Translations under genes and position numbers: made by a program
DNA from: Acidimicrobiia bacterium
GTDB lineage: Bacteria > Actinomycetota > Acidimicrobiia > Spongiisociales > ZC4RG35
Length of the DNA stretch: 64,000 nt
NCBI GenBank assembly: GCA_048595045.1
Contig: JBMDXS010000214.1
Coordinates: forward strand, 9,831-73,830
Direction of reading: 5' to 3'
Shown: piece by piece, positions 1-64,000 of the stretch
Layout of the letters: each line of letters begins with the position of its first letter
How positions within the stretch are numbered: position 1 is the first letter of the stretch
Notes under the pieces: model-generated
Told to the model about the DNA's origin: nothing
Databases searched by the model: none
The model's input: only the letters and a program-made list of their open reading frames with translations

Positions 1-348
1 CCCTTGACGGGTCTGGACGGGCCGAACCTGGCCGAACTGATCCAGATGGTCGACGACGGAGCGGTGTCGAGCTCTGCCGCCAAGGAGTTGCTCGCTGGCA
101 TGATGTCGGGTGAGGGCGGTCCACGGGAGATCGCCGAGCGGCGCGACCTGCTCCAGGTGAGCGATGTGGGTCAGCTCGAAGGGGTGATCGATTCGGTGCT
201 GGCCGACAACCCTGGCGCGGTCGGCGAGTTCAGGAGTGGCGAGGAGAAGGTGGTGGGGTTCCTCGTGGGTCAGGTCATGAAGGCGACAGGGGGGAAGGCC
301 GACCCCCGCCTGGTCAATCGGTTGCTCCGGGAGAAGATGACCGGCTGA
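1..348 (+). CDS. gatB: Asp/Glu-tRNA amidotransferase subunit B, C-terminal fragment (5' end lies outside the window)
   Basis: The frame is open from the window edge to the stop at 346-348. The tail ...VGFLVGQVMKATGGKADPRLVNRLLREKM resembles the GatB/YqeY C-terminal domain. Confidence 0.7.
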   Translation, partial: PLTGLDGPNLAELIQMVDDGAVSSSAAKELLAGMMSGEGGPREIAERRDLLQVSDVGQLEGVIDSVLADNPGAVGEFRSGEEKVVGFLVGQVMKATGGKADPRLVNRLLREKMTG

Positions 349-352
349 CCCG

Positions 353-387
353 CTCGGGGGTCTGGGGGTCGCCCCCCCAGATTCGAC
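353..387 (+). repeat. Palindromic intergenic repeat, copy 1 (CTCGGGGGTCTGGGGGTCGCCCCCCCAGATTCGAC)
   Basis: Lies between gatB and pyk. The stem TCTGGGGG / CCCCCAGA flanks a short TCGC(C) loop. Near-identical copies occur at 43716-43747 and 49365-49396. Confidence 0.8.
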
Positions 388-406
388 GGTTAGCTTCGAG
401 GAAGAC

Positions 407-1840
407 ATGCAGAGGCACACCAAGATCATCGCGACGTTGGGACCTGCGGTCGGCACGGAGACCGGCGTGGCCGCCCTCGTGGACGCCGGCATCGATGTGG
501 CCCGGCTCAACTTCTCACACGGTGACCATGACTTCCATCGGTCGTTGGCCGAGTGGGTCCGGGCCGCCTCCAAGGCGTCTGGGCGCAACGTGGCCCTGAT
601 GCAAGACATCCAAGGCCCCAAGCTCCGGGTGGGCGAGTTCGCCGAGGGTGCGGTCGTCTTGCGGCCCGGGCAGCAGGTGAAGCTCGTGCCCGATGAGGCG
701 CTGGGCAACGAGACCTTGATACCGGTGGGTTACGAGCCCCTGCTCCGGGATGTGGAGCCAGGTGATCGGGTGCAGCTGGCCGACGGGCTGATTCGCTGCG
801 AGGTCGTCGAGATCACCGAGGACGGCCTGCTGGCCGACGTGAACGTCGGGGGTGTGCTCTCGGATCACAAGGGGGTCTCCTTCCCGGACAGCACGCTGAC
901 CCTCGACATCGTGACCCCCAAGGACGAGGCGGACCTCGCCTTCGGCCGCGAGCTAGGCGTCGATTACGTGGCGGCCTCCTTCGTCAGGACAGGTGACGAC
1001 ATACGCGACGTCGCCGGTCTCGCCGGGGAGGCTCCCATAGTGGCCAAGATCGAGCTGGCCCAGGCCTACGAGAACCTGGACGACATCATCGGCCCCTCAT
1101 CGGCGGTGATGGTGGCCCGAGGCGACCTCGGGGTTCAGCTCCCGTTGGAGAAGATCCCTCTGATACAGGCCGAGATCCTCAAGAAGACAAACGCCTCGGG
1201 CCGCGTCTCCATCACGGCGACCGAGATGCTCGAGTCGATGACCAAGAGCCCCCGTCCCACCCGCGCCGAGGTGACCGACGTCGCCCACGCGGTGCTGGCG
1301 GGCACCGATGCGGTCATGCTCTCCGGCGAGACCGCGGTCGGCGACTACCCGGTGCAGGCGGTGGCGGCCATGGCTTCGATCTGTGTCGCGGTGGAGGAAG
1401 GGACTCTGTCGATGCGTGACCGGCACTCGATCCCCTTCGTGGGCGATGGGAACACCGTCGCCTCGGCAGTGGCCCAGGCGGCCACCGAGATCGCCGTCAA
1501 TCTGGAGGCGGAGACAATCGTGGCATTCACCGAGACCGGGAACACCGCTCGACTCCTCTCCAAATACCGGCCCGAAGCCAGGATCGTCGCCTTCACCCCC
1601 AACGAGGTGACCCTGCGTCAAATGGCCCTCTATTGGGGGGTGAGCCCACATCATTTCGAGCGGCGCAGATACACCGACGAGGAGATCGCCTCTGCCGCGG
1701 CGATCCTCGAGAAGGAGGGCGTGGTCAGCAAGGGTGACCGGGTGGTCATGGTTGCCGGCGTGCCCCCGAACATCCAGGCCTCCACCAACCTGGTCAAGGT
1801 CCATGTGATCGGGGAACTATCTCGTGGCCTTCGCTCCTGA
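407..1840 (+). CDS. pyk: pyruvate kinase
   Basis: 477 aa. The N-terminus reads TKIIATLGPA..., followed by RLNFSHG and MVARGDLGV motifs and a C-terminal regulatory domain. Confidence 0.95.
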   Translation: MQRHTKIIATLGPAVGTETGVAALVDAGIDVARLNFSHGDHDFHRSLAEWVRAASKASGRNVALMQDIQGPKLRVGEFAEGAVVLRPGQQVKLVPDEALGNETLIPVGYEPLLRDVEPGDRVQLADGLIRCEVVEITEDGLLADVNVGGVLSDHKGVSFPDSTLTLDIVTPKDEADLAFGRELGVDYVAASFVRTGDDIRDVAGLAGEAPIVAKIELAQAYENLDDIIGPSSAVMVARGDLGVQLPLEKIPLIQAEILKKTNASGRVSITATEMLESMTKSPRPTRAEVTDVAHAVLAGTDAVMLSGETAVGDYPVQAVAAMASICVAVEEGTLSMRDRHSIPFVGDGNTVASAVAQAATEIAVNLEAETIVAFTETGNTARLLSKYRPEARIVAFTPNEVTLRQMALYWGVSPHHFERRRYTDEEIASAAAILEKEGVVSKGDRVVMVAGVPPNIQASTNLVKVHVIGELSRGLRS

Positions 1841-1857
1841 GTACGATCCCGTCCCTC

Positions 1858-2151
1858 ATGGGCCAGGCCGTCGTCGTCAACCAGGTCACGGAAGCCGGTG
1901 AGATCCTCCTGATCGACACCGATCGAAGCTTCACCGGCCAGGACGGCATGGCCATGTCGCCCGACGACCCTGGTGAGGCCGTGCCCGGGATCCTGGCCGG
2001 GAGGCTGTTCGACCTGGCTATCGGGATCGACCACGTCTACGTGCTGCAGAACACCGTGACGGTGAGGCGGCCGGGCGGGTGGGACGAGGCATCCAAGACC
2101 TCGGTCGTCTCCGTCGTGGAGGGGTTCCTGCTCTTCTACACCGAGGTATGA
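1858..2151 (+). CDS. NifU/Nfu N-terminal-domain-like small protein
   Basis: 97 aa. The pattern ...ILAGRLFDLAIGIDHVYVLQNTVTVRRPGGWDE... resembles the Nfu_N scaffold domain. No clear RBS is present. Confidence 0.45.
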   Translation: MGQAVVVNQVTEAGEILLIDTDRSFTGQDGMAMSPDDPGEAVPGILAGRLFDLAIGIDHVYVLQNTVTVRRPGGWDEASKTSVVSVVEGFLLFYTEV

Positions 2152-2171
2152 CCCGTCTCTTCCCGGTCGGC

Positions 2172-4145
2172 TCAGGAGGTTGGTGAGGTCGTCCCGGGGG
2201 GAGCCGTGGTCGGTGGGGTCGTCCCCGGGGGGGCCGTGGTGGGCAACGTGGTGGGCGGCACCGTCGTTGGCGGGATGGTCGTAGTGGTGGGACAAGCGGT
2301 CGATGTGCCGGGCACCATGCACGGATGTACCTCGAAGACAGCGAACCTGGGGGCGTAGCGAACGGTCCATTCCTGGAGGTCGACCACATTGTTCTCGTCG
2401 CCTCCGAGCAGGATCCGCCGGGTCACCGTCACGCTCCAGCCGCCAAGCTCGGTCTGGGTCTGATTTTGCTGGTTGACACCGAACTCGGGGTTCGGCTCGT
2501 AGCGAGGCTCAGGTGGGTCGGTGAGGGCGAAACGGTCCGAGACGTCACCTTTGACGTGGAGTGCGTTGGGACCCCCTTCGGCGTCGACCCACGCCCGGCT
2601 CCGCCCGTCCGATTGCTCGCCCTTCAACGTGCGACCGTCGTTCTCGCCGAAGATACGGACGGTGATCGAGGTGTCGGTGTAGGTGGTATCGATCAAGATC
2701 CCGTATTCGGTGTTGTTGCGGAACTTGAGATCGGGGCTGCGCCAGTTCAGCGTGGCCTCGACCCCCTCCGGATATCGCGGGAAGTAGTAGGAGTGGGGCT
2801 TGTGCTCGACGTCCTCATAACCACCCCAGAACACCGCGTTGTAGAGCGTGGTGGTGAACTGGCTGACTCCACCGCCGACGGTGTCTTCGACCTCTCCGGC
2901 GATGATGGTCCCCGCGGGCAGATACCCGTCCTCCACCGTGCGCGGGCCGACGTGGTCGTTGAGACTGAAGGTCTGGCCTGCCGGGACGATGGCGCCGTCC
3001 ACCTCATCGGCGATGCGGTGGATGTTGACCACCCGGTCCTGGCAGCAGTCGTAATAGGTGGTGAATTGCGCGACAAGATGGTTGATGTTGAGGGCCTCCA
3101 GGTCCTCGGTGGTCACCTCGGGGGCGGCGGCTTCGACGAAGGGCAAAACGCCCTCGCGACCGCCGGTCAACGCTGCGTTTGCCATGCGCGACGCCGTCTC
3201 CGCCTCGTCGATCCGCGTGCCGCTGCTGCCGGGGACTATCGAGATGCTGTCGCCCTCGATTTCGAAGAAGGCATCTACCGGCTCGGCCTCCACCTGATCC
3301 CGGATGGCGTTCAGATAGCCATCGACGACCGCCGGGTCGAATGAATTGACGATGCGAGGCCGGCTCTCGGTGATCGTCTCCGACCGAAAGGCCTCGAGTA
3401 GCTGATCGACCGTGAAGACGACCTCGAAATCCTCGCTCACCAGGCGAATCGGCTCGGCCAACATCGCCTCGGCCTGGTCGACGGCCGCGTCTACGTCCTC
3501 ATTGGTCAGCACGGGCACGATCGTCGTGGTGGGGATGGATGTGGAGTCCGGCGCAAGGGCGAGGAGAGTCGCCTCGACCACGGCACGGGCCGCGGCGCGG
3601 TCGACCCCGGTCCCAACCATGGGGTAGTCCGGGGTGGGGACACCGTCGACGAGGCTGACGCCGCCCGGGCTGGAAGGCAGGGCGATCACTTCGGAATCCC
3701 AGGTATCGAAGACGGCTTCGATGGCGACGTCATCGACCGCCCCTCGAACCGGGACCCGCACGGTGTCGAAGATGTGGCTGATCCACCATGCGAACTCGGA
3801 GAAAGGATTGCCGTCGCGCCCCACCAGCAGGGCCTCGTCGGCTATCGCCTGTTCGTCGATCTCCAGCCCGGCCTCCGAGGGCTGGATACTGGCGAACTTG
3901 CCGTCGACGTTGAAGACGGCCGGACGCGCCAGATAGGCATCCTCCACGGCGAGGAGGGCGCTCAGAGCCTGTTCCAGGTCCAGTCCGCCGATCTGGGTGC
4001 CGGCCACCTCGACGCGTCCCATCACCTCACCTCGTGAGGCGAGCCGGGTCAAGCCGTACGCAGACAAGATGAGCAGGACGATCCCGGCAACACCCGTCAC
4101 GAGCGCGCCAAGCGGGGTCCTGATCCAGGAGAGATATCTATTCAT
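2172..4145 (-). CDS. VanW-domain protein with N-terminal membrane anchor and C-terminal Pro/Thr-rich tail
   Basis: 657 aa. There is a TM helix near the N-terminus. The VanW-like core reads GQTFSLNDHVGPRT..GY..AG..GGGVSQFTTTLYNA.F..G....H.PHS.Y. The tail is TTTTIPPTTVPPTTLPTTAPPGTTPPTTAPPGTT. Confidence 0.85.
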   Translation of the reverse strand: MNRYLSWIRTPLGALVTGVAGIVLLILSAYGLTRLASRGEVMGRVEVAGTQIGGLDLEQALSALLAVEDAYLARPAVFNVDGKFASIQPSEAGLEIDEQAIADEALLVGRDGNPFSEFAWWISHIFDTVRVPVRGAVDDVAIEAVFDTWDSEVIALPSSPGGVSLVDGVPTPDYPMVGTGVDRAAARAVVEATLLALAPDSTSIPTTTIVPVLTNEDVDAAVDQAEAMLAEPIRLVSEDFEVVFTVDQLLEAFRSETITESRPRIVNSFDPAVVDGYLNAIRDQVEAEPVDAFFEIEGDSISIVPGSSGTRIDEAETASRMANAALTGGREGVLPFVEAAAPEVTTEDLEALNINHLVAQFTTYYDCCQDRVVNIHRIADEVDGAIVPAGQTFSLNDHVGPRTVEDGYLPAGTIIAGEVEDTVGGGVSQFTTTLYNAVFWGGYEDVEHKPHSYYFPRYPEGVEATLNWRSPDLKFRNNTEYGILIDTTYTDTSITVRIFGENDGRTLKGEQSDGRSRAWVDAEGGPNALHVKGDVSDRFALTDPPEPRYEPNPEFGVNQQNQTQTELGGWSVTVTRRILLGGDENNVVDLQEWTVRYAPRFAVFEVHPCMVPGTSTACPTTTTIPPTTVPPTTLPTTAPPGTTPPTTAPPGTTSPTS

Positions 4146-4244
4146 GGAGAGGCCGCCGAGAATCGACCTAGCGCCCGATCGGATGCTACCGAAAGGGATT
4201 TCGTAACCGGAAAGCGTCCCAGGGACGGTCTAGCCTCGACAGCA

Positions 4245-5018
4245 GTGGCGATCCGCTTCCCGGAGATGGCGCCCGGCGACGCCATACGCATCTCGGCGAG
4301 CACCTATGTGACCTATCAGCAGTGCCCGGCTCGGGCCGGGGCGCGCCTCCAAGGGGTCTACGGGCCCGACACGCGGCCGGCCTTCCTCGGTGGGCTGGCG
4401 CACCGGATCTTCAGTCGTCATCTCACGTCGGGCCCGATCCCATCCGATCAGTTCGTTCAAGCATGCCGGGAGGAGATCGGGGGGTCTGCGCTGAACAACA
4501 AGCTGGGAGGCCTCGAGCTGCGCCCCTCCGCCCTGGCCGCCGCGATCGAGGAGGTGCGAGGGCTGTACGAGCGTTTCGTCACCCTTCCCAGAGAGGGCTT
4601 CGAGGGATCGGAGCAGACGATCGATGCCACGGTCGGGGCGGGGGTAGACCTGGTGGGAACGGTCGATGCCGTCTACCGGGAGGATCTCGGCGGCCACCGC
4701 CTGGTCGACTGGAAGACCGGGGAGCTCGGTGACCCCGAAGGCCAGCTTCTCTTCTATGCCCTGTTGTGGATGCTCGATCGGAGCGAAGTGCCGGCCTATG
4801 TCGAGGCGGTGTCGGTCCGAACGGGTGAGCGGTATCGAGCCGTCCCCACCGCGGCGGAGGTCGAGGGGGTCGCAGCCGAGATCGCCGGGATGGTCGACGC
4901 CATCCGGGCCTCCTGGGCCTCGGGCGACGACCTGGTCAGGAGGGGAGGTCCCTGGTGCCGCAGCTGCCCTTTGCTCGACGGGTGCCAGGAGGGCACGGCC
5001 GCCACGAAGCTGCTCTGA
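4245..5018 (+). CDS. PD-(D/E)XK nuclease, Cas4/RecB-like, with Cys cluster
   Basis: 257 aa. It has an N-terminal Cys (YQQCPARA), D...VDWK and QLLFYALL motifs, and a C-terminal CRSCPLLDGC. This is the Cas4/AddB-type 4-Cys arrangement. Confidence 0.7.
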   Translation: MAIRFPEMAPGDAIRISASTYVTYQQCPARAGARLQGVYGPDTRPAFLGGLAHRIFSRHLTSGPIPSDQFVQACREEIGGSALNNKLGGLELRPSALAAAIEEVRGLYERFVTLPREGFEGSEQTIDATVGAGVDLVGTVDAVYREDLGGHRLVDWKTGELGDPEGQLLFYALLWMLDRSEVPAYVEAVSVRTGERYRAVPTAAEVEGVAAEIAGMVDAIRASWASGDDLVRRGGPWCRSCPLLDGCQEGTAATKLL

Positions 5019-5051
5019 GCCGAGTTTCGAGCACCGCCACGCTCGAGTGAG

Positions 5052-5600
5052 TCAGCCGTCCAGCGTCGCCAGCAGCCTGGTGACCGTGTTCCAGTTGCGG
5101 GCCGTGCCCGCGACGCCGAGCTGTTTCTCGAAGTAGGCCAGGTCGAGCTTGGAACGACCGGATCCCCCCGGGTAATGGACATAGATCTCACGACCCGACA
5201 CCTCGAACCGGTCCGATGGCGAGCGGTTGGGGTCGAGACGGGCTACCCGGTCGTCCGACGGCTCGGATTCGAGGAACACGACATGCAGCAGCCTGGGCTC
5301 GACGTCGGGACCATCGAACGGATTCCCCTTCGTCACCTTGGCAAGCTCGTCCCTGGTCCTGACGATCACCCGCACTTTCACCCCGAGCCCGTCCTCGATC
5401 AGCTCTTCGATCGTCCCGCTCAGCTTCACGGCCCCCCCTGCGATGGGCGTCACGATCACGTTCCCGCTCTGCAGGAAGGTGCGCACCCCCTCCAGGCCGC
5501 CGTCCTCGAGCATGGCCCTCAGCTCGCCCATGGGCACCTTGACCCCACCGACGTTCACGCCACGCAAGAAGGCAGCCACCGGTGCGCGGGACTCAGGCAT
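5052..5600 (-). CDS. DUF1697 family protein
   Basis: The track ORF 5052..5723 was trimmed to the internal ATG at 5600. The product starts MPESRAPVAAFLRGVNVGG.KV.M.ELR, a typical DUF1697 N-terminus, and overlaps the upstream gene end by 8 nt. Confidence 0.75.
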   Translation of the reverse strand: MPESRAPVAAFLRGVNVGGVKVPMGELRAMLEDGGLEGVRTFLQSGNVIVTPIAGGAVKLSGTIEELIEDGLGVKVRVIVRTRDELAKVTKGNPFDGPDVEPRLLHVVFLESEPSDDRVARLDPNRSPSDRFEVSGREIYVHYPGGSGRSKLDLAYFEKQLGVAGTARNWNTVTRLLATLDG

Positions 5601-6474
5601 CCAACTCCGAGAGGTAGTGGGCCGATCCCGCCCCGCGCGGCGCCCGGACACCGCGGTGCTCCCAGTCGCCTCCCAGTGCCGTCGAGACGACCTCCTCCGA
5701 CTCGCTGGGCTGGGCGCCCACATCGGCTCGGATCGCCTCGGGGCCTTCGACGATGACGTTGGTCAGCTCGCCAAGGCCCTCCACCGCCACGGTGACGACA
5801 TCGCCGGGATCGACGGGCCGTGACCCGGCCGGGGTGCCGCTCAGGATCACGTCGCCGGGGAGCAGAGTGATGGTGCGTGCGATGTCCGCGACCAGATAGG
5901 GCATGTCCCATTCCATCTCGTCGGTGCTCCCGTGCTGGCGAATCTCGTCGTTCACCATCGTCGTGATCGTCTTGCCCCGGAAATCCCAGTCGGTGACGAG
6001 ACCCGGGCCGATGGGGCACAGGGTGTCGGATCCTTTGACCCTCAGCATCGAGCCCGCATCGGTGTCACGGAAGTCGTGTAGCCCGAAGTCGTTGGCGATC
6101 GTGTACCCGGCGATGTGTGCCTCCGCATCCTCCGGGGCCACGTTCCGGCATCTGGAGCCGATGACGATGGCGATCTCTCCCTCGAAGTTGAGGTAGCGAC
6201 AGCGCGGTGGACGCACCACCTCCCCACCGTGTGAGTTGAGCGCCGTGGTCGGCTTGTGGAAATAGGTGGGGGCGGGGGGGAGCACGGTCATGAACTCCTC
6301 CACCCGGCTCCGGTAGTTGAGATGGACGGCGATGATCTTGCTCGGCTCGACCGGGGGGAGATGGGCGGCGTCCCGGGCCGGGATCCGGCGCCCATCATCG
6401 GTGACGAGATCCTCACCGTCCAGTCTGGCGCCGGTGGGCTCCCCGTCGAGGAGAATCCGTCGCAGGTCGGCCAT
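5593..6474 (-). CDS. fumarylacetoacetate hydrolase (FAH) family hydratase/decarboxylase/isomerase
   Basis: FAH-fold motifs are present: IIAVHLNYRS, FHKPTTAL, LNFEGEIAIVIG, GYTIANDF and GDVILSGTPAG. The start was set at the MADLRR ATG (6474). Confidence 0.85.
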   Translation of the reverse strand: MADLRRILLDGEPTGARLDGEDLVTDDGRRIPARDAAHLPPVEPSKIIAVHLNYRSRVEEFMTVLPPAPTYFHKPTTALNSHGGEVVRPPRCRYLNFEGEIAIVIGSRCRNVAPEDAEAHIAGYTIANDFGLHDFRDTDAGSMLRVKGSDTLCPIGPGLVTDWDFRGKTITTMVNDEIRQHGSTDEMEWDMPYLVADIARTITLLPGDVILSGTPAGSRPVDPGDVVTVAVEGLGELTNVIVEGPEAIRADVGAQPSESEEVVSTALGGDWEHRGVRAPRGAGSAHYLSELDA

Positions 6475-6508
6475 GGCGGGCAACGGTACCGCGGCACATG
6501 CTGCGAAC

Positions 6509-7783
6509 ATGGAGGCGATGTCCGTCGGGACACTTCACGATGACCGTGGCGAGGAGTACGCCGACCTCACCTCCCATGACACGTTCGTTCGGGCGGTGCC
6601 CCATGCCACGTTCACCCGCATGCGTCGTGAAGAGCCGGTGGCGTGGGTGGAGGAGGGTGATGGGGACGGGTTCTGGGCCTTGACCAAACACGCCGACATC
6701 GCGGCGGTGAGCCGCGATTACGTTCGATTCACAGCCTCCCGCGGGATAAGGATCGAGCAGATGGCGCCGGACGAGCTCGAGGCACGTCGCACCATGATGG
6801 AGTTCGACCCCCCCGAGCACGCCCGTCTCCGACGTCTGGTCCAGCCCGGCTTCACCCCAAAGGTGATCGCCACCTACGAGTCGGCCTTCAGGCTCCTGGC
6901 CGGGCATGTCCTCGATGCGGCCCTTCCCCAGGGGGAGCTCGACTTCGTCACCGAGATCTCACGTGAGCTCCCCATCAGGCTGCTCTGCCGTCTCCTTGGT
7001 GTGCCCGAGTCCGACGCCGGTCTCCTTGTCACCTGGGGCGACCAGATGATCTCCAACGCCGATCCCGAGTACACGCCGGTGGTGATCGACAAGATGGACA
7101 CCGAGGAGTACCGGCTGTTGCCTTTCAGGTCACCCGCCGCTCTCGAGGTCTTTCGCTACGCAGAGGAGGTGGCGGCGGAGCGCCGTCGCAACCCGGAGGA
7201 CGACATCATCACGACCCTCCTCACCGCGGAGCCCGACGGTCAGCCGCTGACCGACCTGGAGTTCAAGAACTTCTTCACCCTGATGATGGTCGCCGGCAAC
7301 GAGACCACGAGACACACCATCAGCCACGGTCTCATCTATCTGCTCGACAATCCGAACCAGATGGACCAGCTCCGGGACGACCCGGCCGCCCTCTCGGTTG
7401 GGGCGACAGAGGAGATCCTGCGGTCGTCGTCGGTGACAATGCACTTTCGACGCACTGCCACCGAGCCCGTGGAGATGAGGGGAAAGACGATCCAACCGGG
7501 GGACCGGGTGGTCATGTGGTACCCGTCGGCCAACCATGACGAGGAGGTGTTCGAGCGCCCCTTCGAGTTCGACATTCGGCGCCGGCCCAATGACCACCTC
7601 ACGTTCGGTACGGGCCGGCATGTCTGCCTGGGGGCATCCCTGGCCCGCCTGGAGGTGCGGGTCGTGTTCGAAGAGCTCCTCAAGCGGGTGGCGGCGATCG
7701 AGATAACGGGCAGGCCCGACCGTCTCCGCTCCAACTTCATCAACGGGATAAAGCACCTCCCGATCCGCGTGACCCTGGCCTGA
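6509..7783 (+). CDS. cytochrome P450
   Basis: It has the I-helix MMVAGNETT, the EEILR (ExxR) motif and the heme loop FGTGRHVCLGASLA. The start was trimmed to the ATG at 6509, divergent from the FAH gene. Confidence 0.9.
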   Translation: MEAMSVGTLHDDRGEEYADLTSHDTFVRAVPHATFTRMRREEPVAWVEEGDGDGFWALTKHADIAAVSRDYVRFTASRGIRIEQMAPDELEARRTMMEFDPPEHARLRRLVQPGFTPKVIATYESAFRLLAGHVLDAALPQGELDFVTEISRELPIRLLCRLLGVPESDAGLLVTWGDQMISNADPEYTPVVIDKMDTEEYRLLPFRSPAALEVFRYAEEVAAERRRNPEDDIITTLLTAEPDGQPLTDLEFKNFFTLMMVAGNETTRHTISHGLIYLLDNPNQMDQLRDDPAALSVGATEEILRSSSVTMHFRRTATEPVEMRGKTIQPGDRVVMWYPSANHDEEVFERPFEFDIRRRPNDHLTFGTGRHVCLGASLARLEVRVVFEELLKRVAAIEITGRPDRLRSNFINGIKHLPIRVTLA

Positions 7784-7793
7784 CTGCGCCGGT

Positions 7794-8501
7794 TCAGAGG
7801 TGGGTGAGCAACATCCCGACGGCCAGGGTGACGGTCGTCCAGGTGAGCAGGCGTAGAGGCCTCTCCCATGTGTCGAGCAGCCGGCGACGGTCCCAGGCCC
7901 GGTCTCCGTCGAACACAACCGACGCCTCCTCGGTCTTGCGTCTCAAGAAACGGGCCGGAGTGCTGAGAGCGCGCTGGGAGAGACTGAGCAGGCACGCCAT
8001 GGCGGCCATGACCGCCACGGGCAGGGTCAACGTCTGGGTCTGTGCCCAGAAGCCGACGATGAGCGGGAATGACCCCCAGGCGAGCCCGAATCCGAGATCG
8101 GTGTGGAGGATTGGCCACTCCAGGGCATAACCGACTGCGATGACGATCCCCGCCACCGCCCAGAGAGGCACCCAAGGCGAGATCACGAAGGCGCCAACCA
8201 GTGAGATGGCCAGCGTCACGGCCATTGCACCGATCCCAATCGACCAGAGGGCGCGGTCGGAGAGCCGTGTGCCCAGGGGGCGGCCCTTGACCTCGTCGAG
8301 TGAGTGGGCACCGACACCAAGCCCGATGGCGAACGCAGAAACGGTCCCGCTCAGAACGAGCCAGTTCATCCTGGGGGCGAGGGCGGCCCCTATCGGGACG
8401 TAGGAGAGGTGCCAGAGGGTGTAAGGAACGTGCAGAAGAGAGACAACGTCGCCGGTGACGGAGCCAGTTGGGGCGTAGAAGGCGGGGCGGTGGTCGCTCA
8501 T
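7794..8501 (-). CDS. integral membrane protein, function unknown
   Basis: This 235-aa part of the 582-aa track ORF starts at MSDHRPAF. It has about 6-7 hydrophobic helices. Its ATG overlaps the stop of the upstream methyltransferase (ATGA at 8498-8501). Confidence 0.6.
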   Translation of the reverse strand: MSDHRPAFYAPTGSVTGDVVSLLHVPYTLWHLSYVPIGAALAPRMNWLVLSGTVSAFAIGLGVGAHSLDEVKGRPLGTRLSDRALWSIGIGAMAVTLAISLVGAFVISPWVPLWAVAGIVIAVGYALEWPILHTDLGFGLAWGSFPLIVGFWAQTQTLTLPVAVMAAMACLLSLSQRALSTPARFLRRKTEEASVVFDGDRAWDRRRLLDTWERPLRLLTWTTVTLAVGMLLTHL

Positions 8502-9238
8502 CGGGTCCCCGAGGATGCACCTGCCTCCTTCAGACCCCACATCACCAAACCGCCGCCGAGGGAGAGCCGAGTGAATCCGACCCTGTGCAAACCGGCGTCC
8601 TCCCAGATCCGGGCCAAGCGGCCCGGCGGGAATCGGCCGGCGAATTCTTCGATGTTGGGGCCGAGGAAGCGGCCCACCTCGGGCCATCCCTCTCCGGCGA
8701 CGAGCCCGGCTGTCGGGAGCACCACACGGGTGTAGAGACGCCACAAGGGGAGCCAGGCCCCTGCGGGGCGCCCGAACTCGACCATGCCGACCCTGCCCCC
8801 TGGCCGCACCACCCTGCTCAACTCCGACATGGCCCCCGCCACGTCCTCGACATACCGCAACAGGTAGCCGAAGGTGACGACATCGAACTGTCCGTCGGCG
8901 AAAGGCAGCCGCTCCGCCGTGGCGATGACCCCGACAGCACCTCTCGCCACTGCCGGGACCAGCATCTGATGGCTCTGATCGAGGGAGATGACGTCGGCTC
9001 CCCGATCCTGGAGGAGCCGGGTTATCGACCCGGTCCCGGCGGCTACGTCCAGGGCCACTTGACCTGGCTCGATGGCGAGCCGGGTGACCATCTGAGACCG
9101 CCATCGCTTGTCCTGGCCCATGCTCAAGACCCCGGCCCAACGCTCGTACCCCGGAGCCAGTGGGGCGAAGAGGTCGCGAGCGATGCGGGTGGGGGATCCG
9201 GTCACCGAGAGGACGGTACCGGACACCTCGTCCTGCAA
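8498..9238 (-). CDS. class I SAM-dependent methyltransferase, UbiE/MenG (COQ5) family-like
   Basis: 246 aa. It has the SAM motif LDVAAGTGS, the N-terminal pattern F..LA..YERW..VLSMGQDKRWR, and PGGRVGMVEF. Confidence 0.8.
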   Translation of the reverse strand: MQDEVSGTVLSVTGSPTRIARDLFAPLAPGYERWAGVLSMGQDKRWRSQMVTRLAIEPGQVALDVAAGTGSITRLLQDRGADVISLDQSHQMLVPAVARGAVGVIATAERLPFADGQFDVVTFGYLLRYVEDVAGAMSELSRVVRPGGRVGMVEFGRPAGAWLPLWRLYTRVVLPTAGLVAGEGWPEVGRFLGPNIEEFAGRFPPGRLARIWEDAGLHRVGFTRLSLGGGLVMWGLKEAGASSGTR

Positions 9239-9314
9239 CCGGCCTGACCCGGCACCACCTTCGTTTCACCGGTCGACGGATCGGGTAACCGACGACTCGA
9301 CCAGGAGGTGAGAT

Positions 9315-9734
9315 GTGCAAACCATCGAACAAGTGATGACCAGGGACCCGGTGACGGTGGATGAAGGGTCGCCGGTAGCGGAGGCCGCGCGGCTGATGAG
9401 GGAAGCCAACATCGGTGATGTATTGGTCAGTCGGCCCGACGGGAGTGTTTGTGGGATCGTGACCGATCGCGATCTCGCCCTCAACGTCGTGGCCGAGGGG
9501 GCCGATCCCAACAGCATGACCGTGCGGGACGTCTGCAGTCATGTCATCGAATCCGTCGGGTCTGGTGATCCGGTGGGCAAGGCAGTGAGCAAGATGCGTG
9601 AGAGCGCGATACGTCGACTCCCTGTCATCGATGACGGGAAACTCGTCGGAATCGTGACTCTGGGCGATCTGGCCATCGAGCGCGATCCCGAATCGGCTCT
9701 GGCCGACATCAGCGAGGCACCGCCGAACAACTGA
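9315..9734 (+). CDS. CBS domain pair protein
   Basis: 139 aa with two CBS repeats (...IGDVLVS...GIVTDRDL... and ...IRRLPVIDDGKLVGIVTLGDL). It has a GTG start with an AGGAGG about 8 nt upstream. Confidence 0.85.
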   Translation: MQTIEQVMTRDPVTVDEGSPVAEAARLMREANIGDVLVSRPDGSVCGIVTDRDLALNVVAEGADPNSMTVRDVCSHVIESVGSGDPVGKAVSKMRESAIRRLPVIDDGKLVGIVTLGDLAIERDPESALADISEAPPNN

Positions 9735-9851
9735 TCTCGAGCCCGGCCGTCAGGGCCCGGGTTTCACAGACCGCCGGGTGCGTCCGGATGGCGACAGGTT
9801 CGGAGGCCCCGGCGGCCGAAGGCTGAACTGGGATGGGGGCAGACCGGTTGG

Positions 9852-11735
9852 TTGAATGATTTGATGCAAGACGGCTCGGCTCCGACCCACCAGACGGTCG
9901 GGTTTCGTCGTCTCGCCTCCCCTCTACGGGACTTCATCGCCACCGAGAACTCCAGCGCCGTCTTCCTGTTGCTGGCGACCCTCGTCGCCCTCCTCTGGGC
10001 CAACTCACCGTGGGCCTCGGGATACGAATCCTTCTGGGGCACCGAACTGGCCATTCGGATCGGTGGCGCGGAGCTCTCACTCGATCTCCGGCATTGGGTC
10101 AACGACGGGCTGATGGCCCTCTTCTTCTTCGTGGTCGGTCTCGAGATAAGACGTGAGCTGGACATGGGGGAGCTGAGGGAGCGTCGGCGCGTGGCGACCT
10201 CGGTGCTGGCGGCGGTGGGTGGGATGGTGGTCCCCCCGGTCATGTATCTCCTGGTCAATGCCGGAGAGTCGTCGGCAGGTGGCTGGGGAATCGTCATGGG
10301 CACCGACACCGCATTTGCCCTGGCGGTCCTCGCCCTGGTGGCCGGCCACTTCACCCCCCTCCTCCGAACCTTCCTCCTCACGGTGATGATCGTCGACGAC
10401 ATCATCGCTCTCACGGTCATCGCCCTCGTGTACACCGAGGGGGTCTCCGTCCCGGCGCTGATCGCTGCCGGTGTTCTCTACCTCGTGGTGCTGGTCATGC
10501 GGCGCGGCGGTGTGCGCAACGGGGTTGCCTATTTCCTGGTCGGGTCGGCCTTTTGGTTGGCCACACTCGCCTCGGGTGTGCACGCCACGATCGCCGGGGT
10601 GCTCATGGGCATGTTGGCCACTGCCTACCCTCCGTCACAGAGCGAGTTGCAGCGGACCAGTGCGCAGTGGCGGATGTTCCGCGAACAGCCCACCCCCGAG
10701 TTTGCTCGTACCGCCAGCCGCAGCCTCATCACCACGATCTCGCCCAATGAGCGGCTGCAGTACTTGTTCCACCCTTGGGTCAGCTACTTGGTCGTGCCAC
10801 TGTTCGCCCTCGCCAACGCCGGTGTGGTCGTGGATGCCGGCAGCGTGGGCCAGGCGCTGACCTCGCCGATCACGATGGGTGTCGTCCTCGGGCTCGTGGT
10901 GGGGAAGCCGGTGGGGATCATCGTCTTCTCCTGGCTGGCCACGCGGCGATGGCTAGGGCGCCTCCCACTATCCGTCCCTTGGCCTGCGCTGATCGGGATG
11001 TCGGTGGTGGCCGGCATCGGCTTCACCGTCTCTCTTCTCATCGCCGGCCTCACCTTCAGTGGCGTCGACCTGCAAAACGCGAAATTCGGCGTGATTGCCG
11101 CGTCTGTGCTTGCTTCGGCGCTTTCCTGGCTCGTGTTCAGGCTGCTGAGACGGCTTCCCGACCAACCCGCGACGACTGCCACCCAGCTGCGTCCTCTGCC
11201 CGATCTCATCGCCCCGGTCGATCCCGAGGTGGATCACATCCGGGGCCCTGCAGATGCCGGCCTGACCCTCGTCGAGTATGGCGATTTCCAGTGTCCCTAC
11301 TGCGGACGGGCCGAATCGGTGACTCGCGAGCTGGTTCGGAACTTCGGCGACGAGCTTGCCTTCGTGTTCAGGCATCTGCCACTCACCGACGTGCATGAGA
11401 GCGCGGAACAGGCCGCCGAGGCCGCCGAAGCGGCCGGCGCCCAGGGCAAGTTCTGGGAGATGCACGACATGCTCCTCGCCCATCAGGACGAGTTGGATCT
11501 GGATGACCTGATCGGTCATGCCTCCGCGCTGGGGCTCGATGTCGAGCGTTTCACGGAGGACCTCATGTCCCGCCAGTTTGCAGTGAGGGTGGCTCGTGAC
11601 GTGGAGAGCGCAGATGAGAGCGGGGTGGCGGGCACGCCGACGTTCTTCATCAATGGCAGGCGGCACTACGGAGCCTATGACATCGACTCGCTGACCCAGG
11701 CTCTTCGTCTGGAGGCAGGCGCCGTCCGTCGCTGA
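9852..11735 (+). CDS. nhaA: Na+/H+ antiporter NhaA fused to a C-terminal DsbA-like thioredoxin domain
   Basis: The NhaA body carries LFFFVVGLEI.REL, MGTDTAFAL, IVDDI and GIGFTVSLLIA. The C-terminal ~180 aa carry VEYGDFQCPYCG ... GTPTFFING (DsbA/thioredoxin CPYC). The start may be 9852 (TTG) or 9864 (ATG). Confidence 0.85.
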   Translation: MNDLMQDGSAPTHQTVGFRRLASPLRDFIATENSSAVFLLLATLVALLWANSPWASGYESFWGTELAIRIGGAELSLDLRHWVNDGLMALFFFVVGLEIRRELDMGELRERRRVATSVLAAVGGMVVPPVMYLLVNAGESSAGGWGIVMGTDTAFALAVLALVAGHFTPLLRTFLLTVMIVDDIIALTVIALVYTEGVSVPALIAAGVLYLVVLVMRRGGVRNGVAYFLVGSAFWLATLASGVHATIAGVLMGMLATAYPPSQSELQRTSAQWRMFREQPTPEFARTASRSLITTISPNERLQYLFHPWVSYLVVPLFALANAGVVVDAGSVGQALTSPITMGVVLGLVVGKPVGIIVFSWLATRRWLGRLPLSVPWPALIGMSVVAGIGFTVSLLIAGLTFSGVDLQNAKFGVIAASVLASALSWLVFRLLRRLPDQPATTATQLRPLPDLIAPVDPEVDHIRGPADAGLTLVEYGDFQCPYCGRAESVTRELVRNFGDELAFVFRHLPLTDVHESAEQAAEAAEAAGAQGKFWEMHDMLLAHQDELDLDDLIGHASALGLDVERFTEDLMSRQFAVRVARDVESADESGVAGTPTFFINGRRHYGAYDIDSLTQALRLEAGAVRR

Positions 11736-11737
11736 GC

Positions 11738-13117
11738 TCAGCCAACCAATGTCTTCTCGATCATGTCGATGGCATGATCGATGTGGTCCCGGGTGGTCCT
11801 CCGGTTCAGGATGGCGAAGCGGAGGACGAGACGGCCGGAGATGATGGTGGGGGAGAGATGCACGATTCGCTCCTCGTTGATCGACTCGAGGGCGCGTCTC
11901 CCCAGGTCGTCATCCGCAAAGCGGAAAGCGACGATTGAGAGGTCCGGGGCCCACGGCGTCTCCAGCCCATCGATCCCGCCGAGGCGGGTGTAGGCATGAC
12001 TGGCGAGGTCGAGGCACACGTCGAGTGCCTCCCGGAATGGGGCCACACCGTGCAGGTGGAGTGGCAGCCACATCTGAAGGGCGCGGAACGGTCGGGTGAG
12101 CTCGGGCCCGAGGGCCGCGATGTCTCTCAAGCCGGAGTCATGGTCTTCCTCACGGAGGTAGGCGCCGCGGCCCTGGTTGGCGTCGATCAGATGTGCCTCG
12201 TCTCGGACCAGGAGAGCCCCGGCCCCGAACGGGATCGAGAGCCCTTTGTGGGGGTCCACCGAGATCGAGTCGGCCTTTTCGATGCCAGACAGGACCGTCC
12301 TGCCCCTTGGGGTGAGCTGAAAGAAGCCGCCGTAGGCGGCATCCACGTGGAGCCAAAGGCTCTCCCTCTCGGCGACCGAAGCCAGCTGGGGGAGCACATC
12401 CACCGTCCCGGTGTCGGTCGTGCCCGCCGACCCCACCACCAGGAAGGGGTCGAGACCGTCCCGGCGGTCACGGTCGACGGCGACCGCCAGGGCTTGCGCA
12501 TCCATCCTGAGGTCGGGGTCGATGCCGACGACCCGGATCTGGTCGCCCCGGAACCCGGCGATTCGGGCTGCCTTCTCCACCGAGTGATGAGTGTGGGGCG
12601 TGACGTAGATGACGCCCCGGGCGAACTCGTCACCGAGCCGGGCGGTCCGCGCCGCGACGATGGCTGTGAGGTTGGCCATCGAGCCGCCGGAGAGGATCAG
12701 ACCCGAGGCCGTGTCGCCCATATCGAACAGGGAGGTCATCCAGCGCACCATCCCGTGCTCGATGGCGGCCATCCCCGGGGCGGCACCCGAGACCCCGGTG
12801 TAACGGTTGAGGCCGGAGGCGAGGAACTCACCCAAGGCACCTGTGAACAGGCCGGCGTTGGGGATGTAGGAGAGATGCCCTCCGGACGGGTGGAACACCC
12901 CGGACCTCCCGGCGTCGTCGACATCGGCAAGGATCGACTCCAGACTGCGGCCGGTCTCGGCGGGCGGGGCCATCAAACGCGCCGTGACCTCGTCATCGAG
13001 GTCCACACCGGATGCAGGCATGGTGTCGGCGCGGTCGATCCAGTCCTGGATGACGTTGAGCACGTTCTCGGCGAGCGCGGCTCGCTCTTCCCGCCCCGGC
13101 TCGAGTTCTCCCGGCAT
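11738..13117 (-). CDS. pyridoxal-dependent (group II) amino-acid decarboxylase
   Basis: Motifs SGGSMANLTAIVAAR and the SVDPHKGL PLP-lysine motif are present. The start was trimmed to the ATG at 13117 (MPGELEPG...). Confidence 0.85.
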   Translation of the reverse strand: MPGELEPGREERAALAENVLNVIQDWIDRADTMPASGVDLDDEVTARLMAPPAETGRSLESILADVDDAGRSGVFHPSGGHLSYIPNAGLFTGALGEFLASGLNRYTGVSGAAPGMAAIEHGMVRWMTSLFDMGDTASGLILSGGSMANLTAIVAARTARLGDEFARGVIYVTPHTHHSVEKAARIAGFRGDQIRVVGIDPDLRMDAQALAVAVDRDRRDGLDPFLVVGSAGTTDTGTVDVLPQLASVAERESLWLHVDAAYGGFFQLTPRGRTVLSGIEKADSISVDPHKGLSIPFGAGALLVRDEAHLIDANQGRGAYLREEDHDSGLRDIAALGPELTRPFRALQMWLPLHLHGVAPFREALDVCLDLASHAYTRLGGIDGLETPWAPDLSIVAFRFADDDLGRRALESINEERIVHLSPTIISGRLVLRFAILNRRTTRDHIDHAIDMIEKTLVG

Positions 13118-13223
13118 CTGGCCAAGGTAGCCACCTGCCCGCGGCTTCGCCGCATCTGCCTGCCGCTTCGCCAGCCGGCACCGGCGGATACGATCAGGTG
13201 ATCTACACGCTGCACGCCACCTG

Positions 13224-14033
13224 ATGTCGGCCTTCCTCTTTCCCCGCACCCCGAGCGGTCGGTCATCGCTGATCCCCCCACCGCCCTGGCACTACTCGGG
13301 TGAGATGCTCACCGTCGAATACCGGACCGACCCGGCCCGGGTAGCCGAGCTGCTCCCGGACGGTATCGAGCCTGCCGGGGAGGACCCAGGCGCGGTGGCG
13401 CTGATCTGGGCCGACTGGCAGAGCTGCGGAGACAGCTTCGAAGAGCTGCTCGACCCGGTGCGCTCCCAGTACAAGGAGTGCCTCGCCGTCGTACGTTGCA
13501 CCTGGGACGGCGAAACCTTCAGCCGATGTGTGTTCATCTGGGTGGACAAGGACTTCGCCCTGGTGCGTGGCTACCACCAGGGGTACCCCAAGAAGATGGG
13601 GAGTATCTGGATGACCCGGCCGGTGACCGTGGGCAACGCCGGTCCCCGGCTGGAGCCCGGCGGGACATTCGGTGCCACGCTGGCCACCGCCGATCGGCGG
13701 CTGGCCCAGGGGGTGATCACCCTCGAGTCACCGGCCCCCGCTCCCGGTTTCGTCAACGGTCATCCGATGTTGCACAATCGGTGGTGGCCGGCGATCGAAT
13801 CCGATGGCACGGGATCCGTCGACGAGCTGGTGACGATGCGTGGCTATGACGGGGAGGTCAGCGAGGTGTGGGCAGGGTCGGCGGACCTGGAGTTGTTCGC
13901 CTCACCGGGGGACGAGCTGTCCTTGCTGGAGCCGGAGGAGATCATCGGTGGCTATTACCACCGTGTCGGTGTCTCGTGGAAGGGTGGGACGACTTTGCGA
14001 CGTAATCTGCCACTGGAGGTGGAAAGGGCATGA
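13224..14033 (+). CDS. acetoacetate decarboxylase (ADC) family protein
   Basis: 269 aa. The N-terminal IPPPPWHYSGEMLTVEY.TD signature is typical of the ADC/MppR-like family. Its stop overlaps the next gene's start (ATGA). Confidence 0.75.
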   Translation: MSAFLFPRTPSGRSSLIPPPPWHYSGEMLTVEYRTDPARVAELLPDGIEPAGEDPGAVALIWADWQSCGDSFEELLDPVRSQYKECLAVVRCTWDGETFSRCVFIWVDKDFALVRGYHQGYPKKMGSIWMTRPVTVGNAGPRLEPGGTFGATLATADRRLAQGVITLESPAPAPGFVNGHPMLHNRWWPAIESDGTGSVDELVTMRGYDGEVSEVWAGSADLELFASPGDELSLLEPEEIIGGYYHRVGVSWKGGTTLRRNLPLEVERA

Positions 14034-15484
14034 CTGCGATCCTCGAAGAGCTGAAGGAGCGGGGCAAGACCGGTCTCTATATCGGAGGTGACTGGTTCAC
14101 CGGGAACGGCGAGCTCCCGGTCGTCGACCCTGCCACCGAAGACGTGCTGGTTGGAGTCGGGCTGGCTGAGGCGAGCCACGCCTCCGATGCGGTCGATGCC
14201 GCAGCCGACGCCCTCGCCCCGTGGTCGGCTACCCCACCTCGGGATCGAGCGGAGATACTGCGCCGGACATTCGAGGCGATGCGGGCTCGTGAGGAGGATC
14301 TGGCAGAGTTGATCGTCCTGGAGAACGGCAAAGCCTTCCCGGATGCCCTGGGCGAGGTGCGGTACGCCGCCGAGTTCTTTCGCTGGTTCTCCGAGGAGAC
14401 GTCCCGGATCTCGGGCGAGGTCCGGCTCGCCCCGGCCGGCGACAAGCGGATCATGACCGTCCGCCAACCGGTGGGCGTGAGTGTTCTCATCACCCCCTGG
14501 AACTTCCCTGCCGCGATGGCTACCCGGAAGATCGGCCCCGCCCTCGCGGCCGGCTGCACAGTGATCCTCAAGCCTGCTTCGGACACGCCGCTGACCACAT
14601 TGGCGGTAGTCCATCTCATGGAAGAGGCGGGACTGCCGGCGGGAGTCGTCAACGTGGTGGTGGCCAAGGGCTCGTCAGGTGTCATCGAGCAGATGCTCCA
14701 CGACCCACGCGTGCGCAAGCTCTCCTTCACAGGATCGACCGAAGTGGGCCAGACGCTGCTCCGGGTGGCGGCGGATCAGGTGCTCAACGTGTCCATGGAG
14801 CTGGGCGGCAACGCACCGTTCATCGTGTTCGATGACGCCGACCTCGACGCGGCGCTGGAAGGGGCGATGGTGGCCAAGATGCGCAATGCCGGCGAGGCAT
14901 GTACCGCGGCCAATCGTTTCCTGGTCCACTCGGCCGTCGCCGGCGAGTTCACGTCGATGCTTGCCGGTGCGATGGGGGCGATGAAGCTCGGGCCCGGGAT
15001 CGACCGGACCAACCAGGTCGGCCCCATGATCAACGAGCGGTCTCGCGACGACATCGCACAACTGGTGCAGTCGGCGGTCGACTCGGGGGCCAATGTCGCC
15101 GTCGGCGCCTCGGTCCCGGATCGAAAGGGCTACTTCTACCAGCCAACCGTTCTTTCCGATGTGTCGCCCGATGCCGACATCCTCGATCAGGAGATATTCG
15201 GCCCGGTGGCGCCGATAGTGACCTTCGACAGCGACGAAGAGGCGATCACCATGGCCAACGACACGGTGCATGGCCTCATCTCGTACCTCTACACGAGGGA
15301 CCTGTCGCGTGGCCTGCGCACCGCCGAGGCGATCGAGTCGGGCATGGTCGGTCTCAATCGGGGTCTGGTCTCCGATCCGGCCGCCCCGTTCGGCGGGGTC
15401 AAGCAATCCGGGATCGGCCGCGAGGGAAGCCACGAGGGCATCGAGGAGTTTCTCGAGACCAAATACATCGCCACCAGCTGGTAA
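14030..15484 (+). CDS. gabD: NAD(P)-dependent succinate-semialdehyde dehydrogenase
   Basis: 484 aa ALDH. It has ITPWNFP, the catalytic ELGGNAP, the active-site Cys region (GEACTAANR) and a GabD-like C-terminus. Confidence 0.85.
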   Translation: MTAILEELKERGKTGLYIGGDWFTGNGELPVVDPATEDVLVGVGLAEASHASDAVDAAADALAPWSATPPRDRAEILRRTFEAMRAREEDLAELIVLENGKAFPDALGEVRYAAEFFRWFSEETSRISGEVRLAPAGDKRIMTVRQPVGVSVLITPWNFPAAMATRKIGPALAAGCTVILKPASDTPLTTLAVVHLMEEAGLPAGVVNVVVAKGSSGVIEQMLHDPRVRKLSFTGSTEVGQTLLRVAADQVLNVSMELGGNAPFIVFDDADLDAALEGAMVAKMRNAGEACTAANRFLVHSAVAGEFTSMLAGAMGAMKLGPGIDRTNQVGPMINERSRDDIAQLVQSAVDSGANVAVGASVPDRKGYFYQPTVLSDVSPDADILDQEIFGPVAPIVTFDSDEEAITMANDTVHGLISYLYTRDLSRGLRTAEAIESGMVGLNRGLVSDPAAPFGGVKQSGIGREGSHEGIEEFLETKYIATSW

Positions 15485-15550
15485 CACCGGTTTTTCAGGT
15501 CCGGGAGGCCGGTGAAGACGGGAGGGCTGATCGGAGATGTCCCGCGGGGC

Positions 15551-17014
15551 TCAGCTCACCGTTCCCTGCCCCAACTGGACGGTCTTCAGGTCGGAGTGGA
15601 AATCGAGGGCGTAGTCGCCGCCTTCGCGACCTATCCCCGAGATGCCGGTGCCGCCGAAAGGGGCGGTCAGGTCTCGGACCAGATGTGTGTTGATCCAGAT
15701 CGTCCCGGCCCGAATCCCCCTCGCCACCCGCTCGGCGCGCTCCTCGCTGCCGGTGTAGACCACCCCTGACAGACCATAGGAGGTCGAGTTGGCCAGTGTG
15801 ACCGCCGCCTCCTCGTCGACGAAGGTCTGATAGGTGAGGACCGGCCCGAATACCTCCCTCTGAACGATCTCCGAGTCGTTGTCGACGGGCTCGATAAGGG
15901 TCGGCTCGTACCACAGGCCATCCTGTTTCCATCGCTCGCCACCCCGGATCACCAGGTCGCCATGATGGCGCGCCCTCTCCACGAATCCCTCGACCCGGGC
16001 CAGATGCTCGGGATGGATCAGGGGGCTGACGGTCGTACGGGGATCCCGGCTGTCTCCAAGGACGTGGGCATCGGCATGCCGGTTGAACAGCTCCAGGAAC
16101 TCGGTCGAGACACTCTCCTCGACCAGGAGACGGGTGCCGGCCAGACAGGTCTGACCGGCGTCGTCGTATTGGCCGGCGGCGCGGCGCGCCGCTGCGTCGA
16201 GATCCGAGTCGGCGAACACCAGCAGAGGGCCTTTTCCCCCGAGCTCGGCTGTGAATGGGACGATGTTGCGCGCGGCCGATTGGCCGATGTGTCGTGCCGT
16301 TTCGGGTGACCCGGTGAATGAGATGCGGCGCACCCGGCGATCAGAGACCAGAGCCGCACCCACCTCATCGCCGTGGCCCTGGACGATGTTCAAGACACCG
16401 GGAGGGACCCCGGCATCGTGCGCCAGGTCGGCGAGCAACGACGCCGACAGGGGCGCCCACTCGGCGGGCTTGAGGATGACAGTGTTCCCCGCGGCCATCG
16501 CCGGGGCCAGCTTCCAGGTGGAGAGGAGCCAGGGGGCGTTCCACGGGGTGATGATCACCGCCGGGCCTGCCGGCATGCGCTCGACGTGGTTGTCGGTGCC
16601 CTTCGACGACCATCGTCGCCCCTGGTGGGAGAGGGCCAGCTCGGCGTAGCTGCGGAAGTTCTCCGCACCGCGATGGATCACCCTTGCTTCCAGGCTCTCC
16701 AGCAGCATCGCCATGTCGACACATTCGACGCGGGCGACCATCTCGATGTTCTCGTCGATCGAATCGGCCAGGCGGAAGAGTGGCTCGGCACGCTCCTTCG
16801 GGGTCAGTGAAGCCCAGTCGGGGAAAGCGTCCACCGCCGCGCTGACGGCCAGGTCCGCGGTGAGAGCGTCGCCACGGGCCACGTCGGCCAGGTGCCAGTC
16901 CCAGTCGAGGGGGGAGCGCACCTCGAAGGTGACGTCGGAGGCCACGCGTCGGCCCCCGATGTAGTGGTCGGGGGACACGGCGGTGTCGGAGATCTCGGCT
17001 CGGGCTGATGGCAT
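15551..17014 (-). CDS. aldehyde dehydrogenase, hydroxymuconic/carboxymethyl-hydroxymuconic semialdehyde dehydrogenase-like
   Basis: ALDH motifs are present: ITPWNAPW, FTGS, ELGGKGP and GQTCLAGTR. The start was trimmed to the ATG at 17014. It is divergent from a MarR gene and near a LigB-type dioxygenase. Confidence 0.85.
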   Translation of the reverse strand: MPSARAEISDTAVSPDHYIGGRRVASDVTFEVRSPLDWDWHLADVARGDALTADLAVSAAVDAFPDWASLTPKERAEPLFRLADSIDENIEMVARVECVDMAMLLESLEARVIHRGAENFRSYAELALSHQGRRWSSKGTDNHVERMPAGPAVIITPWNAPWLLSTWKLAPAMAAGNTVILKPAEWAPLSASLLADLAHDAGVPPGVLNIVQGHGDEVGAALVSDRRVRRISFTGSPETARHIGQSAARNIVPFTAELGGKGPLLVFADSDLDAAARRAAGQYDDAGQTCLAGTRLLVEESVSTEFLELFNRHADAHVLGDSRDPRTTVSPLIHPEHLARVEGFVERARHHGDLVIRGGERWKQDGLWYEPTLIEPVDNDSEIVQREVFGPVLTYQTFVDEEAAVTLANSTSYGLSGVVYTGSEERAERVARGIRAGTIWINTHLVRDLTAPFGGTGISGIGREGGDYALDFHSDLKTVQLGQGTVS

Positions 17015-17048
17015 GGGATCGTTCGCTACCCAAGGATATGCTGGCCGC

Positions 17049-17603
17049 ATGCCGAGGCCCCTGCACGACCACGATGCCGAGGTGGTGCTGGAGGCCGAAC
17101 GAGACATCAGGTCGCGGCTCGGGGGGCGTCGTCTCGACTTCGAGTCGATGCTCGCGATCTCCAACATCTACCGGGCGGCCAATGCGGTGCGAAACAGGAT
17201 GGAGAGGGAGGTCCTGGGGCCATCCGGTCTGACCTGGGGCGGGTTCACCATTCTCTTCGTTCTCTGGGTATGGGGCGACCGGGAGACCGGCCAGCTGGCC
17301 GAGGACTGCGGTCTTGCCAAGGGCACGCTCACCGGCATGCTGCAGACCCTGGAGAAAGGTGGTCTGGTGGCAAGGTCGAGGCACGAGACAGACGGGCGAA
17401 GGGTGGTGGTCACACTCGGTCGGCGGGGGAGGGACAAGATCGAATCGGTGTTTCCCGAGTTCAACCGGTACGAGGCGAAGTTCACCTCCGATCTCAGCGC
17501 CGAGGAGCGCCTGGAGCTGGCCCGGCTCCTTCGCAAGGTAACAGCCACCGCCGATGGGGTGGCGCTCGTCTCCGGCCAGGGGCTCGACCCTAGGATTCGT
17601 TAG
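17049..17603 (+). CDS. MarR family transcriptional regulator
   Basis: The winged-helix region reads ...GQLAEDCGLAKGTLTGMLQTLEKGGLVARSRHETDGRRVVVTLGRRG. The start was set at the ATG at 17049. Confidence 0.8.
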   Translation: MPRPLHDHDAEVVLEAERDIRSRLGGRRLDFESMLAISNIYRAANAVRNRMEREVLGPSGLTWGGFTILFVLWVWGDRETGQLAEDCGLAKGTLTGMLQTLEKGGLVARSRHETDGRRVVVTLGRRGRDKIESVFPEFNRYEAKFTSDLSAEERLELARLLRKVTATADGVALVSGQGLDPRIR

Positions 17604-17629
17604 CTACCGAACAACCCGAGGAGGCTGTG

Positions 17630-18505
17630 ATGGGTGAGATCGTCGGCGCGGGGCTTCTCAGTCACGCCCCCACCATCATGTTCGATGAGGCCGCCCGCCG
17701 GGAGATAAACGATGGCAAGGAGATCAGCCTGGTCCCCGGCCTGGTCCGTCTTCGCAGCGAGGTGCTCGACCGGCTGCGCCCGGACACGATCGTCATCATC
17801 GACTCCCACTGGGAGACGACGGTGGAGCACGTACTGGCGGCACAGGCGAGGCGTCACGGGGTGTTCACATCCTCCGAGCTGCCCCGCGGGATGGCCAAGA
17901 TCCCGTACGACTTCCCGGGTGACCCCGAGCTGGCCATGCTGGCTGCATCACTGGGCCGGGAGCTGGGCACGCCGACCCATGCCTCCGAGGACGATCATCT
18001 CCCCGTCTACTACGCCACGATCAACCTCCTTCATTATCTCCGTGACGACGAGAACGTGGTGTCCGTGTCTCTCGTCCAGACCGGCGAGACCGACGATTTC
18101 ATGACGATGGGGGAGGCGATCGGTGAGGCCGTCGCACGCCTCGACCGTCGCGCCGTGGTCATCGCTTCGGGTGGGATGAGCCACACCTTCTGGCCGCTCA
18201 AGGAGATAAGCAAGCACGAGGCATCCGATCCGGTGCACATCATCACTCCCGAGGCCAGGGCGGCTGACGAGGAGAGACTCGAGTGGATGAGGGCCGGGGA
18301 TCATGCCCGGATCGTCGAAACCATGGACGACTATTTCGAGCACTCTCCCGAGGGGGACTTCGGCCACTATCTGATGATGATCGGGGCGATCGGCGGGCGG
18401 GAGTGCGTGGCGACCGGCGAGCTCTTCTCCGACTACGAGAATGCCACCGGAACCGGCCAGGTCCATGTCTGGTTCGAGCGCCCAGCGGGTGGTTGGGTGG
18501 GTTGA
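17630..18505 (+). CDS. class III extradiol ring-cleavage dioxygenase (LigB family)
   Basis: About 291 aa. Motifs GAGLLSHAP, IIDSHW and ASGGMSH are present. A GAGGAGG lies 5 nt upstream of the ATG. Confidence 0.8.
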   Translation: MGEIVGAGLLSHAPTIMFDEAARREINDGKEISLVPGLVRLRSEVLDRLRPDTIVIIDSHWETTVEHVLAAQARRHGVFTSSELPRGMAKIPYDFPGDPELAMLAASLGRELGTPTHASEDDHLPVYYATINLLHYLRDDENVVSVSLVQTGETDDFMTMGEAIGEAVARLDRRAVVIASGGMSHTFWPLKEISKHEASDPVHIITPEARAADEERLEWMRAGDHARIVETMDDYFEHSPEGDFGHYLMMIGAIGGRECVATGELFSDYENATGTGQVHVWFERPAGGWVG

Positions 18506-18570
18506 TGTAGGAGCGGCTGGCCGGGCCTGACACCGTAACCGGCGCGGGGCGTGGCACAATCGAAGACGCC

Positions 18571-20082
18571 GTGAATGAGCCGAGCCGTGATGACCTGGCG
18601 CAAGATCTCGACTATCTCGCCTCGTCGCTGGAGGCCCTCGACCTGGACAGTGGGACCCTGGACACGCGAATGGTCGCCCGGCGAGATTGGATCGTCCGCA
18701 CGATCCGCCAATATCTGATTCCCCGGTACGAGCACCCGGCCACACCCTTGATAGTCGTTTTCGCCGGCCCCACCGGGGCCGGGAAATCAACGCTGCTCAA
18801 CTCGATAACCGGGCAGGATCACACCCTTGCCGGCCCCCTCAGGCCGACCACCAAGGAACCTGTGGTGTTGTCTTCGGAGGAGCGGGCCGGGGACTACGAC
18901 CAGATCGGCGGCATCAGCTGTGACGTGGTGACGGGGCGGGCGCCCATCCTCGATGAGCTGATCCTGGTCGACACCCCGGACATCGACAGCACATCGGTGG
19001 ACCACCGGGAGATCGCGGAGACGATGATCGACAATGCCGATGTGATCGTTTACGTCAGCTCGGCGCTGCGGTATTCAGACCTGGTCCCCTGGGAGGTGCT
19101 GAGGAGGGCCCAATCGAGGGGTGTCCCGCTGATCCAGGTCCTGAACAGGATCAGGGCATCTTCACGGGGCGCCCTGGCCGACTACACGTCGATGTTGCGC
19201 GCCGGGGGGCTGGAGGGCAACGTGGTCGCAGTGCAGGAGCACCACGTCGAACCGGGTGCCCAGGCCATCTCCTCGCCGGCCGTTCAGGTGCTTCGTGACC
19301 GTTTGGTCTCGGTGATCGAGGCCCGCCGGGCCGGTGCCGCCGACGTGGTCCAATCGGTGTTCGAGTCTGCCCTGGAGCAGACCCGGGAGGTAATCGATGC
19401 CGCAGCCGCCTCGGTCGATCACCACCTCCTTCGCCGCTCAAGCGTCCGGGAGCTGCTCGGGGTCGATCTGGCCCGCATCGGGTCACGCCGTGAGGCAGGC
19501 CGGGGGCCCGGTCTCGACCTGCGGCCACTCGCCGAGCTGGGCACACGTCGGTTCCGGGGTCGTAGGGCCGTCAAGCGCCGGGCACCGACTCTCGCCGAGG
19601 TGAGGCGCAGCATCGAGATCTTCGACGAGGCCCTGATCGCAGCAGTCGATTCCGATCTTCGGCACCAGATCCATGCAGGTGACCTCATCCAGGGGGAGGA
19701 GCGAAGGCAACTTCTCTCAGATGCGCATCTGGCGACGCGCTCCGCCGTCGGCGGATGGCGCGCCGACCTCCTCGAGATTCCAGCTGTGGCGTCGTCCCTC
19801 GACCCGACACTCGTCTCCCTGCTGTTGGGGGTGTGCTGTTTCGAAGAGCCGGAGCCGGCTCTCCATGAGGTCGTGCGGCTCCTGGCCACCGGTCTCGACC
19901 TACCCGGTGAGTCCGCTTTCGCCGCCGGGATGCTCAACGAGCGGCTGAGCCATGTGTACGTCGGTGCCGAGAATCGGGTCAACGCCCGGCTGTCCGGGGC
20001 TGCGGCGACGAGACGCTCCATCGAGCGGGTCAAGGCGCACCGGTGGGCGGTGATAGCCCGGTCGTCGTTCGCCAATGCATGA
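18571..20082 (+). CDS. P-loop GTPase-domain protein with long helical C-terminal half (dynamin/YfjP-like), partner 1
   Basis: 503 aa. G1 is GPTGAGKST and G3 is LVDTPDIDS. The G4 position reads LNRIR (degenerate). It has a GTG start. Confidence 0.7.
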   Translation: MNEPSRDDLAQDLDYLASSLEALDLDSGTLDTRMVARRDWIVRTIRQYLIPRYEHPATPLIVVFAGPTGAGKSTLLNSITGQDHTLAGPLRPTTKEPVVLSSEERAGDYDQIGGISCDVVTGRAPILDELILVDTPDIDSTSVDHREIAETMIDNADVIVYVSSALRYSDLVPWEVLRRAQSRGVPLIQVLNRIRASSRGALADYTSMLRAGGLEGNVVAVQEHHVEPGAQAISSPAVQVLRDRLVSVIEARRAGAADVVQSVFESALEQTREVIDAAAASVDHHLLRRSSVRELLGVDLARIGSRREAGRGPGLDLRPLAELGTRRFRGRRAVKRRAPTLAEVRRSIEIFDEALIAAVDSDLRHQIHAGDLIQGEERRQLLSDAHLATRSAVGGWRADLLEIPAVASSLDPTLVSLLLGVCCFEEPEPALHEVVRLLATGLDLPGESAFAAGMLNERLSHVYVGAENRVNARLSGAAATRRSIERVKAHRWAVIARSSFANA

Positions 20083-21286
20083 CGCGCTGGTCGGCCTTCT
20101 CGACAAGGCCGATGCCGCGGTGGCCCACTCGGCCGGCGTGCTCGATAGCGAGATCGTCGAGTCGCTGGCTCGGCGCGCCGGGGACACCAGGGCGAGGCTG
20201 TCCTATCCGGATTCGATCGTCGTAGCCGCCCTGGCCGGCGGCACCGGGTCGGGAAAGTCAAGCCTGCTCAATGCGGTAGCCGGGGAGGACGTTGCCCTGA
20301 CCGGGGGCATCCGACCCATGACCTCGACTCCGCTCGCCCTGGTCCCGGAATGGGCCGAGTCGGTGCTCACCGGTTATCTCGACGAGCTCGAGATCCCGGA
20401 TCGGGTCCTGCACCATGGTCCTCAGTGGCTTTGCCTGATCGACCTTCCTGACAACGACAGCGTCGAGGTCTCACATCGTCACACCGTCAACGCGATCCTG
20501 CCCCGGGTCGACGTCGTGACCTGGGTGACCGACCCGGAGAAGTACCGGGATGCCTCCCTCCATCACGGGTACCTGGAGCCATTGGCCCGGTACCAGGACC
20601 AGTTCTTGTTCGTGCTCAACCAGATCGATCGGCTCGATCCGGGCGACGTCGAGGTGGTGGCGGCCGACCTCAGACAGGCACTCGCACTGGACGGGATCTC
20701 CACCCCAGAGATCGTGCTGATGGCAGCCGACCCCGTGGCCGGACCGCCGGTGGGGATCGAGGACTTCAGCGATTCTCTCGATGCCGCACTGGACCGGCGC
20801 CGGGTGGTGGAACGCAAGGCCCTGGCCGACCTGGCCGGTGTCGCTTCCGAGATGATCCGCTCCTCCTCGGATGCACGAGCCGTCGACTTCGAGGGCACGT
20901 GGGCCGCACAGGTCTCCTCGGCAGTGGCGCTGGCCAGGGAGGGGAAGGCAGCGGGAGGCGCCCATGACCTCGCCGAATACGTCTCTCGACTCGCCATCGA
21001 GATGGGCGGTGAGACGGAGTCTCGACTCCTCGACCTTGCCGTGGAGACTCACAACACCTTCCTCCGATGTGTCGAATCGGGCGTCCCCGCCCCCCAGCGC
21101 AGGTCGTGGCTGCGTCTGGGCCGGAGGGGAGAGCCGGGGCTTCTGGATGTGGAGTCCCTGTCCTCGGCGGTCGACACCGAGATCGGCGACCCGATACGCG
21201 AGCTCCTGGTTCAACGTGGCCGAGCTCATGCCGCAATCACCGATCTCGCCCTCGCGCTGGAAGGCATTGAGGGAAAAGCCGGCTAA
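20075..21286 (+). CDS. P-loop GTPase-domain protein, partner 2
   Basis: 403 aa. G1 is GGTGSGKSS, G3 is LIDLPDNDS and G4-like is LNQID. The start overlaps the upstream stop by 8 nt (ATGCATGA). Confidence 0.7.
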   Translation: MHDALVGLLDKADAAVAHSAGVLDSEIVESLARRAGDTRARLSYPDSIVVAALAGGTGSGKSSLLNAVAGEDVALTGGIRPMTSTPLALVPEWAESVLTGYLDELEIPDRVLHHGPQWLCLIDLPDNDSVEVSHRHTVNAILPRVDVVTWVTDPEKYRDASLHHGYLEPLARYQDQFLFVLNQIDRLDPGDVEVVAADLRQALALDGISTPEIVLMAADPVAGPPVGIEDFSDSLDAALDRRRVVERKALADLAGVASEMIRSSSDARAVDFEGTWAAQVSSAVALAREGKAAGGAHDLAEYVSRLAIEMGGETESRLLDLAVETHNTFLRCVESGVPAPQRRSWLRLGRRGEPGLLDVESLSSAVDTEIGDPIRELLVQRGRAHAAITDLALALEGIEGKAG

Positions 21287-21302
21287 CTAGCCTCATCTGC
21301 CC

Positions 21303-22085
21303 ATGGAGGAGATCGCCCCAAACCCGTGGCTGGCCACCGCGGTCGCGGTTGGTTCGGGGGTGGTCCTCTATCTGATCCTGGCGACGGCAGGGGCCAGGTT
21401 CGCCGATCGCGTCGGGAAGCGCGCCCCCGATTCGGCGGCACGGGTGGCGACACTCTGGGCCACGGTGAGGCGATTGGCGCTGGTCGTCATCGTGATCCTG
21501 GTGGTCCTCATCGTTGTCGACATATGGGGCCTCAACATGGCGCCGTTCCTGGCGGTGGGCGCGGCCATCGGGGCCGGCCTGGGGTTTGGGGCCCAGAACC
21601 TGGTGCGAGACGTGATCGCAGGCTTCTTCATCCTGGCCGAGGACCAGTACCGGATCGGTGACACCGTCACGATCGCCAACACCACCGGGAAGGTGGAGGA
21701 CATCCAGTTCCGCGTCACAGTCCTCCGTGACGGCGAGGGGAATGTCCACTTCGTGCCGAACGGGCAGATCATCGTCACCTCCAATCTGACCAGCCTGTAT
21801 GCATCACCGGCCATAGACGTGAGGGTCGCCTACAAGACCGACCTGGACCGCGCCATGGATGTGATGCTCGATGAGCTGACCCGCCTGTCCGCGGACGGGG
21901 GATGGTCCGAACACATAACCAAGGACCCCGACATGCTCGGCGTCCAGGACCTGGTGGGCGCCGGTGTGCTCCTGCGCGCCCGTCTCACCACGACTGCCGA
22001 GCACCGGTGGTCGGTGCAGAGGGAGGCTCTACGCAGGGTCAAGAACCGATTCGCCGCCGAGGGCATCGAAATGGTCACTCAGTGA
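21303..22085 (+). CDS. small-conductance mechanosensitive channel (MscS family)
   Basis: Three N-terminal TM helices are followed by NLVRDVIAGFFILAEDQYRIGD.V.I....G.VEDI..R.T.LRD..G....VPNG. Confidence 0.85.
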   Translation: MEEIAPNPWLATAVAVGSGVVLYLILATAGARFADRVGKRAPDSAARVATLWATVRRLALVVIVILVVLIVVDIWGLNMAPFLAVGAAIGAGLGFGAQNLVRDVIAGFFILAEDQYRIGDTVTIANTTGKVEDIQFRVTVLRDGEGNVHFVPNGQIIVTSNLTSLYASPAIDVRVAYKTDLDRAMDVMLDELTRLSADGGWSEHITKDPDMLGVQDLVGAGVLLRARLTTTAEHRWSVQREALRRVKNRFAAEGIEMVTQ

Positions 22086-23013
22086 ACGGCAGAGGTCCGG
22101 CCAGCACCTGCAGAGAGCCCGGCGCCCACTCCACGACCCCGGCATCCACCAACCCGAGCGACTCGCCATCCGCCTGTGCTGCGACGGGTGGAGCGGCCTC
22201 TATCTCCACGCGTTTCACGTGGGGGAGGACAGACATCTCGGGGATGGCGCCCAGATCGCCTTTGCGGAGGAGGGTGGTGACGATCCGAGGCACGCGACGG
22301 CGCAGCAGCCGTGAGATGGTGAGGAGGGTCATGGGGTCGGGGAGCTCGGGAGAGACCCGGAGCGGCATCTGCCCGAAATAGGTATAGACCTGCCTGAACT
22401 GGAGCAGGGCGGCGATAGCCAGCCATTGTCTGCCACTTTCCTCGATCTTCACGTGGGGGCGCCGGCCGGCGAAGTCCTTGAGTGCGACGCCGAGAGCCGT
22501 CCGGGCGTAGTGGAGCGAGCCAAATCGATACTTCCGGTAGGGGTCCTTGTCCGCCTCCAACACGACCGCGGCGTCCAACCCGAAACCACATGCAAAGACT
22601 GCGTGATGTGTGGTCTCCACCGATCCCCGCATCAGCGTCATCCGGGCTGTTCCCAGGGTCCGGGGGCTGGTTGCCGGGTCGATCAGCAGACGTGCCGCCC
22701 GGGCCGGCTTCGAGGGGATGTCGAGGAGACGGGCGATGACATTGGTCGTGCCCACCGGGATGATCCCCAGCGCTGCCCCGGAATCGATGAGACCCTGGGC
22801 CACATGGTGCACGATGCCGTCGCCGCCCATGGCTGCCACGATCCGGGCACCCGACTCCACCGCTTGCGCCGCCTTGGTCTCGGCGTCGGCCGCCGACTCC
22901 GGCCAGATGGTCTCCACCGCGGCTCCCCGTCGCAGCGCAGACATCACCGCTCGGTGTGCGCCCCCGGTGAACTGCGAAGCGGACGGGTTGGCCACCACCA
23001 CGATGCGGTCCAT
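22075..23013 (-). CDS. diacylglycerol/lipid kinase family protein (YegS/DAGK catalytic domain)
   Basis: Trimmed to MDRIVVVANP. Motifs GGDGIVHHVAQGL and GIIPVGTTNVIAR are present. Confidence 0.8.
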   Translation of the reverse strand: MDRIVVVANPSASQFTGGAHRAVMSALRRGAAVETIWPESAADAETKAAQAVESGARIVAAMGGDGIVHHVAQGLIDSGAALGIIPVGTTNVIARLLDIPSKPARAARLLIDPATSPRTLGTARMTLMRGSVETTHHAVFACGFGLDAAVVLEADKDPYRKYRFGSLHYARTALGVALKDFAGRRPHVKIEESGRQWLAIAALLQFRQVYTYFGQMPLRVSPELPDPMTLLTISRLLRRRVPRIVTTLLRKGDLGAIPEMSVLPHVKRVEIEAAPPVAAQADGESLGLVDAGVVEWAPGSLQVLAGPLPFTE

Positions 23014-23077
23014 AGCGGGGCGAGCGTACAGCGGTACCCTCCAATCCGTGACGGACGCCGGGCCGAAGTTCTCCCTG

Positions 23078-23998
23078 GTGGCGGGTGAAGGTGATGGGGC
23101 CATGCTGGGCCTGGCCGCGGGTGACGCTGCCGGCGGCGTCTGGGAGCTCGGGTACAGCGCCATCACCGAGCAGGCAACCGTGGTTGCCTATCACCTGATC
23201 GAGCACGACCGGATCGATACCGGGACGCTGGTTCGTGAGCTGCGTGAGCTCGACGGGTCGGGTGAAGAGGAACCGGTCTATCGCGCCGAGAGCGGGCAGT
23301 TCCGGGCCTGGCTCGACCGGGCAGCGGCCGGGCGTCCCGTCCCCGAGCAAGGTGAGTCGCTCGACGGTGCGTCCCGTGCGGTGCCCCTAGGAGTAGCCCA
23401 TCGCCGCGACCCGGTGAGCCTCAGGGAGGATGCGCTCGCCCTGGGCAGGCTGTTCCACGACGACGCCTCGGCCATCCTGGCCGGTGTGCTGGCCGCGGCG
23501 GCGGTGGCCGCGTCGTGCTTCGGCCAGTCGGGCCGGGATCTGATCGGGGGTGTGGTCGAGACGTGCGAGCCGGCCCTCGCCGACCTTGGAGCGGAGCCGG
23601 CGACCCGGCGTCTGATCGACGGGGTGACCGGGCTGGTCGGTCATGTCGGTGTCACCGACGGGAAGGAGGCGATCGCGGTGACGGCCGGGGGCAACGATCC
23701 GGGGCCGTGGGAGCTCGCCCTGGCCGGGCTCCTGCTATCCGCCCCACTCGCCGACCCGTTCCATCTGCCGATAGGGCAGGCAGCCCGGATCGGAGGGAGC
23801 TCTCTGTCCGCCATGGTGGGCGGGATAGTTGGTGCCCGGGTGGGGATCAAGGCCTGGCCATGGGCCTTCGCCAACGACACCTGGTTCGCCGAGGTGGGCC
23901 GTCGTCTGGCCAGGGGGCCGCGTGAGGTGAGGGACCTGCCCATCCCCTACGCGGTCGAGCATCACCTCATATCGGGGGAGCGTCAGGGGCTCTACTGA
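23078..23998 (+). CDS. ADP-ribosylglycohydrolase-family protein (active-site ligands apparently degenerate)
   Basis: The N-terminal MLGLAAGDAAGG resembles the ARH GDALG motif. The C-terminal GGSSLSAMVGGIVGARVG sits where GGDTDT..AIAGA is expected. The start is either GTG 23078 or ATG 23102. The upstream part of the track ORF is antisense to the lipid kinase. Confidence 0.6.
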   Translation: MAGEGDGAMLGLAAGDAAGGVWELGYSAITEQATVVAYHLIEHDRIDTGTLVRELRELDGSGEEEPVYRAESGQFRAWLDRAAAGRPVPEQGESLDGASRAVPLGVAHRRDPVSLREDALALGRLFHDDASAILAGVLAAAAVAASCFGQSGRDLIGGVVETCEPALADLGAEPATRRLIDGVTGLVGHVGVTDGKEAIAVTAGGNDPGPWELALAGLLLSAPLADPFHLPIGQAARIGGSSLSAMVGGIVGARVGIKAWPWAFANDTWFAEVGRRLARGPREVRDLPIPYAVEHHLISGERQGLY

Positions 23999-25247
23999 CA
24001 ACCGGCAGATCGGACGGGGCCCAATCCCGGTCCGTGTCGTCCACCCGTCTCAACACCCACCATCCCGCGGCGATGAAGCCGATCAGCGCGCCCATCGCCA
24101 CCCGTCGCCCCAGGCCGAGCACCTCGACTATGAAGGCCCATGTCAGCGGGCCGAGGATCGTTGCGAATCGGCCCACCGTGGCATAGAGGCCGTAGAGCTC
24201 GCCGAGATGACGGGGTGGTGAGACACGGGTCATGACCACCCGGTCGGCGGACCAGGTCGCACCCAAGGCCAGACCGCCGAGGGGCCCGATCGCCCAGGCC
24301 AGCCCGGTCCGGCCGGTGACGGCGGCCGCGATCCCGGCCCCGATCGCAACCATCCACAGGACGAGGACGGCGCGAAGCACGCGCACAGGCCCGAACGGCT
24401 CGATGAGGGTGCCGGCGCCGAGGGCGCCGAAGATCGCCGCGGTGATGGCCACCGCCAGCAGGGCGGTCACGAACCGCCCGTCGAGCCCCAGCTCCTGAAT
24501 CACGAAGATGGTCAGGAAGCCGCCGATCAGGGTGTTGATCGCATCGGTGTAGAGGAATCGGCCCACGAGGAACCGGACGACCCCGTCATGGGACGAGGCC
24601 AGACGCCACGATGAGATCAGCCTGCGCCCGACGTCGGCGAACCCCGGGAGTGGAGCGTCGTCGTGCCCCTCACGCTCCCGGATGAAGAAGAAGGCCGGGA
24701 GCGCCAGCAGCAGGAAGGCGAGGGCGAGGAGCCGGAAGGTGGCGGCGTATGACCATCCCAGGACGTCCAACGCCAGGATCCCGAGTCCGAGCCCGACGAA
24801 CGACCCGACATACCCGACGCCGACACCCAGGCCGGAGACCCTGCCTCGATTGGCCGGCGTGCTCACGTCGACGAGGAGTGCGTCGTAGACCACGGCACCC
24901 ACGTTGAAGGCGACGAGGGCGACCCCGAGCAGGATCAGCGTGAGCGGATCAGAGCCGGTGGCGAGCAGTGCGGTGGTGGCGACACAGACGATCGTCGTGA
25001 GGACGAGGGTCGGGACACGAGTTCCCCGCACATCGCTCCTGGCTCCGGCCCACGGTGCCAGGAATATCACGAAGATCCCGGCTGTGGCCTCGACGATGGC
25101 GAGGGCGCTGTCCGGGCGGTCTACCGATATGAGCCATTCGGGGAAGTAGCGGCCGACGACCCCGAGGGCGAAGATGGTGTTGGCCAGGTCGTAGATCACC
25201 CAGGACCAGACGGATCGACGGCCCGGCGTCACGCCGCGCCCGGTCAT
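23967..25247 (-). CDS. MFS transporter, UMF1/Atg22-like
   Basis: 426 aa with about 12 TM helices. The N-terminal WSWVIYDLANTIF signature is characteristic of the UMF1 family. Confidence 0.8.
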   Translation of the reverse strand: MTGRGVTPGRRSVWSWVIYDLANTIFALGVVGRYFPEWLISVDRPDSALAIVEATAGIFVIFLAPWAGARSDVRGTRVPTLVLTTIVCVATTALLATGSDPLTLILLGVALVAFNVGAVVYDALLVDVSTPANRGRVSGLGVGVGYVGSFVGLGLGILALDVLGWSYAATFRLLALAFLLLALPAFFFIREREGHDDAPLPGFADVGRRLISSWRLASSHDGVVRFLVGRFLYTDAINTLIGGFLTIFVIQELGLDGRFVTALLAVAITAAIFGALGAGTLIEPFGPVRVLRAVLVLWMVAIGAGIAAAVTGRTGLAWAIGPLGGLALGATWSADRVVMTRVSPPRHLGELYGLYATVGRFATILGPLTWAFIVEVLGLGRRVAMGALIGFIAAGWWVLRRVDDTDRDWAPSDLPVVSRAPDAPPI

Positions 25248-25248
25248 G

Positions 25249-26322
25249 TCAGAAGGTTACGGCCACGGAAATCAGTTCCTCGCGCCCGAGGAGGCCGGCA
25301 GCGGCCTGGAGGGCTCGCGATGCCTCGCTGAGTGGGAACTGATGTGAGACGAGATCATCGATCCGGGGATCGGTGTCGATTTGACGGGCCGCCCATTGGT
25401 AGCCCACGGTCGTGGCGCCCATCGCTCCTTTGATCGTGAGCTGTTTGGCGACGAGAACGTCGCTGATGAAGTGGAACGCCCTGTTCCCCTTGGTCGATGC
25501 AAGGATGACCCGACCCCCGCTCCGGACCAGGTCGAGTGCGGTGAACAGCGCCTCCGGGTCGTCGGAGGTGACGTCGAGCACGATGTCCGGCCGCCGCCCG
25601 ATGGCCTCTGCGATGGCGCCGCCGACGTCTTCCCGCTCGGCGTCGATGGCGAGGTCCGCCCCGAGTCGCTTGGCGAGCTCGAGCCGGTCCCGATCATGGG
25701 ACAGGCCGGCGACCCCGACCCATCCGGCACCGGCGGCCTTGGCCGCGATCAGCGAGGCGAGACCCCGCGGACCCGGCCCGAGGATCAGCACATTCTCCCC
25801 TTCCTGCAGCGACGGGAGCTCGACCGCCCAGGTGTGACCGGCCGCGAGAGGGTGCACGAAGGTGCCGACCTCGGCGGGCACATCGTCGGTGAGTTGGTGG
25901 AGTCGCGCCGCCGGGTCGATGTATAGGAACTCGGCGAGCCCGCCCCACAGCCCGGGCGGCTCGATGGACGGGATGAACCCGTACGAATTCGACGGGCGGC
26001 GACGGGCACACGTGGCCAGATTCAGCTTGCATCGATGACATTCCCCACAGTGGATCCTGGGCTCCACCACGACACGCGTGCCTACCGGGTAAGGGATCGT
26101 GGGTCCCGCCCTGGCAATCCTGCCCACCACCTCATGACCAGGGATGAGCGGATAGACCACGTCTTTCGCTTCTCCCTTCCACACCTGGACGTCGGCACCC
26201 GATATGCCGGTCGCCTCGACGGCGAGCCATCCTCCGTTCAGGGCGGGCGACGCGGGCAGTTCTGTCGGCGAGAAGTGGCGAGGCTCGACGAGCATCATCG
26301 CCCGCGCGTTGGTGCCTTCCAT
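25249..26322 (-). CDS. zinc-dependent alcohol dehydrogenase (MDR family)
   Basis: It has GHEVVGRI, the structural-zinc region CGECHRCK and a Rossmann motif ILGPGPRG. Confidence 0.85.
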   Translation of the reverse strand: MEGTNARAMMLVEPRHFSPTELPASPALNGGWLAVEATGISGADVQVWKGEAKDVVYPLIPGHEVVGRIARAGPTIPYPVGTRVVVEPRIHCGECHRCKLNLATCARRRPSNSYGFIPSIEPPGLWGGLAEFLYIDPAARLHQLTDDVPAEVGTFVHPLAAGHTWAVELPSLQEGENVLILGPGPRGLASLIAAKAAGAGWVGVAGLSHDRDRLELAKRLGADLAIDAEREDVGGAIAEAIGRRPDIVLDVTSDDPEALFTALDLVRSGGRVILASTKGNRAFHFISDVLVAKQLTIKGAMGATTVGYQWAARQIDTDPRIDDLVSHQFPLSEASRALQAAAGLLGREELISVAVTF

Positions 26323-26358
26323 CGAAGGCGAGTGTAAACCCGGTTGCGGAGGGCAGAT

Positions 26359-27537
26359 TCAGCCGGCGAGGAGACGCCGGATTCGCTCCATTCCCCGCTC
26401 GATCTCGGCCTCACCGGTCGCGTAGGAGAGCCTCAAATGACCGGGGGCGCCGAACGACTCGCCGGCCACCAGCGCCACCCCCGCCTCCTCCAGGATCACT
26501 GTCGCCAGTTCGTCGGTGGAGGCCCATCTCCCCTCCAGCACCCTGCTCACGTCAGGAAAGACGTAGAACGCACCCTCGGGCTCGAGACAGTTGACACCGG
26601 GGAGGTCGCTCACCAGGGAGAACATCAGCTTGCGGCGAGCATCGAACGCCGCACGCATCTCCTCGACCGTGTCCTGGGGACCGCGTAGGGCGGCCAGGGC
26701 GGCGTGCTGGGCCACGTTGTCGACGTTCCCCGTCGCGTGTGATTGGTGACTGTTGGCCGCTTCGACTATGTCTGCCGGCCCTGCCATCCAGCCAACCCTC
26801 CAACCGGTCATCGAGTAGGTCTTGGCCACGCCATTGATGAGCACCCAGTTCTCGAAGCGGGGCGTGACCGCTGCGATCGATGGGGCGACGTCGGTGAAGT
26901 ATGTGAGACGCTGGTAGATCTCGTCGGCCAGAACCCAGATGTCGTTGGCCATGGCCCATTCCCCGATGGCCCGCGCCTCCTCCGCGGTGTAGACGACCCC
27001 GGTCGGGTTGGATGGGGAGACGAAGACGAGCATGCGTGTCCGCTCTGTCCTGGCGGCTTCCAGACCGGCGACATCGACCTTGAACCCGTTTTCGATGCGA
27101 GTAGGCACCGATACCGTGACCCCGCCGGCCAGATCGATTCCGGCCGGATACGTCACCCAATGTGGGGAGGGGAGGAGGACTTCGTCGCCGGGGTCGAGCA
27201 GTGCGGCGAAAGCCTGGAAGACGGCCTGCTTGGCACCGTTGGTGACCATGACCTCGGACCAGTCGACCTCCACCCCGGAGTAGCGCCGGATGTCCTCTGC
27301 GATCGCCTCCCGCAGAGGTCTGAGACCGGCGGAGGCGGTGTACTTGTGGTTCTCCGGGTCGTGGCAGGCTCGGGCGGCGGCAGCCACCACATGCTCGGGG
27401 GTGGCGAAGTCGGGCTCGCCCGCTCCGAAGCTGATCACGTCGATACCCTCGGCCCGGAGCTCCCGGGCCCTTGCGCTGATTCCCAGGGTCGCGGAAGGTG
27501 GGATGCGGTTGAGACGATCGGAGGCGCGTTTCATCAA
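26359..27537 (-). CDS. pyridoxal-phosphate-dependent aminotransferase (aspartate aminotransferase class I)
   Basis: 392 aa. Motifs GAGEPDF, SPSNPTG, the NGVAKTYSMTGWR lysine motif and a LRLSY tail are present. Confidence 0.9.
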   Translation of the reverse strand: MMKRASDRLNRIPPSATLGISARARELRAEGIDVISFGAGEPDFATPEHVVAAAARACHDPENHKYTASAGLRPLREAIAEDIRRYSGVEVDWSEVMVTNGAKQAVFQAFAALLDPGDEVLLPSPHWVTYPAGIDLAGGVTVSVPTRIENGFKVDVAGLEAARTERTRMLVFVSPSNPTGVVYTAEEARAIGEWAMANDIWVLADEIYQRLTYFTDVAPSIAAVTPRFENWVLINGVAKTYSMTGWRVGWMAGPADIVEAANSHQSHATGNVDNVAQHAALAALRGPQDTVEEMRAAFDARRKLMFSLVSDLPGVNCLEPEGAFYVFPDVSRVLEGRWASTDELATVILEEAGVALVAGESFGAPGHLRLSYATGEAEIERGMERIRRLLAG

Positions 27538-27573
27538 CGCCAGGGTATCCGGGTAGGGCCGGAAGCCCGGGGC

Positions 27574-27942
27574 TCAGCCTTCCAGCTTGTCCTTGGCCTT
27601 CTCTACCACGCCCTCGGCAGCGTCCTTGGCCTCGGCTGCCTTCTCCTGAACGGCGTCCAGGGCACCGGATGCGGAATCCTTCGCCGAGTCGACGACGTCG
27701 CCCGCCTTCTCCTTGGCCGAGTCGACGACGTCGCCCGACTTCTCCTTGGCGCCGGCCATCGCATCGGAGGCTGCGTCCTTGGCCGAGCCCATGACGTCGG
27801 ACGCTTTCTCCTGGGCGCTGCCCATCGCATCCCGGGCCGAGTCGACCGCGTCCTCTGCGAAGTCCCCGGCCTTCTCGACCACCTCTGCCCCCTGGTCCTT
27901 CGCACCGCCAAACCATCCCTTGATGGTGTCCATCAGTCCCAT
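27574..27942 (-). CDS. small hydrophilic protein built from ~10 consecutive 11-residue repeats (LEA group-3-like)
   Basis: 122 aa. From GAKDQGAEVVE to VVEKAKDKLEG the sequence parses into 11-mers such as KSGDVVDSAKE and KAGDVVDSAKD. There are no Cys/Trp/aromatics except in the N-terminal WF. Confidence 0.6.
   Translation of the reverse strand: MGLMDTIKGWFGGAKDQGAEVVEKAGDFAEDAVDSARDAMGSAQEKASDVMGSAKDAASDAMAGAKEKSGDVVDSAKEKAGDVVDSAKDSASGALDAVQEKAAEAKDAAEGVVEKAKDKLEG
27683..27748 (-). repeat. near-perfect 33-bp tandem duplication inside the 11-mer repeat gene
   Basis: 27683-27715 and 27716-27748 (gccgagtcgacgacgtcgcccgMcttctccttg) differ at one base. They encode KEKSGDVVDSA / KEKAGDVVDSA. Confidence 0.9.
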
Positions 27943-28037
27943 CTCACATCCCTTCTCGAGCGGGCGCCCAACCCTACGTGAGTGGCCCGAGGCCGACCGC
28001 AGGCCGGACCGTTTGCCACTGTCACCAGGTAATTTTC

Positions 28038-30530
28038 ATGTTCTACGTGACACTCCCCAGCCTCGATCGACCCACCATCGATAGACGTCGCCTCATCAGA
28101 CGGTCATTGGTGGTGTTTGGGCTCATGACTGCCGGCATCGCCGCCCCGGTACTCGACCTGTATGGCCGAAACCCGGCCGTCTTCGTCGCCAACCGAAGCA
28201 CGCCCACCCAAATCGTGATCTTTGCGTTGCTGGTCACCTTCGTGCCACCTCTTCTCGCCGTGCTGATCCTGACGGTCACGGAGAGGTTGGGGGGACGGGC
28301 CGCGGACATCGCCTACCTGACCCTCGTCGGGATCGCCTCCACCGCCACGGGGATGGCGATCAGCCGCCAGGTGGTGCCGGAGAGCACCGTCTGGGCGCTG
28401 ACCCTCGGTCTGGGCTTCGCTCTGTTCGTCGTGCTGGTCTGCAGGCGCGTCGAGCAGGGGCTGGCCCTCTTCTCACTCCTCGGACCGGCCGTGCTCGTGA
28501 TGTTCTTCCTGATCTCTCCGACCTCGCGTCTGCTGGCCGAGCCCGAAGAGCCTGCCGCCGGCAACGACCACGTGGGCGAGCCTGCACCCATCGTCTTCAT
28601 CCAACTGGACGAGCTTCCTCTCGCCTCGTTGATGGGCGAGGACGGTCAGATCAACAGCAGCCTCTTCCCCAACTTCGCCCGCCTCGCCGAGGAGGGCAAC
28701 TGGTATCGGAACGCGCTCTCCAATTCCATCGCGACCACGAGCAGCGTCCCGGCGATGCTGACCGGGAGGCTGGGGGACCCCGATTCCAGCCCGGCACTGG
28801 TCGATCACCCCGAGAACCTGTTCACTCTGCTGGGCGAGGGCTACGACATGCACGTGGTGGAGTGGCTCACCGATCTCTGCCCGCAGGACCTGTGCAAGGA
28901 CTTCGCCGGGAGGGGCCCTGCCCGCTTCGGGAACCTCCTCGCCGACGTCGGCGTGGTATACGGGCACCTCTCCCTCCCCATCTCGGCCCGGGCCAACCTG
29001 CCCAGCATCGACGGCAGCTGGAAGGGGTTTCTCGGCCAGGCCGACACCCAAACCATCGCGCCGGTCGACGTGGATGGTCTTCAGGTCCCCAAGGCCGGCG
29101 TGCGAAGCGGTTGGATCGACTCGATGGAGCGGGTGATCGACGGGATCGAGGAGGGAGCGCCGCCGACCATCCATTTCGCCCACCTGGAGGCTCCTCACAT
29201 CCCTTGGCGCACCAACCCATCCGGGACCCACTACCAGCGCCCAGAGCAGTACGACGAAGTAGACGGTGTCGAGGTCGGTGGGACATGGGTCGACCGACCC
29301 GACCTGCCCCGTCTCGGCTTCCAGCGTCACCTCTACCAGCTCGGCTTCCTCGACGACCGGCTCGGTGCCCTGTTCCGGCGTCTCGAGGACACCGGGACCT
29401 GGGACGAAGCCCTGATCATCGTCGTGGCCGACCATGGGGCCTCATTCGTGCCCGGACAGCATCGGCGATGGCCCAAGGAGGACAACCGGGCCGATCTCTA
29501 TCGGGTGCCCCTGTTCGTGAAACTGCCCGGTCAGTCCACGGGGCAGGTCATCGATGAGCCGGCGTTCGGGATCGACATCGTGCCGACGATCGTCGACGTG
29601 CTCGACATCGAGACAGAATGGCAGTTCGACGGCCGGTCCCTACTGACGATCGAGGGGACCGACCGGGCCCACGAGACCATCTATTACTGCTGCAACGACG
29701 AGCCGGCAGGGACGGACATCGCAGAACTGTTCCGACAGGTGGAAAGGAACCACCAATGGGTGCCCGACCAGGGGAGCTGGACCGCCGTAGCAGGAGCGGG
29801 GCCCGCCGCGGGCCTGGTGGGTCGGGATGTGGACGAGCTCGACCCGGTCCAGAGCCCCGACCTGCGCTGGGCCCTCACCCAGGCCGATGACCTCGCAGAG
29901 GTCAACCGTGCCAGTGGCTGGGTGCCCACTTACATCTCGGGAAGGCTCGAGCTCCCCTTCGGCGTGGAATCCGACGATCTGCTGGTTGCGATGAATGGTG
30001 TAGTCGCCGGCACGGGCCTCGTGACCCGGGACAGCACGAGGTCCGGTGAGATCCACGCGATCGTGGCCGAGGACCTGGTGGCCGAGGGGGATAACTCCGT
30101 CCAGATCCTCGTGCCCGACGGGTCCGGCGGCTGGCTCAGTGGGTCGACAGCCGACCTCACCGTCGAGTACTTCACGGAAGAGGGGCGTCGACTGGAGATA
30201 CGGCCCGAGGGGAACCGGAGAATCGAGATCACCGGTGTCAAACAGACCGACTCAGGAGGGTGGCAGATAACCGGCTGGGCTGCCGACGTGTCCAACAAGG
30301 TCCCTGCGGACCGCATCTACGTCTACGCCGGCGATCTGCTCGTGGTGTCGAGTGAGCCGAACAAGGACAACGAGAACGTGACCCGTTGGTTCAAGAGCGA
30401 CGACCTCCTTCGCTCCGGGTTCACCTATGAGATCGAGCCAGGCTCGATCCCGGCCGGTCTGCAGCGGTTCACGGTCGTCGCCGAGTTCGGTGAGGTGGCC
30501 GTGGAGAGCCCGGCCACGATGACGGGCTAA
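28038..30530 (+). CDS. membrane-anchored sulfatase-like (alkaline-phosphatase superfamily) transferase/hydrolase with ~270-aa C-terminal extension
   Basis: About 5 N-terminal TM helices. The nucleophile region reads SIATTSSVPAMLTG, followed by HLEAPHIPW and IIVVADHGASF. The start is taken at ATG 28038 (the track ORF starts at GTG 27978). Confidence 0.75.
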   Translation: MFYVTLPSLDRPTIDRRRLIRRSLVVFGLMTAGIAAPVLDLYGRNPAVFVANRSTPTQIVIFALLVTFVPPLLAVLILTVTERLGGRAADIAYLTLVGIASTATGMAISRQVVPESTVWALTLGLGFALFVVLVCRRVEQGLALFSLLGPAVLVMFFLISPTSRLLAEPEEPAAGNDHVGEPAPIVFIQLDELPLASLMGEDGQINSSLFPNFARLAEEGNWYRNALSNSIATTSSVPAMLTGRLGDPDSSPALVDHPENLFTLLGEGYDMHVVEWLTDLCPQDLCKDFAGRGPARFGNLLADVGVVYGHLSLPISARANLPSIDGSWKGFLGQADTQTIAPVDVDGLQVPKAGVRSGWIDSMERVIDGIEEGAPPTIHFAHLEAPHIPWRTNPSGTHYQRPEQYDEVDGVEVGGTWVDRPDLPRLGFQRHLYQLGFLDDRLGALFRRLEDTGTWDEALIIVVADHGASFVPGQHRRWPKEDNRADLYRVPLFVKLPGQSTGQVIDEPAFGIDIVPTIVDVLDIETEWQFDGRSLLTIEGTDRAHETIYYCCNDEPAGTDIAELFRQVERNHQWVPDQGSWTAVAGAGPAAGLVGRDVDELDPVQSPDLRWALTQADDLAEVNRASGWVPTYISGRLELPFGVESDDLLVAMNGVVAGTGLVTRDSTRSGEIHAIVAEDLVAEGDNSVQILVPDGSGGWLSGSTADLTVEYFTEEGRRLEIRPEGNRRIEITGVKQTDSGGWQITGWAADVSNKVPADRIYVYAGDLLVVSSEPNKDNENVTRWFKSDDLLRSGFTYEIEPGSIPAGLQRFTVVAEFGEVAVESPATMTG

Positions 30531-31975
30531 CCGTTCCGACGCGGTTCCAGAGCGAACAACACCCTGGTTCCTTCGCCCAGCGATTGCTCGGCGATCGTGG
30601 CGAAGGGCCGATCGAGCAACGCACGGAAGTCACTCTCTTCACCTCCGGCGTGGAGCTCATGGGGGAGCTTGTTACCGACCAGCTTCACCACCATCTCGTC
30701 GGCCGGTGAGACGAACTCGACGAGCACCGGGCAGCCGAACGATGAGAGCCAGCGGACCACCTCCCGGGGTGGGATGCTCGCCCCGTAGATCAGATGGTGG
30801 ATCAGGCCGTAGGCGATGACCAGATCGGGGCGCGCCCTCTCCATCAGCGACGGCCGCTCCTGACCTGCCCAACCCTGAGATGGGGAGGGGTTGGCAAGGT
30901 CGGTGAGGGCGATGGCCAGCCCCGGCCCGGGCCGGCTGCGGTACAGGGCGTCGAGCACCGGCTCGTGGCTGTCGACGGCGATCGCCAATGCGCCCTTGGC
31001 CGCGGCGATGCGGCTGAAATGGCCGTCGTTGGCGCCCAGATCGACCACCCGGCGCGAACCAAGCCTGTCCAGAGCGGTCTCGAGAAACTCTCCTTTGGTG
31101 GCCCTGTCCCGGGTGACATGGCTGCACTCGACGTAGGTCGACCACCCCTGATCGGCCCCATCCCATTCCAGGGAGGCGACCAGCTTCTTCAGCTTCCTCA
31201 CGTTGGCCAGGATCAGGTCGGCGGTGAATCCTGCCTCACCGAGCTCGCGGCGCACGGAGCGGTCACTCATTCGTGACTCCATGCGCGCCTGGAGCCTCAC
31301 GTGGAGGAGAGCACTGGTGTTGAACCGCTTGCCGGCGGGGAGGAGCTTGGCCATCTGCTCCGCAGTTGGCCCTTCGAGATCACCGCGGAGCCATGGCTGG
31401 AAAGGAACCCCCGCCCAAGCTCGAAGCAGGAGCGGGAAAAGGAACTGGCGTGTGAATTGGCGGTACCCGATCCAGGGTTCTCCCGGCCGATACGCCTCGA
31501 ACGATCCCAGGTCGATGAACACAGGGCGCCCGTCGACGAACTGCACGTTGTAGGGCGTTGCGTCCTTGATGGTGAGCCCGGCTCCCAATGCGCCCTCGAG
31601 AAGGTCGAGCTGGAGCAAGGCGGCGTCGCGAAGCATCGAGAAGGTCCACTCGTAGGGATAGCTGATGAAATCGAGAAGGGGGTGGGTCAGGGCAGCGGCG
31701 CTTCCATCCGGGGGGTCCACTTCCACCGACTCGATCAGGCGCCCGTCGGCGACTGCCGTGCGGAAGAACTCCGTGGCGGAAAGAGCGCGCCACCCCTCGA
31801 GCCCACGGGCGTCGAGGAGCCGCAAGACCCTGTCGCCATCGATGACCACGCGGGAAGCGGGGTCGCGGAAAGACCCTGGATCGGGGATGGTCACGTCGGT
31901 TGGCCCAAACTCAGGACTCGACAGCTCAGGACTCGGCAGGCTGGGTGGCTTCCTCCTCCACCTCGCTGACATCAC
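30527..31975 (-). CDS. class I SAM-dependent methyltransferase with large N-terminal domain (NoeA-like architecture)
   Basis: The C-terminal half has VVDLGANDGHFS (SAM motif I). The N-terminal half has DPGSFRDPASRV, SYPYEWTF and KDATPYNVQF..G.PVFIDLGSF. The start is ambiguous: GTG/ATG at 31975/31972 with a nearby GGAG, or GTG 31894, which avoids a 50-nt overlap with the upstream micro-ORF. Confidence 0.75.
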   Translation of the reverse strand: MMSARWRRKPPSLPSPELSSPEFGPTDVTIPDPGSFRDPASRVVIDGDRVLRLLDARGLEGWRALSATEFFRTAVADGRLIESVEVDPPDGSAAALTHPLLDFISYPYEWTFSMLRDAALLQLDLLEGALGAGLTIKDATPYNVQFVDGRPVFIDLGSFEAYRPGEPWIGYRQFTRQFLFPLLLRAWAGVPFQPWLRGDLEGPTAEQMAKLLPAGKRFNTSALLHVRLQARMESRMSDRSVRRELGEAGFTADLILANVRKLKKLVASLEWDGADQGWSTYVECSHVTRDRATKGEFLETALDRLGSRRVVDLGANDGHFSRIAAAKGALAIAVDSHEPVLDALYRSRPGPGLAIALTDLANPSPSQGWAGQERPSLMERARPDLVIAYGLIHHLIYGASIPPREVVRWLSSFGCPVLVEFVSPADEMVVKLVGNKLPHELHAGGEESDFRALLDRPFATIAEQSLGEGTRVLFALEPRRNG

Positions 31976-32117
31976 CCGGCTCCGAAAGGGTCCCTGTCTT
32001 GTTGATCGCCCGTCGGGCCCGGTATGCCTTGAAGGCGACTCCGATGCCGGCCAGACCCCCGATGACCGCCTGAAGGATCATGCTGCCGGAGCCAGGGTCG
32101 AGATATCCAAAGATCAT
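31926..32117 (-). CDS. 63-aa single-pass membrane micro-protein
   Basis: The sequence is MIFGYLDPGSGSMILQAVIGGLAGIGVAFKAYRARR followed by an acidic tail. A GAGGAG lies 7 nt upstream of the ATG. It sits directly upstream of the methyltransferase on the same strand. Confidence 0.5.
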   Translation of the reverse strand: MIFGYLDPGSGSMILQAVIGGLAGIGVAFKAYRARRAINKTGTLSEPGDVSEVEEEATQPAES

Positions 32118-32228
32118 GCTTCTACTCCTCTGAGACGCACGCTGAGCCGTGCCGGCTCATTGTTGCCCGAATCGTGAGTCAAGCAAACCACCCGTTCATC
32201 TGGTGTTCACCCCGGGACACACAGGCGG

Positions 32229-33053
32229 TCATCCTGCGTATCGAAGTCGCGCCACGACCCGCCCCGTGGTGTCGAGCAGCAGCGCCATGTCGCCCCCGTT
32301 GTTCCAAACGGCGCTGTCTCCTGGGTCCCAGCAGGGATCTGTGCTCGCCACCGTCCGGTTCGCTCCGGGCTGGACCGAGAACCCGTCAGGGAGGAGGCAT
32401 CGATGCACCGAGGACTCATCGCGGATCGTCCACCCGCTCAAATCGACCCCCTCCTCGCTGGAGAGGGCGACCCATTCCTGGCTCAGCACCGCATCGTCGG
32501 GACCCTGGGGATCGAAGCTCGATGCAGAGCCGGCGATGTCCACCGATGGTGGCTGGCCAGATGCCCCGCACACCGTGTCGGACCACATCCCCAGCCCGGA
32601 TTCATAAGCCTGCTCCTCGGAGTCGAGGAGGGTCTCACCTCGGACGTCGCCCACCTCGGCAGCAGTGGCGATGGCAAGACCGCCCCCGACCTGGTCGAGA
32701 TTGACCAGGCGATCGCCGAGCCACAGATAGGCGAGGGTCCGGCCGAACTGGTCCTGCCCCATTTCCTCCAGGCCCACCTGCTCGCCTTCAACCAGCTCGA
32801 CCAGGTGCTGCTTCGACTCCCGGCCGTAGCACTCGTCGCTCTCCGGGGCGTTGATACCCATGAGCCGCACTTCGACTTCCCCTGATCGTGCCTCCACCAC
32901 CAGCGAGTCGCCATCGTGGACCCGGATCACCATCCCGGTGGTGACTTCCCCGGGTAGTGCGCCTGGTGTATCCGACCCGGCCTCGGACTCGTTGGCCGCC
33001 CGACACCCGGCTACGAGCAGGCTGATGAGCAGCCAGCGCCCGATGCGGGTCAT
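32229..33053 (-). CDS. secreted lipoprotein: staphylococcal-nuclease (SNase/thermonuclease) domain + lamin-tail domain (LTD)
   Basis: Trimmed to MTRIGRWLLISLLVAGC (lipobox). The SNase core reads VHDGDSLVV...VRLMGINAPE....YG...LV......GRTLAYLW. The C-terminus reads EWVALSSEEGVDLSGWTIRDES...WNNGGDMALLLD..G.VV (LTD-like). Confidence 0.8.
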   Translation of the reverse strand: MTRIGRWLLISLLVAGCRAANESEAGSDTPGALPGEVTTGMVIRVHDGDSLVVEARSGEVEVRLMGINAPESDECYGRESKQHLVELVEGEQVGLEEMGQDQFGRTLAYLWLGDRLVNLDQVGGGLAIATAAEVGDVRGETLLDSEEQAYESGLGMWSDTVCGASGQPPSVDIAGSASSFDPQGPDDAVLSQEWVALSSEEGVDLSGWTIRDESSVHRCLLPDGFSVQPGANRTVASTDPCWDPGDSAVWNNGGDMALLLDTTGRVVARLRYAG

Positions 33054-33439
33054 GAGCCCCGATATCGCTTGAGCTCTTCCCTCTCCTGTCGCTGCCGTCG
33101 TCTCTGGCGGCGATAGCTGACCCCGATCAGCTCGGTGATCAGGACCACGGCTCCGACCGTGATCAGGATCACGATGGCCAGTGGGAACTGGCCGTCCATC
33201 CACATGAATCTGACCGGCACCGGGTCGGTGTTCTGCACGGCGAAGACGACGACGATGGCGATGCCGAGCATGAGGAGGATCGCTCCCCAGGCGACACCGG
33301 TCGATTCGCCCCGCCGCTTGTCAGTTCCCGCCTGTCCTTCCGGCCTCACCTCTCCTTCGGGCCCCACCGGTTCCGCCCGGGCAGGCACCTCGCCATCGGG
33401 CTCGTAGGGGAATGGATCCGTACGATCGTCGGTCACCAT
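33050..33439 (-). CDS. LapA-domain (DUF1049) small membrane protein
   Basis: 129 aa with two TM helices flanking VQNTDPVPVRFMW, then a basic RRQRRRQRQ tail. Its stop overlaps the nuclease start (ATGA at 33050-33053). Confidence 0.65.
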   Translation of the reverse strand: MVTDDRTDPFPYEPDGEVPARAEPVGPEGEVRPEGQAGTDKRRGESTGVAWGAILLMLGIAIVVVFAVQNTDPVPVRFMWMDGQFPLAIVILITVGAVVLITELIGVSYRRQRRRQRQEREELKRYRGS

Positions 33440-34833
33440 GCGTCCTCTCTTTGGCCGATCCTATGTGGCGCCGATTCGACCTGAGCCGGAGTCCGTAGAT
33501 CCGCCCGGTTCTGCCGGCCCTGGTCTATATCGACTGACCGGAAGAGCAACCCTCCTGCGATGAAGAAGAGTGCGATGGAGAGGATGGCGAGGCGGGCGGA
33601 CCCGGTCGACTGCCGCACGAAGGCAAAGGCGAACGGCCCCCAGATCGAGCTGAACTTGGAGAAGACCGAGTAGAAGCCGTAGAACTCGGCCGACTGGTCC
33701 TCGGGGATCATCGAGCCATAGAGGCTCCGGGAGAGGGCCTGGGTTCCGCCCAGCACGAACCCGATGACCACCGCCAGGGCCAGGAATGGAGCGGCCTGCC
33801 CGACGGGCAGGAAGAACGCAGCCAGGGTCACGGCAGACCACACCGCGATGCTGGCGAGGAGGGCCCGTCTTGCCCCGATCCGCACGGCGAGCCGGCCGAA
33901 TCCCATCGCCCCGAAGAAGGCGACAAATTGAACCAGGAGCACTCCCCCGACGACGATGGTGATGCGGAGGTCGAGGGTCTCGGTGGCGTACACAGCGGCC
34001 AGGGCGATCGTGGTCTGGACCCCATCGTTGAACAACATGAAGGCGATGATGAACACCAGCAGCGGGCGGTTTCGAGCCACCTTGCGCAGCGTGGCGAGTG
34101 TCCGACCGAATCCGAATCTCGCATACGCCCACCACGTCGGCGTGGCAGCACCGGACAGGGCCTGGGAACTACCCACTCTGGGCAGGCGACGGAAGGAGAT
34201 GATGCCGAACACCAGCCACCAGATCCCGGCGGAGCCGATCGCGATCCGGGTGGCGAGGGCGGTGTCGATCGGTATGGGGCCGTCGCTCAGTTGGATCAGG
34301 GCCAGGGATAGGAGGAGGTGCAGCCCTCCGCCCAGGTAACCCCATGCGAATCCCCTGGAGCTGACCATGTCGATGGTGTCGTCGGTGGTCAGGTCGGGCA
34401 GGTATGCGTCGTAGAAGACATTGGCTCCGACGAAGCCCAGGTGGGCGAGGAGGAACAGCCCGAGGGAGAGCAGCACGTCCCCGCTCGTGCTGAAGAAGAG
34501 CAAGGATGCGAGCAATGCGCCCCAGGTCGCGAAAACCGTGAGGAACCGCTTCTTCGATGCCGAGAAGTCGGCGATCGCCCCCAGCACCGGCGTGAGCAGG
34601 AACATGATCAGCGGACCGACCCCTACCGCGAGGGCCCACAGGTCCTGGCCGGTCCAGTTCCGTCCGAACAGATCCACCCCGCCGTCTCCGACCACCTCCG
34701 CGGCGAAGTAAGCGGGGAGGACGGCGGCCAGGATGGTCGTGGCGTAGGCGGAGTTGGCCCAGTCGTAGGTGATCCAGGCCCGGATGGCGTCCGGGTCGTT
34801 CTCGTGCCCGACTGAGGTCATCCTTGGGGCCAC
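33433..34833 (-). CDS. MFS transporter, UMF1/Atg22-like (second paralogue)
   Basis: 466 aa with the signature WITYDWANSAYATTI and about 12 TM helices. Confidence 0.8.
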   Translation of the reverse strand: MAPRMTSVGHENDPDAIRAWITYDWANSAYATTILAAVLPAYFAAEVVGDGGVDLFGRNWTGQDLWALAVGVGPLIMFLLTPVLGAIADFSASKKRFLTVFATWGALLASLLFFSTSGDVLLSLGLFLLAHLGFVGANVFYDAYLPDLTTDDTIDMVSSRGFAWGYLGGGLHLLLSLALIQLSDGPIPIDTALATRIAIGSAGIWWLVFGIISFRRLPRVGSSQALSGAATPTWWAYARFGFGRTLATLRKVARNRPLLVFIIAFMLFNDGVQTTIALAAVYATETLDLRITIVVGGVLLVQFVAFFGAMGFGRLAVRIGARRALLASIAVWSAVTLAAFFLPVGQAAPFLALAVVIGFVLGGTQALSRSLYGSMIPEDQSAEFYGFYSVFSKFSSIWGPFAFAFVRQSTGSARLAILSIALFFIAGGLLFRSVDIDQGRQNRADLRTPAQVESAPHRIGQREDAW

Positions 34834-34865
34834 GTTGCCGCAAGCTAGGCCTAGCGTGGCGCCGG

Positions 34866-36068
34866 ATGCGCCGCTTCCTGGTCCCGTTCCTGTTGCTGAT
34901 CACTGCGTGCTCGACGGAAACCGACTCGGCTCCTGATCCAGACGTGTCGACGGCAGCTCCTGTGACCACGGTGGTCACGACGATCCCGAGCACCACCGCC
35001 TCCACCTCACTGGCTACGACGTCCACGACAGCCCCTCCGACGACAACCACATCCACTCTCGGGCCGGACCAGACCGTCCTGGCCTATCAGGTGGTGGCCG
35101 ATCTCGACTTCCCGGTCCAGCTCACGGCCCGGCCGGGGGAGGGGCACGGCTACGTGATCACCAAGGACGGCGTCGTGTGGCTGTTCGACGGGGCCGCGGT
35201 CGCGGCAGAACCTGTCCTCGACATCGGCGAAAGGGTGCTCGACCAAGGCGAGCAGGGCTTGCTCTCGATCGCATTGCATCCGACCGATCAGGGACGGCTC
35301 TACCTGCATTACTCGAATCCGTCAGGCGACACGGTGGTGTCCGAGTTCACGCTCTCCTCGCCGAGCCAGGCCGACCCGGGGAGCGAGAGGGTCCTGCTCC
35401 AGGTGGACCAGCCGGCGGCGAACCACAACGGCGGGATGATCCAGTTCGCCCCCGACGGTGCCCTGCTCCTGGCGCTGGGTGACGGGGGTGGCGCCAACGA
35501 CCGGTTCGGCAACGGGCAGAACCCCGACACTCTGCTCGGCGGCCTGGTCACGATGAGTGTCGAGGGAGATCCTCAGCCTGCCAAGTACGCCATGGGCCTG
35601 CGCAACCCCTGGCGCTTCTGGATCGACGGGGAGACGATCTACGTCGCCGACGTGGGGCAGGGCGCCATCGAGGAGGTGTCGGTGACGCCCCTCCAGCCCG
35701 GACTCAACTACGGCTGGCCTCTATTCGAGGGCCTGCAGTGTTTCAACTGTTCCACCGGCGACGAGGAAGGGCTGGTTGCGCCCGTGCTGGAAGTGCAGCA
35801 CGGCGACGCCGGCACCTGTTCTATCACCGGGGGCATCGTCTACCGCGGTGCCGCATTCCCCCAGCTGACCGGTCACTACTTCTACTCCGACTACTGCGGC
35901 GGATACCTGCGGAGCTTCCTGTTCAGTGGCGGGGCGGCAACCGACCCGCGCGACTGGTCGGCACAGGTGGGCATCGCCGGGCAGGTGACCGGGTTCGGGA
36001 CGGACGGTGCGGGCGAGATGTACGTCACCACCACCGGGCAGTTGCTCGCGGTGGTGGCTGGGGGCTGA
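34866..36068 (+). CDS. PQQ-dependent sugar (glucose/sorbosone) dehydrogenase family lipoprotein
   Basis: The start is at MRRFLVPFLLLITAC (lipobox), followed by a Thr-rich linker and then QGLLSIALHP, ANHNGGMIQFAPDG, GLRNPWRFW and YGWP motifs. Confidence 0.85.
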   Translation: MRRFLVPFLLLITACSTETDSAPDPDVSTAAPVTTVVTTIPSTTASTSLATTSTTAPPTTTTSTLGPDQTVLAYQVVADLDFPVQLTARPGEGHGYVITKDGVVWLFDGAAVAAEPVLDIGERVLDQGEQGLLSIALHPTDQGRLYLHYSNPSGDTVVSEFTLSSPSQADPGSERVLLQVDQPAANHNGGMIQFAPDGALLLALGDGGGANDRFGNGQNPDTLLGGLVTMSVEGDPQPAKYAMGLRNPWRFWIDGETIYVADVGQGAIEEVSVTPLQPGLNYGWPLFEGLQCFNCSTGDEEGLVAPVLEVQHGDAGTCSITGGIVYRGAAFPQLTGHYFYSDYCGGYLRSFLFSGGAATDPRDWSAQVGIAGQVTGFGTDGAGEMYVTTTGQLLAVVAGG

Positions 36069-36092
36069 CTGGCCGCCGATATTCTGCGTGCG

Positions 36093-36515
36093 ATGGCCAC
36101 GCTCTTCACCCGGATCATCGATGGTGAGATCCCTGGCACGTTCGTGTGGCGGGACGACCAATGTGTCGCCTTCCTCTCCATCAACCCTCTTCGGGAGGGC
36201 CACACTCTGGTCGTGCCCAGGCAGGAGGTCGACCACTGGATCGACTGCCCCCCGGGGCTGGCCAACCACCTCTTCACGGTCTCCCGCCAGATAGGGACGG
36301 CTCTCCTAAGTGCCTTTCGTCCCACCCGGGTCGGGCTCATGATCGCCGGTCTCGAAGTGCCCCACCTCCACATCCATCTCGTGCCCATGGATGGGGTCCA
36401 CGATCTCGACTTCGCCAATGCTGCGAGCTCGGTCGAGTCCGATGACCTCGACTCTGCCGCAGCGAAGATCCGGTCCGAGCTGCGCACGATGGGTCTTTCG
36501 GGAGTCGCCGAATAG
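36093..36515 (+). CDS. HIT (histidine triad) family protein
   Basis: 140 aa with MATLFTRIIDGEIP, EGHTLVVP and the triad HLHIHLVP. Confidence 0.85.
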   Translation: MATLFTRIIDGEIPGTFVWRDDQCVAFLSINPLREGHTLVVPRQEVDHWIDCPPGLANHLFTVSRQIGTALLSAFRPTRVGLMIAGLEVPHLHIHLVPMDGVHDLDFANAASSVESDDLDSAAAKIRSELRTMGLSGVAE

Positions 36516-37346
36516 GTGGAGGTGGTGCTCGGGGGCATCAGCTCCCTTCTCTACGGTGTCGCCGACTTCCTCGGCGGTGAGGGCGCCAAACGCGCCCCGG
36601 CCGCCGCCATCGTGCTCTGGGCCGGTGTGCTCAGCTTCCCGCTCATCCTGGTCGTGGCCCTCTCCGTTGGCGGCGACGCCCGGGTATCCGACTATCTCCT
36701 CGGTGGGTTGGCGGGGATCTCCGGCGCCCTGGGTCTGGTGTCTCTCTTCGCCGGCCTGGGGCGAGGCCGGGCCGCGGCGGTGGCACCGACCGCGGCCGCA
36801 GTGGCTGCAATCCTCCCGGTGATGGTCGCGGTGATCAGAGGTGAGCGCCCGTCGCTTCTCGCCTGGGTGGGAGTAATGGTGGCCATCCCGGCCATAGTGC
36901 TCAGCGCCTGGGTGGCCGATTCCGGCGAGAGCCTCAAGGGGAGCGTTGGTTACGGGCTGACCGCCGGGCTCGGCTTTGGTGGCTTCACCGCGATCATCGG
37001 TCTCACCGATCCAGATTCGAATCTGCTCCCCCTCATCACTTCTCGCGCCTCGACGATGCTGGCCGTCGTGATGCTCACTGCCTTCGGCGTCTGGAGACTG
37101 GTCGGATTCGGCTCGTCCCCGCGTCTGCTGGTGGCAGGGAACGCGGTCCTCGACGTGAGCGGGAACGTCGCCTTGCTCCTGGCGGTCCGGTCCGGCTCTC
37201 TGGCCCTCGCCGCCGTCGCCGCCTCCTTCTACCCCGCTGTCACCGTCCTCCTCGCCCGGCTGGTCAACGGGGAGCATCTTCGGGCCCGACAGATCGCGGG
37301 AATCGCCCTGACCGTCCTCGCCATGTCCGCCATCGCCCTGAGCTGA
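36516..37346 (+). CDS. EamA/DMT-type membrane transporter
   Basis: 276 aa with about 9-10 hydrophobic helices. The GTG start is immediately after the HIT stop. Confidence 0.7.
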   Translation: MEVVLGGISSLLYGVADFLGGEGAKRAPAAAIVLWAGVLSFPLILVVALSVGGDARVSDYLLGGLAGISGALGLVSLFAGLGRGRAAAVAPTAAAVAAILPVMVAVIRGERPSLLAWVGVMVAIPAIVLSAWVADSGESLKGSVGYGLTAGLGFGGFTAIIGLTDPDSNLLPLITSRASTMLAVVMLTAFGVWRLVGFGSSPRLLVAGNAVLDVSGNVALLLAVRSGSLALAAVAASFYPAVTVLLARLVNGEHLRARQIAGIALTVLAMSAIALS

Positions 37347-37352
37347 CCTTTC

Positions 37353-37787
37353 TCAGCCCCTCACCACCAGCCAGGTGCCCCCGATCACGAGCGCGATGCC
37401 GAGCACCCGGATCGCATCGAGACTTCTACCACCACCGAACCAGCCGAAATGCTCGATGAGCGCGCCCAGGACGAGAGTCGCCCCAGTGAAGAGGGTCAGG
37501 CCTGCGCCCAGCCCGAGATTGGCAACTGTCACCCCGAGTGACGCCACCACCACCAGCCCCATTAGCCCTGCCCCAAACACCCACCATGGAAGCTCCCTGA
37601 TCTCGGCGAGACGGCTTCCCTGGAAGATCAACATGAGCACAGTCACGGCCAGCCCTCCGCCGGCATAGGTGACGAAGGTAGAGGCCAGGGTTCCCACCCT
37701 CGCCTCCATCACTCCGAGCCACTGGGATTGGAGCGCCCCGGCCAGCCCACCGAGCACCGCGATCACCACAACGACCAACAGGTTCAT
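37353..37787 (-). CDS. DMT-superfamily small membrane protein (YdcZ/DUF606-like)
   Basis: 144 aa with four to five TM helices. The N-terminus reads VIAVLGGLAGALQS. Confidence 0.65.
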   Translation of the reverse strand: MNLLVVVVIAVLGGLAGALQSQWLGVMEARVGTLASTFVTYAGGGLAVTVLMLIFQGSRLAEIRELPWWVFGAGLMGLVVVASLGVTVANLGLGAGLTLFTGATLVLGALIEHFGWFGGGRSLDAIRVLGIALVIGGTWLVVRG

Positions 37788-37807
37788 CTGATCGTTCAGG
37801 ATGGTCG

Positions 37808-39049
37808 GTGTGGGGCCGGATCTGGGGGATCACACCCTCTATCTACCATCCACCCATCCTCGAGCCCACCCGCCATGAGCGTCCTCTACGCCCTGCCGTG
37901 GCGACCCTCCTGCTTCTCAAGCTGGTCGCCAACACGGCGTTTCGCCTCGTCTACCCCTTTCTCCCGGCGATCGCCCGCGGCCTGGGCATCGACCTGACTC
38001 AGGCCGGGGCGCTGGTCTCGGTGCGGTGGGCCAGCTCCCTGGCGACTCCTGCGGTCATGTCCATCGCCGGCAGGGTCCCGGGTAGCAGGCGCATGCTGAT
38101 CGCCGGGCTGGTCGTCTTCTCGGCCGGCTCCATCGTGACCGCATGGACGGGCGTGTTCGTTGGGGCCGTGGTCGGTTTCGCGTTGCTCGGCCTGGCCAAG
38201 CCGATGATCGATGTCAGCGCCCAGGTCTACGTCTCAGAGCGGGTCGGCTACGAGCAGCGCGCCCGGTACCTGGGGATCCTCGAGATCGCATGGGCAGGCG
38301 GTCTGCTGATGGGCGCCCCGGCGGCAGGTTGGTTGATCGAGAACTGGAGCTGGAAAGCCCCGTTCTGGGCAGTCGGCTCGCTGGGTTTGCTCGGGGTGGG
38401 CATGGCGATTCTGTTCCTCGACCGAGAAGACGGCAGGAAAAACGACACGGGCGCGGCTGACAGCCCGGGCCGGCAGGTGATCCTGGTGCTGGCCACCATC
38501 GTGCTGTTCAGCTATGCCCACGAATCGGTTCTCGTGACACTCGGTGGATGGCTCGAGACGAGCTTCGGCATGACCCTGCTCGCCCTGGGTGGCGTGGGGA
38601 CGTTGATCGGTGTCGCCGAGCTGACCGGGGAGGTCACGATGGCTGGGTTCACCGACCGTATCGGCAAGCGAAACTCCCTCGCGCTCGGCATCGGAGTCGG
38701 GGGAGTCTCGCTGCTCGTGCTGTCGCTGGTTTCCGACCAGCTGCCACCCGCCATGGCAATCGTCTTCGTGGCCAGCGTGGCCATCGAGTTCGGCATCATC
38801 TCCGCCATTCCGCTGACCACCGAGCTCCGCCCTCGAGCCCGAGCGCAGACCCTCTCACTGTTGATCGTGGCTAGCGGCCTGGGCCGAGCTGTGGGCGACC
38901 TGGTCGCACCACGGGTGTTCATAGCCGGAGGGATGAGGCAGGTCGCCAGGATGGCCGGGCTGGTCGCTCTGAGCTCCCTCGTCGTCGTCCTCCTCTGGGT
39001 GCGCGAGGTCCAGGCTCCCGCTCAGGAGGACGAGGCCGCCGTTTCGTAG
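37808..39049 (+). CDS. MFS transporter
   Basis: About 12 TM helices, with FRLVYPFLPAIARGLG near the N-terminus. The true start may be GTG 37898, because 37808-37860 looks like degenerate repeat/intergenic sequence. Confidence 0.75.
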   Translation: MWGRIWGITPSIYHPPILEPTRHERPLRPAVATLLLLKLVANTAFRLVYPFLPAIARGLGIDLTQAGALVSVRWASSLATPAVMSIAGRVPGSRRMLIAGLVVFSAGSIVTAWTGVFVGAVVGFALLGLAKPMIDVSAQVYVSERVGYEQRARYLGILEIAWAGGLLMGAPAAGWLIENWSWKAPFWAVGSLGLLGVGMAILFLDREDGRKNDTGAADSPGRQVILVLATIVLFSYAHESVLVTLGGWLETSFGMTLLALGGVGTLIGVAELTGEVTMAGFTDRIGKRNSLALGIGVGGVSLLVLSLVSDQLPPAMAIVFVASVAIEFGIISAIPLTTELRPRARAQTLSLLIVASGLGRAVGDLVAPRVFIAGGMRQVARMAGLVALSSLVVVLLWVREVQAPAQEDEAAVS

Positions 39050-40164
39050 AGATCCACTGTCGACCTCAGGTAACGCATGGATTCTTCGTAGCCCTGCGAG
39101 GCATGCTGGACGGTGTAGGCGAGGACACGCATCAGCCACAACCTGAAGGCCAGCGACTCCCAGGAAGGATCGCCGAGCACGAATCGGCCGATCAGAAACC
39201 CATGCACCTCGTACCAGAGGCCCGCATCCATCTGCTCGAACACGCGATCCGGGCCCCCAGACAGGAGGCGACCGGCCACGTCACCGGGGAGATCGGCCAC
39301 CAGTCTCACCTCATCCTCTGGCCAGACCTCCCCCAGGAGCCGCCTCGAGCCCTCGATGTCGTACGCGACGATCCGCTTCAGGTCCTCGGGCGCCTCGGCG
39401 GCCGGGTCGCTCCCGTGTCGGGCTCCAGGGGCGGGCCCGGGCAGACCTTCGAGGGAGCGGGCGGCGTCGAGACACTCGACGAGCATCTCCTTCAGCTCAT
39501 CGAGCGAGCCATAGAGAGCGTGCCTCTTGCCATCGGCGACGTGGTGCTCGTAGAGGCCGATATCCATGACCGAGGTGGCATAGGTGAGCATCGTGTCGAT
39601 GCCCCAATCCGATCGCTGCCGGACCATCTCGGAGCCGGCGAGGGACTCGACGGCCACCCTGGTGAGAAGGACCTCCCCACCCAGAGGCTGGTCGAGCAGG
39701 GGGAGGAAGCTCCCGGGGAAGAGACGGGCCAACGCGGGCCTCGTGATCATCCAGGTGATCATGGCGTCTGTCGCAGCACGGGGGAAGCGATGCCGCACCA
39801 CCCCGTATCCCCGGTCGGCGGCGGTCTCGGCGCCATCGATCCAGGAGGCATCGAAATTGGTGATATCGGCGTCGTAGAAGTGGACGCGGTCCCATCCCTC
39901 CTCCGCGGCGCGGGAGATGGCCGTATTCATGGCGTCTCCCTTGCCCGGCCGGAGCTTTCCGATTCGCTCCTGGAGGATGATCCGGACGGTCTTGTCCCGG
40001 GACGCGGCGATGTCATCGGCGAGGGGGCGGACCGGCGCGGCGAACGACTCGTCGGCTGCGAACGCCCAGACCTCGTCGACGGAAGGGTGGGCTGCCGCGA
40101 TATCGAGGTTGGTGGCAACCAGGCCGGGATCCTCGGCCTTGAACGGGAACACGACCAGGCTCAC
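39022..40164 (-). CDS. mannosylglycerate synthase-like glycosyltransferase (GT78-type; sugar specificity unverified)
   Basis: 380 aa. MSLVVFPFK...AAAHP.V.EV, LQERIGKLRPGKGDAMNTA, HFYDADIT.F, VRH.FPRA.TDAMITWMITR, QPLGGE.L and RSDWGIDT match my recollection of the Rhodothermus marinus MGS sequence. Confidence 0.6.
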   Translation of the reverse strand: MSLVVFPFKAEDPGLVATNLDIAAAHPSVDEVWAFAADESFAAPVRPLADDIAASRDKTVRIILQERIGKLRPGKGDAMNTAISRAAEEGWDRVHFYDADITNFDASWIDGAETAADRGYGVVRHRFPRAATDAMITWMITRPALARLFPGSFLPLLDQPLGGEVLLTRVAVESLAGSEMVRQRSDWGIDTMLTYATSVMDIGLYEHHVADGKRHALYGSLDELKEMLVECLDAARSLEGLPGPAPGARHGSDPAAEAPEDLKRIVAYDIEGSRRLLGEVWPEDEVRLVADLPGDVAGRLLSGGPDRVFEQMDAGLWYEVHGFLIGRFVLGDPSWESLAFRLWLMRVLAYTVQHASQGYEESMRYLRSTVDLYETAASSS

Positions 40165-40324
40165 CTGACGAGACTAGGTGTGTGGGGTTCGCCCCGGTCG
40201 TGTGGCCTGCCGACCCTCCCGGTCCGGTCCGAACCCGAAGTGGCTTTCGCCCCTACCGGTTCCAGATCGAACGCCCGAACCTTGAAATCGGGCCTTGGGT
40301 GCGTTGATCGGCGAGGAGGGACAA

Positions 40325-41971
40325 ATGTCACGTCACGTCAGGACTCGATCGGCAATCATCGGCTTGCTCGCCGTTTGCCTCTTCCTGGTCGGCTTGCCCG
40401 CCACCGCCACGGTCTCGGGTCAAAACGGCAAGATCGCCTTCGTCAGCGATCGGGACGGCAATCCCGAGATCTACGTCATGGAGGCCGATGGCTCGAATCA
40501 GGTCAACCTGACCAATCATCCCAGCTCCGACCGAAGCCCGACCTGGTCTCCCGACGGCCGCCAGATTGCATTTGTATCCGACCGAGACGGCGAACGCGCC
40601 ATATACGTCATGGACAACGACGGCTCGAATCTCAGGTTCCTGGTCAGAGGCGAGTATCCAGCCTGGTCACCCGACGGCAGGATGATCGCCTTCGCCAGAA
40701 GCATCGCACCCAACAAGAATGCGTTGTTCTTGTTGCAACTCGATGATGATCACCAGACACAGATCACCGATCCCCTCAGGGATCCTCTGCCCACGGGTCT
40801 GATAGGCAGATTCGACAGATCGCCGATCTGGTCTCCAGACGGGACGCAAATCGCCTTCTTGCGTAGTCACGTCACCGCTGGTTCGCCCATGACTCACTAT
40901 GACTATCTGTACGTCACCGCGGCGACGCCAGCAGGCGACCCGGTGCGCCTCCCCACGAGCACCACTGTCAGACGCTACGCCGACCCCGACTGGTCGCCCG
41001 ACGGTGCCAAGATCGTCGTAGGTGAGATCGGGCATCTCAATCTCACGTTTCAAACCGTGGCTGTCAACGTCGACGGTTCAGGATTCGCCCCCCTCCCTGC
41101 CCTTGCCGGATCACACCCTGATGTCTCGTGGTCGCCGGACGGCTTGAGATTGACGTCCGGCTCGGACGAGATCTTTGTGATGCGGGTCGATGGCTCCAAC
41201 GCGGACAATCTGACCAACAATCCTGCTGCTGACTATCAGCCGGTCTGGCAACCGCTGAACCCCTATCCGGCAGGTCTGGTCGACCCTGCTACCGGTATGT
41301 GGCATCTCCGGTACGAGAACGGGCACGTCGACAGCTTCTTCTTCGGTGATCCCGGCGACTTTCCGTTCCTCGGCGATTGGGACTGCGACGGGATCGAGAC
41401 CCCTGGTCTGTATCGCCAGTCCGACGGTTTCGTCTACTTGAGGAACTCCAACACCCAGGGCATCGCCGACATCCGGTTCTTCTTCGGCAACCCGGGCGAC
41501 ATCCCGATCGCCGGTGACTTCGACGGCGACGGGTGCGACACCGTCTCCATCTATCGACCGGCCGAGGGGCGGATCTACGTCGTCAACCAGTTGGGTAGCG
41601 GAGACAGCGGACTCGGAGCGGCCGATTACAGCTACCTGTTCGGGGACCTGGGCGACAAGCCGTTCGTCGGCGACTTCGACGGAGACGGCACCGACACCGT
41701 CGGGCTCCATCGCGAGTCCACCGGCATGGTGTATTACCGGGACAGCAACACCCAGGGCGTCGCCGACAACACCTTCGTCTTCGGCGACCCGGCCGACCGC
41801 CTGGTGGCATACGACTGGAACGGTGACGGGAGAGAATCTCCGGCGGTGTTCCGCCCCGAGAACCACACCGTCTACTTCCGCTTCGAGAACAGCACCGGTG
41901 TCGCCGACGCCCGCTACATCTGGGGAGCCCCCGGCTGGTTGCCGGTGGCCGGTGATTTCGGCCCGGACTGA
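40325..41971 (+). CDS. secreted protein: TolB-like PD40/WD40 beta-propeller repeats + five FG-GAP-like Ca-binding repeats
   Basis: It has a signal peptide MSRHVRTRSAIIGLLAVCLFLVGLPATA with GAGGAGG upstream. PD40 repeats read SDRDGN.EIYVM..DGSN...LT....D..P.WSPDG. The C-terminal repeats read F.FG..GD.P..GD.DGDG.DT...YR. Confidence 0.75.
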   Translation: MSRHVRTRSAIIGLLAVCLFLVGLPATATVSGQNGKIAFVSDRDGNPEIYVMEADGSNQVNLTNHPSSDRSPTWSPDGRQIAFVSDRDGERAIYVMDNDGSNLRFLVRGEYPAWSPDGRMIAFARSIAPNKNALFLLQLDDDHQTQITDPLRDPLPTGLIGRFDRSPIWSPDGTQIAFLRSHVTAGSPMTHYDYLYVTAATPAGDPVRLPTSTTVRRYADPDWSPDGAKIVVGEIGHLNLTFQTVAVNVDGSGFAPLPALAGSHPDVSWSPDGLRLTSGSDEIFVMRVDGSNADNLTNNPAADYQPVWQPLNPYPAGLVDPATGMWHLRYENGHVDSFFFGDPGDFPFLGDWDCDGIETPGLYRQSDGFVYLRNSNTQGIADIRFFFGNPGDIPIAGDFDGDGCDTVSIYRPAEGRIYVVNQLGSGDSGLGAADYSYLFGDLGDKPFVGDFDGDGTDTVGLHRESTGMVYYRDSNTQGVADNTFVFGDPADRLVAYDWNGDGRESPAVFRPENHTVYFRFENSTGVADARYIWGAPGWLPVAGDFGPD

Positions 41972-42040
41972 CGCCCTCGAAAAAAAGCCCGGGGACCGGT
42001 ATGCCCCAACCTGTCCCACGCCGGATCTACGCTCGCCGCG

Positions 42041-43714
42041 ATGGAGGAGATGGTCGGCCGAGTGCTTGGGACCAGCGATGCCACCCCACTCGAGTTCTGG
42101 GTGGGTGTGGCCGATGGCGAGTACCTGGAACTGGATGATGTGGTGGCCCTGGAGAGGGTGCTGCCCACCGGCGAGCTGGTCAAGATCTTCGGCACCATCA
42201 GCCAGGTCCGCGCCCGTCACGAAGGGGCGCGGTTCGATTCCGATGTCTTCCTCATCGAGGAGGGTGTGCTTCCCGCCGCGGTCCAGGAGGCGGCCCAGGT
42301 CACCGCGACCCGGGTCGAGCCCGAGATCTTCGTCCCCCCCCGCCCCGGCCAGCCGGTGCGCCGGGCCCATGACAAAGAGCGCGACCAGGCCCTGTTCTTC
42401 GATCGGATGGATCGGAGGTTCCCCGTCGGGGCCTCACGTAATGGCGAGCCTCTCTATGCCAACCTGGAGTTCATCAACGGGCAGCGTGGGGCGCATGTGA
42501 ACATCTCCGGGGTATCGGGCGTTGCCACCAAGACCAGCTATGCCACCTTCCTTCTCCACTCGATGTTCACCTCCGGCGTGCTCGGACCGGCCGTCGTCAA
42601 CACCAAGGCACTGATCTTCAACGTCAAAGGCGAGGACCTTCTCCATCTCGATCGACCCAACACCAGCCTCGATGATGACGCCGAGCGTCTCTACCGGGCT
42701 CTCGAGCTACCGGCCCAGCCATTCGGTTCTGTCGGGTTGTTCGCCCCTCCCCGCCCCGGATCGGACCGGGCCGTGGCCGACGTGAGCAGCCGCTCGGACC
42801 TCACCTCCTTCTTCTGGACACTGGCCGAGTTCTGCCACGAGGACCTCATGGTCTTCCTGTTCGCCGACGCCGAGGACGAACGAGCGCAGTACACCATGGT
42901 GGTCTACAACGTGATGGCCCAGCTGCGCCACGCAGAGGGTGGGGACGGAGGCTCGGTCCGCATCGAAGGGGAGGCCGTTCGCACCTTCAGGGAGCTGGCC
43001 GACCTGATCACGAGAAAGGTGCAGGACGAGGACTCGCGCAACGAATGGGCCGGGCCCCATATCGGTGCCGGGACCGTGAATGCCTTCGTGCGTCGTCTCC
43101 AGGTAGCGGTGCGTCACGTCGATCGTCTGATCCGGGGTGACATCGCCAACCCGGAACGGCATCGCATCGAGGTCCAGGGCCATCAGGTGACCGTCGTGGA
43201 CCTGCACAACCTCAATGATCGGGCGAAGAGATTCGTGGTCGGTGTGGCAGTGAGACGTGCGTTCGAAGACAAGGAGCGGGCCGGCCAGTCAGAGGAGTTG
43301 CTCTTCCTGGTCCTTGACGAACTGAACAAGTACGCCCCGAGAGAAGGGACGAGCCCAATCAAGGAGGTGTTGCTCGATGTGGCCGAACGTGGCCGATCCC
43401 TGGGTGTGATCCTGATCGGTGCCCAGCAGACTGCTTCCGAGGTGGAGCGGAGAATCATCGCCAACTCGTCGATCAGGGTGGTCGGGCGTCTCGACTCTGC
43501 CGAGGCCTCGCGTGAGGAGTATGGATTTCTCCCCGCGGCCCAGAGACAGCGGGCCACCATTCTCAAGCCGGGCACCATGCTCCTGGCCCAACCCGAGATC
43601 CCGGTGCCGCTCGTGCTCGAGTTCCCGTTTCCCGCCTGGGCAACCCGTGCCTCGGAGGCGGCGCCGGCGCCGATCGGAGATGATGGTCCGACCGACCCGT
43701 TCCAAGATCTGTAG
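42041..43714 (+). CDS. herA: HerA-like FtsK/HerA-superfamily ATPase (HAS-barrel N-terminus)
   Basis: 557 aa. The N-terminal VGRVLGTSDATPLEFWVGV....LELDDVV resembles the HerA HAS barrel. The P-loop region is HVNISGVSGVATKTSY, Walker B is LLFLVLDELNKY and the Arg-finger-like region is RSLGVILIGAQQ. Confidence 0.7.
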   Translation: MEEMVGRVLGTSDATPLEFWVGVADGEYLELDDVVALERVLPTGELVKIFGTISQVRARHEGARFDSDVFLIEEGVLPAAVQEAAQVTATRVEPEIFVPPRPGQPVRRAHDKERDQALFFDRMDRRFPVGASRNGEPLYANLEFINGQRGAHVNISGVSGVATKTSYATFLLHSMFTSGVLGPAVVNTKALIFNVKGEDLLHLDRPNTSLDDDAERLYRALELPAQPFGSVGLFAPPRPGSDRAVADVSSRSDLTSFFWTLAEFCHEDLMVFLFADAEDERAQYTMVVYNVMAQLRHAEGGDGGSVRIEGEAVRTFRELADLITRKVQDEDSRNEWAGPHIGAGTVNAFVRRLQVAVRHVDRLIRGDIANPERHRIEVQGHQVTVVDLHNLNDRAKRFVVGVAVRRAFEDKERAGQSEELLFLVLDELNKYAPREGTSPIKEVLLDVAERGRSLGVILIGAQQTASEVERRIIANSSIRVVGRLDSAEASREEYGFLPAAQRQRATILKPGTMLLAQPEIPVPLVLEFPFPAWATRASEAAPAPIGDDGPTDPFQDL

Positions 43715-43715
43715 C

Positions 43716-43747
43716 GCCCGGGGGTAGGGGTCGCCCCCCAGGTTCGA
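43716..43747 (+). repeat. Palindromic intergenic repeat, copy 2 (diverged, 1-2 nt shorter)
   Basis: CCCGGGGGTAGGGGTCGCCCCCCAGGTTCGAC lies between the herA-like gene and sbcD. Confidence 0.75.
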
Positions 43748-43827
43748 CCGCGGGCGCGAGATCGCATCTCCCCGAATCTGTCGGTGCTCGGTCCTACGAT
43801 CGCCCTCATGACCCGCTCGGTCCCTCC

Positions 43828-44958
43828 ATGAAGATGCTCCACACCTCCGATTGGCACGTGGGGAGGAAGATCCGCGGACGTTCCCGAGCCGACGAGCATC
43901 GGGCCGTCCTCGGCGAGATCGTCGGGATAGCCGAGGAGGAGCGGGTCGATGTCACGCTCGTCGCCGGGGACCTCTTCGATGTCTCGTCGCCAACACCGGA
44001 GGACGAGGCCATCGTCTATCGGGCCTTGCTCGACTTGGCCGAGGTGGGCCCGGTCGTGGTGGTGGGGGGGAATCACGACAACGCGGCGCGTCTGGAGGCG
44101 GTCAAGCCGCTGCTCGACCTGGGGCGGATCACCGTCGTCGCCAGGCCGACCAGGCCGGGCGATGGGGGCCTGATCGTCTTCGATGGGCTCGATCTCTCCA
44201 TCGCCGCCCTGCCATTCATCTCCCAACGGGGGATCGTGAAGGTGGCCGAGATCATGGACCTCGATCCCGATCAACATGCCCAGGGCTATGACGAGCGGCT
44301 GCGCAGGATCATTGTCGGGCTCACCGAGGGCATGCGCCCCGACCAGGTCAACGTGGTGGCCGGTCATCTCACCGTGTACGGAGCCGAGACCGGTGGTGGG
44401 GAGCGGGATGCCCACATATTCGGCTACGCCATCCCCCCACAGGCGTTCCCCGGCAGCCTTTCCTACGTCGCACTGGGTCATCTCCACCGCCAGCAACGAG
44501 TTCCCGCGGCTGCACCTGTCTGGTACAGCGGCTCTCCGATGCAGCTCGACTTCGGCGAAGTGAGTGACGTCAAAGGCGTCATCGTGGTAGATGCCGAGCC
44601 CTCTTTGCCTGCCTCGGTTCGGCCCCGCCCTCTGGCCGGCGGGACCAGGCTTGTCCAGCTGAGGGGCACCCTGGAACACGTCCTGGCCCAGGCTGCTGAG
44701 GTCCAAGACGCCTACGTGAAGGTCCTTCTCGACGAGAAAGCGCGGGCCGGGTTGAACGAGGAGGTCCGGGAGGCGATACCTGGGGCCGTGGATGTCATCA
44801 TCATCCGCCCCGAGGAGCGGGCGAAACGTACCGAGACGAGACGATCGGGACGATCTTCGGTCGAGCTGTTCGAGAGCTATCTCGCCACGCGTGGAGTCGA
44901 CGATCCCGAGGTGGTCGGGTTGTTCCGCGAGCTCGAGCAGGAAGTGCTATCCGGATGA
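43828..44958 (+). CDS. sbcD: exonuclease SbcD / Mre11-family nuclease
   Basis: It has MKMLHTSDWHVG, AGDLFD, GNHD and ALGHLH phosphoesterase motifs. Confidence 0.9.
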   Translation: MKMLHTSDWHVGRKIRGRSRADEHRAVLGEIVGIAEEERVDVTLVAGDLFDVSSPTPEDEAIVYRALLDLAEVGPVVVVGGNHDNAARLEAVKPLLDLGRITVVARPTRPGDGGLIVFDGLDLSIAALPFISQRGIVKVAEIMDLDPDQHAQGYDERLRRIIVGLTEGMRPDQVNVVAGHLTVYGAETGGGERDAHIFGYAIPPQAFPGSLSYVALGHLHRQQRVPAAAPVWYSGSPMQLDFGEVSDVKGVIVVDAEPSLPASVRPRPLAGGTRLVQLRGTLEHVLAQAAEVQDAYVKVLLDEKARAGLNEEVREAIPGAVDVIIIRPEERAKRTETRRSGRSSVELFESYLATRGVDDPEVVGLFRELEQEVLSG

Positions 44959-47285
44959 GGCCGCGGCATCTGGTCATGGAGGGATTCCTCGCCTACCGGC
45001 GCAAGACCGAGATCGACTTCAACGACGCAGACCTCTTCGTGCTCTCGGGCCCCACTGGTGCCGGCAAGTCGAGCGTGATAGACGGGATCACGTTTGCGCT
45101 CTACGGCGCGATACCCCGTCTGGGCAAGGGCTCGGTGGCGCCGCTGATCTCCGCCCAATCCGACCGCGCCCGCGTCTCCTTCCGCTTCACGGTTGGCGAC
45201 GAGTTCTATACCGCCGCCCGCATGTTGGAGCGTCACGGGGCGGGGGCCAGCACCAGGGAGGCCAGGCTGCAGCGGGGCACGGAGGAAGTGGTCCTGGCCG
45301 GCACCCCCGACGAGGTGACTGCGGAGGTGACCAAGCTGTTGGGGCTCAGCTACGAGCACTTCGTCAAGGCGGTCGTCCTGCCCCAGGGGGCCTTTGCCGA
45401 CTTCCTCACCGACAAGCCGAAGGACCGGCAGGCACTTCTCGGAGAGCTGCTCGACATGGGTCTCTACGAGGAGGTGATGCAGCTTGCCAATGTCCGCACC
45501 AAGCTCGCCGATGGCCGGGCGAAGACTGCCGTGGAGAGTCTCGCCAAGCTCGACGTGGCCACCGACGCTCAGCTGGCAGAGGCCCGTGCCAGGCTGGAGC
45601 ACCTGATCGGGGCGGGGATAGAGCTCCCCCGCCGGCTCGAGCTGCTGGAGAGTCTCGACGCGATCTGTCGGAAGGCGCGGGAGGCCTACACGGCCGTGGT
45701 CGGGAGCCTGGATCGTCTCCGCGCCATACAGATCCCTGGTGACCTCGAGACCTTGGGGGAAGACAGGAGGACAGCGGGTGAGGCCATGACGATCGCTCAG
45801 ACCGGGCTCTCTGCCGTCCTAGACGAGCGGAGAGGTCTTCAGGAGCGAGCCGCCGGCCTGCCTGCGTTGGCCCAGCTCCAGTCCTACCGACAGGACCAGA
45901 TGACGCGCGTGGAGCTCGCCGATCGTCTGGCGGCACTCGACCTGACGGCCCTGGCTGCGGAGTGGGAAGGGGCGGCCGCGGCCTGTGATCAGGCTCGCCT
46001 CGATCTGGAGACAGCCAGGGTCGCCCACGTGGCCCAAGACTTGCGCCAGGCCCTGGCCTTGGGGGATCCCTGTCCGGTGTGCGGGGCGGTGGTCGGCACA
46101 CTCGATGAGAGAGAGACCGAGCTTCACGGGTCCATCGAGTTGCTCCGGGAGAAGCTGAATCGCGCCGAGGAGCGGGCCGACCAAGCCCGAGGTGCGGTCA
46201 AGGGAGCCGAGGGCGAGGCCAAGCAGATCGATCGTCAGCTGGTCGAGGTGACCGCCCGACTCGAGGAAGCCCCCTCCCCCGAGGCTGTCGCAGACATGAT
46301 CGAGAGAGTTCGCTCATCGGAAGAGGCACTGCTGGCCAACGAGAAGAGGGTCGAAGAGGCGCAGTTGGAGGTCGATGCGGCCGGGCTCCTCGTCGCCGGG
46401 CTCGAAGAGCGAAGCACCGGTCTCGGTGAGGCGCTGCTCGCGGCAAGGGACAGGGTCGCATCCGAGGAGCCGCCCATCCCCGGCAAGGACCCGATCGAGG
46501 CATGGCACAGATTCGAGGAATGGCTCATCGGGAGGATGGCCGATCGAGCGGGTGAGCTGGCATCCCTGGAAACGGCGCGTAAGGAGGCAGACGCGGCTCT
46601 GGGTGCGGCGATGGGAGAGCAGCGCGCCTGGCTCGATGGGCTGGGCATCCCGGTCACCGATTCGCCGGGCACCGACCTCGCCCTGGCCGAGGCAGGTCAG
46701 AGGGCCGCCATCGACGAGATGGAGAAGACCATCACCCTGGCCTCTGAGCTGGAAGAGGAGCTGACGCTGGAACAAGCCCGGGCCCGGGTTGCCTCGGCGC
46801 TGGGGAACCACCTCAAGTCGAACAACTTCGAGGCCTGGCTTCTGGAGGAGGCGATGGAAGTTCTGATCGATGGGGCCAATGGGCTCCTCGACGATCTATC
46901 CGGCGGCGCCTACTCGCTAAAGATGACCAAGGGCCAGTTCGAGGTCATCGACCACCGCAACGCCGAGCTGACCAGGACGACCCGGTCCTTGTCCGGGGGA
47001 GAGACGTTCCTGGTTTCGCTTTCGCTGGCCTTGTCGATGGCCGACCAGCTCGCCCTGCTCACCGGCGTGTCCTCGCGTCTCGAATCGGTCTTCCTCGATG
47101 AGGGGTTCGGGTCGCTCGACCAAGAGTCGCTCGATGTGGTCGCGTCCGTGCTCGACGAGCTGGTCGGCCGCGGGCGCACCGTCGGCATAGTCACCCACGT
47201 GCGGGAGCTCGCCGACCGCATCCCGGTTCGGTTCGAGGTCACCAAGGGCCCGGAGACGGCCACGGTCACCAGGTTGGGGGAGTGA
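44955..47285 (+). CDS. sbcC: SbcC / Rad50-family SMC-like ATPase
   Basis: It has Walker A GPTGAGKSS, a long coiled coil with a central CPVC zinc hook (46071-46082), the signature LSGGETF and Walker B VFLDEGFGSLD. The start overlaps the sbcD stop (ATGA). Confidence 0.9.
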   Translation: MRPRHLVMEGFLAYRRKTEIDFNDADLFVLSGPTGAGKSSVIDGITFALYGAIPRLGKGSVAPLISAQSDRARVSFRFTVGDEFYTAARMLERHGAGASTREARLQRGTEEVVLAGTPDEVTAEVTKLLGLSYEHFVKAVVLPQGAFADFLTDKPKDRQALLGELLDMGLYEEVMQLANVRTKLADGRAKTAVESLAKLDVATDAQLAEARARLEHLIGAGIELPRRLELLESLDAICRKAREAYTAVVGSLDRLRAIQIPGDLETLGEDRRTAGEAMTIAQTGLSAVLDERRGLQERAAGLPALAQLQSYRQDQMTRVELADRLAALDLTALAAEWEGAAAACDQARLDLETARVAHVAQDLRQALALGDPCPVCGAVVGTLDERETELHGSIELLREKLNRAEERADQARGAVKGAEGEAKQIDRQLVEVTARLEEAPSPEAVADMIERVRSSEEALLANEKRVEEAQLEVDAAGLLVAGLEERSTGLGEALLAARDRVASEEPPIPGKDPIEAWHRFEEWLIGRMADRAGELASLETARKEADAALGAAMGEQRAWLDGLGIPVTDSPGTDLALAEAGQRAAIDEMEKTITLASELEEELTLEQARARVASALGNHLKSNNFEAWLLEEAMEVLIDGANGLLDDLSGGAYSLKMTKGQFEVIDHRNAELTRTTRSLSGGETFLVSLSLALSMADQLALLTGVSSRLESVFLDEGFGSLDQESLDVVASVLDELVGRGRTVGIVTHVRELADRIPVRFEVTKGPETATVTRLGE

Positions 47286-47395
47286 GACCCCTCCCCGCCC
47301 GTTTCCCCACCCGGAGGGGAAGTCGGCGCGAAGTTCCCCCCTCCCCCGGCTACGCCGGTACTCCCCCCTACGGGGGGAGAAACAGGGGCGGAGTA

Positions 47396-47434
47396 ATGAT
47401 GCGGCGGCATCGCTCCGCACGGGGGAAGCGATGA
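47396..47434 (+). promoter_or_regulatory. candidate 12-codon leader ORF (MMRRHRSARGKR) overlapping the downstream start codon
   Basis: The sequence is ATG ATG CGG CGG CAT CGC TCC GCA CGG GGG AAG CGA TGA. GGAG lies at 47390-47393. The TGA (47432-34) overlaps the ATG (47431-33) of the NurA-like gene. The region also forms the hairpin CATCGCT(47408-14)/AGCGATG(47427-33). Confidence 0.3.
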
Positions 47435-48336
47435 GATTCACCGTCGAGGCCTGGGATCCCGATTACGGGGCGTCCTCAGACCCCGAGCTGGCCGACGCCA
47501 CGGAGAACGTCGATGTCTCGGTCGAACTGACGCCGGAGCAGTGGCACCCCATCCTGCCCGAGGCCGTTCCCGCGCCGGACATCTTGTTCGTGGACGGTGT
47601 GCGCCGGGTCGACGCCAATCTGTGGATCGAGCACGACGGTCGGTTTCCAAGCTTCGGCCTGGCCGCCACCTTCGCGGCCGGAGCGGTGCGATGCAACAGC
47701 GAAGCCGTGGTGGTGGCCGCAGAAGTTCGGCGGGGTGTGTTCACCGGCGCCGACGCCGACCCGGTGAAGACCACCATCGGGACATATCAGGTGATGAGCA
47801 CCAAAGGCTCGACCCCGGAGGAGCTTTGGCTCGGCATCCAGCAGCGGATGGGAGATCTGGAGGGTGGCATCGCCGAGCGACATGCCGACGTGGCACTGAT
47901 GGTGGTCGACGGGCCACTCTCCCATCGACGTCATGTGGAGGGGGCCGTCGGCTACGTCAAGACACAGCACGTCCAATATCTGCCCGACGATCTGAGGGCG
48001 ACGTTGGGTGCCCTGCCCGTCGGGCATCGAACGCCGCTCTTCCTCACCACTACCTCGTGGAGCAGATTCTCCTGGTATCTGCGTCTCGCCAATGGCACCG
48101 GTCCGGCTGGGGGGCTGGTGCGGTGCGAGGTCCAGGCCGACATGAGCGTGGCGGAGGCAGTGCGGCGGGCAAACCTGGTCACCGCTTCGCTGCCCCGGTA
48201 TGCGTCGGCCCGACACAAGGACCCCCGTGCCCCCCAGAACCTCTACCCGATCGGCGGTCTCGAACGCGAGCTACGCCGGCGGCTGGGTGATCGGGACCTG
48301 GCCATCCGAGCCCTGCGACTGGCTGCTGCATCTTGA
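47431..48336 (+). CDS. nurA: NurA-like nuclease (assignment by context and weak motif)
   Basis: 301 aa. The N-terminal strand ILFVDGVRR (Asp at 47593-95) resembles the NurA catalytic (I/V)DG(S/V) motif. It occupies the position of nurA in the archaeal herA-mre11-rad50-nurA operon. Confidence 0.5.
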   Translation: MRFTVEAWDPDYGASSDPELADATENVDVSVELTPEQWHPILPEAVPAPDILFVDGVRRVDANLWIEHDGRFPSFGLAATFAAGAVRCNSEAVVVAAEVRRGVFTGADADPVKTTIGTYQVMSTKGSTPEELWLGIQQRMGDLEGGIAERHADVALMVVDGPLSHRRHVEGAVGYVKTQHVQYLPDDLRATLGALPVGHRTPLFLTTTSWSRFSWYLRLANGTGPAGGLVRCEVQADMSVAEAVRRANLVTASLPRYASARHKDPRAPQNLYPIGGLERELRRRLGDRDLAIRALRLAAAS

Positions 48337-48342
48337 CGATGC

Positions 48343-48358
48343 CCGCCCCGTCGGGCGG
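48343..48358. terminator. short GC hairpin between convergent genes
   Basis: CCGCCC-cgtc-GGGCGG lies 7 nt after the nurA-like stop and 16 nt from the convergent EamA stop. There is no U tract. Confidence 0.3.
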
Positions 48359-48373
48359 TGGCCGGAACCGGGC

Positions 48374-49327
48374 TCAGGCCACGCTGTGATCCTCGCCCTC
48401 GAGCATGGCCGCCCCGGGAGCCGGCGGGGCCTCCCGTCTCGAGGCGAGGATGGCGCCCGCGATCACGAGGAGAGAGCCCACGATCGCCACGGGAGCGACG
48501 ATCTCGTCACGGAAGGTGACGCCGAGCACGAGGGCCCCGACCGGGACCAGATAGGTGATGAAACTCGCCCGGGTCGGACCGACGCTTCCCGCCAGGCCCC
48601 CCATCAGGATGTAGGCCAGACCTGTGCCAAGAAGCCCGAGGGCCGCCATGGCGAGGAGCGAGGGCCATGCGAAGCCAGATCTGAGCAGCCCATAGATCCC
48701 GTATGGTGCCACCAGGATCACCCCCAGCCAGAGCATGCGAGCCATCACCGGTATCGATCCGTAAGCCTGCTGGAGCGGGGTGACGATGTTGGTGGCGAAT
48801 CCGTAGCAGATGGTCGCTGCCAGCACCAGAGCCACGCCGAGAGCGGCGGTCTGGCCGCTTTCGGCCGAGGGGAGGGCGATGGCGAGGATCCCGGCGAACC
48901 CGAGGAGAAGGCCGACGATCTGGAGGCGGCCCGGCAGTTGTTGGAGGAGGATCGAGGCGATGATGGCGGTGAAGATCGGCACGGCCCCGTTCAGCATGCC
49001 GGCCACGGCCGAGTCGATCCATTGCTGTGCGATGGGAAACAGAGTCAGCGGGATCGCCACCCATACCACTGAGAGGAGGGCGACCCGGGGCCGGTCGACC
49101 TTCTCTATCGTCGCTGCCCGTGCCTGGGGCAGGGCCGCCATGAACAGGGCGCCGAAGCCAACCCGCATCCACGTCACCAGCCCAGGGTGGAACGCCTCCA
49201 GTCCGACCTCGATGAAGAGGAAAGAGGCGCCCCAGATGAGGCCGATCGACACGAAACGGGCCCAATCCCGGGCATTGAATGCCTCGCGGTTGGTCCCATG
49301 GGATGTGGTCAGCAGTCGATTGGCCAT
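48374..49327 (-). CDS. EamA/DMT family transporter
   Basis: 317 aa with 10 predicted TM helices and duplicated EamA-like halves (WGASFLFIEVGL...). Confidence 0.8.
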   Translation of the reverse strand: MANRLLTTSHGTNREAFNARDWARFVSIGLIWGASFLFIEVGLEAFHPGLVTWMRVGFGALFMAALPQARAATIEKVDRPRVALLSVVWVAIPLTLFPIAQQWIDSAVAGMLNGAVPIFTAIIASILLQQLPGRLQIVGLLLGFAGILAIALPSAESGQTAALGVALVLAATICYGFATNIVTPLQQAYGSIPVMARMLWLGVILVAPYGIYGLLRSGFAWPSLLAMAALGLLGTGLAYILMGGLAGSVGPTRASFITYLVPVGALVLGVTFRDEIVAPVAIVGSLLVIAGAILASRREAPPAPGAAMLEGEDHSVA

Positions 49328-49364
49328 GTCCTCAGAACACCTGATGGGTCACCACGGTTGCAGA

Positions 49365-49396
49365 CTCGGGGGTCTGGGGGTCGCCCCCCAGATGTA
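49365..49396 (+). repeat. Palindromic intergenic repeat, copy 3
   Basis: CTCGGGGGTCTGGGGGTCGCCCCCCAGATGTA lies between two minus-strand genes and is near-identical to copy 1. Confidence 0.8.
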
Positions 49397-49402
49397 TCGC
49401 GA

Positions 49403-50041
49403 TCAAGAACGCCGATACCGGCTCAGATACTCCGGGACATCGAGATCGGGTTCCAGGTCAGGGGCGGGTATCGGCTCCCCATAAGAGGTCGCGATCGGGA
49501 CCACACCGGCCCACACCCCGGTGCCGAGATCGGCTGGGTCGTCCTCAGGTGGGCCTGATGAGACCTTTGCCGACACCAGGCCGATCGGTACGGCCACCAC
49601 GGCCGTCTTCCGAATCTCGAGGTCGGTGGGCTCCCTGATGTCGGCGAGACGGCCAGGGATCAGGCCCTCCACCATGAGGTCGAGGGCGCGCCGGTGATCG
49701 GCGCCTTCCAACACCGTTCCCTCGCCATGGAGGACCACGGAGCGATAGTTGACCGATGACTCGAAGGCACTCCTGGCCACGACCAGCCCGTCGACGAGAG
49801 TCACTGCGACACTGAGCGGAGAGCCACGACGTGCTGCCGACGTGATGCCCGAGGACGTCGACCCATGGAGGAGGATCGTCTCGTCGTCACGCACGTAGAG
49901 AGTCGGGATCACGACCGGCCGATCGTCTGTGAGGTAGGCGACGTGGCAGACGTATCCCTCGTCCAGGATGGAGTAGATCACCCGCCGCTCACCGACCGCC
50001 TTCTCGGGGAGACGGCGGATCCGTGTCGGGGGGCGCGCCAT
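49403..50041 (-). CDS. pyridoxamine 5'-phosphate oxidase-family (FMN-binding split barrel) protein
   Basis: 212 aa. The pattern SILDEGYVCHVAY...PVVIPTLYVRDDETILLHGS is typical of this family. Confidence 0.8.
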   Translation of the reverse strand: MARPPTRIRRLPEKAVGERRVIYSILDEGYVCHVAYLTDDRPVVIPTLYVRDDETILLHGSTSSGITSAARRGSPLSVAVTLVDGLVVARSAFESSVNYRSVVLHGEGTVLEGADHRRALDLMVEGLIPGRLADIREPTDLEIRKTAVVAVPIGLVSAKVSSGPPEDDPADLGTGVWAGVVPIATSYGEPIPAPDLEPDLDVPEYLSRYRRS

Positions 50042-51039
50042 CAGGTCTCGGCCTTGGCCCCGCGTGTCATCAGCCTGAGGACGGCATCACGGGGGTCCAT
50101 GCCCTCGTAGAGGACCTTTCCGACGTGGGCGGCGATGGGCATCTCGATACTGCGTCGTGTGGCGAGGTCGAGTACGGCCCGGGTGGTCTTGATCCCCTCG
50201 GCCACCATCGCCATCTCGGCCACGATCGAGTCCAGCGACATGCCCCGGGCCAACCCGAAGCCCACACGATGGTTGCGGCTGTTCGACGAGATACAAGTGG
50301 CGATGAGGTCCCCCATCCCGGCGAGCCCGGCAAAAGTCGAGGCCCTCCCTCCCAACGCAGTGCCGAGCCGGGTCAGCTCGGCCAGGGCACGTGTGATGAG
50401 GGCGGCACGGGTGTTGTCGCCGAAGCCGAGCCCGTCCGACATCCCGGCCGCGATCGCCATCACGTTCTTCAGCGCGCCACCGAGCTCACAGCCCGGGACA
50501 TCGTCATGGGTGTACACCCGGAAAGTCGGGCACATGAACACCTGCTGCAGGGTGACTGCTGCCTCCTGGTCGCGGAATGCGATCACGGCTGCCGTGGGCT
50601 GGCCGGCGGCCACTTCGGACGCGAGATTCGGCCCGGTCATCACCCCGATCCGGCCCTGATCGTGGTCACGGGCGACTTCAGCCACGACCTGTGTCATCGT
50701 GGCCAGGGTCCCCTGTTCGATCCCTTTGGTCAGGGAAACCACGGGCGTGGCCGGCCCGATGAGCCGCGCTGCCTCGCGGAACACATCCCGGAACCCGTGT
50801 GAGGGGACGGCCATCACCACTGCCTCGGCACCAATGACCGCCTCGGAGAGGTCCGTGGTCGCCTCGAGCGCAGCCGGAAGCTCGACGTCGGGCAGGTAGA
50901 CCGGGTTGCGGTGCTGCTGGTTCACCCCTGTCGCCACCTCCGGGCGACGTGACCAGAGCACGGTCGGCGTGGTGAGGGCGGCGAGTGACGCCGCGGTCGT
51001 CCCCCACGAGCCGGCGCCGATGACTGCGATCCGATCCAT
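50041..51039 (-). CDS. gpsA: NAD(P)H-dependent glycerol-3-phosphate dehydrogenase
   Basis: It has the N-terminal IAVIGAGSWGTT, plus LKNV.AIAAG and NHRVG motifs. Confidence 0.9.
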   Translation of the reverse strand: MDRIAVIGAGSWGTTAASLAALTTPTVLWSRRPEVATGVNQQHRNPVYLPDVELPAALEATTDLSEAVIGAEAVVMAVPSHGFRDVFREAARLIGPATPVVSLTKGIEQGTLATMTQVVAEVARDHDQGRIGVMTGPNLASEVAAGQPTAAVIAFRDQEAAVTLQQVFMCPTFRVYTHDDVPGCELGGALKNVMAIAAGMSDGLGFGDNTRAALITRALAELTRLGTALGGRASTFAGLAGMGDLIATCISSNSRNHRVGFGLARGMSLDSIVAEMAMVAEGIKTTRAVLDLATRRSIEMPIAAHVGKVLYEGMDPRDAVLRLMTRGAKAET

Positions 51040-51089
51040 CGTCGGCGACGCTAGTGGGCCGGCGGAGAGGTCTTCCTAACCTCCGGTGA

Positions 51090-52205
51090 GTGGCTCTCTC
51101 CATCGGTATCGTCGGTCTGCCCAACGTCGGCAAGTCCACCCTCTTCAACGCGCTCACCGACGCGGGTGTCCTTGCCGCCAACTATCCGTTCGCCACCATC
51201 GAGCCCAACACGGGGGTCGTCCCCATTCCCGACGGCCGCCTCGAGGTGCTGGCCGGTATCTTCGGGTCCAAGCGAGTGGTGCCGGCGACGGTGACGTTCG
51301 TGGACATCGCCGGCTTGGTGAAGGGCGCAGGGGAGGGGGAGGGGCTGGGCAACCAGTTCCTCGCCAACATCCGCGAGGCCAACGCCATCTGTCATGTGGT
51401 CCGGGGGTTCAGATCTGAGCGCGTGGCTCACGTCGCCGGCGCGGGGGTCTGGGGCTCGTCCCCCGGGAATGACGGCCTCGATCCCCGTCGTGACATCGAG
51501 ATCATCGAGACGGAATTGGCGATCGCCGACCTCCAGACCATCGACAAGCGCCTTCCACGACTCGAAAAGGAGTCGACGATCGACAGGTCCCTGCTTGCTC
51601 AGGTCGACCTCATACGTGAGCTGCGAGCCATCGTCGCCTCGGGCCGGATGGTCAGCAGCGTGCCAGGACTGATGGATGCTGCCGGTGGTCTCTCCGATCT
51701 GCAGTTGCTCACCGCCAAGCCGATCATCTACGTCTTCAATCTCGACGAGGAAGGCCTTCGTGATGTTCCCCTCCGTCAGCAACTGGCGGGGCTGGTCGCG
51801 CCGGCCGAGGCGCTGTTCCTCGATGCTCAGATCGAGGCGGAGATGGGCGAACTCGACGAAGACGACCGCAGAGAGCTTCTCGCGTCGGTCGGGCAGGAGG
51901 AACCTGGTCTCCATGCGGTGATCCGGGCCGCCTATCGCACGCTCGGTCTGCAGAGCTTCCTGACCGCCGGCGAGAAGGAGGCGCGGGCGTGGACCATTCG
52001 CTCGGGCACAACCGCCCCCGAGGCCGCAGGCGTGATCCACACCGACTTTCAGCGCGGGTTCATCGCTGCCGAAGTCGTCGGCTACGAGGCCCTGGTCGAG
52101 GCGGGCTCGTGGCTGACCGCCCGAGCCCGCGGGTTGATCCGCACCGAGGGAAAGACGTACGTGATGCGCGCAGGCGACGTCGTGGAGTTCAGGTTCAACG
52201 TGTGA
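51090..52205 (+). CDS. ychF: redox-regulated ribosome-binding ATPase YchF (with 11-aa insertion)
   Basis: It has GIVGLPNVGKSTLFNALT, VDIAGLVKGA, GLGNQFLANIRE and a TGS-like C-terminus. There is an extra AGVWGSSPGND between HVAG and GLDPRRDIE. Confidence 0.95.
   Translation: MALSIGIVGLPNVGKSTLFNALTDAGVLAANYPFATIEPNTGVVPIPDGRLEVLAGIFGSKRVVPATVTFVDIAGLVKGAGEGEGLGNQFLANIREANAICHVVRGFRSERVAHVAGAGVWGSSPGNDGLDPRRDIEIIETELAIADLQTIDKRLPRLEKESTIDRSLLAQVDLIRELRAIVASGRMVSSVPGLMDAAGGLSDLQLLTAKPIIYVFNLDEEGLRDVPLRQQLAGLVAPAEALFLDAQIEAEMGELDEDDRRELLASVGQEEPGLHAVIRAAYRTLGLQSFLTAGEKEARAWTIRSGTTAPEAAGVIHTDFQRGFIAAEVVGYEALVEAGSWLTARARGLIRTEGKTYVMRAGDVVEFRFNV
51441..51473 (+). repeat. diverged in-frame copy of the palindromic repeat inside ychF
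   Basis: GCGGGGGTCTGGGGCTCGTCCCCCGGGAATGAC compares with the intergenic consensus CTCGGGGGTCTGGGGGTCGCCCCCCAGATTCGAC. It is exactly 33 nt, in frame, and coincides with the 11 residues that are extra relative to YchF orthologues as I recall them. Confidence 0.6.
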
Positions 52206-52273
52206 ATCGCGCCCAACGGCAAGGTGGGACGCAACATTGTCCGGCAACTAAGGTTTGCCCTGCCGTTGACGCC

Positions 52274-52349
52274 GAATGGGAGAGCCCCTGGAACGGAGGG
52301 GCGCCGAAGGGGCAACTCCTCCCCGGAATCTCTCAGGCACTTGGACCGT
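52274..52349 (+). promoter_or_regulatory. glycine riboswitch aptamer (single) upstream of gcvP
   Basis: AAUGGGAGAG...CGCCGAAGGGGCAA...UCUCUCAGGCA..GGACCG matches the conserved glycine aptamer core. It lies 65 nt upstream of the gcvP ATG. Confidence 0.8.
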
Positions 52350-52413
52350 TCGGTCGAGGCAGCGCTGGAGGATGACGACAGCGGGGGAGGGCATTCGCAC
52401 CCTGAGGAGAGAG

Positions 52414-55239
52414 ATGCCCAACCCAAACGAGCGCTTCGTCGACCGACACATCGGCCCCGGCCCCGACGACATCGAGAAGATGCTCGCCACCGTCGGCTCC
52501 GCCTCGCTGGATGACCTGGTAGCCGAGACCATCCCTTCCTCGATCGTCGACACCGATCTGGATCTCCCACCGGCCCTTTCCGAAGCCGAGACGATCGCCC
52601 GGCTTCGAGAGCTGGCCTCGAAGAACGTCGTCATGACATCTCTCATCGGTCTTGGCTATCACGACACCATCACCCCAGCCGTGATCCAGCGCAATGTGCT
52701 GGAGAGCCCGGCCTGGTACACCGCCTACACCCCGTATCAGCCCGAGATCTCCCAGGGGAGGCTCGAGGCCCTCCTCAACTTCCAGACCATGGTCTCCGAC
52801 CTCACCGGGCTCGATGTCGCAAATGCCTCGCTGCTCGACGAGGCGACCGCGGCCGCAGAGGCGATGGCCATGTGCCGACGGCTGGCCAAGGGAGACCGGT
52901 CCGTGTTCTACGTCGACGACGACTGCCATCTCCCCACCGTGGAGGTGGTCAGGACCAGGGCGGAGGCGATCGGCATCGAGGTCCGCCCGATCTCGGACGG
53001 GTTCGAAGCAGATTCGGCCTTCGGGCTTCTCCTCCAGTACCCGGGCTCGTCCGGAGAGATCGCCGACCACCGGTCGCTGGTCGAAGACGCCAAGGCGGCT
53101 GGCGTGATGGTGGCCGTGGCCGCCGACCTCCTCGCCCTCACGTTGCTGAGCCCGCCCGGTGAGTGGGGTGCCGACATCGTGGTGGGATCGGCGCAAAGGT
53201 TCGGGGTGCCGCTCGGCTATGGCGGCCCGCATCCGGGATTCATCGCCACCCGAGATTCGCACGTGCGCGCCCTTCCCGGCCGCCTCGTCGGCGTCTCGCA
53301 CGACACTTCGGGGCGTGTCGCCTATCGGCTCGCCCTACAGACGCGTGAGCAGCACATACGAAGGGAGAGGGCGACCTCCAACGTCTGTACCGCTCAAGTG
53401 CTGCTGGCGGTCATCGCCGGCTTCTACGCCTGCTGGCACGGCCAGGAAGGACTGATCGAGATCGCCAGAGAGACCCATCGCCTGGCTACGACAGCGGCGG
53501 CTTCGTTGCAAGCAGCCGGCATCGAGGTTGTCAACGGCTCCTGGTTCGACACCATCACCGTGTCGACACCGGGACGGGCGGCGGAGGTGATCGAGGCCGC
53601 AGTCGAACTGGGTATGAACCTCGGCCCTGTCGACCGGGACCACGTGCGGGTCGCATTCGACGAGACCACCAACGACGAAGTCGTGGCCCGGGCCCTCCGA
53701 GCCTTCGGTGTGGAGAGCACGGAGGACGGCACCTCTGGTGCCCTCCCTGGCGGCCTGGAGCGGCGGTCCGAGTTCATGACGCATCCGGTGTTCCGACTCC
53801 ATCGCTCCGAGCACGCCATGCTCCGCTATCTGCGACGCCTGGCCGACCGCGACCTGGCCCTGGACCGGAGCATGATCCCACTGGGCTCCTGCACCATGAA
53901 GCTGAACGCCACCACCGAGATGATCCCGATCACCTGGCCGGAGTTCTCGGCGATCCATCCCTACGCCCCGGCCGATCAAGCCGCCGGCTATCACGAGCTC
54001 ATCGACGAGCTGGCCGACGCCCTCTGCCGGATCACCGGTTATGACTCGGTATCGCTCCAACCGAACGCCGGGTCGCAGGGCGAGCTGGCTGGTCTGCTCG
54101 CCATCCGCGCCTACCACGAGTCCTTGGGGCACGGGCACCGCGACGTCTGCCTCATCCCCTCCTCCGCCCACGGCACCAACGCTGCATCTGCGGTGATGGC
54201 CGGCATGCGGGTAGTGGTCGTGGCCACCGACGACTCGGGCAATGTCGACCTGGCCGATCTGGAGTCCAAGGCCGTCGAGCACTCGGACCGACTGGCCGCG
54301 GCCATGATCACCTACCCATCCACCCATGGCGTATTCGAGGAAGATGTCCGAAGGCTCATCGACACCGTCCACCGTCACGGGGGTCAGGTGTACGTCGACG
54401 GCGCCAACCTCAATGCCATGGTGGGTCTGGCCAAGCCCGGGGGGTTCGGGGCCGACGTCGGGCATCTCAACCTGCACAAGACCTTCACCATCCCCCACGG
54501 CGGGGGCGGCCCGGGGGTCGGGCCGGTCGGCGCACGTGCCCACTTGGCCCCCTACCTGCCCAACCACCCACTCGACGATGCGGCCGGCCCCGAAACGGGG
54601 CTCGGGCCGATCGCCGGCGCACCATACGGCTCTGCCGGAATCCTCCCCATCCCCTATGCCTATATCCGGCTCATGGGTGGCGACGGGCTGCGAGCCGCCA
54701 GCAAGGTGGCGATCCTCTCGGCCAATTACCTGGCTCGCCGGCTCGACCCTTACTTTCCCGTCCTCTACGCGGGGAGCAAAGGCCGTGTCGCTCACGAGTG
54801 CATCATCGATCTTCGGCCGACGACGAAGGCGACCGGCATCACCGCCGACGACGTGGCGAAGCGTCTCGCCGACTACGGGTTCCATGCCCCGACACTCTCA
54901 TTCCCGGTCGCCGGGACGCTCATGATCGAGCCGACCGAGTCGGAGAGCCTCGAGGAGCTCGAGCGGTTCGTCGAAGCAATGATCGGCATCCACGACGAGG
55001 TGTCCCGTGTCGAATCGGGAGAGTGGCCGTCCGACGACAACCCGCTCCGCAACGCTCCGCACAGCGCCGAGCTGGTGGCGGGCGATGACTGGTCACACCC
55101 CTATTCGCGAGAGGCGGCTGCCTTCCCGGTGGGCTCGCTGCGGTCTGACAAGTACTGGCCGCCGGTGAGCCGCATCGATGGCCCCGGCGGTGACCGCAAC
55201 CTGGTTTGCGCCTGCCCACCTCTGGACGCCTACGCTTGA
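52414..55239 (+). CDS. gcvP: glycine dehydrogenase (aminomethyl-transferring), single-chain P protein
   Basis: About 941 aa. It starts [15 protein letters not shown], with GAGGAGAGAG upstream. The region around HLNLHKTF is the PLP-lysine region. Confidence 0.95.
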
Positions 55240-55334
55240 CCGGCCACACCATTCTGGGCTTGACATTCAGTTCCCCGATGGGATCTTGATGGGTCACACG
55301 GGGCGGGTAGGGACGCAGAAGTGACGGTGTCAGG

Positions 55335-56630
55335 GTGAGATTCACCGGTCAGGTGAGGGTGCCGGAGGTCGACCATCCGGGCATCCCGGCGACGATCGTG
55401 GTCGAGAACGGGCTGGCCGAGGTGCTCCTCGATGGGGAATCGCTTGGTCGCTGGTCGCTGTACGACGTCCATGCCGCCCGTCTGGTCTCGAGTGCCTTCT
55501 CCCTCTCCTTGGACGGCGAGGAGATCACATTCATCGCAGACGAGCCAGTCGACTTCGCCTACAAGGGCGTCGAGCACATGGCCGGTGTCTGGGCTCGCTA
55601 CAAGGCCATGACTATCCCGCGCCGCGTTGTCGCCGTGGGCAGGTCCCGGCGGGGCACGATGCCCTCACGCATACCGGAGCTGCGAGAGGCGATGTTGCAG
55701 AACCTCCAGACCGCCGGTCGGAGCCCTTCCTACTTCTCCCCGGCCCCCGATTCCCCCGCCCCCGAGCCGGAACCGGCACCGTGGGCCAAGCGGCTCGAGG
55801 CTTATTCCAGCGTCCCTGCACCCGTCGACGAGACAGAGGCCATCCCGATTCAGAAGCCGGCGCCGCCCCAACTGGCCGACACTTCCGAAGCCGAGGTGCC
55901 GAAAGCGGTAGAACCGCCCGAAGCGGCAGAGCCGTCGGAAGCATTGGAGTCGCCGGAAGCGCGGGTGGTGCCCCAAGAAGTCGAGGTGACCGATCCGGTC
56001 GAGCCACCCGGTCGGTCTGCCCCGTCCACGCCGTCGCTCCGGCCCGGCCCCGGTCTGATCCCGAGACAGGTGACCCGGGCTCCTTTCGAGGCCGTTTCAG
56101 GTTCGGCAGAGCCCCCGGACTGGGACGCCGCCTGGGAGGAGCCACCCGTCTATGAAGAGCCCTCCTACGAGGAGCTTCCGCCCGATGCCGCTCTCGCATT
56201 CTTCGACGAGGAGCAGGGCAAAGACGAGGGGCCGGCCGAGGACGACATCACCCCCGTGACCATCCACGAGGAGGCTGCCACCGAACAGGAATCGTGGCCG
56301 ACCGTCATCGCCGACGAGGACTCCGGTCCGAAGGAAGTCGTGGTGGATCTAGGGCACCTGGAAGTCGACAAGGAGGTCTCCCCGTCTTCCCCGGTCGACG
56401 ATCGGGTCGGTCAGGGCGAGACGCTCGAGCCCGACCTGGAGCTGTTGTTTGCCGGCGCGCCACTGCCCGAGGGCGAACGCAGTGGTTTGTTCGGTGCGGT
56501 CCGCTCGGCATTCGCCCGAAATCGGGGGGGCACCCACGAGCATCAGTTCGTGGAGGCACCGGGCGGCATCGGCATCGTCAGGCAGATCTGCGCCGACTGC
56601 GGCTACATCTCGATCGGCGTCTCCGACTGA
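55335..56630 (+). CDS. hypothetical protein: ~100-aa N-terminal globular domain, long acidic Pro/Glu-rich disordered region, short C-terminal CxxC segment
   Basis: 431 aa with a GTG start. It has biased composition (PEPEPAP, EPPEAAEPSEALESPEA). The C-terminus reads QICADCGYISIGVSD. I recognise no family. Confidence 0.5.
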   Translation: MRFTGQVRVPEVDHPGIPATIVVENGLAEVLLDGESLGRWSLYDVHAARLVSSAFSLSLDGEEITFIADEPVDFAYKGVEHMAGVWARYKAMTIPRRVVAVGRSRRGTMPSRIPELREAMLQNLQTAGRSPSYFSPAPDSPAPEPEPAPWAKRLEAYSSVPAPVDETEAIPIQKPAPPQLADTSEAEVPKAVEPPEAAEPSEALESPEARVVPQEVEVTDPVEPPGRSAPSTPSLRPGPGLIPRQVTRAPFEAVSGSAEPPDWDAAWEEPPVYEEPSYEELPPDAALAFFDEEQGKDEGPAEDDITPVTIHEEAATEQESWPTVIADEDSGPKEVVVDLGHLEVDKEVSPSSPVDDRVGQGETLEPDLELLFAGAPLPEGERSGLFGAVRSAFARNRGGTHEHQFVEAPGGIGIVRQICADCGYISIGVSD

Positions 56631-56643
56631 GCACCCACTGGGC

Positions 56644-57102
56644 TCACTGCGCGGCGCCGGTCTTGAGCACCATCACCACAACTGCCACGATGAGAAGCAC
56701 GGTGGTGATCGCTCCCCAGATCGCCGCCCGTTTCCCTTCGGCCGCTGCCTCGGCCCGGTCTCCGGATTCCAGAGCGGCGATCATCTTCTCCCCGCCCGGA
56801 CGATGGACCAGAGCTCCGATCAACGCGGCGGCAATCACGACACCCAGACCGATGGAGACAAAGGTGTCGGCCCAGTCGTAGATGTCGCTGGTCAAGACCA
56901 GGCCGATGCCGCTCAGGGCGGTGAGGATCCCGGCTGGGTTGAAGTACTTGCCACCCGCCTCCGCCGAGACCCGGGCCCAGGCCAGGACGGCTCCCTCGCT
57001 CCCACTCCTCGCCATCCGGGGCGCGATGAAACCGGTGAGGAACGACCCTCCGATCCAGGCGGCCGCGGCGAGGATGTGGATTATCAGCAGGAGTTCCGTC
57101 AT
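56644..57102 (-). CDS. small integral membrane protein (4 TM)
   Basis: Trimmed to MTELLLIIHILAAAAWIGG. It is hydrophobic, with four helices. Confidence 0.55.
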   Translation of the reverse strand: MTELLLIIHILAAAAWIGGSFLTGFIAPRMARSGSEGAVLAWARVSAEAGGKYFNPAGILTALSGIGLVLTSDIYDWADTFVSIGLGVVIAAALIGALVHRPGGEKMIAALESGDRAEAAAEGKRAAIWGAITTVLLIVAVVVMVLKTGAAQ

Positions 57103-57159
57103 GCGAGCGCCAGGAAGGTAGCACGGGGCCATGAGGTGGCCACGGGTACCCTCGTCAGG

Positions 57160-58203
57160 GTGAAATCGACGATTCGACCGGTGATCCTCTCGGGTGGGTC
57201 AGGGACCCGGCTTTGGCCGGTCTCCACGCGGGAGCGCCCGAAGCAGTTCATCGACCTCGTCGGGACACCCCTGTTCGAGGCCACGCTCGACAGGGCCGGT
57301 CGGGTGGCCGACGACGGGCGGGTGATCGTCGTAACCGGGAGCGATCACGTCGACGCAGTCGAGGAAGCCCTATCCGACTCGGACCTCGCGGCCACGGTCC
57401 TGGTCGAGCCCTCGGGCCGCAACACGGCTCCTGCGATCATCGCGGCCGCCTTGAGCGCCGACCGGGCAGACGTGCTGCTGGTGATGCCCTCGGATCACCT
57501 GATCACCGACACCTCGGCCTTCGTCGCGGCGGTGGGAGACGCCGTTGCAGTCGCAGCCGGAGGGTCGCTGGTGACCTTCGGAGTGGTCCCGACCAGACCC
57601 GAGACGGGTTATGGGTACATCGAGAAGGGCGACGCGTTTGGCCCGGCCTTCCGGGTGACCCGGTTCAAGGAGAAGCCCGACCCCGACGAGGCGATACGGC
57701 TCGTGGCCGATGGCAGGCATCTATGGAACTCCGGGATGTTCGTGTTCCGGGCATCCGCCCTGCTCGACGAGGCAGAGAGGCTTGCCCCCGACATCTTGGA
57801 GACAGTACGAGCTTCGGTGTCGGACCCGGTCCAGGGCAGGGTGACCCTGGGTGCTCGGTTCAACACCGCTCGCTCGATATCGATCGACCACGCCATCCTC
57901 GAGAGCGCCAAGGATGTGGTCGTAGTCCCCCTCCATGCCGGGTGGAGTGACATCGGTTCCTGGCAGTCGGTGTCGGAGATAGGGGAGCAGGACGAGGCCG
58001 GAAACATCCTGATCGGTGACGTGGTCGCCCTGGACGTCAAGGGGTCCTACCTGCGGTCCAGCTCGAGAATCATCGCCATCGCCGGCGTCGACGGCCTGGT
58101 GGTGGTGGAGACGCCCGATGTGGTGCTGATCATCCCCAAGGATCAATCACAGCTGGTCCGTGACCTGGCCGAGCACGTCGAGCAGAGCCGGCGGGCCGAT
58201 TGA
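57160..58203 (+). CDS. manC: mannose-1-phosphate guanylyltransferase (nucleotidyltransferase domain only)
   Basis: The GTG start gives VKSTIRPVILSGGSGTRLWPVS. Motifs GYGYI and WNSGMF are present. The upstream 230 codons of the track ORF are antisense to the membrane protein. Confidence 0.8.
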   Translation: MKSTIRPVILSGGSGTRLWPVSTRERPKQFIDLVGTPLFEATLDRAGRVADDGRVIVVTGSDHVDAVEEALSDSDLAATVLVEPSGRNTAPAIIAAALSADRADVLLVMPSDHLITDTSAFVAAVGDAVAVAAGGSLVTFGVVPTRPETGYGYIEKGDAFGPAFRVTRFKEKPDPDEAIRLVADGRHLWNSGMFVFRASALLDEAERLAPDILETVRASVSDPVQGRVTLGARFNTARSISIDHAILESAKDVVVVPLHAGWSDIGSWQSVSEIGEQDEAGNILIGDVVALDVKGSYLRSSSRIIAIAGVDGLVVVETPDVVLIIPKDQSQLVRDLAEHVEQSRRAD

Positions 58204-58237
58204 GGGCCGGATCCGGCGGTTCGATGCCATCGCCGTG

Positions 58238-58543
58238 ATGAGACGGATGGCGATCCTGGCTCTCTTCGGTGTGCTCGCCGCCGCCTGCGTCGGGAGACCG
58301 CCCGAGGACGCCACCGGTCAGGAGATCTACCTGCAGCTCTGTTCCAATTGTCACGGTGAAGGGCTAGAAGGCAGCGTCGGCCCGGCTCTGGGGCCGCGGT
58401 CGAACTCAGCGGCCCTGCCCGATCGGTTCTTGACACTGACCATCACCGAGGGCAGGGGCCGCATGCCTTCCTTCTCCTCGACCCTGACCGGCGACCAGGT
58501 CGATCGTCTCGTCGAGTACCTGCGGGAGGAGCAGGCCGGATGA
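58238..58543 (+). CDS. class I c-type cytochrome lipoprotein
   Basis: The start is at MRRMAILALFGVLAAAC (lipobox). It has the heme motif CSNCHG and a distal Met in GRMPSF. Its stop overlaps the menC start (ATGA). Confidence 0.75.
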   Translation: MRRMAILALFGVLAAACVGRPPEDATGQEIYLQLCSNCHGEGLEGSVGPALGPRSNSAALPDRFLTLTITEGRGRMPSFSSTLTGDQVDRLVEYLREEQAG

Positions 58544-59499
58544 GCGCGGTCCTCGAGGCACTCGAGCTGTTTCCGATCCGGATCCCGATGCGTCACCGCT
58601 TCAGACGGGTCGACCACCGTGAGGCTGTGCTGATCAGAGGGCCGGCGGGCTGGGGAGAGTTCTCACCATTCCCGGACTACCCGCCGCACGTCACGACGAG
58701 ATGGCTGGCAGCGGCCCTCGAGGCAGCGTGTAGCAGCTTGCCCGAGCCGGGGCGGGCCTTCATCCCGATCAATGTCACCGTCCCCGCCGTCGCGCCCGAC
58801 GTGGCGGCCCGGCTCGTCCTCGAGTCGGGCGCCGGCACCGCCAAGGTGAAGGTGGGGGAGCCGGGCCAGACCATGGAGGAGGACGAGGCCCGGCTGGCGG
58901 CGGTCAGGGCGGCGATCGGGCCGGAAGGGAAGATTCGCATCGACGTCAACGCCGGATGGGACCTGGAGACGGCCACCCTGCGTCTCGCTTCTTACGCCCG
59001 GTTCGACCTGGAGTATGTCGAACAGCCGGTCAAGACCCTCGAGGAGATGGTGGAGTTGAAGCAGCGCGTGAGTGTGCCTCTCGCCGCCGACGAGCTGGTT
59101 CGTCTCCGCCCCGACCCGCTCGAGGTGGCGGCGATGGGCGCAGCAGACATCCTGGTGGTCAAGGTCCAGCCGCTGGGTGGAGTGGCCAGGACGCTCGACA
59201 TCGCGGCGAGGGCCCGCATACCGGTGGTGGTGTCGTCCGCCCTGGAAACCTCGGTCGGGATCTACTCCGGGCTCCTCGTCGCCTCCCTGCTCCCGGAGCT
59301 GCGATATGCGTGCGGACTCGGCACGGTGTCCCTGATCGAGGGCGACCCGACACGATCCCCGCTCGTCTCGATGAACGGCATGCTCGAGGTGCGCAGGCCA
59401 GAGCCCGATCCGGATCTGCTCAGACGATGGCGTCCCGATCGGGACCGGGCGGCCGAGATGCTGCGTAAGGTCAGGAACGCGGCGGAGGTCCTCACCTGA
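58540..59499 (+). CDS. menC: o-succinylbenzoate synthase (enolase superfamily)
   Basis: It has KVKVG, IRIDVNAGW, LEYVEQP and AADE motifs, and lies next to menD. Confidence 0.85.
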   Translation: MSAVLEALELFPIRIPMRHRFRRVDHREAVLIRGPAGWGEFSPFPDYPPHVTTRWLAAALEAACSSLPEPGRAFIPINVTVPAVAPDVAARLVLESGAGTAKVKVGEPGQTMEEDEARLAAVRAAIGPEGKIRIDVNAGWDLETATLRLASYARFDLEYVEQPVKTLEEMVELKQRVSVPLAADELVRLRPDPLEVAAMGAADILVVKVQPLGGVARTLDIAARARIPVVVSSALETSVGIYSGLLVASLLPELRYACGLGTVSLIEGDPTRSPLVSMNGMLEVRRPEPDPDLLRRWRPDRDRAAEMLRKVRNAAEVLT

Positions 59500-59532
59500 G
59501 CGTCGAGACTCCATGAACCGAGACTTCACCGG

Positions 59533-61218
59533 ATGACACAACCGAACCCCAGTACGGCGCAGGCTCGCGCCATTGTCGACGAGCTGCATCGTCAGGGCGT
59601 GGACTACGTGGTCATATCGCCAGGCTCCCGCTCTGCTGCCCTTGCCATCGCCTTCGAAGAGCACCCGGGTATGACCACCCGTGTGGTGATCGATGAGCGG
59701 TCCGCGGCCTTTCACGCCCTCGGCCGGGCCCGTGCCGCCAATAGTCCGGTGGTCGTGCTCGCCACCTCGGGCACTGCCGTGGCGAACCACCTGCCGGCAG
59801 TCGTCGAGGCAGACCTGTCGCTGGTCCCGCTCATATCGATCTCAGCCGACCGGCCGCCCGAGCTGCTCCATGTGGGCGCCAACCAGACCATGGAACAGCC
59901 GGGCATCTTCGGAAGCCGTGTTCGCTGGTCTTGTTCCATCCCTCCGGCCGAGCAGGACGTCGACTCCAACAGGTACTGGCGCTCTTCGGTATCACAGGCC
60001 GTGGCACGGGCCCGGGGCCACGGAGCGCGTCCCGGGCCTGTTCATCTCAATATCGCCTTTCGCGAGCCCACCGTCCCGGTGCCCGACGACGGGCGAACGC
60101 GGGCCGAGACCTATCCCTTCTCCATCGAGGGGCGTCGAGACGACGCTCCATGGCAGACCCACCAGAGATCGAAGCAGGGCGGGGCCGGTCTCGACCTGGT
60201 TGGCGGCGGGCTGATCATCGCAGGCGAGGGTGACTTCGACCCTGAAGCCGTGGCGATCGTCGCCCGGAGGATGGGGCGACCGGTGCTGGCCACGGCCACC
60301 TCGGGAATGCGGCCATTCGACTCGATCACTACCTATCACCACCTCCTGGTCGAAGGCCTGCCCCCTTCTCTTCGCCCCGACTTCGTCCTCACCGTGGGCC
60401 GAATCGGGCCCAGTGATCGGCTCGTCGGCCTTACGTCGCTGCCCGTGCCCCAGATCCAGATCGATCCGTGGGGTGCCTGGCAGGACCCACGACGGCATTC
60501 GACCCACATGATCCAGGCCGACCCCGCACTGACGCTGGAGGCCATCGGCCCGGCGCCCGATACCCGGATCCTCGATGCATGGCAGGCCGCCGACACCGCC
60601 ATGCGCACGGCACTCGACGAGCGTCTCGCCTCTCACGAGCCGGCCAGCGGCCCGGCCGTGGCCAGGGCCCTGACCTCGATCGTCTGCCAGATCCTGGTCG
60701 CCGGCTCTTCGATGCCGATTCGGGACGTCGATGGACATTTCACCGGTGGCGCCCGGGTCCTCTCGAACCGCGGTGCCTCAGGAATCGACGGATTCGTGTC
60801 GACGGCCATCGGTGCCGCCACTGCCACGTCAGGGGGGACAGTGGCCTTCTGCGGCGATCTGACCTTTCTCCATGACTCGACAGGGCTCGTCTGCGACACG
60901 ATCGGTGACGTGGTCTTCGTGGTGATCGACAACGGCGGAGGCGGGTTGTTCGACCTCCTGCCCCAATCGGAGCACGCCCCTTCCTTCGAACGCCTGTTCA
61001 TTGCGCCTCACGGTCTCGACCTGCGCCGTCTCGCCATTGGGTACGGCCTGGAGACGGCGACGGTGGCCGAAATGGATGGTCTGGGAACGCTGGTGTCCGA
61101 GCTGCTGGTACAGGGCGGGGGACATGTGGCGATCGTGCCGGTGGAGAGGGAAGTCGACCTGAAGACCCGCCGCAGCCTCGACGACACCGCACGGGCCGTC
61201 TGCGCCGGTCTCAGCTGA
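59533..61218 (+). CDS. menD: SEPHCHC synthase (2-succinyl-5-enolpyruvyl-6-hydroxy-3-cyclohexene-1-carboxylate synthase)
   Basis: ThDP-enzyme motifs are present: SPGSRSAAL, ERSAAFHALG, TSGTAVANH, SADRPPEL and GDLTFLHD...NNGGGG-like (DNGGGGLF). Confidence 0.9.
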   Translation: MTQPNPSTAQARAIVDELHRQGVDYVVISPGSRSAALAIAFEEHPGMTTRVVIDERSAAFHALGRARAANSPVVVLATSGTAVANHLPAVVEADLSLVPLISISADRPPELLHVGANQTMEQPGIFGSRVRWSCSIPPAEQDVDSNRYWRSSVSQAVARARGHGARPGPVHLNIAFREPTVPVPDDGRTRAETYPFSIEGRRDDAPWQTHQRSKQGGAGLDLVGGGLIIAGEGDFDPEAVAIVARRMGRPVLATATSGMRPFDSITTYHHLLVEGLPPSLRPDFVLTVGRIGPSDRLVGLTSLPVPQIQIDPWGAWQDPRRHSTHMIQADPALTLEAIGPAPDTRILDAWQAADTAMRTALDERLASHEPASGPAVARALTSIVCQILVAGSSMPIRDVDGHFTGGARVLSNRGASGIDGFVSTAIGAATATSGGTVAFCGDLTFLHDSTGLVCDTIGDVVFVVIDNGGGGLFDLLPQSEHAPSFERLFIAPHGLDLRRLAIGYGLETATVAEMDGLGTLVSELLVQGGGHVAIVPVEREVDLKTRRSLDDTARAVCAGLS

Positions 61219-62332
61219 GCTCGAGCGCGCCCAGCATGGGACGGAGCTTGATCTCGGTCTCGTCGAACTCCTGGGCCTGCTCCGACCCCTCCACGATTCC
61301 GGCGCCGGTGTACAGGGTCACCGTTGCTCCGTCGATCTTGCCGCAGCGGAGGGCGATGGCGAACTCCCCGTCTCCGCTGCGATCGAACCAACCCACCGGG
61401 CCGGCGTAGCGGCCACGCTTGTGACCCTCGAGCTCACGGATCAACTCGAGGGCGCTCTTGGTGGGTGTCCCGGCGACCGCGGCCGTGGGATGCATGGCCG
61501 CCAGCAGGTCGGCGAACGTGGTCCCCGGGTGGGTCACTCCTTCGAAGGTCGTGGAGAGATGCTGGATGTCACCGTAGGTGGCCACCCCGCGCTCCGATCG
61601 CTCGAGATGGGAGCAGAACGGGGCACGGGCGAGATCCACCGAGTCGGCGGCCAATGCGTGCTCGCGTGTCATCTTCGCGCTCTGGAACACCCCGTCGGCC
61701 TCTGGAGCGGTGGGGTCGGCCGAGCCGGCGAGAGAGATCGATCTGACCTTTCCCTCCTGCAAAGAGAGGAGAAGCTCTGGACTCGATCCCAGGAACCCAT
61801 CGACCAGATAAGTGTGCGATCCGGCCTCGTTCCTGACCAGGTTGGACAACACCTGATGCTCCGGCACGGACGCATCGAATCCGGCGGTGACGATTCGTGA
61901 CAGGACCACCTTCTCCACCTCGTTGTCACGAATGGCAGCGAGGGCGTCTCCGACCAGGGCCTCCCATGCTGCGCTTTCACCCCGAGCTAGACGGCCGGCC
62001 GGCAATCCGAGCGGCTCTGACGGCGGGGGGACCATCGACTCGTCACCGATGACGAAGCGAGCCCCGTCGCCATCGATCCTCATCAAGGCGCGGGGAACCA
62101 CGATGGCCGAGCCGGGGTCGTTCTCGTCGAATGTGAAGCTGGCCATCGCCACCGGAGCGGCAGTCGTCGAGAGACGACGCAAAGCTCGATCGAAGCGATC
62201 GGCGCCGGACCCTGCCTCGACCCGGGCTGCCACGCCCCAACCGAAGAGGGCGAGGCCTCCATGTACCCAAGCCGTGTCGGGTCGCCGGGCCAGGGCATCC
62301 CGGACCGCCGGGTCGATCGTTTCAGCCGCCAT
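61211..62332 (-). CDS. menF: isochorismate synthase
   Basis: The chorismate-binding C-terminal domain carries LHPT.AV.G.P, RG.YAGPVGW and GAGIV..S. Confidence 0.85.
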   Translation of the reverse strand: MAAETIDPAVRDALARRPDTAWVHGGLALFGWGVAARVEAGSGADRFDRALRRLSTTAAPVAMASFTFDENDPGSAIVVPRALMRIDGDGARFVIGDESMVPPPSEPLGLPAGRLARGESAAWEALVGDALAAIRDNEVEKVVLSRIVTAGFDASVPEHQVLSNLVRNEAGSHTYLVDGFLGSSPELLLSLQEGKVRSISLAGSADPTAPEADGVFQSAKMTREHALAADSVDLARAPFCSHLERSERGVATYGDIQHLSTTFEGVTHPGTTFADLLAAMHPTAAVAGTPTKSALELIRELEGHKRGRYAGPVGWFDRSGDGEFAIALRCGKIDGATVTLYTGAGIVEGSEQAQEFDETEIKLRPMLGALELS

Positions 62333-63125
62333 TCCAGACGCAGGCTAGGACTGGCTCGGTCCCTTCGATCCCGGCGAGCCGGTGGGCCCACTCCCGGAGG
62401 CTCTCCGGGTCGCCCGAGGTGGCCAGGACGAGCCGGGCGTTGCCGTCGCTGTAGCCGACGACCCTCCTCACCTGACGGGCCACCGCCGGGCCCGGGTCGA
62501 CGACGGCCACACCCGGCCCTGCCACGTCTTCGATCAAAGGCACGAGGAACGAGAAGTGCGTGCAGCCGAGGACGATGGTGTCCGCTCCGCCCTCGAGGAG
62601 ATCGGCCAGGCACTGCTCGACCTGACCTCGCGCCCGCGGCCCGTCGATCTCCCCCCTCTCGACCAACTCGACCCAGGTCGGGCAGGCCTTGGTGAGGACC
62701 CTGGTCCCAGAGGCATGGCGCTGCACGACCGAGGCGAAGAGCTCGCCCTGGAACGTCGCGGCGGTTGCGACAACACCGATGATCCCGCTGCTGGTGTTGA
62801 GTGCGGCCGGCTTCACCGCCGGCTCCATCCCCACGAAGGGGACTTCCGGGTGCCGGGCCCGCAACTGGTGGAGAGCGGCCGCGGAGGCGGTGTTGCAGGC
62901 GATGGTTATGACGTCGGCTCCGTGGTCGAGAAGCCACTGTGAGACCTCTCCTGACATGGCGGAGACCTCCTCGAGCCCGCGCACGCCATACGGCGCACGA
63001 CCCTGATCGGCGAAGTACATGAGATCGGCCGAGGGGAGCTCGCGACGGATCTCGGCCAGCACGCTCAAGCCTCCGACGCCGGAGTCGAACACTCCGATCA
63101 ATTCCGACGACTCCAACTGTGACAA
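62322..63125 (-). CDS. murI: glutamate racemase
   Basis: It has GVFDSGVGGLSV, IACNTASA and GCTHF motifs. Confidence 0.9.
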   Translation of the reverse strand: MSQLESSELIGVFDSGVGGLSVLAEIRRELPSADLMYFADQGRAPYGVRGLEEVSAMSGEVSQWLLDHGADVITIACNTASAAALHQLRARHPEVPFVGMEPAVKPAALNTSSGIIGVVATAATFQGELFASVVQRHASGTRVLTKACPTWVELVERGEIDGPRARGQVEQCLADLLEGGADTIVLGCTHFSFLVPLIEDVAGPGVAVVDPGPAVARQVRRVVGYSDGNARLVLATSGDPESLREWAHRLAGIEGTEPVLACVWNGG

Positions 63126-63195
63126 CTCATCTGGGACATCTCAGCAGGGGGGCGAGACGGCGGGTGGTACCGTCGCCGCCGGTAGAGGAGGTCGA

Positions 63196-63966
63196 GTGGA
63201 GATCGAAGGATCGGTGGCCCTGATCACGGGTGGCGCCTCGGGTCTCGGCCTCGGAGCAGCATCCCGCCTCATCACCGGTGGGGGATCGGTGGTCCTGCTC
63301 GACATCGACGAGAGAGGTGGCTCTTCGGCACTCGAGGAGCTTGGGGACAGGGCGCGGTTCATCGTCTGTGACGTTCGCAACCCCGACATGGTCGCCGATG
63401 CGGTGGCGAGGGGCGCGGCCGAGTGGGGCAAGATCGACGTCCTGGTCAATGCGGCCGGCGTCGCCCCCGCCCAACGTGTGATCTCGCGGGATGGCGAGAT
63501 GTTCGACCTCGATCTCTTCGAATTCGTGATCCGGGTCAACCTGGTGGGGATGTTCGATGTCATTCGCAACGTGGCCGCCGTCATGGCCAGGAACGAGCCA
63601 GGGCCCGATGGCGAGCGAGGTGTCATCGTCAACGTGGCCTCCATCGCCGCGTTCGAGGGCCAGGTGGGACAGGCCGCCTATTCGGCCTCGAAAGGAGGGA
63701 TTGTGGGCATGACCCTTCCCCTGGCCCGTGATCTGGCGGGCGTCGGCGTCCGGGTCGTGGCTATTGCGCCCGGAATAATGGACACCCCCCTGCTCGCCGG
63801 GGCGCCACCGGAGCTCAAGGACGCGTTGGCAGGATTGCATGTCTTCCCTCGCCGCCTCGGCTCACCGTCCGATTTCGCCCACCTGGTCCAGGCCATCGTC
63901 GAGAATCCCCTGCTCAACGGCGAGGTGATACGACTCGATGCCGGGGCCCGGATGCCCCCACGCTGA
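63196..63966 (+). CDS. short-chain dehydrogenase/reductase (3-hydroxyacyl-CoA dehydrogenase type-2-like)
   Basis: It has a GTG start with GAGGAGG upstream, then ALITGGASGLG, NAAG, and the catalytic S...YSASK. Confidence 0.85.
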   Translation: MEIEGSVALITGGASGLGLGAASRLITGGGSVVLLDIDERGGSSALEELGDRARFIVCDVRNPDMVADAVARGAAEWGKIDVLVNAAGVAPAQRVISRDGEMFDLDLFEFVIRVNLVGMFDVIRNVAAVMARNEPGPDGERGVIVNVASIAAFEGQVGQAAYSASKGGIVGMTLPLARDLAGVGVRVVAIAPGIMDTPLLAGAPPELKDALAGLHVFPRRLGSPSDFAHLVQAIVENPLLNGEVIRLDAGARMPPR

Positions 63967-64000
63967 CCACTCGCTCAAATTTCGACCTGTCATCGCTGTG

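Follow-up and report, generated by a model that had tools for sequence, protein, structure and literature searches.

The locus analyzed here raises the question of whether a bacterial genome carries the DNA end-resection genes of archaea as a working unit, and for what purpose. The role of HerA-NurA is disputed: deletion phenotypes in Deinococcus and Thermus are weak, an antiviral role has been suggested for the archaeal complex, and bacterial herA-nurA is still presented in recent papers as something particular to Deinococcus-Thermus. In the window, i.e., the whole 64 kb stretch of Acidimicrobiia DNA analyzed, a preliminary description had placed four same-strand genes, and the ORF positions bore this out:

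42041-43714, plus strand: herA, 557 aa
43828-44958, plus strand: sbcD, 376 aa
44955-47285, plus strand: sbcC, 776 aa
47431-48336, plus strand: nurA, 301 aa

The GC3 of all four ORFs is of coding type (0.78–0.83). The described coupling of sbcD and sbcC was found as an ATGA overlap of stop and start (tccggATGAggccg). The following motifs were located in the first three products:

HerA: N-terminal HAS-barrel region; Walker A GVATKT (K164/T165); Walker B LDE (D426/E427)
SbcD: five phosphoesterase motifs, D8xH10, GD48, GNHD81-84, GH179 and GHLH217-220, plus an SbcD_C domain
SbcC: Walker A G32PTGAGKS; Q-loop PQG143; zinc hook C373PVC376; signature SGGE680; Walker B DE715-716; H-loop H748

In a sequence search against solved structures, the herA product matched Deinococcus radiodurans HerA (DrHerA; PDB 7f6d_B) with an E value of 6.5e-144. 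The match was full-length (aligned residues 3–294 and 310–540) and included the N-terminal region, as expected for the HAS-barrel HerA-like ATPase described before. The Pfam HAS-barrel model alone remained sub-threshold (E 0.04), and the HerA_Thermprot model gave E 0.015. FtsK-type models (EssC/EccC) reached only 2e-3 to 4e-3 across about 80 residues, and the protein groups with HerA rather than with the FtsK-type clade. K164, D426 and E427 are invariant among 31 diverse HerA homologues, and T165 is nearly so; K164/T165 correspond to DrHerA K175/T176 and D426/E427 to DrHerA D487/E488 (PMC9960219). Judged by sequence, the first ORF encodes a bacterial-type HerA of the DrHerA clade within the FtsK-HerA superfamily, a predicted hexameric DNA translocase/ATPase.

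The second product scored 170 bits against TIGR00619 (cut-off 77.65) and had Pfam matches to Metallophos and SbcD_C (28.1 vs. a cut-off of 24.4). It was closer to E. coli SbcD (6s6v_A, E 7e-33) than to Pyrococcus Mre11 (2e-11). With all five motifs present, the Mre11/SbcD phosphoesterase call held, and this ORF is identified as a bacterial SbcD with the full motif set, the predicted Mre11-family nuclease subunit. In the third product, AAA_23 and SbcC_Walker_B exceeded the Pfam cut-offs, and E. coli SbcC (6s6v_C) was matched with E 5.7e-41. Its 235 bits on TIGR00618 lie under the cut-off of 478.5, which is consistent with short coiled coils. The short 776-aa Rad50/SbcC with a CPVC hook was recognized correctly: the hook lies at residues 373–376 (nt 46071–46082), and the ABC motifs are complete. 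Of 60 orthologues (median length 812 aa), 55 have a CP[VLI]C hook mid-protein. This ORF is assigned as a bacterial SbcC, a short Rad50/SbcC-type ATPase with a split ABC head and a central CxxC hook.

The 301-aa product, described before as NurA-like, carries the ILFVDG motif at residues 51–56. On the Pfam NurA model (PF09376), it scored 16.2 bits (E 0.007), under the cut-off of 21, and the NCBIfam search gave no NurA match; homologues 69–82% identical to it carry a precomputed PF09376 match. Sequence search retrieved D. radiodurans NurA (DrNurA) at E 8.7e-19 and the Thermotoga NurA TM1739 at 4e-6. A profile of 34 operon-linked homologues matched DrNurA at E 5.3e-45, and archaeal NurA was not found even with this profile. 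An AF2 model of the product (pLDDT 76, pTM 0.78) retrieved, by Foldseek, DrNurA (7f6d_G, E 3.8e-17, TM 0.65) and TmNurA (1zup, E 4e-14, TM 0.65–0.67). Thus, the NurA call was upheld by sequence, profile and predicted structure, with the Pfam model itself below threshold. W8, D55, E144 and D160 are invariant in the 34 homologues, and P10 and Y12 nearly so. The conserved acidic residues D55, E144 and D160 are candidate catalytic residues. W8 would correspond to DrNurA W8, which is required for efficient resection, and P10 and Y12 would fall within the range of the DrNurA pin residues 10–15 (PMC9960219); in the model presented here, residues 1–20 are of low confidence (pLDDT < 50). The fourth ORF is assigned as a bacterial-type NurA nuclease with a predicted RNase H-like fold.

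The synteny survey covered the 80 species genomes whose HerA is closest; most belong to Actinomycetota, and the culturable Micromonospora and Actinoplanes are among them. The complete order herA-sbcD-sbcC-nurA was present in 63 of the 80, and these cover Acidimicrobiia and cultured Micromonosporaceae as well as long contigs of other phyla. Thirteen further loci were consistent with it, being cut by contig ends or, in 3 loci, lacking nurA. The nurA gene is missing after sbcC in L025, L070 and L078, and no sbcD lies within 1.6–3 kb after herA in L005, L006, L009 and L039. At the sbcD/sbcC and sbcC/nurA junctions, 4-nt or 1-nt overlaps are common among the relatives, as are herA-sbcD gaps of 3–20 nt, and HerA, SbcD and NurA diverge in a correlated manner from locus to locus (rho 0.70–0.88). 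Flanking genes are housekeeping genes both in the window and in Micromonospora; the flanks are kept across Micromonosporaceae, and a downstream EamA gene is common to Acidimicrobiia. These comparisons give good support to a four-gene set that is conserved in many bacteria and is probably a true operon. A chance adjacency of four ORFs, or mis-called HerA and NurA, might be suspected from the sub-threshold Pfam scores and the empty NCBIfam search, but is hardly credible given the strong matches to solved structures and the synteny, and was rejected. The set had been regarded as exceptional in bacteria; instead, it is widespread. The bacterial clade is a large one, with a relative in no fewer than 594 species genomes and with 515 clusters (50% identity) scoring E ≤ 1e-30.

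Four further features were located upstream of herA and in the spacers:

42012-42033, plus strand: P1, RecA-NDp-like promoter motif, TGTCCCAC-GCCGGATC-TACGCT
43779-43800, plus strand: P2, promoter motif in the herA-sbcD spacer, TGTCGGTG-CTCGGTCC-TACGAT
43808-43831, plus strand: candidate leaderless uORF of 7 codons (MTRSVPP), predicted
47286-47430, plus strand: sbcC-nurA insertion, GC-rich and hairpin-forming, lineage-specific

When compared with the mycobacterial PafBC/RecA-NDp regulon (Gamulin 2004; PMC5656591; PMC6789036), P2 is a perfect match to the consensus tTGTCRgtg-8nt-TAnnnT quoted in PMC5656591, and P1 matches just the TGTC core and the TAnnnT hexamer. Unlike this consensus, a variant, TGTCGTAC-N8-CAGGAT, is found in 24 of 28 Micromonosporaceae-group loci. 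On both strands of the window, TGTC-N12-TANNNT occurs only as P1 and P2, and the strict consensus once (P2), compared with 0.01 matches expected. Among related loci, 22 of 79 have the motif upstream of herA (background 0.0029 per 150 nt) and 13 of 77 have one upstream of sbcD, the latter including every locus with foreign genes between herA and sbcD. Across 2.7 Mb of related loci, 33 of the 52 TGTC-N12-TANNNT sites are at herA/sbcD positions; sites elsewhere are found before genes for DUF222-HNH, LigD Prim-Pol and DUF559 proteins. In P1, the −10 hexamer stops 7 nt short of the herA ATG, so that the herA mRNA would be leaderless. The candidate uORF starts 7 nt past the −10 hexamer of P2, and its TGA overlaps the sbcD ATG (ATGA). 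Its length, the 7–8 nt spacing and the stop/start overlap are kept in L001–L004, where the peptide differs, and in L008, sbcD itself begins at the uORF position. The scanned proteins of the window include no WYL regulator, and the accessible PafBC/RecA-NDp papers do not list HerA or NurA in the regulon. We propose, as a new observation, that two candidate promoters of the DNA-damage (PafBC) type precede herA and sbcD.

Both spacers had been described as structured. Their lengths (113 nt for herA-sbcD, 145 nt for sbcC-nurA) stood, and so did the structure of the latter, whose folding is more stable than that of shuffled sequences (MFE −78.6 kcal/mol; z −3.0, 1 of 200 shuffles); the P2-containing 113-nt spacer folds no better than shuffles (z +1.4). 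The 145-nt insert lacks a T-run and contains an SD-like GGGGGAAG upstream of the nurA ATG. L002–L004 lack it and have overlapping sbcC stop and nurA start codons, and L001 has it only in part. Neither a second copy in the window or in the relatives' loci nor an Rfam match was found. The insert could uncouple nurA expression in this one genome.

Taken as a whole, the locus is probably a chromosomal, DNA-damage-inducible operon for double-strand break (DSB) processing, whose four proteins would most likely act in sequence. Transcription would start from the two RecA-NDp (PafBC-type) promoters, the first giving a leaderless herA mRNA and the second lying in the herA-sbcD spacer. SbcCD would recognize and clean blocked or hairpin-capped DNA ends, and a HerA hexamer with a NurA dimer would then load onto the cleaned end. 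By analogy to the D. radiodurans complex, HerA would pump duplex DNA into NurA. The N-terminal pin region of NurA would split the strands, and the 5' strand would be degraded, leaving a 3' tail for RecA. Within this reading, we infer the physical cooperation of SbcCD with HerA-NurA, the 5'-strand polarity, PafBC dependence and damage induction. DrNurA-HerA resects the 5' strand in vitro (PMC9960219), and archaeal Mre11 binds HerA (PMC2288612).

Several observations were counted against sequential DSB processing. P1 matches the core of the consensus only, the 145-nt insert separates sbcC from nurA, and some relatives lack nurA or an adjacent sbcD. Deletions of nurA/herA in D. radiodurans and T. 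thermophilus had a modest or even positive effect on radiation, UV or mitomycin C resistance (PMC9960219). In a 2026 study, archaeal HerA-NurA was argued to cut both strands and to be possibly antiviral (PMC12977600).

The preliminary description had offered a DSB-resection machine or a defence module; resection is favoured by the protein identities, the synteny and the promoter motifs, while defence found little support. In an anti-phage or anti-plasmid system, NurA and SbcCD would destroy foreign linear DNA fed to them by the HerA translocase. HerA-family ATPases are indeed paired with nucleases in Sir2-HerA and DUF4297-HerA (PDB 8xau, 9c1m and others), and TdpAB (8wfd) was the fourth Foldseek match of the NurA model (E 1.4e-3). 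However, anti-phage HerA structures were matched at E values of about 1e-3 or weaker, compared with 1e-144 for DrHerA, and the scan of the window found neither Sir2, DUF4297 nor other defence-associated genes near the operon. PADLOC reported partial matches to mad8, HerA, LmuB and mad3, but these cover generic ATPase segments only (mad8 1e-10, 115 residues), and NurA gave none. The presence of the operon in several phyla at 63–69% HerA identity suggests horizontal transfer, and a copy on a Streptomyces linear plasmid adjoins Wadjet-like genes and an ImmA/IrrE gene. Nevertheless, the neighbourhoods are housekeeping in nature and stable across genera, and plasmids and phages almost never carry the operon (HerA match in only 6 of 72,556 plasmid records; no close HerA match in phages). 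In addition, the promoters resemble a DNA-damage motif also located before LigD and DUF222-HNH genes. A defence function is accordingly rated as improbable.

It is rather unlikely, too, that the genes are co-regulated but functionally separate, sharing an operon through a common regulon only. SbcCD would then keep to hairpin or blocked-end cleavage, and HerA-NurA would serve in fork or intermediate processing, in a link to chromosome segregation or in RecJ modulation as in Deinococcus. This would fit the separation of nurA-herA from sbcCD in Deinococcus and Thermus, the HerA-RecJ interaction in D. radiodurans (PMC4663267), relatives having herA without adjacent sbcDC or sbcDC without nurA, and the foreign genes tolerated between herA and sbcD (L007, L011, L014, L026, L046, L050, L056). 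On the other hand, sbcC/nurA overlaps are common, and since the obligate partners herA and nurA flank sbcDC, the set appears to be inherited and expressed as one block. Moreover, a second independent order, nurA-herA-sbcD-sbcC, exists on a cyanobacterial plasmid and in Oceanithermus (PMC5448004), and archaea combine the same four-gene linkage with an Mre11-HerA interaction (PMC2288612).

The locus encodes a well-supported repair system that is not fundamentally new. It reveals a large bacterial clade in which, for the 80 genomes with the closest HerA, the gene usually stands in one tight operon with SbcCD behind promoter motifs of the DNA-damage type. Micromonospora and Actinoplanes are genetically tractable models for a possible Mre11-Rad50/HerA-NurA cooperation in end resection and for possible PafBC control. 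A more far-reaching reading is tentative and rather doubtful: in many Actinomycetota, and here and there in other phyla, the proteins may form a single four-protein DSB end-resection machine that PafBC controls directly. This machine would be a bacterial counterpart of archaeal MR-HerA-NurA, its gene order stemming from inheritance or transfer as one ancient unit, and not from convergent evolution or recent transfer from archaea to Deinococcus-Thermus.

With respect to known systems, E. coli SbcCD (PDB 6s6v) is the best structural-sequence match for SbcD and SbcC and shares the nuclease motifs, ABC-ATPase motifs and zinc hook. E. coli SbcC has 1048 aa compared with 776 aa here, which points to shorter coiled coils, and unlike in E. 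coli, sbcD-sbcC is embedded between herA and nurA. The D. radiodurans NurA-HerA complex (PDB 7f6d; Xu 2022; Yang 2023, PMC9960219) has a closely homologous HerA and the same NurA fold, with the Walker residues and probably NurA W8 also conserved; given this likeness, a 6:2 translocase-nuclease architecture would be expected here. Deinococcus has nurA-herA, overlapping by 4 nt, and no sbcCD in the operon, while here sbcD-sbcC lies between the two genes, HerA is shorter by about 60 aa and NurA by about 70 aa, and the putative promoters are of the actinobacterial RecA-NDp type. A linkage of bacterial HerA/NurA to SbcD/SbcC is already published for Oceanithermus profundus (nurA-hepA-sbcD-sbcC; Blesa 2017, PMC5448004), and the same linkage, in the order nurA-herA-sbcD-sbcC, is found on a Sphaerospermopsis plasmid (L082). 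In those clusters from Thermales and cyanobacteria, nurA comes first, whereas it comes last in the Actinomycetota locus.

For the archaeal operon, we take the listed gene order to be the physical order at the Sulfolobus locus. The genes are listed as herA, mre11, rad50, nurA (PMC4351679), and in Sulfolobus and Pyrococcus, MR and HerA-NurA constitute a proposed end-resection pathway (PMC4351679, PMC2288612, PMC3326311). The four functions and their order are shared with the present locus, as the preliminary description had claimed; the proteins themselves are not of archaeal type. SbcD and SbcC are nearest to E. coli, and archaeal NurA and HerA are undetectable or barely detectable by sequence; identities in the literature are under 20%. 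NurA of bacteria is equipped with a pin motif and contacts HerA through an ionic interface (PMC9960219). By these comparisons, all four proteins are bacterial-type and not archaeal imports, and only the gene order is 'archaeal'.

The four forward-strand ORFs were confirmed exactly at the positions given in the preliminary description.

Features of the herA-sbcD-sbcC-nurA operon
42012-42033, upstream of herA: promoter motif P1, TGTC-N12-TANNNT; its -10 hexamer ends 7 nt ahead of the herA ATG
42041-43714, + strand: herA, 557 aa
43779-43800, herA-sbcD spacer: promoter motif P2, TGTCGGTG-CTCGGTCC-TACGAT, a perfect match to tTGTCRgtg-8nt-TAnnnT
43808-43831: candidate 7-codon uORF, starting 7 nt past the -10 hexamer of P2, its TGA overlapping the sbcD start
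43828-44958, + strand: sbcD, 376 aa
44955-47285, + strand: sbcC, 776 aa
47286-47430, between sbcC and nurA: GC-rich multi-hairpin insert, 145 nt, z of -3.0
47431-48336, + strand: nurA, 301 aa

All four ORFs resembled genuine genes in their GC content by codon position (GC3 of 0.78-0.83; genome GC of 66%). The ATGA overlap of sbcD stop and sbcC start was confirmed, and the CPVC zinc hook and the ILFVDG motif were found at residues 373-376 of SbcC and 51-56 of NurA, respectively. The exact sequences of three of the four proteins (SbcD, SbcC and NurA) are present in public Acidimicrobiia MAG data, which places the host in the Acidimicrobiia (Actinomycetota). Since the exact 557-aa HerA sequence is absent from the protein collection holding the other three, public gene calls probably use another herA start. 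With the -10 hexamer 7 nt away, ATG 42041 is favoured as the putative leaderless start.

Family searches identified HerA and NurA weakly. In Pfam, HAS-barrel was matched by HerA with an E value of 0.04 and the NurA family by the nurA product with 0.007, under the family cut-off, and the NCBIfam scan of the latter gave no NurA match. These weak calls were settled by comparison with solved structures. D. radiodurans HerA (7f6d_B) was matched over nearly the full length at E 6.5e-144, as expected for a HerA rather than an FtsK-type ATPase; the next-best structure matches were anti-phage HerA proteins, at about 2e-3 or weaker. In the sequence search of solved structures, NurA matched D. radiodurans NurA (DrNurA, 7f6d_H) at E 8.7e-19 and Thermotoga TM1739 (tmNurA) at 4e-6, and a NurA profile of 34 operon-linked homologues reached DrNurA at 5.3e-45 over residues 33-301. 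The top structural matches of the AlphaFold model (pLDDT of 76, pTM of 0.78) were DrNurA (E 3.8e-17; TM 0.65) and tmNurA (4e-14; TM 0.65-0.67). Thus, the 301-aa protein matched DrNurA by sequence, profile and predicted structure. Archaeal NurA structures were not reached by the 34-sequence profile, so that no direct likeness to archaeal NurA was seen by sequence.

Residues K164 (Walker A) and D426/E427 (Walker B) were invariant in 31 diverse HerA homologues; their DrHerA equivalents, K175 and D487/E488, are required for ATPase and resection activity (PMC9960219). In NurA, W8, D55, E144 and D160 were invariant, W8 being the counterpart of drNurA W8 beside the pin motif (PMC9960219).

SbcD contained all five phosphoesterase motifs and passed TIGR00619, and SbcC showed a complete ABC head and the hook. 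Of 60 orthologues of SbcC (median length of 812 aa), 55 have a central CP[VLI]C hook. The closest structures were those of E. coli SbcCD (E 7e-33 for SbcD, 5.7e-41 for SbcC), with Thermotoga proteins next and archaeal proteins after these. Since the best matches of all four proteins are bacterial, the proteins are of bacterial type and the gene order alone is 'archaeal'. Of the archaeal herA-mre11-rad50-nurA set described initially, the order therefore stands; the proteins are closest to D. radiodurans HerA/NurA and E. coli SbcCD.

A bacterial HerA profile found at least 594 loci in species-representative genomes, and the HerA family comprised 515 clusters (50% identity) at E<=1e-30. Synteny was judged on the 80 closest loci among the matches listed (numbered from L001). 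Complete loci were determined by presence and order of the genes; a 70% tblastn coverage criterion undercounted them, since the coiled coils of SbcC fail to align. Synteny in relatives was confirmed, with herA-sbcD-sbcC-nurA complete, in order and on a single strand in 63 of the 80 loci. A consistent partial set was found in 13, most of them ended by a contig end, and in the other four (L005, L006, L009, L039) no sbcD lay in the 1.6-3 kb available downstream of herA; in L009, an AlkZ-like DNA glycosylase gene comes next. Three of the 13 partial loci (L025, L070 and L078) have herA-sbcD-sbcC and enough sequence for nurA, yet no nurA was found in the 1.2-2 kb that follow or elsewhere in the locus sequence. 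Broken or truncated sbcC frames (94-716 aa), which may be pseudogenes or errors of assembly, were seen in L011, L016, L023, L030, L049 and L053, mostly MAGs; L023 also retained just an N-terminal fragment of nurA. Carriers included Acidimicrobiia and cultured Micromonospora, Actinoplanes, Longispora, Phytohabitans and Plantactinospora, as well as long contigs labelled Azotimanducaceae (5.8 Mb chromosome), Longimicrobiales (3.4 Mb), Saprospiraceae, Acidobacteriota and Limnocylindrales.

In related loci, sbcD/sbcC and sbcC/nurA commonly overlap by 4 or 1 nt, and herA and sbcD are commonly 3-20 nt apart. In L007, L011, L014, L026, L046, L050 and L056, herA and sbcD are separated by 1.1-3.1 kb of unrelated genes, including those for a DsbA-like thioredoxin, a DAO oxidoreductase, a MerR/GyrI-like regulator, an MDMPI_N protein and a 711-aa protein without a Pfam match. 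Both spacers of the window operon had been described as structured; this held for the 145-nt sbcC-nurA spacer and failed for the 113-nt herA-sbcD spacer (z of +1.4). Judged by sequence comparison, the 145-nt spacer is a lineage-specific insertion: an ATGA/GTGA overlap takes its place in L002-L004, and L001 alone has part of it. A REP/MITE-like repeat was rejected, as no second copy other than the partial one in L001 occurred in the window or the 80 loci. An Rfam scan of 41500-48800 (E<=1) found nothing.

The consensus matched perfectly by P2 is that of actinobacterial RecA-independent DNA-damage promoters (PMC5656591), and 0.01 such matches are expected per window. Even the relaxed motif TGTC-N12-TANNNT occurred across both strands of the window only as P1 and P2. 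It was present upstream of herA in 22 of 79 loci and of sbcD in 13 of 77 (background of 0.0029 per 150 nt), and upstream of nurA in none of 64; 33 of the 52 sites in 2.7 Mb of related loci lay at the herA and sbcD positions. Where genes are inserted between herA and sbcD, four of the seven loci (L007, L011, L014, L026) had their own motif 6-8 nt before sbcD, and L046, L050 and L056 had none just before it. A variant, TGTCGTAC-N8-CAGGAT, was found in 24 of 28 Micromonosporaceae-group loci.

Elsewhere, two tandem sites precede a DUF222-HNH endonuclease gene in L007 (3820-3897), and minus-strand sites lie near 21150 in L036 and near 9050 in L031; the genes behind these other sites encode the DUF222-HNH endonuclease, a LigD Prim-Pol and a DUF559/MTES_1575 protein. 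DUF222-HNH, LigD Prim-Pol and DUF559 genes are typical members of the mycobacterial DNA-damage regulon, and their position behind these sites suggests that, in the taxa concerned, the motif is a marker of DNA-damage-regulated genes. We infer from the sequence that the operon may be PafBC-dependent; no WYL regulator (PafBC) was present among the 24 window proteins scanned. LexA control of herA was not supported, with a GAAC-N4-GTTC box upstream in 1 of 79 loci only. The scan for sigma-70 promoters was negative, and terminator-like sites did not outnumber those of shuffled sequences.

The length of the candidate uORF, its 7-8 nt spacing and its overlap with sbcD were kept in five genomes (window, L001-L004), with a varying peptide; in L008, the sbcD start itself lies at the uORF start position. 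This fits a leaderless uORF that would couple translation into sbcD.

The operon might instead be a defence module against phages or plasmids, for which little support was obtained. The sole hint of a defence context was a copy on a Streptomyces linear plasmid beside Wadjet-like genes, whereas PADLOC returned generic partial matches only, HerA relatives occurred on 6 of 72,556 plasmid records, and the phage search found 0 HerA relatives at close similarity. The window neighbours are housekeeping genes (mannosylglycerate synthase, PD40 propeller protein, EamA, GpsA, YchF, GcvP and menaquinone genes); the downstream EamA gene is common to Acidimicrobiia loci, and the operon flanks are kept across Micromonosporaceae. 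Housekeeping neighbours, rarity on plasmids and phages, and the damage-type promoters thus favour a chromosomal DNA-damage response as the probable function. The gene directly upstream of herA (40295-41971; TTG start) encodes a 558-aa PD40/WD40-like beta-propeller protein, lies where the GC content of the window is lowest (0.629) and is conserved in L001 only.

In a chromosomal DNA-damage response, SbcCD would open or clean blocked DNA ends, and HerA6-NurA2 would next translocate on the duplex and degrade the 5' strand. This scheme is modelled on D. radiodurans, whose translocating HerA-NurA complex degrades the 5' strand (PMC9960219), and the same polarity would be expected here by analogy. 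Cooperation of SbcCD with HerA-NurA may be inferred from the interleaved, overlapping operon and from the interaction of archaeal Mre11 with HerA (PMC2288612).

The structure and biochemistry of bacterial NurA-HerA are already known, as is SbcCD linkage in one bacterial genus. The order nurA-herA-sbcD-sbcC, reported for Oceanithermus (PMC5448004), was found on a cyanobacterial Sphaerospermopsis plasmid (AP018315.1, L082), i.e., the four genes in another order than here, whereas Deinococcus maricopensis and related contigs (within L083-L087) have nurA-herA alone. L085 and L087 also have sbcD (opposite strand) and a RecD2-like helicase gene, about 5-7 kb upstream of that pair. The Streptomyces sp. 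BB1-1-1 linear plasmid (L081; NZ_CP134205.1, 413748-429382) carries a copy of the set in which the SMC/SbcC is long (1117 aa), next to the Wadjet-like genes (TIGR02680, TIGR02678, DUF2397), an ImmA/IrrE peptidase and a ResIII helicase. In the literature searched, the wide spread of the herA-sbcD-sbcC-nurA order, especially in Actinomycetota, seems under-appreciated, although it may have been mentioned before; so do the identity of this bacterial order with the archaeal one and the presence of promoters of the RecA-independent, PafBC-type (RecA-NDp) class ahead of these genes.

Follow-up and report, generated by a model that had tools for sequence, protein, structure and literature searches.

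MIRUs, repeats of Mycobacterium, are described as inserting at start codons with an ORF coupled at −4, and as having ORFs that overlap the adjacent genes (PMC12548453 and PMC3184786, both citing Supply et al. 1997). In the account given in PMC3184786, they show empty and filled sites, tetranucleotide direct repeats and G/C-rich internal inverted repeats. Termination-reinitiation coupling at ATGA, as described in PMC12548453, is the ancestral state of the junction between sbcC and the nurA-like nuclease gene studied here, and also the state of the neighboring sbcD/sbcC junction. The filled sbcC/nurA junction contains two such overlaps in series and, unlike classical ATGA coupling, has a putative 50-codon relay ORF interposed across strong secondary structure. 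We consider it likely that the repeats in this junction form a MIRU-like relay preserving the sbcC-nurA translational coupling, in which, judging from the sequence, the interposed mini-ORF would be translated and the coupling would work.

The window, which is the whole 64,000-nt stretch of DNA analyzed, comes from an uncultured soil Acidimicrobiia bacterium (genome G000) and contains an operon in the order herA-like (42041-43714), sbcD (43828-44958), sbcC (44955-47285) and nurA-like (47431-48336). The sbcD stop and the sbcC start share ATGA at 44955-58. The nurA-like product matches the Pfam NurA model only at E = 0.007 and the NurA structure PDB 7f6d at E = 8.7e-19. Its start codon, on which the earlier note had built its reading, is upheld by the N-termini of ~100 orthologues, in which MRFTVEAWDPDYG is aligned from residue 1. 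The sbcC-nurA spacer is 145 nt long (47286-47430) and lies between the sbcC stop TGA (47283-85) and the nurA ATG (47431-33). It is composed of an older insertion, shared with the related genome G004, and a nested copy of a repeat that we call type A:

44955-47285, plus strand: sbcC, 776 aa (Pfam AAA_23 and SbcC_Walker_B; NCBIfam TIGR00618, E = 1.5e-69)
47282-47434, plus strand: bridging mini-ORF, 50 codons, in the third frame, unlike the sbcC and nurA frames
47286-47333, plus strand: older insertion, 5' part, aligned with G004; relic of another type of repeat (type B)
47334-47384, plus strand: nested type A repeat copy, net +51 nt relative to G004 and missing from the G004 spacer
47385-47430, plus strand: older insertion, 3' part, common to G004 only
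47431-48336, plus strand: nurA-like nuclease gene, 301 aa; start codon backed by the conserved N-terminus

The bridging mini-ORF opens with GTG 47282-84 on the sbcC stop (GTGA 47282-85) and closes with TGA 47432-34 on the nurA ATG (ATGA 47431-34), and −4 overlaps at both ORF ends are found in all nine distinct filled spacers described below. Its GTG is preceded only by a directly abutting SD-like GGGGGA. The type A copy consists of a C-tract (47334-47345), a first hairpin (47346-58), a second hairpin (47361-79) and an AAAC tail. The 3' part of the older insertion contains a GGAG (47390-93) and an in-frame ATG ATG (47396-47401), and a hairpin of 12 bp is predicted in it at 47388-47418; its SD-like GGGGGAAG lies at 47421-28, 4 nt upstream of nurA. 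Another spacer of the operon, herA-like/sbcD (43715-43827, 113 nt), contains a different G5/C5 palindromic repeat at about 43716-43747, and no bridging ORF was seen in it. Thus, two junctions of this repair operon have repeat insertions, while sbcD/sbcC still has its ATGA overlap.

The earlier note had interpreted the spacer as a leader or attenuator dedicated to nurA, which would be regulated specifically by an Arg-rich uORF of 12 codons (47396-47434) and by a hairpin formed by 47408-14 and 47427-33. In 109 fetched orthologous loci, we mapped where sbcC stops and where nurA starts; some genomes are represented twice, and G038, an unpublished genome, contributes nothing to the count or to any claim made here. 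The ancestral-type 4-nt overlap (ATGA or GTGA) is found in 94 of these Acidimicrobiia loci, and one further locus has a 1-nt overlap. The empty sites comprise G009 and 93 other loci, and G009 is the sister of G000 and G004 (support 100/100) with a NurA identity of 97%. A regulatory device dedicated to nurA is difficult to reconcile with a spacer that is missing from 94 of the 109 loci, the sister genome among them, and this reading fails the condition of conservation in related genomes that the earlier note itself had set. A cis-regulatory leader, riboswitch or attenuator is not indicated by the Rfam scan either, in which nothing in 46800-47900 reached threshold at E up to 10 (the best match, to mraW and on the other strand, scored 23.6 bits, with a threshold of 50).

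There are nine distinct filled spacers, which all belong to a single clade of the genus tree; the clade has 15 rows and also contains six empty sites. To explain the tree, no fewer than 3-4 gains or losses at the junction are needed. Five spacers of 46-55 nt consist of one type A copy with (A/G)TGA on its left and ATGA on its right, a duplicated tetranucleotide. In the two 91-nt spacers, type B is nested in type A. The G004 spacer (94 nt) is composed of a type B-like part and a degenerate 3' part, and the alignment shows that the G000 spacer corresponds to that of G004 with an additional type A copy, net 51 nt, nested mid-way. Neither the 5' nor the 3' part of the G000 spacer has a second copy in G000. 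[quoted passage not shown] The ATGA on nurA, which the earlier note had regarded as part of the device, is inherited from the ancestral overlap of the sbcC stop and the nurA start.

We also looked at the junction in Logan DNA contigs from four soil metagenome runs. Two pieces extend from sbcC to 47313 or 47334, and two others extend from 47344 or 47351 into nurA. All of them break inside the type A repeat, in the interval 47335-47350, where other genomic copies attach; none of the contigs from these four runs spans the spacer repeat, and the empty-site joint was also unseen in them. The contigs lend weak backing to the assembly at the spacer.

The type A unit is ~50 nt long and is made up of a C-tract, a 5-bp hairpin, a TA, an 8-bp hairpin and AAAC. 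An nhmmer search of the 3.08-Mb MAG of G000 found 12 copies, and type A is present in 21 of the 31 genus genomes, with 0 to >40 copies per genome. Beyond the genus, it was found in 18 of 301 sampled class genomes, all belonging to one order, and in a sample of 401 phylum genomes only in G000 and one genome of the same order; among the ~370 other Actinomycetota sampled, it was not found. An alignment of 42 copies has 96% of its helix cells paired, with a compensatory GC to CG swap at one pair of helix 1 in 10 of the 42, and in either loop the middle base is free to vary. The TAC-loop hairpins of the spacer are therefore a copy of a dispersed repeat and not a structure specific to this locus. 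Literature searches for repeats of this kind gave no published account of the type A family.

Type B consists of a TTTCC-rich arm, GGGGGAGG, a GGCCC-GGA-GGGCC hairpin and GGAGGGGGA, and its degenerate form makes up the older part of the sbcC/nurA spacers in G000, G004 and G013. Elsewhere in G000, type B immediately follows a type A copy on contigs C275 (481-610) and C41 (76-124). In G044 (C26:199243-199391, period 51 nt) and in G024 (C2:224388-224532, period ~49 nt), three type A copies stand head to tail ~4 kb from nurA, in arrays that resemble MIRU-VNTR loci. Another G000 copy (C73:3236-3298) lies between convergent genes, one of which encodes a ~30-residue, very basic peptide (MGSLVKKRRKK...) that may resemble the actinobacterial small ribosomal protein bS22. 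An in-frame repeat in ychF (51441-51473) was considered as a further copy and set aside, being unlike type A by eye.

Two G000 copies on the minus strand, C137:8462-8524 and C8:1540-1601, apparently form the in-frame 3' end of a long ORF whose stop overlaps the following gene as ATGA; the C8 copy is antisense. They resemble C-terminal extensions of the RPE type. RPEs (Ogata et al. 2000, cited in PMC3184786) are, as that source presents them, like type A in being hairpin repeats tolerated within translated sequence. However, RPEs lie inside protein genes and are part of the protein, whereas the type A product would be a separate, throw-away ORF between genes.

The nine spacers share their reading phase. 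Their lengths are 46, 49, 49, 49, 55, 91, 91, 94 and 145 nt, all equal to 1 modulo 3, and all nine are stop-free from the (A/G)TG on the sbcC stop to the TGA on the nurA ATG. The openness was dropped as evidence, since in DNA of 70% G+C it is expected by chance: 43% of shuffles of the G000 spacer are open, and 43-84% across all shuffles. The phase is more telling. For seven differing lengths or structures to fall into one length class, the chance would be ~(1/3)^6 to (1/3)^7 if the events were independent; as they are related, this figure is somewhat overstated. The sister genomes G018 (55 nt) and G013 (91 nt) have very different spacers that are both in phase, and the two 91-nt spacers differ through internal indels, yet both keep the phase and encode unrelated peptides. 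Different junctions also put the type A unit into different frames, two in all. The differing peptides and the two frames indicate that it is the phase that is kept, not the product.

The main alternative to the relay is a neutral, selfish insertion, in which the spacer is untranslated, nurA relies for initiation on the SD-like GGGGGAAG of its own and the phase follows incidentally from the length of the element. A stretch of this kind 4 nt upstream of nurA would make independent initiation possible, a fixed element length would give the correct phase automatically at each fresh insertion, and this reading is in keeping with the chance openness of the mini-ORF, with the relatedness of the nine spacers, whose modulo-3 events are not fully independent, and with the many type A copies in non-coupled contexts. 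However, it does not account for the later changes (the 46- and 55-nt spacers, the two 91-nt versions, the 94-nt spacer and the nested +51 nt), which all stayed at 1 modulo 3, or for sisters as different as G018 and G013 both being in phase. The predicted pairing of the nurA SD and AUG, given below, also speaks against it. We regard the neutral insertion as rather unlikely.

The predicted RNA fold bears on both the neutral and the attenuator readings. For the entire spacer, the fold energy is −88.4 kcal/mol (z = −2.06), which 6 of 200 shuffles also reach, and the two TAC-loop hairpins by themselves give −24.7 kcal/mol (z = −2.69). Four hairpins had been drawn in the earlier note, and their complementary segments are all present: CCGGC-TAC-GCCGG at 47346-58, CTCCCCCC-TAC-GGGGGGAG at 47361-79, CATCGCT and AGCGATG at 47408-14 and 47427-33, and CCCCTCC and GGAGGGG, whose positions are 47288-94 and 47313-19, as they had been numbered 1 nt too high. 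The alternative pairing that had been suggested for the last of these also exists, between GGGGAA (47316-21) and TTCCCC (47334-39). Of the four, the two with a TAC loop are the only ones that are robust in the predicted ensemble (pair probabilities 0.97-1.0), whereas the first and fourth hairpins have a probability of ~0. In their place, a UUUCCCC/GGGGAAG-based stem is predicted in 47286-47333 (−20.5 kcal/mol, z = −1.88), together with the 12-bp hairpin at 47388-47418 (p ~1).

The fourth hairpin had been proposed to bury the purine-rich stretch and the start codon of nurA. As drawn, it would hold GGGGGA in its loop instead of its stem. The nurA start region is nevertheless predicted to be base-paired, with other partners: GGGGGAA (47421-27) with UUCCCCC (47334-40) at p ~0.9, and CGAUG (47429-33) with CGUCG (47442-46) at p 0.96. 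With the SD-like stretch and the AUG of nurA both paired in the predicted fold of the naked RNA, nurA initiation would be helped by a ribosome passing through.

As for the uORF, the ATG ATG ... TGA frame at 47396-47434 (MMRRHRSARGKR) is real, has GGAG 47390-93 ahead of it and ends with a TGA overlapping the nurA ATG, and its tail is also found in G004; these are the observations that favor a dedicated attenuator. The frame is, however, not a unit of its own but the tail of the 50-codon frame that opens at GTG 47282, not at 47396. Among related genomes, the tail occurs only in G004, where 4 of its 11 residues differ, each through a non-synonymous change. Together with the ~0 probability of the drawn hairpin, the dispersed-repeat origin of the core, the lack of an Rfam match and the empty orthologous junctions, this leaves a dedicated attenuator as the most improbable of the readings weighed here.

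In the MIRU-like relay that we favor, the insertion would have duplicated the four-base overlap. The left copy would retain the ancestral nurA initiation context, an SD-like GGGGGA with a start codon that overlaps the sbcC stop, and would open a 50-codon throw-away ORF, while the right copy would retain the nurA ATG on the stop codon of the mini-ORF. Ribosomes ending sbcC would reinitiate at GTG 47282, and some may load at GGAG/ATG 47390-47401. They would translate across the spacer, melting its hairpins, terminate on the nurA ATG and reinitiate there, and the ancestral coupling would thereby be preserved across 145 nt of stable structure. The delivery of ribosomes to the nurA start by an upstream ORF, as the earlier note had proposed, probably does take place, given an ORF that ends in ATGA and a spacer phase that is kept, but the frame begins elsewhere than had been assumed.

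Bridging mini-ORFs were also found at other junctions filled with type A:

tatC to DEAD-box helicase: G009, L135:1497-1550; 17 codons, ATGA ... ATGA; flanking genes Pfam-confirmed
secY to adk: G046, L125:1445-1555; 36 codons, GTGA ... GTGA; flanking genes Pfam-confirmed
pgk to tpiA: G042, L130, minus strand; 50 codons, TGATG ... GTGA; flanking genes Pfam-confirmed
Zn-ribbon gene to a small ORF: G000 contig C253, L007:1497-1592; 31 codons, ATGA ... ATGA; 1.5 type A copies

When bridging ORFs were tallied automatically for 39 copies, the result was noisy, as GC-rich DNA contains many spurious long ORFs, and the cases retained from it were only short mini-ORFs with Pfam-confirmed flanking genes. 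Co-oriented operon junctions are occupied at sbcC/nurA, tatC/helicase, secY/adk and pgk/tpiA, though not by every copy. Many type A copies that have no bridging ORF are oriented like the upstream gene and lie no more than ~12 nt 3' of its stop codon, and several are flanked by convergent genes. The relay is thus not universal among type A copies: it is a configuration seen at tight operon junctions and not a property of every copy.

Most copies closely follow a stop codon and share the direction of the gene that it ends, and several lie between convergent genes. This raises the alternative that type A is a REP-like RNA element, whose very stable hairpins act as a 3' stabilizer, a processing site or a non-canonical terminator of the sbcC transcript and uncouple the levels of sbcC and nurA. 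REPs and BIMEs of Enterobacteria and Pseudomonas are, like type A, short extragenic G/C-rich palindromes often located just 3' of genes, at times nested or mosaic, that form stable RNA hairpins. Unlike them, the type A unit is made of two hairpins and a C-tract, its copy number in G000 is low (12), and no match to a Y1/RAYT transposase gene (PF01797) was found in G000, which is 96.7% complete, while control genomes did match. We know of no phase-preserving mini-ORFs in REPs. As a terminator, the spacer would also be unusual, since an intrinsic terminator has a G/C hairpin followed by a U-tract and here AAAC follows the hairpin; in agreement with this, a promoter and terminator consensus scan gave no site within 47286-47430. 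A REP-like role would leave the phase conservation and the ATGA at both ends unexplained, and we consider it very unlikely.

The comparison with MIRUs, as far as PMC12548453 and PMC3184786 describe them, is closer. Both are dispersed G/C-rich repeats of 40-100 bp with internal inverted repeats in tens of copies. Both occupy operon junctions, oriented like the genes there, with a small ORF that overlaps the flanking stop and start codons at −4. In both, orthologous sites can be empty or filled, with a tetranucleotide that is duplicated, and tandem and nested copies occur. In contrast to MIRUs, type A has its host in Acidimicrobiia, not in Mycobacterium, and was found in one order only among the genomes sampled, and it is less strictly intercistronic because many copies follow stop codons between convergent genes. 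We thus describe type A as MIRU-like by proposed function and by anatomy and do not file it in the MIRU sequence family, as it was found in just one order of Acidimicrobiia.

It is conceivable, although we hold it to be doubtful, that type A is an actively mobile element that targets overlapping stop and start codons, and that at the level of the element it has been made 'translationally transparent' through its length, the 3' SD-like GGGGGGAG that a hairpin encloses, and frames free of stops. No known transposase would account for such movement.

For those who annotate genomes, spacers of this type may be misleading, as gene callers and RNA-motif hunters will mistake them for leaders or small proteins, and the type A repeat also fragments short-read assemblies. 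The empty, filled and nested series provides ready-made constructs for studying termination-reinitiation across long structured spacers. With the relay as the likely reading, what had appeared to be a bespoke riboregulator becomes a case of genome dynamics, in which small repeats repeatedly enter and leave one four-base junction while selection would keep the phase, and the MIRU idea would be extended from mycobacteria to uncultured soil Acidimicrobiia. If type A is indeed mobile and translationally transparent, the nested insertions at sbcC/nurA would represent a natural experiment, and a ribosome relay via throw-away ORFs may be a general way in which operons absorb mobile DNA.

Follow-up and report, generated by a model that had tools for sequence, protein, structure and literature searches.

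The 33 nt at positions 51441–51473 (plus strand) of the window, by which we mean the whole 64-kb stretch of DNA that was analysed, very probably belong to a REP-like repeat, a short GC-rich hairpin of which one copy became inserted in the coding sequence of ychF. We observed that the insert is a copy of the repeat family, that it is in-frame and at a loop position, that only close relatives carry it, that it is polymorphic for presence and absence, and that other genes have been struck likewise. The phenomenon resembles that of the Rickettsia palindromic elements (RPEs), and it stems from an apparently undescribed repeat.

The host gene, ychF (redox-regulated/ribosome-binding ATPase YchF; 51090–52205, plus strand), encodes 371 aa in an intact reading frame. 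Residues 2–371 align to 1jal of H. influenzae, 2dby of T. thermophilus and 8kie of E. coli with E-values of 1e-99 to 1e-102. PF01926 and PF06071 are annotated on its homologues. The protein has the three domains of the YchF/OLA1 subfamily of Obg-like P-loop ATPases at full length (G domain, inserted coiled-coil and C-terminal TGS-like domain), and both the G1 motif (GLPNVGKS; GxxxxGKS) and the NxxE specificity motif (NLDE) are readable in its translation.

The preliminary description of this DNA had reported an in-frame insertion of 11 aa in YchF that is missing from other YchF proteins, and both points were confirmed. In the segment HVAG-AGVWGSSPGND-GLDP, each of the three aligned proteins has exactly one gap of 11 residues, which corresponds to residues 118–128 (AGVWGSSPGND), encoded by the 33-mer GCGGGGGTCTGGGGCTCGTCCCCCGGGAATGAC. 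The insert is missing from 116 of the 120 best YchF homologues (cluster representatives), and 114 of these 120 have a length of 360–361 aa. Its only carriers among them are P0001–P0004 (370–371 aa, 87–94% identical), a narrow group of Acidimicrobiia, and it did not appear in unrelated YchF lineages among the homologues examined. A scan of metagenomes for close ychF genes gave only alleles of ≤77% identity, all insert-free, which served as outgroups.

The insert had also been placed at the hinge between the G domain and the helical domain, and structure prediction agrees with this position. Residues 111–128 form a low-confidence coil in the AlphaFold (AF2) model (pLDDT <50; pTM 0.79), and the remaining model superposes on 8kie_y with a TM of 0.85 (Foldseek). 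According to this model, the insert would be a disordered loop that leads from the final strand of the G domain to the helix with which the coiled-coil begins. It is likely that the insert is translated as an 11-residue, Gly/Ser/Pro-rich loop at this junction, and that the insertion was tolerated because it is a multiple of three, is free of stops in the frame struck and hit a variable surface loop (HV-xxx-LDP). The tryptic peptide that covers the loop is VAHVAGAGVWGSSPGNDGLDPR.

The consensus of the repeat is CGGGGGTCTGGGGGTCG[C/T]CCCCCAGA, followed by an (A/G)-rich tail closing in GAC. The unit is ~31–38 nt long and five of its six frames are open; its conserved core is C-GGGGG-TCTGGGGG-TCG(C/T)-CCCCCAGA, and it is in this lineage that the purine-rich tail ends in GAC. 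The window contains four copies, three of them intergenic, each of which starts 3–10 nt past a stop codon. Copy A (CGGGGGTCTGGGGGTCGCCCCCCCAGATTCGAC; 355–387, plus strand) starts 6 nt past the stop (346–348) of a gatB-like gene, ends ahead of pyk (start 407) and forms a hairpin of −20.1 kcal/mol. Copy B (CGGGGGTCTGGGGGTCGCCCCCCAGATGTATC; 49367–49398, plus strand) is flanked by two genes of the minus strand: it follows the stop of a PNPOx-like gene (49403–50041) by a few nt and is upstream of an EamA gene (start 49327). It is kept at the orthologous site in the related loci L002, L003 and L019, and the P0010 contig, which is insert-free, has a spacer ~25 nt shorter at this site. Copy C (CGGGGGTAGGGGTCGCCCCCCAGGTTCGAC; 43719–43748, plus strand) is degraded and had been overlooked in the preliminary description; it starts 4 nt past the TAG (43712–43714) of the ORF 42041–43714, upstream of sbcD (43828), and has orthologous copies in L002 (2791) and L003 (2790). 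The intergenic hairpins have energies of −18 to −20 kcal/mol and are followed by AGATTCGAC, AGATGTATC or AGGTTCGAC, a T run being absent. The intergenic copies, in either orientation just past stop codons, probably act as 3′-end hairpins, if they have any role.

In the ychF insert, a residual hairpin is present at 51442–51465 (plus strand), where CGGGGG (51442–51447) pairs with CCCCCG (51460–51465). It has an energy of −15.6 kcal/mol (RNAfold), and the original TCTGGGGG/CCCCCAGA stem has decayed. The sequence identities on which the insert had been linked to the repeat were all found: the 13-mer CGGGGGTCTGGGG is exact at 355, 49367 and 51442, the TCG, CCCCC and terminal GAC blocks match between the insert and the intergenic repeat, and the insert has the length of the repeat unit. 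The further statement, that a translation of the repeat matches the inserted peptide, needs one small correction. The peptide match (GVWGS-SP) holds, but the sequence SGVWGSPPRFD given for it is a hybrid of two copies; copy A (with 7 C) actually reads SGVWGSPPQIR and copy B SGVWGSPPRCI.

Derivation of the insert from the repeat is borne out by the relatives, whose inserts are nearer to the consensus than that of the window. The L004 insert, CCGGGGGTCTGGGGGTCGTCCCCCAGAAGTGAC, has no mismatch to the family consensus; its TCTGGGGG/CCCCCAGA palindrome is perfect, with the 8-bp stem intact. It shares 25 of 26 bases with intergenic copy B, and its tail, AGAAGTGAC, is also found on other intergenic copies from Acidimicrobiia (L016, L040 and L046). 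The DNA of the orthologous inserts of L001, L002, L004, L005 and L019 fits the repeat consensus over 31–33 nt, including the non-palindromic tail. All the ychF copies fold as hairpins of −13 to −20 kcal/mol, and in L001 paired G>A and C>T changes preserve a stem. The insert peptides vary (AGVWGSSPGND, PGVWDSSSGNH, SRVRGSSP-VV). The frame is kept in all 15 full-length sequences of 370–371 aa (four 90% clusters), and the sole change of length is one in-frame 3-nt deletion. After the insertion, the ychF copy would have changed chiefly in the manner of a coding loop under weak constraint.

Filled and empty alleles coexist among very close relatives, in line with the earlier suggestion that the repeat is, or was, mobile. 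In the codon tree, L004 (filled) and L205 (empty) are sisters with 93.6% nt identity and 100% bootstrap, and monophyly of all the insert-bearing alleles was recovered in none of 500 bootstrap replicates; the distribution of the insert was also viewed on a protein tree. P0249 (371 aa) and P0250 (360 aa) are the same protein save the insert and two flanking residues. Comparison of L004 with L208 outside the insert shows 2 differences over 348 nt upstream and none over 78 nt downstream. On sequence comparison, such near-identical filled and empty alleles argue for a recent gain, loss or exchange of the insert. In the closest filled/empty pair, the flanking codons differ (AAC…AGC in the filled and GAA GCG in the empty allele), a difference for which a simple insertion into that empty allele is no explanation. 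Moreover, the ychF alleles of that population are mosaic, with a 220-nt block that is 16% divergent and four-gamete combinations of N-terminal (N1/N2) and middle (M1/M2) types, so the patchy insert could stem from recombination of a single old insertion. Because of this homologous recombination among ychF alleles, the patchy distribution alone is no proof of repeated transposition. We infer that ychF was either struck more than once or had its insert swapped between alleles by recombination. The relatives are all metagenome assemblies, in which strain chimeras are possible. A 4-aa extra, GFDA, in P0009 was considered as an excision footprint and rejected, its likeness to the element being unconvincing.

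The same data can be read as one ancient insertion into ychF of an element that is now immobile, the patchiness arising via allele recombination or occasional deletion and the likeness to the consensus being upheld because intergenic copies convert the insert ectopically or because the hairpin is under constraint. This reading, which we consider rather unlikely, would account for the agreement of both insert-bearing clades in nucleotide position, in orientation and frame and in the TCGT loop variant; the shared position, orientation and TCGT variant, as sequence features, also fit a single origin. The mosaic structure of ychF speaks for it too, and AAC/AGC versus GAA/GCG flanks are as expected of long-separated haplotypes. 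However, the tree then requires that the insert was lost or exchanged independently several times, and no donor lineage with AAC…AGC flanks was found among those sampled. The L004 copy is also pristine, and its insert differs from that of L019 at 0 of 8.8 synonymous sites when the gene-wide pS is 0.47. Apart from the insert, ychF is under strong purifying selection, with a dN/dS of 0.08–0.14, as befits a functional gene; inside the insert, dN is 2–7-fold the value outside it and omega is ~0.5–0.6, which makes it improbable that the insert was co-opted, that is, kept by selection for a function of the loop (for example, in ribosome or partner binding at the hinge) or of the RNA/DNA hairpin (for example, as an mRNA structure). 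The peptide also varies freely, the loop is predicted to be disordered, and there are coexisting alleles that encode the same protein without the insert. Co-option would agree with the in-frame retention, with the low synonymous divergence within the insert and with the fact that every ychF copy still folds, the paired changes of L001 included, although any GC-rich run folds well.

Two further explanations were considered and rejected. G and C runs are common in high-GC genomes, and the expectation for the 13-mer with one mismatch is 0.73 occurrences per window, so that an ordinary lineage-specific expansion of a YchF loop might look like the repeat because both are G/C-rich. We reject such a coincidence, which the preliminary description had itself raised: the 23-mer core with ≤2 mismatches occurs three times in the window, compared with an expectation of 0.0 and a maximum of 0 when the window was simulated 200 times under a first-order Markov model, far above G/C-rich chance, and neither the fit of the orthologous inserts to the consensus through the tail nor the equal length of insert and repeat unit agrees with it. 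An error of assembly or sequencing, such as a mis-assembly at the hairpin, is hardly credible as the source of the 33 additional nt, since in-frame inserts are present in independent NCBI, ENA and JGI assemblies (L001–L005, L019) and their divergence tracks the gene tree; on the other side, hairpins and homopolymer runs are error-prone, and copy C differs between L002 and L003 despite identical YchF.

Taking the insert as a copy of the hairpin repeat, we looked for traces of the mechanism of its mobility. No clear target-site duplication was seen in the filled/empty pairs L004 versus L208/L205 and L021 versus L207, and none of the 2-, 3-, 4-, 6- and 9-nt duplication models, as applied to the ychF inserts of the window, L004 and L019 and to the ABC-F site described below, fits the net length of 33 nt or 150 nt without extra indels. 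The left flank resembles the tail of the element in GTGGAC/GTGAC and GAAGGT, likenesses that allow no interpretation. Among positions left free in the search pattern, C at −1 is conserved in 89% of the copies and the AGA at +22 to +24 in 84, 94 and 68%, respectively. In the logo of 141 copies, only this C at −1 is conserved upstream, positions −2 to −5 being variable, and no conserved target motif was seen beyond it. A crude regex for the RAYT/IS200-like HUH…Y motif, which is a weak test, revealed no transposase or RAYT-like gene either in the window or at 119 repeat loci (≤8 kb each); its single match was in an unrelated locus, L129. It appears that the element moves, or moved, without leaving a target-site duplication. 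Candidate routes would be transposition of a single-stranded hairpin (HUH/RAYT-type) or templated capture or gene conversion from another copy.

The repeat core was observed at more than 119 genome loci, in 142 copies, from Actinomadura, Kutzneria, Streptomyces, Lentzea, Kribbella and Acidimicrobiia MAGs. Most of the genome-locus copies are outside ORFs, and ~3% are genic in the sampled genomes. Same-strand copies are in excess 30–60 nt past ORF ends (21 versus 3 among 141 copies, with rough ORF calls). Genic copies again lengthen conserved proteins: the ABC-F protein of Actinomadura sp. 6N118 has 50 aa more, made of two repeat units, than its 83%-identical orthologues, and the FAD oxidoreductase of A. 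syzygii has 26 aa more than its 89%-identical orthologue. The PGAP calls translate the repeat straight through in both cases (593-aa ABC-F and 554-aa oxidoreductase). The composite units in Actinomadura are 75–78 nt long. The core was not found in viral contigs, and thus there is no sign of a phage origin. At the gathering threshold, Rfam 15 matched neither the repeat copies nor the tandem arrays of L073, L122, L050 and L060; the only Rfam match in the window was a glycine riboswitch. The best match of the repeat at a permissive setting, to Guanidine-II (21 bits versus a threshold of 32), was rejected as chance. Searches of the literature for the sequence string and for REP, RAYT or MITE in Actinobacteria or Streptomyces returned no description of the repeat.

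The near-exact 26-nt core across classes suggests either that the repeat spread horizontally or that a conserved protein, of the host or of the element, recognises it. We put forward, tentatively and as somewhat doubtful, that this core, CGGGGGTCTGGGGGTCGYCCCCCAGA, marks an undescribed, Actinomycetota-wide hairpin family that is active or sequence-specifically maintained, that inserts without target duplication, possibly with a site preference or precise excision, and that repeatedly adds disordered loops to housekeeping proteins (YchF, ABC-F ATPases, FAD oxidoreductases). If true, the RPEs of Rickettsia would have a GC-rich equivalent at work in two bacterial classes and not just in a single genus. 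Essential genes that carry 'selfish' palindromes in-frame have been seen largely as a peculiarity of Rickettsia, plus scattered MITE cases; here a much smaller GC-rich hairpin gives the same outcome in free-living Actinomycetota. Since this ATPase is universally conserved and its filled and empty alleles are otherwise identical, they are a natural experiment on loop acquisition and a way into the question of how high-GC bacteria come to have short hairpin repeats moved about. Caution is also called for, as repeats translated in annotated proteins can confuse alignments, trees and strain typing.

Several known systems share features with this repeat. MIRUs, tandem mycobacterial minisatellites of 46–101 bp, resemble it as actinobacterial repeats of multiple-of-three length in operon spacers and differ in that they do not have this hairpin core; the GCAGCGAAGCGAGGA module of the Actinomadura composite units presumably resembles MIRU sequence. 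As strong GC hairpins 3–10 nt past stop codons, the intergenic copies are similar to the hairpin-only ('I-shaped') actinobacterial terminators and to terminator-like repeats such as SPRITE, but here the sequence and not just the structure is conserved, both orientations occur and one copy is in a coding region. The hairpin has no U-tract and so is not a canonical intrinsic terminator. REP/REPIN elements are mobilised by RAYT (HUH Y1) transposases, whose genes typically have REPs on their flanks, and REPs are extragenic by definition and usually specific to a species or genus. The present repeat is like them a 20–40 nt imperfect palindrome with many dispersed copies, mostly intergenic near gene 3′ ends, single or in tandem clusters and without target-site duplication. 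In contrast, it has no GTAG or CGTC head, its core is conserved phylum-wide, and the crude regex saw no RAYT gene near any copy. ERIC, BOX, QMITE1 and the Anabaena MITEs are bacterial MITEs with intragenic in-frame copies (review PMC10969869), and likewise are small non-autonomous repeats with stable stem-loops and occasional in-frame fusions. MITEs, however, have terminal inverted repeats and target-site duplications and are usually >100 bp and AT-rich, none of which applies to the Actinomycetota repeat; with a single hairpin as its unit and no duplication in the filled/empty pairs, it is not a MITE of the DDE-transposase-dependent kind. RPEs are ~100–150 bp (30–50 aa), AT-rich and confined to Rickettsia (Ogata et al. 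2000, via review PMC10969869), whereas this unit is 31–38 nt (11 aa in ychF) and extremely GC-rich, with a 26-nt core common to two Actinomycetota classes. Judged by size and composition rather than by alignment, the 33-nt, GC-rich insert in Acidimicrobiia is thus not a member of the RPE family, and the likeness to RPEs drawn in the preliminary description holds as an analogy of behaviour. In both systems a palindromic, non-autonomous repeat occurs between genes and in-frame within conserved ones, several unrelated genes are struck (in the present case those for YchF, for an ABC-F ATPase and for an FAD oxidoreductase), and a peptide is added, with the gene left intact, at a tolerated surface position.

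We observed that the 33-mer GCGGGGGTCTGGGGCTCGTCCCCCGGGAATGAC (51441-51473, + strand) occurs once in the window, in frame within the 371-aa ychF ORF (51090..52205, + strand), where it encodes the peptide AGVWGSSPGND. The window YchF matched the structures from H. influenzae (1jal), T. thermophilus (2dby) and E. coli (8kie) over its full length (phmmer, E about 1e-100), and each alignment contained a single 11-residue gap, exactly at the insert, between HVAG and (G)LDP. This bears out the 33-nt, 11-aa in-frame insertion claimed in the preliminary description. When aligned with its orthologues, the best 120 cluster representatives from a collection of 5.8 billion proteins, the insert was confined to P0001–P0004, the four closest proteins (87–94% identity, 370–371 aa), and 114 of the 120 are 360–361 aa long. 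The extra length of P0009 and P0105 is due to N-terminal extensions, the 11-aa insert being absent. From the structure gaps and this spread, we infer that the insertion is real, is young relative to the family and is limited to one group of Acidimicrobiia (group names taken from the MAG records). P0009, encoded by the insert-free relative L206, also has a different 4-aa extra, GFDA (GGTTTCGATGCC), in the same loop, in the codons after HVD; this segment showed no clear relation to the repeat. The loop after HVD is an indel hotspot.

The intergenic repeat is present in the window as two near-perfect copies, A (CGGGGGTCTGGGGGTCGCCCCCCCAGATTCGAC; 355-387) and B (CGGGGGTCTGGGGGTCGCCCCCCAGATGTATC; 49367-49398), and a degraded copy C (43719-43748), which had been overlooked earlier. 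The ychF segment agrees with the repeat in the 13-mer, which is exact, and in the TCG loop, C-run and terminal GAC, the same blocks on which the likeness had originally been proposed. The 23-mer core, at up to two mismatches, was found three times in the window as against 0.0 expected (maximum 0 in 200 Markov-1 simulations). At the sequence level, the decisive evidence for an origin from the repeat is provided by ychF DNA fetched for five insert-bearing relatives, whose inserts are, if anything, nearer to the repeat than that of the window. The L004 insert, CCGGGGGTCTGGGGGTCGTCCCCCAGAAGTGAC, has a perfect 8-bp palindrome (TCTGGGGG/CCCCCAGA) and is identical to copy B at 25 of 26 bases; that of L019 is TCGGGGGTCTGGGGGTCGTCCCCCGGAAGTGTC. 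The non-palindromic tail of the insert, AGAAGTGAC, is common to intergenic copies in the Acidimicrobiia MAGs L016, L040 and L046. The consensus-like inserts of the relatives together with this tail exclude a compositional coincidence, and the presence of the insert in the relatives' ychF DNA excludes an assembly artefact.

Next, we compared alleles with the insert (filled) and without it (empty). In a codon-based neighbour-joining tree of ychF, from which the insert columns were left out (500 bootstrap replicates), the insert-bearing window, L001, L002, L005 and L019 formed one clade with 100% bootstrap, whereas the insert-bearing L004 was sister to the insert-free L205 (93.6% nucleotide identity, 100% bootstrap). 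The insert-bearing alleles were jointly monophyletic in 0 of 500 replicates, and a protein tree of 42 sequences agreed. The 90% cluster of P0003 has three 371-aa members and one of 360 aa; the filled P0249 and the empty P0250 are the same except for D-N-[PGVWGSSPRSD]-S versus D-E-A. As the 348 nt upstream of the insert site have 2 differences between L004 and L208 and the 78 nt downstream have none, the indel is polymorphic among near-identical ychF alleles, and the earlier suggestion that the repeat is, or was, mobile thus gains support from sequence comparison. No target-site duplication was found in the filled/empty comparisons.

How the insert came to be distributed in this way could be explained by three histories, which we do not rank: a site-specific gain on two occasions, a single gain with subsequent allelic exchange, or precise excision. 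A single old insert drifting neutrally does not fit, since the L019 and L004 inserts have no synonymous differences at 8.8 sites (rough probability 0.004) while the surrounding gene has pS = 0.47; this lack of synonymous change would fit either a consensus copy that inserted independently in each or homogenisation that is still under way. On the other hand, a simple insertion history is argued against by several features: both insert-bearing clades have the insert at the same nucleotide, in the same orientation and with the same TCGT loop variant; the two flanking codons of the closest filled and empty alleles differ (AAC...AGC versus GAA GCG); and ychF in that population is mosaic. The mosaicism involves a 220-nt block (M1/M2, about 16% divergent), and all four combinations with the N-terminal variants N1/N2 exist (L004, L205, L208; P0003, P0249, P0250, P0013, P0005), which implies that quite divergent alleles have recombined homologously or that the metagenome assemblies are chimeric. 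On the simplest reading of the flanks, a clean 33-nt insertion without target duplication would have entered an HVD-NS-LDP allele, and recombination would then have shuffled it among allele backgrounds. Two gains, allelic exchange and excision alike imply that the segment acts as a unit that is discrete and can move.

For pairs of insert-bearing alleles, dN/dS outside the insert is 0.08–0.14, showing that purifying selection on YchF is normal; within the insert, dN is 2–7-fold higher and omega is about 0.5–0.6. The insert peptides vary freely (AGVWGSSPGND, PGVWDSSSGNH, SGVGGSSPGSV, SRVRGSSP-VV, PGVWGSSPRSD), the sole length change among the relatives being an in-frame 3-nt deletion. In an AlphaFold2 model (119 input sequences; pTM 0.79; TM 0.85 versus ribosome-bound E. 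coli YchF), residues 111-128 form coil with pLDDT <50 between strand 99-105, the last of that part of the G domain, and helix 132-164, the first long helix of the coiled-coil domain. The model therefore places the insert where the preliminary description had put it, at the hinge between the G and helical domains, and the insert is most readily interpreted as a tolerated, disordered surface loop. As read from its sequence, the repeat unit has no stop codon in five of its six frames, which makes its survival in frame easy.

We also screened the 142 genome copies listed for long, GC3-supported ORFs; of several candidates, two were checked against insert-free orthologues. The ABC-F ATPase P0121 of Actinomadura sp. 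6N118 (L021, NZ_JBIRAZ010000028.1, around 2577-2598, minus strand) is annotated by NCBI as 593 aa, compared with 542 aa in three orthologues at 81–83% identity. The difference is a 50-aa block that, in the second ABC domain, immediately follows the Walker A region and is made of two tandem 75-nt core-bearing units, each translated as RGSGG(R/S)PPE over the core; the filled/empty DNA (L021 versus L207) has no target duplication. The AGPS-like FAD-binding oxidoreductase P0255 of Actinomadura syzygii (L024, NZ_VSFF01000002.1, around 1729-1750) has a clean 26-aa in-frame insert, ...AAKRGSWHPAPRGSGGRPPASY, made of one 78-nt repeat unit, which neither an 89%-identical orthologue nor any other protein aligned has. 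Given these two verified cases, in-frame entry into coding sequence is a recurrent property of the family, with genic copies being a minority (roughly 3% of copies sampled). A candidate third case is a 1073-aa SARP/TPR-type regulator ORF in L095 (copy at 3642, + strand), apparently with two or three units read from the opposite strand (…GGRPPDPRRVVGRSSLRSGPSD…).

A scan of one genome per species with the 21-base pattern GGGGGTCTGGGGGTCGNCCCCC found at least 119 loci with at least 142 copies of the core, against ~5 expected by chance over all high-GC genomes, as estimated from base composition. The hosts among the matches listed were Actinomadura (many), Spirillospora, Actinocorallia, Thermomonospora, Microbispora, Herbidospora, Kutzneria, Lentzea, Actinokineospora, Amycolatopsis, Streptomyces, Kribbella, Nocardiopsis and several Acidimicrobiia MAGs. 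In the copies listed, conservation extends outside the pattern to C at -1 (89%) and AGA at +22 to +24 (84, 94 and 68%), which complete the TCTGGGGG/CCCCCAGA stem, and the seven bases 3' of AGA are unusually purine- and A-rich. Beyond the 26-nt core the flanks differ by lineage; in Actinomadura the core lies at the tip of 75–81-nt units beginning GCAGCGAAGCGAGGATC. A core so nearly exact across two Actinomycetota classes within otherwise lineage-specific units is unusual; it would follow if the core had spread horizontally or were recognised by a conserved protein. Several genomes have tandem arrays of units with periods of 35, 38, 78, 81 or 168 nt. Those in L073 (4436-4660, period 38 nt), L122 (2606-3185, 168 and 46 nt), L010 (5806-5862, 35 nt) and L050 (3069-3252, 81 nt), from one Acidimicrobiia MAG and other Actinomycetota, have a minisatellite- or BIME-like look. 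The core was absent from the viral contigs searched, and no Rfam family matched the repeat.

All three intergenic copies of the window are located 3–10 nt past a stop codon, in either orientation, and fold at -18 to -20 kcal/mol. The orthologues of copy C in L002 (2791-2816) and L003 (2790-2815) differ from 43719-43748 at several positions and in the length of their G/C runs, and from each other although both contigs encode identical YchF; either hairpin repeats evolve very rapidly, by slippage, or they are not assembled reliably. From gene coordinates, the EamA/PNPOx spacer is 51 nt in the contig of the insert-free P0010 rather than 75–76 nt, which suggests that copy B is also absent there; intergenic copies may thus be as young as the ychF copy.

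Elsewhere in the window, a glycine riboswitch aptamer (RF00504, 52267-52358, + strand, 68.6 bits) lies directly upstream of the glycine dehydrogenase gene gcvP (listed as 52276..55239), an ordinary arrangement; the true gcvP start is probably further downstream than listed. Direct repeats in a PD40/Tricorn-like gene region (41331-41835, 208 nt, 70% identity, spacing 297; 40428-40631, 72 nt, spacing 132) probably reflect repeated protein domains, and four copies of a 66-nt direct repeat with a 33-nt sub-period (27611-27841) probably represent a repeat that is coding on one strand or the other.

Our searches of the literature found no published description of this repeat. It lacks the terminal inverted repeats and target-site duplication of a classic MITE and is therefore not one; neither is it a canonical terminator, since no T-run (U-tract) follows its hairpins. 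REPs are structurally closest, being 20–40-nt imperfect palindromes that are intergenic, near gene 3' ends and single or clustered. However, REP/REPIN elements have a GTAG head and a RAYT partner; the former was not found here, nor was a RAYT-like gene seen near any copy examined, by a regex scan of the window and listed loci that is a weak test. The Rickettsia palindromic elements (RPE), whose in-frame behaviour was described by Ogata and colleagues according to a MITE review (PMC10969869), behave alike, and the parallel drawn with them earlier holds by analogy for ychF, the ABC-F ATPase and the oxidoreductase. The same review lists like behaviour for ERIC, BOX and QMITE1. All four differ from the present 33-nt repeat in size, GC content, host phylum and sequence, so that the likeness to each of them is one of behaviour and not of membership. 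Taken together, sequence comparison confirms the observation of a repeat copy in ychF and supports its interpretation as an in-frame insertion. The phenomenon, in which a selfish palindrome is translated into a loop of a protein, is already known in kind; the carrier here is apparently an undescribed, phylum-wide GC-rich hairpin, and ychF offers unusually clean filled and empty alleles of a universal ATPase.
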